In this document: in pieces, positions 1 to 11,506 of the stretch | Position numbering within the stretch: the first letter of the stretch is position 1 | Layout: every line of letters begins with the position of its first letter | IMG/VR virus record: IMGVR_UViG_2778261065_000012 | Strand: one strand, 5' to 3' | From: a virus | Lineage: Duplodnaviria > Heunggongvirae > Uroviricota > Caudoviricetes | Length of the DNA stretch: 11,506 nucleotides | Notes under the pieces: model-generated | What the model saw: the letters and a program-made list of their open reading frames with translations, nothing else | Database searches by the model: none | Told to the model about the DNA's origin: nothing | Made by a program: the position numbers and the translations under genes

Positions 1-861
1 GTCCAGCTCCTGCTGGCGGATGACGCAGGCATTATGCTCGCAGAGATAAAACACGCTGGAGGGGTCATCCGGCGTCCATTTGAGGCCAAACGGCGTCTCT
101 TTGTCGCCAAATTTAAGATACTGCTCCTCCCCGCAATGCGGGCAGGCAACATGAAAACGCATAAAATGCAGGGATTCACTGGCTGCACGCTCAATCTGGC
201 AGGTGCCTCTCACTTTGGGCGTGGAGCCACGGATGGACTTTGGCCAGACCGAGCCTTCAATACGTTTGTCGCCAAGGAACGTCGGAGAGCCTTCCTGTTC
301 AATATCCTCATCAAAGGCAGCAAGTTCATCATAACCCGCCACATCCACCGACTTTTCACGGTAGTTTTTTGCCGCTTTACCGCCCAGGCACCAGAAGCCA
401 CGACCATTGGAAAAACGCTTCATAGTGAGCGTGTTATCCCGGTGCTTTTTGCCATACCACGGAGCCAGCGCCAGCAGCGACGGAATATCGCGGATGGTCG
501 GCTCAACGTGGGTTTTCATAAAGTTCTCGGCATCACCATCCGTCGGCAACCAGATAAGGGTGTTGCGCTGCTTATGCTCTATAAAGTAGGCATAAACACC
601 CAGCAGCATTTTGGAATAACCGACACGGGCAGACTTCACCACATTCACCTCACGGATGTAGTCGCTGCCCATCGCATTCATGATGGCCCGCTGAAAGGGC
701 AGTGTTTCCCAGCGCCCTTCCTGGTATGCGGATTCTTTCGGGAGATAGTAATTAGCATCCGCCCATTCAACGGCGGTCTGTGGCTCCGGCCTGAACAGTG
801 AGCGAAGCCCGGCGCGGACAAAATGCCGCAGCCTGTTAACCTGACTGTTCGATATATTCAC
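1..861 (-). CDS. A: Terminase large subunit (lambda gpA-like), N-terminal 287 codons; gene continues beyond the window start
   Basis: Minus-strand translation from GTG at 861 reads VNISNSQVNRLRHFVRAGLRSLFRPEPQTAVEWADANYYLPKESAYQEGRWETLPFQRAIMNAMGSDYIR... and stays open to position 1, matching the lambda gpA N-terminus from memory. Start overlaps the 3' end of Nu1 by 26 nt as in lambda. The start codon is GTG here. Confidence 0.9.
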   Translation of the reverse strand, partial: MNISNSQVNRLRHFVRAGLRSLFRPEPQTAVEWADANYYLPKESAYQEGRWETLPFQRAIMNAMGSDYIREVNVVKSARVGYSKMLLGVYAYFIEHKQRNTLIWLPTDGDAENFMKTHVEPTIRDIPSLLALAPWYGKKHRDNTLTMKRFSNGRGFWCLGGKAAKNYREKSVDVAGYDELAAFDEDIEQEGSPTFLGDKRIEGSVWPKSIRGSTPKVRGTCQIERAASESLHFMRFHVACPHCGEEQYLKFGDKETPFGLKWTPDDPSSVFYLCEHNACVIRQQELD

Positions 862-1381
862 TCAGCAACCCCGGTATCAGTTCATCCAGCGCGGCTGCTT
901 TGTTCATGGCTTTGATGATATCCCGTTTCAGGAAATCAACATGTCGGTTTTCCAGTTCCGGAAAACGCCGCTGCACCGACAGGGGGAGCCCGTCGAGAAT
1001 ACTGGCAATTTCACCTGCGATCCGCGACAACACGAAAGTACAGAATGCGGTTTCCACCACTTCAGCGGAGTCTCTGGCATTCTTCAGTTCCTGTGCGTCG
1101 GCCTGCGCACGCGTAAGTCGATGGCGTTCGTACTCAATAGTTCCTGGCTGGAGATCTGCCTCGCTGGCCTGCCGCAGTTCTTCAACCTCCCGGCGCAGCT
1201 TTTCGTTCTCAATTTCAGCATCCCTTTCGGCATACCATTTTATGACGGCGGCAGAGTCATAAAGCACCTCATTACCCTTGCCACCGCCTCGCAGAACGGG
1301 CATTCCCTGTTCCTGCCAGTTCTGAATGGTACGGATACTCGCACCGAAAATGTCAGCCAGCTGCTTTTTGTTGACTTCCAT
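836..1381 (-). CDS. nohD: Terminase small subunit Nu1 (181 aa)
   Basis: ORF-track protein MEVNKKQLADIFGASIRTIQNWQEQGMPVLRGGGKGNEVLYDSAAVIKWYAERD... is recognised as lambda Nu1 / DLP12 NohD; it lies next to cos and overlaps the A start. Confidence 0.93.
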   Translation of the reverse strand: MEVNKKQLADIFGASIRTIQNWQEQGMPVLRGGGKGNEVLYDSAAVIKWYAERDAEIENEKLRREVEELRQASEADLQPGTIEYERHRLTRAQADAQELKNARDSAEVVETAFCTFVLSRIAGEIASILDGLPLSVQRRFPELENRHVDFLKRDIIKAMNKAAALDELIPGLLSEYIEQSG

Positions 1382-1558
1382 TGTTCATTCCACGGCCAAA
1401 AACAGAGAAAGGAAACGACAAAGGCCCAAAAGTTCGTTTTCAGCACCTGTCGTTTCCTTTCTTTTCAGGGGGTATTTTAAATAAAAACATTAAGTTACGA
1501 CGAAGAAGAACGGAAACGCCTTAAACCGGAAAATTTTCATAAATAGCGAAAACCCGCG
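1382..1558. other. cosB region (terminase small-subunit and IHF binding region between Nu1 start and cosN)
   Basis: Position between the Nu1 start and cosN; the sequence is the reverse complement of the lambda left-end region as recalled (cggaaacgccttaaaccggaaaattttcataaatagcgaaaacccgcgaggtcgccgccc). Individual R and I1 sites were not mapped. Confidence 0.7.
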
Positions 1559-1570
1559 AGGTCGCCGCCC
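1559..1570. other. cosN, the 12-nt cohesive-end sequence (reverse complement of GGGCGGCGACCT)
   Basis: aggtcgccgccc at 1559-1570 is the exact reverse complement of the lambda cohesive end, flanked by lambda-like right-end sequence (cgtaacctgtcggatcgccggaaaggacccg). Confidence 0.85.
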
Positions 1571-1769
1571 CGTAACCTGTCGGATCGCCGGAAAGGACCC
1601 GAAAAATGATAATAATTATCATCTACATATCACAACGTGCATCTACGCCATCAAACCACGTCAAATAATCAATTATGACGCAGGTATCGTATTAATTGAT
1701 CTGCATCAACTTAACGTAAAAACAACTTCAGACAATACAAATCAGCGACACTGAATACGGGGCAACCTC

Positions 1770-1964
1770 ATGTCAACTAAGAACAGAACCCGCAGAACAA
1801 CAACCCGCAACATCCGCTTTCCTAACCAAATGATTGAACAAATTAACATCGCTCTTGAGCAAAAAGGGTCTGGGAATTTCTCAGCCTGGGTCATTGAAGC
1901 CTGCCGTCGGAGACTAACGTCAGAAAAGAGAGCATATACATCAATCCAAAGTGATGATGAATAA
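1770..1964 (+). CDS. Small basic protein (64 aa) with a ribbon-helix-helix-like pattern; function unknown
   Basis: ORF MSTKNRTRRTTTRNIRFPNQMIEQINIALEQKGSGNFSAWVIEACRRRL...; ATG at 1770. A basic N-terminal tail, a short strand (NIRFP) and two helix-like segments separated by a G-containing turn fit the RHH (CopG/Arc) pattern. Possibly the small conserved ORF found between bor and cos in lambdoid prophages, but that is from memory only. Confidence 0.55.
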   Translation: MSTKNRTRRTTTRNIRFPNQMIEQINIALEQKGSGNFSAWVIEACRRRLTSEKRAYTSIQSDDE

Positions 1965-2323
1965 ACATCCCGGTTTCTTCCACCATCGCACCGGAAAAGC
2001 GACTATGAGGGTAACCCTGCGTCTGTCAGCACAGTAAAACCCGGTGTGCATCGTTTTTGATTATTCCCGCACACTCACGCAGAAGGAATTCCCCGTCGGG
2101 CTACGGTCATGGTTAATGCGGGAATACGGCGACGATACAGCGCAGCTAAAAGGGTAATGGACAGAAAGAGCGGTTTATTTCATTCCACAGGATTCTGAGT
2201 GCCCCCCTCCTCCAATAGGCTGAGCATCCACCTATATAGTTTTAATTTTCATCAATCCATTTAACTATCGTTTAATTGTTGTCACATAGGATTCTGCCGT
2301 TTTTAACAATGCAGGATAATAAG

Positions 2324-2617
2324 ATGAAAAAAATGTTGTTTTCTGCCGCTCTGGCAATGCTTATTACAGGATGTGCTCAACAGACGTTTACTGTTGGAAA
2401 CAAACCGACAGCAGTAACACCAAAGGAAACCATCACCCATCACTTCTTCGTTTCGGGAATTGGACAGGAGAAAACTGTTGATGCAGCCAAAATTTGTGGC
2501 GGCGCAGAAAATGTTGTTAAAACAGAAACCCAGCAAACATTCGTAAATGGATTGCTCGGTTTTATTACTTTAGGCATTTATACTCCGCTGGAAGCGCGTG
2601 TGTATTGCTCACAATAA
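2324..2617 (+). CDS. borD: Bor outer-membrane lipoprotein (97 aa)
   Basis: MKKMLFSAALAMLITGCAQQTFTVGNKPTAVTPKETITHHFFVSGIGQEKTVDAAKICGG... with lipobox LITGC. ATG at 2324 preceded by aggataataag; the ORF-track start at 2276 is an upstream TTG. Confidence 0.92.
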   Translation: MKKMLFSAALAMLITGCAQQTFTVGNKPTAVTPKETITHHFFVSGIGQEKTVDAAKICGGAENVVKTETQQTFVNGLLGFITLGIYTPLEARVYCSQ

Positions 2618-2648
2618 TTGCATGAGTTGCCCATCGATATGGGCAGCT

Positions 2649-3110
2649 CTATCTGCACTGCTCATTAATATACTTCTGGGTTCCTTCCAGTTGTTTTTGC
2701 ATAGTGATCAGCCTCTCTCTGAGGGTGAAATAATCCCGTTCAGCGGTGTCTGCCAGTCGGGGGGAGGCTGCATTATCCACGCCGGAGGCGGTGGTGGCTT
2801 CACGCACTGACTGACAGACTGCTTTGATGTGCAACCGACGACGACCAGCGGCAACATCATCACGCAGAGCATCATTTTCAGCTTTCGCATCAGCTAACTC
2901 CTTCGTGTATTTTGCATCGAGCGCAGCAACATCACGCTGACGCATCTGCATGTCAGTAATTGCCGCGTTCGCCAGCTTCAGTTCTCTGGCATTTTTGTCG
3001 CGCTGGGCTTTGTAGGTAATGGCGTTATCACGGTAATGATTAACAGCCCATGACAGGCAGACGATGATGCAGATAACCAGAGCGGAGATAATCGCGGTTA
3101 CTCTGTTCAT
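2649..3110 (-). CDS. rzpD: Rz inner-membrane spanin (i-spanin), 153 aa
   Basis: [60 protein letters not shown]... is recognised as lambda/21 Rz. The ATG overlaps the endolysin stop (caATGa). Confidence 0.9.
2708..2890 (-). CDS. rzoD: Rz1 outer-membrane lipoprotein spanin (o-spanin), 60 aa, embedded in the +1 frame of Rz
   Basis: [60 protein letters not shown]: lipobox VVGC and a proline-rich segment, wholly inside Rz in another frame. Confidence 0.85.
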
Positions 3111-3604
3111 TGCTGACCCCACAAACAGATTTCACGCTCAATCTCACGACGAGTCATGAGACCTTTCCATTGCTTACCGCCAGCATATGTCCAGCGACGT
3201 AGCTGATCACATGCGCCTTTGATATCGCCCTGGTTTATTTTGCGAAGAAGCGTCGATGTTCTGAAATTGCCAGCACCCACGTTGTAAACGAATGAGTAAA
3301 GAGCGCCGCGCATTGTTTCCGGTATATCGACTTTGATGTACGGGTTAATTTGTCTGGCGACCGTGGCAAGGTCTTTATTCAGGAGGGCTTTGCATTCTGC
3401 TTTGGTATACGTTTTACCGAGCATGATGTCTTTTCCTGTATGCCCGTGACATACAGTCCATACACCAACAATATCTTTGTATGGTATGTAGCTGACACCT
3501 TCCAGACCATCGTTACCACTTGGGCCAGTGATTAACACTGATGCTATAGCAATTGCTCCGCCACCAATAGCAGCAGCAACGGCTTTTCGTAATGATGGAG
3601 GCAT
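3107..3604 (-). CDS. rrrD: SAR endolysin (phage-21-type lysozyme), 165 aa
   Basis: [57 protein letters not shown]...: Gly/Ala-rich signal-anchor-release N-terminus followed by a lysozyme catalytic region, recognised as phage 21 R / DLP12 RrrD. Start overlaps the S stop (TAATG). Confidence 0.9.
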
Positions 3605-3819
3605 TATTCACCTCTCGCAGCCTTGCGCTTATCTTCTTTAATCTTGAAATAAAGGTTTGTCAGGTACGTCAGCAGGCCAAATACCAGGCTACCCAGCACA
3701 CCTATTGCTGCCCACTGTGAGGGCGTGACTTTATCGAGCAGCTGTAAAAACCAGTAACCGGCACTACCTGCTGAGGTGCCATAGGCGACACCCGTTGTTA
3801 ACTTATCCATGGATTTCAT
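3604..3819 (-). CDS. essD: Pinholin, class II holin of the S21 type (71 aa, dual-start MKSM motif)
   Basis: [74 protein letters not shown] at 3819 preceded by gcgaggtgggg; a second in-frame Met at codon 4 gives the antiholin/holin dual start. The ORF-track start at 3864 is an upstream alternative codon. Confidence 0.88.
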
Positions 3820-4313
3820 AACCCCACCTCGCAGACAAAGCGGGTGTAAATTGAGGGAATACAACGTATCGCAAAAAAGCAGAAACGTAACAGACTCGGA
3901 GTCAGTGAATAACTCAGGTATTGAGTTATCAGCTAATATCGAGACTCAAAAAATGGAAAAACCAGCTCGACGGCGGGTTTAAGCTGTGTGACGAAGTAAC
4001 CACTCTTAACAGCATAACCAATTTTTTACGTACGTAAACCACTGAATGATATTTATGAGAATGCTACCGAGTGTTCAAAACACCACCACAAATACATAAG
4101 AAAACCTCAACAAATAACCAATAAATAATTTCCGGCGTTATTTTTAGTTAATTTAAATTAAACCACCGAATTATAGAACCCCCATAAATAACAGCCATTA
4201 ATATAAATTAGCTAATAGGTTTATTTTTGTTCAAATAAGAGCCATAAATAGGTTTCGATAGAAAAAGTTCAGATAAAAATAGAGATCTACTTCACAAATT
4301 AAATGAGAAACTA

Positions 4314-4340
4314 AAACTTACATCTTGAAATAATCACATT
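4314..4340 (+). promoter_or_regulatory. Candidate OmpR-box-like element in the porin upstream region
   Basis: aacttacatcttgaaataatcacattg resembles the ompC C1 OmpR box (TTTACATTTTGAAACATCTA, recalled) about 70-95 bp upstream of the porin ATG, within a roughly 540-bp AT-rich leader. By-eye resemblance only. Confidence 0.25.
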
Positions 4341-4407
4341 GATTAGATGAATATTTATCGCGCAGTGACATCATTTTTTAATAATAGTTCAAAAAAAAGG
4401 GCTCACG

Positions 4408-5505
4408 ATGAAAAAATTAACAGTGGCAATTTCTGCTGTAGCTGCATCAGTACTGATGGCGATGTCTGCTCAGGCAGCTGAAATTTATAATAAAGACAGT
4501 AACAAGCTGGATCTGTACGGGAAAGTTAATGCCAAGCACTACTTTTCCTCTAACGATGCAGATGATGGTGATACTACTTATGTTCGTCTGGGCTTCAAAG
4601 GCGAAACCCAAATCAACGATCAGCTGACTGGTTTCGGTCAGTGGGAATATGAATTCAAAGGCAACCGCGCTGAATCTCAAGGTTCCTCCAAAGACAAAAC
4701 CCGTCTTGCATTTGCAGGCCTGAAATTCGGTGACTACGGCTCAATCGATTACGGCCGTAACTACGGTGTAGCATACGACATCGGTGCGTGGACTGACGTT
4801 CTGCCAGAATTCGGTGGCGATACCTGGACCCAAACAGATGTGTTCATGACTGGTCGCACCACTGGTGTTGCAACCTATCGTAACAACGACTTCTTTGGTC
4901 TGGTTGATGGTCTGAACTTTGCTGCTCAGTACCAAGGCAAAAACGATCGTAGCGATTTCGATAACTACACCGAAGGTAACGGTGATGGCTTCGGTTTCTC
5001 TGCTACCTATGAATACGAAGGGTTCGGTATCGGTGCAACTTATGCGAAATCTGATCGTACCGACACTCAAGTTAATGCAGGGAAAGTTCTTCCTGAAGTA
5101 TTTGCTTCCGGTAAAAATGCAGAAGTTTGGGCCGCAGGTCTGAAATATGACGCTAACAACATTTACCTGGCCACTACCTATTCTGAAACCCAGAATATGA
5201 CTGTATTTGCTGATCACTTCGTTGCTAATAAAGCTCAAAACTTCGAAGCTGTTGCACAATATCAGTTCGATTTCGGTCTGCGTCCGTCCGTTGCTTACCT
5301 GCAATCTAAAGGTAAGGATCTTGGAGTATGGGGCGATCAGGACTTAGTCAAATATGTTGATGTAGGTGCAACCTATTACTTCAACAAAAATATGTCTACT
5401 TTCGTTGATTACAAAATCAACCTGCTTGACAAAAATGACTTCACTAAAGCACTCGGTGTAAGCACTGATGACATCGTTGCTGTAGGTCTGGTTTACCAGT
5501 TCTAA
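4408..5505 (+). CDS. nmpC: Outer-membrane general porin, NmpC/Lc (OmpD-family), intact 365 aa
   Basis: [40 protein letters not shown]...VAVGLVYQF: signal peptide, porin motifs ([21 protein letters not shown]-terminal YQF) and high-GC codon usage typical of a highly expressed gene. Convergent with the lysis genes, as in DLP12/PA-2. Confidence 0.92.
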
Positions 5506-5511
5506 TCTGAT

Positions 5512-5555
5512 TACGAAAAAGATATGTTGCGGGAGGCTTTGCCTCCCCAACATAT
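5512..5555 (-). terminator. Intrinsic terminator for minus-strand transcription (tR'-like, downstream of Q)
   Basis: Stem atatgttg(c)gggaggc / gcctccccaacatat (7 + 8 bp with one bulged C, 3-nt loop) at 5522-5555; on the minus strand it is followed directly by CTTTTTCG. On the plus strand no U-run follows. Confidence 0.5.
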
Positions 5556-5559
5556 AAGT

Positions 5560-5694
5560 GGCTCCCTCAAGCCACTTCCTTTAGGAGCACAACCTTGCTT
5601 CTAACTATATAAACCTTCTGTTATATATTACCCTTTATTTTTGGGGGCGTTGCAACGCCCCATTTTTAATAATTTTTAGTAAACAATTGGCATA
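5560..5694 (-). promoter_or_regulatory. Probable late promoter / Q-utilisation (pR'-qut-like) region
   Basis: Positional inference only: AT-rich interval immediately downstream of the Q gene and upstream of the minus-strand terminator. No confident -35/-10 pair could be assigned by eye. Confidence 0.3.
5644..5668 (+). terminator. Rho-independent terminator of the nmpC (and IpeX) transcript
   Basis: Perfect palindrome ggggcgttgcaacgcccc (9-bp GC-rich stem) at 5644-5661 followed by atttttaataattttt. Confidence 0.7.
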
Positions 5695-6078
5695 TTAATT
5701 AGAGTTATTAACAACGATATCCATCTCTAACCGGATATCTAATGCCATTAACATCCCTTCAATTATGCCCTCAGCCTTCTGTAACCTTTTCCCGATATAA
5801 CCATCAGAGCAGCAATGCTTACCTGCCAGTGACATGAATGTCATACCGACTACATAATAATCTACTAATAAATCGTGCAAATCGCTGTTGTTCTTTTTCA
5901 GACGGGCCATGCACCCGCAAATGATCATCGCGTCATCGTCACAACATTGCGGGCGAGATTTTACTTTTGAAGGAATTAATCCCTTAAAACCGGCGGCAAT
6001 GGACGACCAGGTCACATCTTCATGATTATTAGCCGCCCACGCTCCCCAACGCTCAAGAACCATCTGAATATCACGCAT
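5695..6078 (-). CDS. quuD: Late-gene antiterminator Q (127 aa, small Q family)
   Basis: [62 protein letters not shown]... has a Cys cluster and the expected position between the nin region and the late/lysis region. ATG at 6078 with GGAG 10 nt upstream; the ORF-track start at 6093 is TTG. Confidence 0.8.
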
Positions 6079-6163
6079 CAACTTACTCCACAAAAATCAG
6101 ACCAGAACGCCAATTACAAGCAAAAATCAACAAAACAGTATTAGTTGATTGTTATCTCTGACT

Positions 6164-6301
6164 TCATACTCCTGCTCCTGTCAGGGTTTTGGCGTAATTC
6201 TTCAGTATTCGGTAATCGGTCAAAACAGAACCGGGGAAACGATATAAGCGCAGACGCCCCCAGCGGTGGCGAAGAAATTCTGCCATATTAAACTCAAACA
6301 T
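6164..6301 (-). CDS. ylcG: Small nin-region protein YlcG-like (45 aa)
   Basis: Hand-translated: [48 protein letters not shown] overlaps the rusA stop (TGATG), in the position of DLP12 ylcG. Below the ORF-track length cut-off. Confidence 0.55.
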   Translation of the reverse strand: MFEFNMAEFLRHRWGRLRLYRFPGSVLTDYRILKNYAKTLTGAGV

Positions 6302-6663
6302 CATTCATTCCCCATTTCGGTGATGGTCAGTTCCAGCCTCCCACCTTTGGTAACAGGCATCTTCACAACGCGGTAATCAACGACCTGAGCATCATCCAGC
6401 CAGAAACCTGCTTTAGTGAGTGCGTCAAAAGCGGCTTTTTGCAGATTATCCAGGTCACGGCGACGGCGATCCGGCATGTGGCACTCAATGCGGATTTTCA
6501 CAGGCATAGCCAGGCCGATATCCAGCATTGCGTTTTTAATGATTCGGGCGACGTTATCGCGGTATGCCTGCCCCTCTGCGCTGACGTGCGTGCGCCCGCG
6601 ATTATGGCGGTAATAGCGATTATTGCTCGGAGGCCAGGGTAATGTGATACTGTAGGTATTCAC
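6301..6663 (-). CDS. rusA: RusA Holliday-junction resolvase (120 aa)
   Basis: [93 protein letters not shown]... is recognised as RusA. GTG start overlapping the ybcO stop (GTGA). Confidence 0.93.
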
Positions 6664-6950
6664 GCCTTAATAACCCCCTCTTTCAGCCAGATAACCTGTG
6701 TTCTCGCCATACCTTCCAGCGCGCATTCTTTTGCATATGCAGCATCGACAAAATGTGTGCGGCGGTCGATTTCGTCGTGGCAGGCAGAACATGCAATGGT
6801 GGCAATCAGGTCTGGCGGTTTGATACCGGTACCGCACAATCCAGCCAGCCGGATATGTGCCAGTACAGACGTCTCAGAATTGCCATTACATACGCCAGGG
6901 ATTCTTACCTGGCATTCCCGACCACGCGCTGCTTTTCTCAAATCAGCCAT
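6660..6950 (-). CDS. ybcO: YbcO-like Cys-rich nin-region protein (putative nuclease, DUF1364-like), 96 aa
   Basis: [64 protein letters not shown].... ATG at 6950 with AGGAGG upstream; the ORF-track start at 6989 is further upstream and inside ninE. Confidence 0.8.
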
Positions 6951-7103
6951 GATTCCTCCTTGCTGCCAGTCGCAACCATTTTTTATCAACCAGGCTAGCG
7001 GTATATCCGAGCAGTGTTGGTATTTCGGATGGCTTCGGCTCAGGCTTACGCTTACGACGATTTGATACTCTGTAGATGTGTCCGTTCATGACACGAATAA
7101 GCG
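6933..7103 (-). CDS. ninE: NinE (56 aa)
   Basis: Hand-translated: [65 protein letters not shown]; 3' end overlaps the ybcO start by 18 nt. Confidence 0.8.
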
Positions 7104-7112
7104 GTGTAGCCA

Positions 7113-7568
7113 TTACGCCTCCTGCTTGTCACGGAGCAGCTGGAACTCGCAGCTCTGCGGAATAGTCAGGTGGCAGCCAATATTCACCGCCCAGGCTTCA
7201 ACCTTACACAGGAAGACATACATCTCTCCGGTATCAAGATCGGAGGTATGGCGTAACGACTGGATAGTGGTGATATCACCGGTTACGACATCAACCAGGT
7301 CTTTGGTTTCATAACCGAGATATGTGTGTTTGAGAGCATCTTTTACCCAAGCTGGAGTGGCGAACGTTTTACCCCTGTTGATGAGGTATTCACTGATTTC
7401 GCTGTACCACATGTGGCTGAGTGCATTCTGGGAAAGACTGCGTTTCTCACGCCACGGTTTAAGCACCATGCGAAAGCATTTGCCCTCCTCCAGATAAGGC
7501 TGGATCTGCCGACCGATAGCGGTGAAGTTACCGCGATGTAATTTGATGCCATCTTGTGGGAGATTCAC
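7113..7568 (-). CDS. ybcN: NinB/Orf-family recombination protein (YbcN-like), 151 aa
   Basis: [62 protein letters not shown]... carries the KRSLSQN motif like lambda NinB (RSLDQN). GTG start with GGAGG upstream. Confidence 0.85.
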
Positions 7569-7666
7569 GCTTCACCTCCGCAGAGGTCAAACGCTGGATG
7601 CAAAAAATCGCAGGTGCATCTCTGCATCTGTGAAGGGAGAAGAGAGTTTGGATTGTATGTGCGCAT
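7565..7666 (-). CDS. ylcH: Small ORF (33 aa) translationally coupled to ybcN (YlcH-like)
   Basis: Hand-translated: [41 protein letters not shown] 6 nt upstream; its stop overlaps the ybcN GTG (GTGA). Confidence 0.45.
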
Positions 7667-7764
7667 AAACGTCCCCGTTTAGCGCAGAAGTCACCGGAGT
7701 TGTTCAGGCTCCGATGACATGATTATGGCAAAATGATTATGTAAAATCAAAAGCCAAAAAACAA

Positions 7765-8694
7765 TTATGGTTTATTTTCTAGCTCTGATTTTTTGAAAGC
7801 TTCTATCAGACGATTAGCATCTTCTGTACCACCAGGAAGCACGTTTGATTTTTTAAGAATATACGGTGGGAACTTTGTGGTTAAATATTCATGCTTAAAC
7901 CATCTACGAAACTCTGACAATGCAGAATCAGGATAGGCATTAATGATCTGAGGATTGGAACTTGCCTGAAGAAAATCTTCAGGGTAATAATGCTCACAGT
8001 CTACTCTTTCTCCAAATTCTGTTGCTAACCCCTTTGCTTTCCAGTGACGCGCCCAGCAAGAACCAACACTGCCATCAGGTACGGTATGCTGATTAATCGC
8101 TAATCCAGCATTGATGAGATCTACCATCATACCTGCAATTTCATTAAATATAATGAAATACCCATCAGGTATGGTTCCCTTATCTTTTAATAAAGATACT
8201 CTGTCATGGTAATGCCTCCACGGGTCCTCCGGTTGATATTTTAGCGCCTCGTATATAAATGTCTTGAGGCCTTTTTTAGCAAGCTCTCTGTAAGATCTAA
8301 TTGCAGTCTCACTTTCTGCTTGTTTTGCTTCAAAGGCATAGTATTCAAGTATAGCCATGCATACAACATCTGGATAAGCATGGTACTCAACACCATTTCG
8401 AATTATTGGTATATAAAGTTTTTCATCTGTAAAACCTTCATTAAGAAGATATGTACCAATAAAAGTCATTCTTCCTTTTTTGAAAATACCGTTCTCAACA
8501 GATTGAGCCCACTCATCGGTAATTTCCTTGATTCGCAAACGCTGAACACCACAAACATTTGCCAACCCATTCTGAGTAAGGTACGGAATTCCGTTATCGA
8601 GTACCCCCATTTCTATACCGTTAATGACAGCCTCTTGCTTAACATCTAAGTCTAAAGGTATGGATCTGAGGGAGGTAGTTCTCTGTTGTGCCAT
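7765..8694 (-). CDS. Hypothetical protein, 309 aa, AT-rich cargo gene of unknown function; possible Bro-N/KilA-N-like N-terminal domain
   Basis: Long open frame (MAQQRTTSLRSIPLDLDVKQEAVINGIEMGVLDNGIPYLTQNGLANVCGV...) with ATG at 8694 and AGGA 7 nt upstream; the ORF-track start at 8709 is TTG. GC is roughly 25-37% in sampled 60-nt blocks, against about 50-55% in the nin genes. No catalytic motif or TM segment recognised. The N-terminal pattern D-x-G-x-P-[YW]-[LF]-x4-[LV]-A-x-V-x-G resembles Bro-N/KilA-N domains. Confidence 0.75.
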   Translation of the reverse strand: MAQQRTTSLRSIPLDLDVKQEAVINGIEMGVLDNGIPYLTQNGLANVCGVQRLRIKEITDEWAQSVENGIFKKGRMTFIGTYLLNEGFTDEKLYIPIIRNGVEYHAYPDVVCMAILEYYAFEAKQAESETAIRSYRELAKKGLKTFIYEALKYQPEDPWRHYHDRVSLLKDKGTIPDGYFIIFNEIAGMMVDLINAGLAINQHTVPDGSVGSCWARHWKAKGLATEFGERVDCEHYYPEDFLQASSNPQIINAYPDSALSEFRRWFKHEYLTTKFPPYILKKSNVLPGGTEDANRLIEAFKKSELENKP

Positions 8695-8898
8695 TTTTGA
8701 TCCTATCAATTTGAATTCATTGAAAAAATTAGGTGTTCCCTATGCATTAGAACACTCATCATAGTAACCCCACTCGTTTGTGAAAAAAACTAATTTCACA
8801 ATCAGTTAACTCTCAAAATAACTGATATTCATACTCTCGCTATCCCATATATAGACATCCTTGTTTTAATACAACACTCATGGCTGGCGGCTATACTC

Positions 8899-9216
8899 CT
8901 AACAGATTTGACGCAAATACGGCAATACTCGACTCCACTTATCATCCTGCCACGGCTGAAGTTTTACATGTGCCGTTTCTCGGACGAGGATTGCTCGCGC
9001 TCTGTTGAGTATCTGGGGATATTCTTGCTCGATGGAAGTGAAGTGACCAGCTTCACCATGCTCCGCATCCTGAAGAAGATGAGTAACGTTCTGGTAGGCA
9101 ATTAACATCACATTCCCTGCTCGCCATAACCAGGCGAGTGTGCAAAGTTCGTTATCAGTGAATTGTTTTGTGATTGGGGATTGTTGAACTGCTAGAACGA
9201 GAACGCTAGCATCCAT
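8899..9216 (-). CDS. Hypothetical protein, 105 aa
   Basis: ORF MDASVLVLAVQQSPITKQFTDNELCTLAWLWRAGNVMLIAYQNVTHLLQDAEHGEAGHF...; ATG at 9216 with AGGGA 5 nt upstream. GC is near-normal (about 47% by eye), unlike its AT-rich neighbours. No homology recognised; could be a gene remnant. Confidence 0.45.
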   Translation of the reverse strand: MDASVLVLAVQQSPITKQFTDNELCTLAWLWRAGNVMLIAYQNVTHLLQDAEHGEAGHFTSIEQEYPQILNRARAILVRETAHVKLQPWQDDKWSRVLPYLRQIC

Positions 9217-9327
9217 TGGCAGTCCCTATAGTAAAACCATGGCTCAGGACGCTTCGTTCAGGATAGATAATTTTATTGTACTTACCTAACTTTCTTACTA
9301 TAGCACGGTTGAAAAAGTGATTATTAC

Positions 9328-10854
9328 TCAAAAATAAACCTCACCATCAACCATATATTTGAGAGTACTTATCGCCTGCTGGGCGGATATTGTTTTCATT
9401 AAAGGATAGTGTTTAAAAACAATGCCATTCATAAAATAGATATCACAGGTTTTATTATCTGTATTGATTATGATTTTTTCGAATGTTTTATAGGCAAGTG
9501 TACGACATAGCTCTCGCCCATTTTTACTGGTTAAGTCAATAGCATGAAAATCACCAAGTGAGCTCACCGCTTTACTCTTCAAAGTTTTTAATGATACAGA
9601 AGCCCTTCGTAATTCCTTATCTAATACTCTGATTTTTTCTGCTATAGCGGTAACTTCAGGCGCAACAGATAATGCAGCAATTAAATTATTAATTTTCATC
9701 TGGAGCTCAATAATTTTCAACTCTAAAGTTTCATTAGCATCTTTCTTGTTTTCAACTGGTTGGATTTTACTACAATTAAAAAGCAACTCATTAATGATAT
9801 TATAATCAACCAAATCTCTCTTTATTGATGGCCTGTCACATCGATGCAGTCTTCTCATCGGACAAACATAATAGCCATGCAAACTTCCAGATACCGCATG
9901 AACAATCATGGTATTACCACAAGCCTCGCACTTCATAACTGTTCGAAGTAGATTTATCAACATAGGATTTTTGCTACTATTGCTAATACCAAAAGGTGCC
10001 AACCGAATTTCCTGCACAGCGTAAAACAAATCATCTGATATGACTCTGGGATAATAGCCAGCGATTTCACTTATTCCTTTACCTCTTGCACGATATGAAG
10101 GTACGCATATACCTATCAGAGCTTTATTCGCTAATAATTTTTCAATTACAGAAGGTCCCCATGCACTTTCTTTTCCTGAGAAATTCTTTACAGCATGATC
10201 ATTTAAATACTTGGCTATTGCATTCAATGAGCGCCTTTCCATCCTGAGTTTAAAAATTAGCTCAATAGTTTTCACCCTGTCGGGGTCTGGAACAAAAGCC
10301 GTTCTTTTGTCATCTAAGGAGAGCCATCTCGGACAAGACGCCGTCATAATCGTGCCTGACTCCAGTGCATCCTGCCGTTTTTTCTTCCATGATAATTTAA
10401 CCCGACTTGACTTTATCTCGCTTTCTTCATTTGCCCTTTGTGCTATAAGTATGGCTTTTATTAATGAATATGGATCATTCAAAGAGTCAATATTATAGAC
10501 TGTATTATCGCAAAGAGTTATAACATCAATACCGTGATTCAAAATCAATTTCAGACGCTCAATCGCTTCACCGACTTTTTCTCTTGAAAGTCTGTCCAGA
10601 CTTTCAACTAACAATGTAGTTCCTGGCAATATATAACCATGCTCTATAGCATCTAAAAATTCCGAAAAAGCTCCTGATTGTGCATGCTTTCCTTTGAATG
10701 CACTTAATCCTAAATCTTCATATGTTATGGTATCAAGATAATAATCACTATTTACCTTTAACCATTCAGCAATAAGTCTTCTCTGTCGGTTTAATGAGTC
10801 GCCAGACATCTGACCTGGTGATGAAAATCGCATATATGCTATGGCTTTTTTCAT
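9328..10854 (-). CDS. ybcK: Large serine recombinase (508 aa; resolvase-type catalytic domain, recombinase domain, Cys4 zinc ribbon, coiled-coil)
   Basis: N-terminal AIAYMRFSSPGQ... has the serine-recombinase catalytic Ser motif; CEACGNTMIVH...YYVCPMRRLHRCDR is a Cys4 zinc ribbon; C-terminal region is heptad-like (LELKIIELQMKINNLIAAL). ATG at 10854 with AGGTG upstream. AT-rich (about 35-38% GC). Same size and position as DLP12 YbcK, next to emrE. Confidence 0.88.
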   Translation of the reverse strand: MKKAIAYMRFSSPGQMSGDSLNRQRRLIAEWLKVNSDYYLDTITYEDLGLSAFKGKHAQSGAFSEFLDAIEHGYILPGTTLLVESLDRLSREKVGEAIERLKLILNHGIDVITLCDNTVYNIDSLNDPYSLIKAILIAQRANEESEIKSSRVKLSWKKKRQDALESGTIMTASCPRWLSLDDKRTAFVPDPDRVKTIELIFKLRMERRSLNAIAKYLNDHAVKNFSGKESAWGPSVIEKLLANKALIGICVPSYRARGKGISEIAGYYPRVISDDLFYAVQEIRLAPFGISNSSKNPMLINLLRTVMKCEACGNTMIVHAVSGSLHGYYVCPMRRLHRCDRPSIKRDLVDYNIINELLFNCSKIQPVENKKDANETLELKIIELQMKINNLIAALSVAPEVTAIAEKIRVLDKELRRASVSLKTLKSKAVSSLGDFHAIDLTSKNGRELCRTLAYKTFEKIIINTDNKTCDIYFMNGIVFKHYPLMKTISAQQAISTLKYMVDGEVYF

Positions 10855-11053
10855 GGTGACACCTGCTAACGTATGCTTTTATAAACCTTAGTGGTGAGAT
10901 ATAATTTTTGTTTAATTTTTATTTAAAAAGACAATTAAGGTCACATTATCTTGAATATACAACAATAATCGTATTGCAATTTTCTTACGCCATAATCTTG
11001 AAAGCACAAAAGAATACATAAAAAAATAAAGACATTAACAAAAAGCATAAAAC

Positions 11054-11079
11054 GAGGCTCATATAAATATAAGAGCCTC
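11054..11079 (-). terminator. Candidate emrE terminator hairpin
   Basis: gaggctc-(12 nt)-gagcctc inverted repeat about 30 bp downstream of the emrE stop; on the minus strand it is followed by GTTTTATGCTTTT. The stem is short and the loop long, so this is weak to moderate. Confidence 0.4.
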
Positions 11080-11110
11080 CATATTTTAGTCGTTTAGAAA
11101 CAAATTATTT

Positions 11111-11443
11111 TTAATGTGGTGTGCTTCGTGACAATAAATTAATAACCAACACACCGGCACAAATCAACATCATGCCTATAATGGCTGGCAGGTCCAGCCG
11201 TTGGCCGAAAAATCCCCATGACAGTAAGCTAATCAGGACAATACCGACTCCTGACCAGATAGCATAAGCAATCCCTGTAGGAATATAAGCCAGCGTCTGA
11301 GCTAATAACCAGAATGATGCACAATAACAAATAATTGTACCAACAGATGGCCATAACCGTGTAAAACCTTCTGAAAACTTCATTAAGGTTGTACCAATGA
11401 CCTCTGCAAGTATTGCACCACCAAGATAAATATAAGGGTTCAT
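11111..11443 (-). CDS. emrE: EmrE small multidrug resistance (SMR) efflux transporter, 110 aa
   Basis: MNPYIYLGGAILAEVIGTTLMKFSEGFTRLWPSVGTIICYCASFWLLAQTLAYIPTGIAYAIWSGVGIVLISLLSWGFFGQRLDLPAIIGMMLICAGVLVINLLSRSTPH is recognised as EmrE, including the conserved membrane Glu in EVIGTT. ATG at 11443; the ORF-track start is an upstream alternative. Confidence 0.93.
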   Translation of the reverse strand: MNPYIYLGGAILAEVIGTTLMKFSEGFTRLWPSVGTIICYCASFWLLAQTLAYIPTGIAYAIWSGVGIVLISLLSWGFFGQRLDLPAIIGMMLICAGVLVINLLSRSTPH

Positions 11444-11506
11444 AGTAGACTGGCCCCCTGAATCTCCAGACAACCAGTATCACTTAAATAAGTGATAGTC
11501 TTAATA

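Follow-up and report, generated by a model that had tools for sequence, protein, structure and literature searches.

How does late transcription reach the lysis genes of a lambdoid prophage in which a porin gene, read in the opposite direction, lies between those genes and the gene for the antiterminator Q? The question is raised by a sequence of 11,506 nt (IMG/VR virus record IMGVR_UViG_2778261065_000012, Caudoviricetes; hereafter, the window), in which the interval at positions 5506-5694 separates the porin stop codon from Q. A preliminary description, made from the sequence alone, took a long hairpin in this interval to be the tR' of a late promoter located after Q, from which Q-modified polymerase would have to read about 1.7 kb antisense through the porin. 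Our analysis leads to a different answer, namely, that a reverse-oriented porin moron lies between Q and its late cassette, with the interval as the 3' end of the moron, and that late transcription bypasses the porin, a reading to which we assign a probability of roughly 85%. This answer builds on direct observations of sequence features, homology, linkage to the porin, and RNA ends in K-12. The literature already describes IpeX, the lysis promoter region of DLP12, and the pR' family of Q933W.

RESULTS

The window carries the late-control region of a DLP12/PA-2-type prophage

The 2.9 kb around the interval were 100% identical to an E. coli chromosome, the annotation of which gives the gene order, in window orientation, as rzpD/rrrD/essD on the minus strand, the porin on the plus strand, and quuD/ylcG/rusA on the minus strand. 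DLP12 of K-12 is collinear with the window and differs by an IS5 element in nmpC. Phages Turner and mEp332, which have an intact porin, match this region at 99 to 100% identity. The window is the late-control region of a lambdoid prophage of the DLP12/PA-2 (DLP12/qsr') type with an intact porin gene, and the positions previously given for the porin, for quuD, and for the start of essD at 3819 were confirmed.

4408-5505, plus strand: porin gene (nmpC/lc/OmpD-like), intact; Pfam Porin_1, E = 1.8e-156; RefSeq porin
5695-6078, minus strand: quuD, Q antiterminator of the Q21/Q933W family, 127 amino acids (aa); PF06530, E = 8.5e-54
3604-3819, minus strand: essD, phage 21-type holin, the first late (lysis) gene; PF04971 and annotation

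QuuD matched the Q21 structures 6P18 and 6JNX at E = 7.6e-8 and was 78% identical to Q of 933W-type Stx phage. The Q and porin genes are convergent, and each of the two terminator-like elements between them adjoins the stop codon of the other gene.

The interval is the porin 3' UTR, or IpeX region

Between the two stop codons we located the following elements.

5506-5672, plus strand: 3' UTR of the porin (nmpC/lc type), IpeX region, with four local hairpins plus the terminator
5522-5555: hairpin A, which forms in porin-sense (plus) RNA and is terminator-like on the minus strand; 15 pairs, bulged C5530, loop TTT
5516-5520, minus strand: T5 run after hairpin A, one C between (C-TTTTT, 5521-5516)
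5644-5667, plus strand: hairpin B and U5, intrinsic terminator of the porin/IpeX transcript, with 3' ends among the listed Term-seq entries

Castillo-Keller et al. (2006) reportedly placed ipeX between the nmpC stop codon and a predicted terminator, with the same sequence found after lc in PA-2. In the window, 167 nt extend from the porin stop codon to the end of the terminator tail, equal to the published length of IpeX (PMC12197685), and the placement between a stop codon and a rho-independent terminator agrees both with that article and with the definition just given. The interval was 97.9% identical to the sequence downstream of lc in PA-2 (J02580.1) and 97 to 98% identical to K-12 and 434B. 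Searches of Rfam at gathering thresholds and at E values up to 10 assigned no family to the interval and returned chance-level matches only. We conclude that 5506-5694 is the nmpC/lc 3' UTR, i.e., IpeX, plus an intrinsic terminator; the earlier suggestion that IpeX is encoded here is supported by the location at the 3' end of nmpC in DLP12, by the identity to PA-2, and by the length. Place, length, and type of element are thus the same as for the IpeX of DLP12 nmpC and PA-2 lc. The difference from K-12 is that the porin gene here is intact and without IS5, and the RNA is presumably made from the porin promoter, as in PA-2. IpeX represses ompC and ompF (PMC5069750). The 167 nt of 5506-5672 folded at -62.4 kcal/mol on the plus strand (z = -7.9) and at -59.2 kcal/mol on the minus strand (z = -5.3).

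RNA ends published for K-12 were projected onto the window. K-12 aligns to the interval without indels, and window position x corresponds to position 574529 + (5505 - x) of the K-12 v3 sequence. The sources were the listed entries of the Term-seq data of Adams et al. 2021 (PMC7815308) and of the Cappable-seq data of Ettwiller et al. 2016, the latter in U00096.2 coordinates (PMC4782308). Porin-sense 3' ends are listed at 574367 and 574366, i.e., at window positions 5667 and 5668, at the last U of the tract after hairpin B, with Term-seq scores of 46656 and 66408, and a further porin-sense 3' end at 574476 corresponds to position 5558, 3 nt past the stem of hairpin A. The 61-nt sequences printed with these entries confirm the coordinate mapping. 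The proposal that hairpin B ends the porin transcript is borne out by the ends at 5667/5668, and the plus strand of the interval would accordingly be transcribed as the 3' UTR of the porin mRNA, with IpeX ending at hairpin B and its U5.

An additional porin-sense 3' end, at about 5703 (v3 574331) and barely within the 3' end of quuD, is found in the bicyclomycin (Rho) table of Adams et al. From this entry, Rho appears to stop those transcripts that read past the IpeX terminator while they run antisense to Q.

Among related loci, the interval is about 94 to 100% identical, and the whole block from Q to essD falls to 83 to 93% in many of them. The higher conservation of the 3' UTR fits selection on the untranslated RNA itself. 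The minus strand also has a 69-aa open reading frame (ORF) at 5344-5553, with its start codon inside hairpin A, that the PA-2 record of 1986 labels "ORF1" and that is annotated in 434B as a hypothetical gene. We rejected it, since only 34 of 82 related loci keep the frame whole and most of the remainder truncate it to 12 or 43 aa; it is very unlikely to be a gene.

Two hairpins of opposite polarity lie in the IpeX region

Both hairpins of the preliminary description, which had assigned them opposite polarity, are present as it described them. Hairpin A begins 16 nt after the porin stop codon and pairs 5522-5529 with 5548-5555 and 5531-5537 with 5541-5547. Its folding energy was -23.3 kcal/mol for the plus strand and -22.7 kcal/mol for the minus strand (z of about -6.3), and none of 200 shuffled sequences was as stable; the geometry is real and far beyond chance. 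The sequence also confirms that T5 follows its 15-pair stem only on the minus strand; past the stem, the plus strand continues as AAGTGG, without a T-run. In minus-strand RNA, the foot of the stem is rich in A-U pairs, and a single C intervenes before the U-run. In about half of the related loci, the T5 is reduced to T4 (CTTTTAG). Variation among 82 related loci falls mostly in the bulge and loop, with a few rare variants that carry stem changes, and the stem substitutions that keep pairing on one strand only, through G-U pairs, are split evenly between the plus strand (4) and the minus strand (4), which favors the RNA of neither strand as the one under selection.

Hairpin B (5644-5661) consists of GGGGCGT and ACGCCCC, 7 pairs around the loop TGCA, and is followed on the plus strand by A-TTTTT (5662-5667). 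Its own stability is modest (-13.9 kcal/mol; z = -2.9). A consensus terminator scan returned 3 sites in 3 kb where 2.6 are expected by chance. The scan is therefore at chance level, and the status of hairpin B as a terminator rests on the experimental 3' end instead; hairpin A was missed by the same scan because of its bulge. Neither hairpin has the form of a bidirectional terminator, in which one hairpin has an A-tract upstream and a T-tract downstream. Hairpin A has the upstream A-tract only. Hairpin B is T-rich on both sides on the plus strand, so that the minus strand reads CAAAAAT after its stem.

A scan of the minus strand of the interval for sigma-70 promoters matching at least 9 of 12 consensus positions found none, and a relaxed scan gave only 8/12 matches with poor spacing. 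The best candidate on the minus strand of the interval, TTGCAA-N19-TAATAT, was dismissed because of its 19-nt spacer and the position of its -35 element in the loop of hairpin B, a loop that varies among relatives.

The interval is inherited with the porin and not with Q

A porin gene adjoins the interval in all 36 phage records and all 82 related loci that contain it. Phages of the Lambda_ev087 type have a Q gene that is 91% identical at the nucleotide level, carry other cargo in place of a porin, and lack the interval; their homology to the window stops at position 5719, within the final codons of Q. At the opposite edge, the sequence shared with Stx phages, SfII, and phiP27 starts with the -35 element of the late promoter pR'. 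These two breaks delimit a porin moron of about 4041-5718, of which the interval forms the 3' end. The order of Q, inserted cargo, and late cassette recurs in SfII, where the cargo is two reverse ORFs, and in phiP27, where it is a GIY-YIG gene. Separation of Q from its site is tolerated because Q acts in trans.

Phage Lambda_ev087 itself shows a different arrangement. Its Q protein is 86% identical to QuuD, yet the TAAGAGTGGTTAC cassette (see below) is absent between its Q and S genes. Directly after Q, at 3340-3482 on the minus strand of that phage's own sequence, lie a promoter-like TTGCTG-N17-TAATGT and a terminator, CCAGCC/GGCTGG-T8, and the next gene after this terminator is a reverse-oriented blc lipocalin gene. 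If these elements act as their sequence predicts, late transcription in Lambda_ev087 would run antisense through a moron, which would imply that the site specificity of Q has switched among close relatives.

A pR' homolog lies between the porin and essD

We compared the 588-bp stretch from the porin start to essD with phage genomes. About 290 Stx-phage records matched the window at 4039-3957 on the minus strand, and in these records the match lies at the very end of their Q genes. In OP797663.1 (Stx phage 06-3462), the matching stretch is annotated as pR' (TTTACG-N16-TATCAT) and a rho-independent terminator. The corresponding elements of the window are as follows.

4011-4038, minus strand: pR' homolog; -35 TTTACG at 4038-4033, 16-nt spacer, -10 TATGCT at 4016-4011, predicted +1 at A4004
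4008-3996, minus strand: conserved initial transcribed region TAAGAGTGGTTAC, common to DLP12, Stx phage, SfII, and phiP27
3977-3957, minus strand: tR'-like hairpin; CCCGC at 3977-3973 with GCTGG at 3966-3962, then T5 at 3961-3957

In the alignment with Stx phage, the -35 and -10 elements, TAAGAGTGGTTAC, and the hairpin with its T-run are all shared. The cassette occurs as a single copy in the window (4038-3957, minus strand), about 185 nt upstream of essD. A search for TAAGAGTGGTTAC and its flanks across the window found neither in the interval 5506-5694. The cassette is nearly invariant in 81 related DLP12-type loci, even where its flanks vary, and is about 77% identical in Stx phages.

The pR' of the Sakai Stx phages has been mapped by dRNA-seq by Sy et al. 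(PMC7547250), who also found that the short Q clade correlates with a pR'-derived RNA, StxS, with its 3' end at +258. In OP797663.1, 258 nt counted from the A located 7 nt past TATCAT reach the second annotated terminator, and the annotated promoter thus agrees with the map of Sy et al. The stretch 4038-3957 combines a homologous promoter, a start region, a hairpin with a T-run, and, in K-12, a start site, and is the predicted late cassette of this prophage. By analogy with Q933W and its cassette, QuuD probably loads at 4038-4004.

Among the Q-sense start sites listed by Cappable-seq for K-12 are v2 576081 and 576452. An offset of 777 between v2 and v3 coordinates was inferred from the six nearby start sites, all of which then fall on purines. 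With this offset, v2 576452 is window position A4004, 7 nt past TATGCT, which is the predicted +1 of pR'; the site is weak, with a score of 1.7. The second site, v2 576081 (score 90), corresponds to position 4374, which is 7 nt past a TATTAT (4386-4381) and 34 nt from the porin ATG, towards essD. It is overlapped by a sigmaE-like sequence, GAACTA-N16-TCACT (4390-4364, minus strand), and may be the published RpoE-dependent lysis promoter of DLP12. The Cappable-seq entries list no Q-sense start site in the Q-porin interval (v2 prefixes 5735 to 5737). Likewise, the listed Term-seq entries contain no Q-sense 3' end in the interval (K-12 5745xx), where Q is poorly expressed, and a 3' end at the hairpin after pR' (v3 of about 577278) was not found among them. 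The missing Q-sense ends and starts in the interval are weak negative evidence, given that nmpC is split by IS5 in K-12, the prophage is defective, and Q is barely expressed.

Two further K-12 start sites in the listed Cappable-seq entries lie antisense inside nmpC, at v2 575093 and 575453 (window positions of about 5000 to 5370), with scores of 16.8 and 2.8. Some antisense transcription of the porin thus exists independently of Q.

Published work on DLP12 bears on the same region. Phage 434B forms plaques with the K-12 DLP12 segment comprising Q, the late promoter, and the lysis genes, including nmpC::IS5 (PMC9119081). A reporter fragment for the DLP12 lysis promoter (PMC7918800), which we mapped through its primers, spans about 4480-3696, all on the essD side of the porin. 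The published numbering of this fragment, "-121 to +650," is ambiguous and would fit a start site near 4359 or, read as -650/+121, the essD ATG.

The tR'-like hairpin itself is polymorphic. The window has GCTGG, with T at 3964, where K-12, SfII, Stx phage, and phiP27 have GCGGG, and the two alleles are split about 41 to 40 among the 81 related loci. GCTGG breaks the middle pair of the 5-bp G+C stem, which folded at -8.6 kcal/mol (z = -0.3) versus -14.1 kcal/mol in K-12. This weak allele might allow expression of the lysis genes independently of Q.

DISCUSSION

In the reading that we favor, the Q-dependent unit would consist of pR' at 4038-4011, a +1 at about 4004, the start region, and the hairpin with its T-run at 3977-3957, and would lead straight into essD at 3819. 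Given that this unit starts between the porin and essD, late transcription need not cross the porin. The preliminary description had itself pointed to a late promoter elsewhere, for example between nmpC and S, as the case in which antisense read-through would not be needed, and a pR' homolog was found at just such a place, 4038-4011. Three of its claims are therefore not upheld. Hairpin A is very probably not the tR' of the late promoter, because the window has its single cassette homolog at 4038-3957 and because the interval is coinherited with the porin. The antisense route of about 1.7 kb is not needed with both the pR' homolog and the listed K-12 start site on the essD side. The predicted interference between porin expression and late transcription has no basis with the pR' homolog placed past the porin, where the two would not collide. 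Read-through from the early-right nin-Q operon, especially by N-modified polymerase, could presumably still cross the porin antisense. As for hairpin A, it may block 3'-to-5' trimming of the porin mRNA after cleavage, or it may mark a processing boundary at which the downstream RNA is released.

The opposing model, which places a late promoter between Q and hairpin A, assigns the role of tR' to hairpin A with its T5, and has Q-modified polymerase read through antisense across the porin and its leader, draws on the great stability of hairpin A, on its C-T5 on the minus strand only, on the position of the late promoter directly after Q in lambda, 21, 82, and 933W, and on the promoter-like sequence and terminator that directly follow the close Q homolog of Lambda_ev087. 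We consider it extremely improbable given that the cognate cassette is found once in the window and elsewhere, that the K-12 start site lies at this cassette with none listed in the interval, that the interval lacks a good promoter and follows the porin in inheritance, that roughly half of the relatives have a T-run of just T4, and that at both hairpins the listed 3' ends belong to porin-sense RNA. A different role for hairpin A on the minus strand is that it could stop unmodified read-out from Q, so that transcripts of the nin-Q operon also terminate there and the Q mRNA ends at about 5514 with a 3' UTR fully antisense to IpeX. The stable stem with its C-U5 tail has a suitable geometry, no second site resembling a terminator is present on the minus strand from the Q stop codon to the porin, and the convergent arrangement, with each terminator-like element beside the stop codon of the other gene, would suit this function. 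We nevertheless judge it somewhat unlikely, since the base of the stem is A-U rich and parted from the U-run by a C, the U-run has 4 nt in about half of the relatives, and no Q-sense 3' end is listed near K-12 5745xx, although expression of Q is low there; N- or Q-modified polymerase would ignore the hairpin anyway. Such termination is compatible with our preferred reading and would shield the porin from antisense read-in during lysogeny. It would also leave the Q 3' UTR (5694 to about 5514) and IpeX (5506-5667) perfectly complementary over about 150 nt. A sense-antisense switch between the two could then link a lysogenic-conversion gene to the lytic decision: abundant porin/IpeX RNA in the lysogen could pair with stray Q mRNA and destabilize it, guarding against accidental firing of the late genes, and the surge of Q transcripts upon induction could conversely titrate both IpeX and the porin mRNA. 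We regard this switch as improbable.

The remaining alternative concerns which promoter drives the lysis genes. They could be transcribed mainly from host-controlled promoters near the porin start codon, with Q in a minor role, rather than from the pR' homolog. Candidates are the K-12 start at 4374 with its -10 TATTAT and the sigmaE-like sequence at 4390-4364; in the listed Cappable-seq entries the score at v2 576081 is 90 versus 1.7 at the pR' homolog, and PMC7918800 cites RpoE control of the cassette and describes a cloned fragment that starts at window position 4480. However, the hairpin and T-run at 3977-3957 would still lie in the path of transcripts from these promoters, Q control of the cassette is reported in the same literature, and the "-121/+650" numbering fits -650/+121 relative to the essD ATG as well. 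This account appears to us rather unlikely. A host-controlled promoter would in any case still lie between the porin and essD, and the model of a late promoter directly after Q is not rescued either way.

Several known arrangements are close to the one proposed here. In Stx phages (933W, Sakai, and H-19B), the promoter hexamers, their spacing, the start region, and the first hairpin with its T-run are homologous to those of the window, but the -35 element overlaps the end of Q, whereas here a reverse-oriented porin moron of 1.65 kb lies between Q and the -35 element. Neither the second terminator nor the remainder of the 258-nt StxS region is present in the window, and its hairpin carries the weakening G-to-T change. 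The logic is the same as that of lambda pR', 6S RNA, and tR', in which a constitutive promoter yields a short terminated RNA and Q permits read-through into S, R, and Rz; the Q of lambda, however, belongs to a different family from the PF06530 protein found here, there is no sequence similarity, and hairpin A lies outside this late unit. Like other reverse-oriented morons of lambdoid phages (lc, bor, and blc), the porin moron is self-contained, with its own promoter region and terminator, and sits at a module junction. SfII and phiP27 carry their cargo at the same Q/pR' junction. The porin moron, lying upstream of pR', escapes late transcription, whereas the reverse-oriented blc of Lambda_ev087 apparently lies downstream of its predicted pR'.

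In summary, our analysis leaves two small leads, the part that hairpin A may play in the formation of the porin mRNA 3' end and the common allele that weakens the hairpin after pR'. The annotation of this locus should not put tR' beside the porin stop codon. The correction to the earlier picture is that, in a widespread type of E. coli prophage, the porin would sit upstream of the Q-controlled late promoter, so that porin/IpeX expression in the lysogen and late lytic transcription would not collide. The Q/pR' junction, as also seen in SfII and phiP27, would then be a recurrent insertion point for cargo that leaves Q control intact.

Follow-up and report, generated by a model that had tools for sequence, protein, structure and literature searches.

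What is the function of the AT-rich 309-aa open reading frame that lies between the nin region and the serine recombinase gene ybcK of this prophage? The window, which is the whole 11,506-nt stretch of DNA analyzed here, is a segment of a DLP12-like lambdoid prophage, read in reverse. We describe the ORF and the slot that it occupies, the family to which its product belongs, the DNA around its start codon, and the role that these suggest.

The reading frame and its slot

The ORF is uninterrupted and has its own ribosome-binding site and ATG, as the initial annotation had described.

7765..8694, minus strand: bstA coding sequence, 309 aa from the ATG, with the stop codon at 7765-7767
8701..8704, minus strand: Shine-Dalgarno-like AGGA, 7 nt before the bstA ATG, read directly from the sequence

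If translation began at an in-frame TTG at 8709, the protein would be five residues longer; this is unlikely, because the homologues begin at the methionine equivalent to the ATG at 8694. The GC content of the ORF is 38.9%, and 60-nt blocks span 27-50%, so the earlier estimate of roughly 25-37% was too low. The same annotation was right that the GC content is well below that of the nin genes (ybcN, 50.2%; ninE-rusA, 51.8%); ybcK, with 36.1%, is similar. The protein has no hydrophobic segment, with a maximum Kyte-Doolittle 19-residue mean of 1.47, in agreement with the absence of a membrane segment noted previously.

The gene map of the window was drawn from the ORF list, a Pfam scan, and the annotation of near-identical genomes.

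1-861, minus strand: N-terminus of the terminase large subunit, open throughout
836-1381, minus strand: nohD
2276-2617, plus strand: bor/iss-type lipoprotein gene
2649-3864, minus strand: Rz, lysozyme, and holin
4408-5505, plus strand: intact porin gene (nmpC/ompC-like, 365 aa)
5695-6093, minus strand: Q
6301-7568, minus strand: rusA, ybcO, ninE, and ybcN
between ybcN and bstA, minus strand: ylcH-like mini-ORF
7752..8900, minus strand: swapped-in cassette, in which lineage-specific upstream DNA (about 157 nt) is followed by the candidate aba, by bstA, and by a few bases past the stop
8899-9216, minus strand: 105-aa ORF, a P22AR_C fragment
9328-10854, minus strand: ybcK, large serine recombinase
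11111-11473, minus strand: emrE

Since the minus strand of the terminase gene is open, the packaging genes are kept here, and they have been lost from K-12 DLP12. A plus-strand ORF of 255 aa at 34-801 is the antisense shadow of the terminase large subunit. The porin gene, which is split by IS5 in K-12, is intact in the window.

The slot itself was delimited by comparing the interval from ylcH to ybcK across genomes. The homology common to the slot variants ends at about position 7751 of the window and resumes at 8901 (9289 in K-12), and thus the bstA cassette is about 1,150 bp long. K-12 DLP12 has ybcL and ybcM in this place, between ybcK and ylcH/ybcN, in agreement with the initial annotation. 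Strain STEC379 has a gene for a 260-aa hypothetical protein (WP_001348590.1), and two other strains have one for a 169-aa hypothetical protein (WP_000990013.1); both proteins could be further defense cargo. The slot between ybcK/P22AR_C and ylcH, compared in the window and in loci L004, L005, L006, and L007, is therefore a sharply bounded exchange site. This bears out the earlier view that the slot is variable and that the gene in it is cargo acquired separately. In strain GN04592, a gene for a DUF4041 protein (L007 5915-7417) stands in place of emrE-ylcJ-ybcK, and the P22AR_C gene is full length. The same locus has a second ylcH-like segment of 104 nt (L007 5503-5606), 89% identical to window 7583-7686, upstream of the P22AR_C gene. 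The presence of this second segment hints that repeated ylcH-like sequences may mediate the cassette exchange.

The 105-aa ORF next to bstA has a P22AR_C domain (E = 7.6e-14) and aligns to residues 100-198 of the 202-aa P22AR_C protein of GN04592 with 82% identity. By this alignment it is a truncated antirepressor remnant, apparently cut where the emrE-ylcJ-ybcK module was inserted. It had been suggested that this neighbor might act together with the 309-aa ORF. We reject it as a partner of BstA: only the C-terminal half is present, the counterpart beside the identical bstA of NCTC8623 is a pseudogene with an internal stop, and the ORF is found beside ybcK in many genomes without bstA.

Membership of the BstA family

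Pfam-A and NCBIfam scans gave no significant match for the 309-aa protein; the Pfam copy used evidently does not contain PF26567. When the Pfam-A scan was relaxed to E ≤ 1, the sole match was crAss_CARG1 with E = 0.16, and the KilA-N, Bro-N, ANT, and P22_AR models were unmatched. Phage and defense profiles gave a very different result. The profile phrog_6287, 'BstA abortive infection system, replication inhibitor', matches residues 5-308 with E = 1.8e-136, covering profile positions 2-303 of 304, and the PADLOC profile for BstA (PDLC02356) matches with E = 3.6e-121. A tblastn search against phage genomes aligned residues 3-308, 99% of the length, with BstA of phage BTP1 (st313-td) at 40.0% identity. 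Furthermore, a large protein search returned 1,250 homologues, nearly all with a precomputed PF26567 (BstA_C) assignment, and the cluster identical to the window protein carries PF26567 as well. UniRef and newer RefSeq entries use the names 'BstA C-terminal domain-containing protein' or BstA-like C-terminal domain. Thus, the C-terminal 200 residues, previously regarded as unassigned, have a family name. An alignment of the window protein with 44 homologues has 62 invariant columns.

Owen et al. 2021 (PMC8585504) defined BstA as a prophage protein that gathers at the replicating phage DNA of the invader, blocks its replication, and aborts the infection. Their Table S1 catalogues 72 BstA homologues, including one in E. 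coli NCTC8623 at LR134234:4557005-4557922. In RefSeq, this interval encodes WP_000068668.1, which is 100% identical to the window protein. The gene order in NCTC8623, emrE-ylcJ-ybcK-P22AR_C-[309 aa]-ylcH-ybcN-ninE-ybcO-rusA, is also that of the window, and nothing of substance differs between the two. By these matches, the gene, the family, and even the exact protein are already on record. The ORF had been put forward as a candidate for an undescribed function; this claim fails because of the confident full-length match to a characterized phage protein.

We also asked which of the E. coli alleles is present in the window. The experimentally studied E. coli protein, BstA-Ec of strain NCTC10963 (E4V89_RS07420), belongs to the same family and is from the same species, and both its defense and its own cognate aba have been demonstrated (PMC8585504). 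The sequence of the BstA-Ec cloning primer given in that paper is found upstream of a 301-aa homologue in strain 2012C-4431 (L002). We rejected the identification of the window allele with BstA-Ec, since the cloning primers are absent from the window and the protein of 2012C-4431 is only 38% identical to the window protein. Not being BstA-Ec, the window allele is, by its identity to the NCTC8623 entry, a catalogued third E. coli bstA lineage.

The prophage carriage of the gene agrees with this assignment. The window holds lambdoid nin, Q, lysis, and terminase genes, and identical bstA genes are found inside complete-looking lambda-like prophages. Hochhauser et al. 2023 (PMC10121019) placed bstA in lambda-like E. 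coli prophages at hotspot #32, at the tRNA-Arg location, and the tRNA-Arg prophage arrangement with bstA is also seen in strain 2016C-3878. We conclude that the product of the 309-aa ORF is very probably an abortive-infection protein of the BstA family, and that the gene is cargo of a DLP12-like lambdoid prophage.

An AlphaFold2 model of the window protein, built with 45 homologues, has a mean pLDDT of 84.7 and a pTM of 0.65. The model shows an N-terminal beta/alpha domain at about residues 17-150 and a helical C-terminal BstA_C domain at about residues 155-300; residues 1-12 have pLDDT below 50 and are predicted to be a disordered tail. BstA of BTP1 (STMMW_03531, from a Salmonella phage; PMC8585504) is like the window protein in its two-domain layout, in its carriage by a prophage, and in its length, 307 vs 309 aa. 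A Foldseek search of the model against the PDB gave nothing significant, with no match below E = 0.18, and a PDB sequence search gave chance-level matches only. Against viral models, Foldseek found weak matches to HTH, antirepressor, Bro, and KilA-N proteins, the best with E = 3e-5 and a TM score of 0.37, restricted to about 80-120 residues of the protein. The C-terminal domain had no structural or functional relative by PDB sequence search or by Foldseek of the PDB and the viral models.

Could the protein then be a KilA-N/Bro-type antirepressor or prophage regulator, which binds DNA or a repressor to control the induction of its own or a co-resident prophage, and not a defense protein? The resemblance of the N-terminal domain to KilA-N/APSES/Bro-type DNA-binding folds points this way, as do a match of residues 25-150 to the generic HTH model of PADLOC (E = 2e-08) and the antirepressor fragment in the adjoining ORF. 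However, the full-length match to BstA includes the BstA_C domain, which antirepressors do not have, and the Pfam models named above gave no match. The neighboring fragment is unrelated and occurs with other slot contents. BstA differs from the KilA-N, Bro-N, and APSES domains known from phage antirepressors and eukaryotic viral proteins in possessing a C-terminal domain of its own and in the role demonstrated for it. We therefore regard a purely regulatory protein as extremely improbable. The KilA-N label for the N-terminus of BstA comes from the HHpred analysis of PMC8585504, and the weak fold matches of the model are consistent with that assignment. The KilA-N-like character that had been read from the first 50 residues thus has some support from these fold matches, although no KilA-N or Bro-N profile recognizes it.

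For the BstA-family protein, abortive infection is the most likely function, as judged by homology. In PMC8585504, three homologues that are mutually only about 40% identical all gave defense, which makes it reasonable to extend function by homology to the window allele. The block of replication, the abortive-infection phenotype, and the aba function that we ascribe to this allele are all inferred in this way. The initial annotation had guessed at anti-phage defense among other roles for the slot, and the full-length BstA match makes this the most likely one. RexAB of lambda, with which BstA was compared in PMC8585504, is likewise prophage-encoded abortive-infection cargo in a lambdoid mosaic hotspot. 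However, RexAB has no homology to BstA, is a two-protein membrane-depolarizing system located between cI and N, and, unlike BstA, has no known DNA-based self-immunity element.

A candidate aba element and the spacing of its repeats

The aba element of BTP1 is a 63-bp sequence that spans the bstA start codon, has CCCGCC direct repeats at its ends, and gives cognate self-immunity (PMC8585504). The mapped element covers positions -29 to +34, and its CCCGCC copies, at -28 and +28, are 56 bp apart. In the BstA-Ec-type locus of 2012C-4431, the two copies of ATCCCTNCA, at -34 and +23, are separated by 57 bp. The window has a comparable but weak pair at the same position.

8673..8740, minus strand: candidate aba, 68 bp, spanning the start codon from -46 to +22 relative to the A of the ATG, positioned as in BTP1 aba
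8731..8740, minus strand: repeat copy 1, GGGAACACCT, in non-coding DNA
8673..8684, minus strand: repeat copy 2, AGAGAACTACCT, in codons 4-8 (QRTT), which encode part of the disordered N-terminal tail

The spacing from GAAC to GAAC is exactly 57 bp, and the two copies match at 8 of 12 positions in register, the 3' half being offset by 1 nt. There is no exact 6-mer direct repeat across the window start codon, and the pair is seen only with the help of relatives and with mismatches allowed. Like BTP1, then, the window has a candidate pair of direct repeats flanking the bstA start codon at a spacing of 56 or 57 bp. The repeat sequence differs, CCCGCC in BTP1 vs GAAC(N)ACCT in the window (GAACNACCT), as is expected for cognate aba specificity.

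The relatives of the window locus preserve the motif. The sequence GGGAACACC(C)TA is kept upstream of bstA in L028, L032, L009, L008, L029-31, and L038-L054, where the surrounding upstream DNA has otherwise diverged. The motif and the 57-bp spacing recur in Klebsiella-type, Lonsdalea, Xenorhabdus, and Morganella loci and in IMG/VR contigs. Furthermore, the DNA homology of the window to its relatives with 90-92% protein identity starts at about 8741, which is at repeat copy 1. The conserved mobile unit thus consists of repeat, start codon, repeat, and gene.

The spacing was then evaluated across the family. One hundred bstA loci were anchored on the conserved MGVL codon and reduced to 64 non-redundant loci, and the best 10-nt direct repeat with a spacing of 30-90 bp was taken from the 190 nt upstream of the anchor. 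A spacing of 57 bp is sharply preferred: it is found in 25 of the 64 loci, with half of them (32/64) at 55-58 bp. Since the loci share ancestry, they do not represent independent observations. Measured from the MGVL anchor, the two copies are at about -128 and -71, which corresponds to the place of the mapped repeats of BTP1 aba. In 100 dinucleotide shuffles, the top count at any single spacing averaged 5.7 (maximum 10), and for 55-58 bp together the shuffles gave 3.3 loci on average and at most 8. When a coding region of the same bstA genes was used as a control, 3 loci had 57 bp. The repeat sequences vary from lineage to lineage, but the two copies are more alike within a locus than between loci, with a mean of 9.2/12 in-register matches vs 7.0/12, and at least 10/12 matches in 42% of loci vs 4% between loci.

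Taken alone, the window pair is not beyond chance, because the between-locus control reaches at least 9/12 in 12% of comparisons; the support comes from the orthologous position and motif in the relatives. By the same in-register measure, the proven aba of BTP1 scores 7/12, and many relatives score 10-12/12. On the strength of the relatives, we designate 8673-8740 as the candidate aba of the window bstA. For the family as a whole, we lean slightly toward a common aba architecture, in which two lineage-specific, co-varying direct repeats of 8-12 bp would be separated by 56-57 bp, or about 5.4 helical turns; the first copy would precede the ribosome-binding site, in non-coding DNA, and the second would fall within the codons of the disordered N-terminal tail. 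Neither the 2021 paper and its supplements nor the later searchable papers were found to describe such an architecture, which is not proof of novelty; on BstA mechanism or aba architecture, the literature search yielded only the 2021 paper and the pan-genome survey of 2023.

Two further features of these regions may be mentioned. In many loci (L010-L112, about -128 to -60 from MGVL), an A-rich pattern 'ATCAA ... TTAG/TAGG' lies between the repeats, immediately ahead of the ribosome-binding site; in the window it reads TTCAAATTGATAGG. It could represent either a conserved inner portion of aba or a signal for translation. In many alphaproteobacterial homologues of about 340 aa (P0040, P0045, and P0050 among them), an N-terminal extension of about 40 residues is annotated. 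Since the extension would put the upstream repeat inside the annotated ORF, either these starts are annotated too far upstream or aba can be wholly coding.

Genomic position, expression, and proposed role

The window bstA is not located directly downstream of the prophage repressor. In BTP1, bstA directly follows the cI repressor gene, and in 2012C-4431 the BstA-Ec-type gene directly follows a LexA-family cI repressor gene, between cI and N. By contrast, the window-type bstA precedes the nin region; about 5.5 kb, with ren, P, O, emrE, and ybcK, separate it from the repressor gene. The repressor-adjacent position is common ('in many cases') but not defining for bstA (PMC8585504). That position is believed to give constitutive expression. 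The closest relatives outside E. coli, IMG/VR contigs with 90-92% protein identity, likewise carry the gene where the nin region starts, with the order dATP/dGTP pyrophosphohydrolase, bstA, NinB, NinG in L044. A Morganella relative with 69% identity directly follows a cI-type repressor in three different prophages. By these positions, the sub-clade of the window has moved from the usual cI-adjacent site to the pre-nin cargo slot.

Genes at least 99% identical to the window bstA are present in 110 of 5,426 complete E. coli genomes, and all copies are chromosomal. In strain W284, which is 99.5% identical over the window, the same module is in a prophage beside icd and not at tRNA-Arg; the bstA-bearing module thus travels. 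The major capsid gene of the W284 prophage is split by a satellite-like insert of about 11 kb (L114 3372-14029), with genes for an integrase, AlpA regulators, a TIR-domain protein, a primase, its own capsid and decoration proteins, and a DUF262+HEPN pair. From its gene content, the insert looks like a capsid-forming phage satellite with its own defense genes.

How is the gene expressed in its new position? Because bstA is not directly downstream of the cI repressor gene, it probably needs either its own promoter or read-through from emrE/ybcK. One upstream candidate is weak.

8758..8786, minus strand: sigma-70-like site TTTTCA-17-TATGAT, 64 nt upstream of the bstA ATG, a weak candidate promoter

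The promoter and terminator scan of the region gave no signal above shuffle expectation, with 5 sigma-70-like sites observed vs 4.8 expected, and a 'terminator' at 7626-7609 falls inside the ylcH-like ORF. The genes emrE and ybcK are upstream of bstA on the same strand, with no predicted terminator in between.

It might be supposed from these results that the BstA homologue is silent or functionally decaying here, that is, that it has been moved away from the cI promoter, that its aba has slipped out of register, and that it gives no native defense. The distance from the repressor gene and the chance-level promoter and terminator scan are what such a gene would show, as is a repeat pair of 8/12, when many relatives reach 10-12/12. 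Disrupted copies exist as well: one E. coli copy (H54, NZ_AP045737.1) is split by IS1, and P0039 is a variant shortened to 187 aa, from which it appears that bstA is sometimes lost. The host prophage is also damaged in some strains, as by the split capsid gene of W284. However, the ORF is intact and at least 99% identical in about 104-110 genomes from varied hosts, and the proven BTP1 aba scores even lower than the window pair. The 90-92% relatives share the pre-nin position in intact-looking phage contigs, which looks like a stable habit of the sub-clade and not an accident, and the upstream arrangement of emrE and ybcK would permit read-through. Loss of function in the window is therefore improbable, and we retain the reading of a BstA-family abortive-infection protein.

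The proposed mechanism follows that of the tested homologues (PMC8585504). The lysogen would produce BstA, and on infection by an unrelated phage the protein would gather at the replicating phage DNA and stop its replication. The infected cell would die without the release of progeny, so that the population is protected. The aba element across the bstA start codon, when amplified, would neutralize only the cognate BstA, and the prophage would thereby spare its own lytic replication. In the window, these functions would be carried by the cassette of about 1.15 kb at the head of the nin region, between the truncated antirepressor gene and ylcH/ybcN.

The ORF and its more than 100 identical copies, many of which are 'hypothetical protein' in RefSeq, should be annotated as BstA, and bstA marks a defense-cargo slot heading the nin region of DLP12-like prophages. 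If the repeats are the specificity determinants that are read by the cognate BstA, then aba specificity would be predictable and re-programmable from sequence, and GAAC(N)ACC(C)T would define a specificity class peculiar to the pre-nin sub-clade of the window. How a prophage distinguishes its own replicating DNA from that of an invader was left open by the original paper, and the 57-bp architecture may give a concrete, testable way into this question.

What the first reader, a model, noticed from the sequence alone, without database searches (positions are those of the whole stretch)
9328..10854. Large serine recombinase inside a lambdoid prophage that has no immunity or replication genes in this window
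Lambdoid prophages normally integrate with a tyrosine integrase. A 508-aa serine recombinase (catalytic Ser motif, zinc ribbon, coiled-coil) sitting between emrE and the cargo genes is therefore unexpected for phage integration. It may belong to a separate integrative cassette that inserted into the prophage carrying emrE and the AT-rich cargo, or act as a site-specific invertase or excisionase on nearby DNA. The whole 7700-11100 interval is AT-rich, consistent with an inserted island that would be a typical H-NS-silenced target.
Basis: partly seen in the sequence, partly recalled or inferred. Interest (0 to 1): 0.5.

Follow-up and report, generated by a model that had tools for sequence, protein, structure and literature searches.

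The report
ybcK: known prophage serine recombinase gene
The ORF is ybcK, the long-annotated but never characterised large serine recombinase of DLP12-type lambda-like prophages: an intact, strongly conserved passenger gene in a cargo slot of the phage, not the enzyme that integrates the prophage, and with no detectable rearrangement of nearby DNA.

Summary
In detail: window 9328-10854 (minus strand) encodes a 508-aa large serine recombinase. It has the resolvase, recombinase and zinc-ribbon domains, the catalytic Ser11/Arg9, and a predicted coiled coil.

It is ybcK of prophage DLP12 (about 98% identical to the K-12 protein). It occurs in 1424 of 5426 complete E. coli genomes and in viable phages such as Perceval, 4A7 and Turner.

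It is not the prophage integrase. Carrier prophages sit at argU, icd or ybhC, each with its own tyrosine integrase.

Comparative genomics defines a discrete block of about 2.35 kb at 36% GC: emrE, ylcJ, ybcK and about 130 nt of 3' flank. The block lies in the accessory slot between ren and ylcH/ybcN, and its right junction truncates a rha gene. Sister phages carry PD-lambda-1, a TIR protein or small ORFs there instead.

The AT-rich "cargo" is a separate, independently swapping cassette. Here it is the BstA abortive-infection gene.

ybcK is under strong purifying selection (dN/dS about 0.075; 82 of 83 copies intact). Yet it is always co-linear, with no inversions and no att-like repeats. Homologues at 50-60% identity mostly sit at the end of a prophage tail module (one beside ssrA) or in other lambdoid nin regions.

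Most likely it is a captured integration gene whose present substrate is unknown. The gene is already known, and interest is modest.

The parts
9328..10854 (-). ybcK, a 508-aa large serine recombinase (catalytic domain, alpha-E helix, recombinase domain, zinc ribbon with coiled coil, small C-terminal domain)
   Evidence: ORF; Pfam hits; conserved residues; structural model and fold matches; 97.3% nucleotide identity to the K-12 emrE-ybcK segment (b0544), with 11 amino-acid differences from K-12 YbcK
9190..9327 (-). Block-specific 3' flank of ybcK (about 125-139 nt). It contains a 9-bp inverted repeat, CTATAGTAA (9226-9234) and TTACTATAG (9295-9303). The K-12-type and O157-type rearrangement junctions fall about 78 and 67 nt after the stop codon (window ~9250 and ~9261)
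   Evidence: Alignments; repeat coordinates; homology to rha of phage PhiR26_1 begins at window 9189-9203
10855..11110 (-). emrE-ybcK spacer at 26.6% GC. It holds the emrE terminator hairpin (11054-11079) and a frameshifted ylcJ-like small ORF (~10912-11062). In K-12 this untranslated leader contains a Rho/NusG-dependent terminator that silences ybcK
   Evidence: Sequence; hairpin; ylcJ annotation in relatives; GC; Rho terminator t_ybcK in PMC4150792
11111..11443 (-). emrE (SMR multidrug efflux pump), the constant upstream partner of ybcK in the same block
   Evidence: Pfam Multi_Drug_Res 2.8e-35; directly upstream of ybcK in every locus with enough sequence
11446..11506 (.). End of an IS3-family (IS2-like) insertion sequence that abuts the emrE start codon. 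It replaces the ren-emrE spacer seen in relatives, and homology to nearly all relatives stops at 11445
   Evidence: the hits with '100% coverage' are explained by IS copies elsewhere in those genomes
8899..9216 (-). 105-aa ORF with a P22AR_C domain. It is the 3' remnant of a rha (Rha/antirepressor-type) gene whose 5' half was displaced by the ybcK block; the first ~9 codons are block-derived
   Evidence: Pfam P22_AR_C 7.6e-14; PHROG matches to the C-terminal ends of Ant proteins; a full-length 202-aa Rha in the ybcK-less phage PhiR26_1 aligns from its codon ~100 onwards
7765..8709 (-). bstA, a full-length BstA abortive-infection anti-phage gene (RefSeq start at 8694). It is the variable cargo cassette of this particular phage and is not part of the ybcK block
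   Evidence: PADLOC BstA 3.8e-121 covering 5-291 of 292; phrog_6287 1.9e-136; replaced by at least 8 other cassettes behind the same ybcK
7568..7751 (-). Conserved right boundary of the accessory slot. It contains an 18-bp palindrome TTGATTTTACATAATCAT (7733-7750) that overlaps a promoter-like TTGATT-17-CATAAT (7722-7750), then the hairpin GTCATCGGAG-N9-CTCCGGTGAC (7690-7718), then ylcH (7565-7666)
   Evidence: The breakpoint at 7751 is shared by all cargo classes and by ybcK-less prophages; promoter scan; coordinates

Best explanation
The ORF is ybcK, the annotated but functionally uncharacterised large serine recombinase of DLP12-type lambdoid phages.

Shown. It is one gene of a discrete low-GC block of about 2.35 kb: a variant ren 3' tail, emrE, ylcJ, ybcK and about 130 nt of 3' flank. 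The block occupies the accessory-gene slot of the early-right operon between ren and ylcH/ybcN (the position of tR2 between ren and ninB in lambda). Its right junction cuts a rha gene at about codon 100. Downstream of that rha remnant lies an independently exchanged one- or two-gene cassette, here the BstA defence gene, which ends at a conserved boundary element. The carrier phages integrate with their own tyrosine integrases, so YbcK is not their integrase. The protein is intact and under strong purifying selection. No inversion, excision scar or alternative junction attributable to it is visible.

Inferred. The block is a captured piece of another element's serine-integrase module. In that element the recombinase catalysed attP x attB integration through the usual Ser-linked double-strand cleavage and 180-degree subunit rotation. 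This fits relatives that still sit at the end of a prophage tail module, one of them beside ssrA. The block entered a lambdoid ancestor once and has since spread by homologous exchange of the flanks among lambdoid phages. YbcK probably remains a working site-specific recombinase that is normally silenced in lysogens by Rho-dependent termination. Its present substrate lies elsewhere (in trans) or is used too rarely to leave a trace in genomes.
For: Identity and domains. Prevalence and viable phages: 1424 of 5426 complete E. coli genomes; phages Perceval, 4A7, Lambda_4C10, Turner, D2, 1W, 3W and the PhiR series. Not the integrase: carrier prophages at argU with IntD, at icd with Int/Xis and at ybhC with a lambda-type Int; ybcK is always internal. 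Block boundaries. Sister phages with PD-lambda-1, a TIR protein or small ORFs between the same flanks. Composition: block 36.0% GC, rha remnant 47.1%, bstA 38.7%. Constant co-linearity: ren-68 bp-emrE in 75 of 76 loci. No inverted HSPs in 90 loci. Selection: 82 of 83 copies intact, 49 distinct DNA alleles, median dN/dS 0.075 with dS up to 0.19. Relatives at 52-60% identity at the end of a prophage tail module: 540 nt from the 3' end of ssrA in Atlantibacter, next to lepA in Erwinia, and between two prophages in Yersinia. Silencing by a Rho/NusG-dependent terminator in the ybcK leader in K-12: PMC4150792. No functional study was found.
Against: Strong purifying selection over a dS of ~0.19 is hard to reconcile with a mere passenger and argues for a current function that I could not identify. 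No att site could be defined. No unoccupied ren-ylcH slot exists in 5426 genomes, so the 'captured once' scenario rests on shared junctions, not on an attB/attP reconstruction. Homologues at 60-61% identity also sit inside the nin region of other lambdoid phages, next to DinI and DUF1367. Residence in the nin region may therefore be a recurrent, selected arrangement and not an accident. The integrase role of the relatives at prophage ends is inferred from position only.
Confidence: 0.6

Rival explanations
1. The emrE-ylcJ-ybcK block is a still-active mini integrative element. YbcK excises it as a circle and re-inserts it site-specifically into the ren/rha region of lambdoid phages.
For: The block has discrete boundaries and low GC, and sister phages lack it. 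The recombinase is under purifying selection. The family includes end-of-element integrases. Two independent rearrangement junctions (K-12 type and O157 type) fall 11 nt apart, 67-78 nt after the ybcK stop, as a crossover site might. In another lambdoid phage, a 60%-identical recombinase lies in a 2.98-kb segment flanked by 181-bp direct repeats of the target gene's 5' end.
Against: The junctions are identical in all carriers examined, which fits one ancestral event followed by homologous spread. The block was seen nowhere else in any locus examined, and carrier genomes have a median of one copy. No empty site exists. Recombinase-free cassettes occupy the same slot with the same outer boundaries. 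No dyad or att-like similarity links the two ends. The 181-bp repeats in L025 are only 86% identical, and a related phage has the same genes without the duplication, which fits phage-phage recombination.
Confidence: 0.15
2. YbcK gives the lysogen or the phage a trans-acting benefit, for example by recombining or cutting DNA of competing phages or mobile elements, or by rearranging a distant chromosomal locus. This would resemble the small serine recombinases PinQ/PinR of cryptic prophages, which were recently linked to phage resistance.
For: Strong purifying selection without any cis substrate. The gene lies in a slot otherwise filled with defence genes: BstA, PD-lambda-1 and a TIR protein. 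There is a precedent for prophage serine recombinases acting in defence (PMC12529663).
Against: There is no hit to any PADLOC defence model. There is no experimental hint. Co-location with defence cargo is explained by the slot itself, which is variable with or without ybcK.
Confidence: 0.12
3. YbcK is a second integrase that lets the phage lysogenise at an alternative attB when the tyrosine-integrase site is unavailable.
For: The family consists of integrases, and the gene is intact in viable phages.
Against: In about 100 inspected contexts ybcK is always internal, flanked by emrE and the rha remnant or cargo. No prophage is permuted at a site next to ybcK.
Confidence: 0.06
4. YbcK is an invertase or excisionase switching the adjacent cargo, or it drives the cassette exchange downstream of it in an integron-like way.
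For: A hypervariable cassette lies just downstream, with at least 9 classes in 80 loci.
Against: No minus-strand HSPs were found in 90 loci. No flanking inverted or direct repeats beyond chance were found. The same kind of cassette turnover, with the same right boundary, occurs in ybcK-less phages, and one cassette (ORF169) is shared by both. The protein is a 508-aa integrase-type enzyme, not a ~190-aa invertase.
Confidence: 0.04
5. ybcK is a decaying relic with no function.
For: It sits in cryptic prophages such as DLP12 and is silenced by Rho. Occasional IS insertions, deletions and stop codons occur.
Against: dN/dS is about 0.075. 82 of 83 copies are intact. The catalytic residues are intact in the window copy and in the five commonest alleles, and the gene is present in viable phages.
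Confidence: 0.03

Closest known systems
YbcK (b0544, UniProt P77698), 'putative recombinase' of cryptic prophage DLP12 of E. coli K-12
   Same: It is the same gene: 97.3% nucleotide identity over the emrE-ybcK segment, 11 amino-acid differences, and the same emrE-ylcJ-ybcK order upstream of ylcH-ybcN-ninE-ybcO-rusA.
   Different: K-12 has ybcL and ybcM downstream instead of the rha remnant and bstA. Its ren is split by IS3 and its immunity and replication genes are deleted. In K-12 nmpC is broken by IS5, whereas the porin gene is intact here.
Phage serine integrases (SPbeta SprA, PhiC31 Int, Bxb1 Int, Listeria A118/LI Int)
   Same: The multi-domain architecture, catalytic residues, zinc ribbon and coiled coil are the same. 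The family profile hits SprA at 3.7e-21, and the fold matches are full-length.
   Different: Those enzymes sit next to attP and are the sole integrase of their phage. ybcK is internal to phages that use tyrosine integrases. It has no identified att site or directionality factor, and it has an extra ~65-residue C-terminal domain.
YbcK-family recombinases of other Enterobacterales (50-61% identity: Atlantibacter, Yersinia, Erwinia, Kluyvera, Pantoea, Citrobacter)
   Same: They form one clear family with similar lengths (502-522 aa).
   Different: Most sit at the end of a prophage tail module: one is 540 nt from ssrA, one is next to lepA, and one lies between two prophages. Others are on plasmids or ICE-like DNA. 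Only some are in lambdoid nin regions, at another position (next to DinI/DUF1367) and without emrE.
Large serine recombinases of small mobile cassettes (CcrAB of SCCmec, TnpX of Tn4451, TndX of Tn5397) - comparison from general knowledge
   Same: In each case a large serine recombinase is linked to a resistance or accessory gene in a small low-GC unit.
   Different: Those elements are found at many sites or as circles with defined ends. The ybcK block was found at a single junction pair only, and no circular form is known.
Small serine invertases of cryptic prophages (Pin of e14, PinQ, PinR)
   Same: They are serine recombinases carried by E. coli prophages that are not needed for integration.
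   Different: They are ~190 aa with a C-terminal HTH, flanked by inverted crossover sites around an invertible tail-fibre segment. ybcK has none of these features (PMC12529663).

Membership tests
Large serine recombinase (serine integrase) family | N-terminal resolvase-type catalytic domain with a Ser nucleophile and conserved Arg residues | tested here: met
   PF00239 at 69.2 bits against a 23.3 cut-off. R9, S11, Q15, D87, R88 and R91 are invariant in 24 family members.
Large serine recombinase (serine integrase) family | Recombinase domain followed by a Cys4 zinc-ribbon domain | tested here: met
   PF07508 at 53.9 bits and PF13408 at 32.9 bits, both above their cut-offs. C309, C312, C331 and C339 are at least 90% conserved. 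A beta ribbon at 307-330 appears in the model.
Large serine recombinase (serine integrase) family | Coiled-coil motif emerging from the zinc-ribbon domain | tested here: met
   Helices 369-397 and 401-430 form a hairpin in the AlphaFold model. Full-length Foldseek matches to SprA, PhiC31 and Bxb1 integrases. This is a prediction only.
Large serine recombinase (serine integrase) family | Gene lies next to the att site at the boundary of the element it mobilises | tested here: not met
   The gene is internal in all argU, icd and ybhC prophages and in the viable phages examined, and it is never at a junction. The feature appears to hold for relatives, judging from the positions of L020 and L026.
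Large serine recombinase (serine integrase) family | Catalyses attP x attB recombination | not testable with these tools
   No att site was identified and no experiment was found in the literature searched.
YbcK of DLP12 (orthologue) | Near-identical sequence and conserved synteny emrE-ylcJ-ybcK ... ylcH-ybcN | tested here: met
   RefSeq names the gene ybcK in the matching genomes.
Prophage integrase of this prophage | It is the only integrase, or lies adjacent to the prophage-host junction | tested here: not met
   IntD lies next to tRNA-Arg in close relatives. Other carrier prophages have Int/Xis at icd or Int at ybhC.
DNA invertase / invertible-segment switch | Small (~190 aa) recombinase, inverted crossover sites, and both orientations present in populations | tested here: not met
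   The protein is 508 aa. Only short inverted repeats (27 nt or less, none flanking the block) were found. No inverted HSPs in 90 loci.
Autonomous integrative cassette (SCC- or Tn4451-like) | Found at several target sites, or with an empty site and a circular junction | tested here: not met
   A single junction pair in all carriers. No empty slot in 5426 genomes. Circular forms cannot be tested with these tools.
BstA abortive-infection defence (the neighbouring cargo gene) | Full-length match to the BstA family (KilA-N-like N-terminal domain plus BstA C-terminal domain), carried by a prophage | tested here: met
   PADLOC BstA 3.8e-121 covering 5-291 of 292. PF26567 BstA_C in relatives. phrog_6287. 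The cognate aba immunity element was not examined.

The most novel reading that the evidence does not exclude
YbcK may be an active, trans- or rarely cis-acting serine integrase that lambdoid phages keep for their own benefit. One version: it captures or exchanges accessory and defence genes at a crossover site about 70-80 nt downstream of its stop codon. That is where the K-12-type (ybcL-ybcM) and O157-type junctions fall 11 nt apart, and where a diverged copy of the flank accompanies ybcL-ybcM. Another version: it recombines competitor DNA. Either would be a serine-recombinase-based gene-capture or competition function inside a phage that integrates by a tyrosine recombinase.
Probability: 0.1. 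Interest if true: 0.7.

Novelty: already known. Interest (0 to 1): 0.3.

Why it matters
The gene itself is not new. It has been annotated in E. coli K-12 since the genome was sequenced, and phage Perceval's record already calls it a large serine recombinase.

Three points are worth keeping. First, about a quarter of complete E. coli genomes carry an intact, strongly constrained serine integrase for which no paper in the library searched reports a substrate or function. That is a cheap and well-posed experimental question, and a native E. coli serine integrase with unknown att sites could interest genome-engineering work. Second, the ren-ylcH/ybcN junction of these phages is a nested, hypervariable cargo slot holding BstA, PD-lambda-1, a TIR protein, EmrE and several orphan genes. 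It may be a useful place to look for new defence genes. Third, the apparent 'AT-rich island' is composite, so it should not be annotated as a single integrative element.

Tried and rejected
1. Repeat search around the block. It found only short matches and nothing flanking the block. A 12-nt inverted match between 7718-7729 and 10989-11000 was judged to be chance.

2. Search for an empty ren-ylcH site to reconstruct attB. There was none within ~765 bp in 5426 genomes. Lambda has only tR2 there, but with a different downstream gene.

3. Alignment of the recombinase upstream regions across homologues to find a shared att or P-arm. A ~70-nt conserved leader is shared by L020, L025 and L030 but not by ybcK.

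4. The 181-bp direct repeats around the L025 recombinase segment looked like an integration signature. They are only 86% identical, and L033 carries the same genes without the duplication, so phage-phage recombination explains them equally well.

5. PADLOC and Pfam scans of six alternative cargo ORFs gave no hits.

6. A single-sequence search of the PDB found nothing. A family profile was needed.

7. An Rfam scan of the window gave nothing credible.

8. The records with '100% coverage' of the window (H1-H3, H31) owe their match to the last 61 nt to IS copies elsewhere in those genomes, not to the same arrangement. The exact source strain is not among the complete genomes.

9. One look-up (P0030) was not on record.

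10. Literature searches for ybcK, for DLP12 with 'serine recombinase', and for lambdoid large serine recombinases found no functional study.
Full report
**1. What is there**

Window 9328-10854 (minus strand) is an uninterrupted 508-codon ORF. It matches the three Pfam domains that define large serine recombinases, all above the curated thresholds: Resolvase 4-161, Recombinase 191-284 and Zn_ribbon_recom 302-357.

In an alignment with 23 homologues of 28-62% identity, R9, S11, Q15, D87, R88 and R91 are invariant. The four zinc-ribbon cysteines are nearly invariant.

A family profile finds the SPbeta integrase SprA (3.7e-21) and PhiC31 integrase among solved structures. An AlphaFold model (mean pLDDT 82) shows a catalytic domain, a long alpha-E helix, a recombinase domain, a zinc ribbon, a two-helix coiled coil and a small extra C-terminal domain. 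Its best fold matches are full-length serine integrases.

**2. Identity**

The window is a DLP12-type lambdoid prophage. The minus-strand order is emrE, ylcJ-like, this ORF, a 105-aa ORF, a 314-aa ORF, ylcH, ybcN, ninE, ybcO, rusA, ylcG, Q. These are followed by the porin gene (plus strand), the lysis genes, a bor/iss-like ORF and nohD.

- The emrE-ybcK segment is 97.3% identical in DNA to that of E. coli K-12, and the protein differs from K-12 YbcK (b0544) at 11 residues. RefSeq names it ybcK in the matching genomes.
- ybcK occurs in 1424 of 5426 complete E. coli genomes, with a median of one copy.
- It also occurs in viable temperate phages: Perceval of strain LF82, 4A7, Lambda_4C10, Turner, D2, 1W, 3W and several PhiR phages. 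Perceval's record already labels it 'Large serine recombinase, DLP12 YbcK homolog'.
- In the literature held, YbcK appears only as an uncharacterised protein with the CisA-like three-domain layout (PMC6637259), and as a gene silenced by a Rho/NusG-dependent terminator in its leader (PMC4150792). No functional study was found.

**3. It is not the prophage integrase**

In close relatives the complete prophage runs from the tRNA-Arg gene and intD, through exo/bet/gam, the repressor and cro, O, P and ren, to emrE-ybcK and on to the late genes.

The same emrE-ybcK block also sits in an O157:H7 prophage integrated at icd with its own Int/Xis. It also sits in a prophage remnant next to ybhC with a lambda-type integrase.

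The absence of immunity and replication genes from the window is an edge effect. Homology to relatives stops at 11445, where an IS3-family end abuts the emrE start codon. In relatives, ren, P and O follow directly.

**4. Boundaries**

Comparison with prophages that share the flanks but lack emrE and ybcK shows divergence starting in the last ~10 codons of ren. Divergence ends at window 7751. That interval is a general cargo slot. Other occupants are two small ORFs, a TIR-domain protein, or PD-lambda-1 plus rha plus ORF169. Lambda has only tR2 there. No genome among 5426 has the slot empty.

Within the slot the ybcK unit is smaller. Phage PhiR26_1 lacks ybcK and carries a full-length 202-aa Rha protein. 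From about its codon 100 onward, that gene aligns with the 105-aa ORF downstream of ybcK. Homology begins at window 9189-9203, which is 125-139 nt after the ybcK stop.

The unit is therefore ren tail, 68-bp spacer, emrE, ylcJ, ybcK and 3' flank, about 2.35 kb in all. Its right junction truncates rha.

GC content supports a composite structure: the block is 36.0%, the rha remnant 47.1%, bstA 38.7% and ybcN-Q 48.6%.

**5. The cargo**

In 80 IMG/VR loci with ybcK at 98-100% protein identity, the distance from ybcK to ybcN falls into 13 size classes. After IS insertions are removed, these reduce to at least 9 cargo types.

- Most types keep the rha remnant and then carry one unrelated gene: BstA in this window, or ORF83, ORF169, ORF118, ORF260, or ORF90 plus ORF105.
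- The Perceval type has a secreted alpha/beta hydrolase.
- The K-12 type has ybcL and ybcM.
- The 314-aa ORF here is a full-length BstA abortive-infection protein (PADLOC 3.8e-121; PMC8585504).
- The ORF169 cassette occurs at 95% identity behind rha in the ybcK-less PhiR26_1. Cassette turnover is therefore independent of ybcK.

All variants end at the same ~183-bp element. It contains an 18-bp palindrome overlapping a promoter-like TTGATT-17-CATAAT, then a 10-bp-stem hairpin, then ylcH.

**6. Is the recombinase doing anything visible?**

- emrE follows a 303-bp ren by exactly 68 bp in 75 of 76 loci, and it always precedes ybcK.
- BLAST of window 7000-11445 against 90 loci gives no minus-strand HSP, so there are no inversions.
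- The repeat search finds nothing that flanks the block.
- Yet 82 of 83 copies are intact. Among 49 distinct DNA alleles the median dN/dS is 0.075, with dS up to 0.19. Differences are concentrated in nt 1000-1400, the coiled-coil region.

The protein is being maintained, not decaying.

**7. Relatives**

Homologues of 40-61% identity are confined to Enterobacterales.

- The Atlantibacter one (60%) is the last gene after a prophage tail module, 540 nt from the 3' end of ssrA.
- The Erwinia one lies between tail-fibre genes and lepA.
- The Yersinia one lies between two prophages.
- Pantoea and Duffyella ones are on plasmids.
- A Citrobacter one lies beside a shufflon-like gene.
- Two metagenomic ones (60-61%) lie inside the nin region of other lambdoid phages, next to DinI and DUF1367. 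In one of these, a 2.98-kb segment is flanked by 181-bp repeats that are 86% identical. This can be explained by recombination with a phage like L033.

**8. Interpretation**

The best-supported reading is that ybcK came from the integration module of another element. It was captured, together with emrE, into the cargo slot of a lambdoid ancestor in a single event that cut rha. It then spread among lambdoid phages by homologous exchange of the conserved flanks.

This explains the single junction pair, the low GC, the sister phages without the block, and the end-of-prophage positions of several relatives.

It does not explain the strong purifying selection, which implies a current function. I could only narrow that function down. 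It is not prophage integration at the known sites, not local inversion, and not the driver of downstream cassette exchange.

One weak lead remains. The K-12-type and O157-type rearrangements break 78 and 67 nt after the stop codon. K-12's ybcL-ybcM segment is preceded by a diverged (~60-65% identical, estimated by eye from the alignment) copy of that flank. A functional site may lie there.

**9. Verdict**

It is partly wrong: there is not one island, there is no evidence of invertase or excisionase action, and the gene is not novel. It is the known ybcK. Its unknown substrate is a legitimate small open question but not a surprising discovery.

Noticed in passing
window 11446-11506: The window ends in the terminal ~61 nt of an IS3-family (IS2-like) element inserted 2-3 nt upstream of the emrE ATG. 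It replaces the ren-emrE spacer and the emrE ribosome-binding region seen in all relatives. It could alter emrE expression, and it hides whether ren and the replication and immunity genes are still present in this strain.
   Followed up: partly
window 7690-7750 (also L006-L009, L119, all cargo classes): A conserved boundary element lies upstream of ylcH-ybcN. It has an 18-bp palindrome (TTGATTTTnnATAATCAA consensus) overlapping a promoter-like TTGATT-17-CATAAT, then a hairpin GTCAYCGGAG-N9-CTCCGGTGAC. Variants of the hairpin mostly keep pairing through G-U on the transcribed strand. Phage PhiR26_1 carries a partial second copy, matching the ylcH part (window 7583-7686), upstream of rha (L119 ~3634-3803), as if the element acts as a linker for cassette exchange. 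There is no Rfam match.
   Followed up: partly
window 7765-8709: The 314-aa ORF is a full-length BstA abortive-infection defence gene. The window's exact YbcK allele is linked to rha-remnant plus BstA in 10 different prophage backgrounds. The cognate aba self-immunity element was not looked for.
   Followed up: partly
L001 18461-18493 (ren-emrE spacer of relatives; replaced by the IS in the window): A perfect 9-bp dyad, TTCAAACTG-N15-CAGTTTGAA, lies at the left inner end of the emrE-ybcK block. It is not terminator-like (no T run). It could be a protein-binding or recombination site.
   Followed up: no
window 9226-9234 and 9295-9303: A 9-bp perfect inverted repeat (CTATAGTAA / TTACTATAG, 60 nt apart) lies in the conserved 3' flank of ybcK. 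It brackets the positions where the K-12-type (+78) and O157-type (+67) rearrangement junctions fall.
   Followed up: partly
window 9450-9850 (ybcK nt ~1000-1400): Differences between ybcK alleles are concentrated in the coiled-coil-encoding third of the gene (13-15 mismatches in one 100-nt bin, against 0-2 in the 5' half). This suggests mosaic alleles or diversification of the coiled-coil tip.
   Followed up: no
L025 7671-7851 and 10651-10831: In an unrelated lambdoid phage from a metagenome, a 60%-identical recombinase plus KGG, DinI and a small ORF form a 2.98-kb segment. The segment is flanked by 181-bp direct repeats (86% identical) of the 5' end of a DUF1367 nin gene.
   Followed up: partly
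L028 6145-9530: A Citrobacter koseri homologue (50% identity) is divergently adjacent to a 555-aa protein with a faint Shufflon_N match, in a TraD/MobA region. This may be a serine-recombinase-driven shufflon-like locus.
   Followed up: no
L119 1889-3391; L008 2554-3366: The same ren-ylcH slot carries PD-lambda-1 in phage PhiR26_1 and a TIR-domain protein in strain EH10-18-47. Six further cargo ORFs (83-260 aa) have no Pfam or PADLOC match. The slot looks like a defence and moron hotspot with uncharacterised occupants.
   Followed up: partly
window 4408-5505 and 2276-2617: The nmpC-type porin gene is intact here (365 aa), whereas it is disrupted by IS5 in K-12. A Bor/Iss-type lipoprotein ORF is present.
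   Followed up: no
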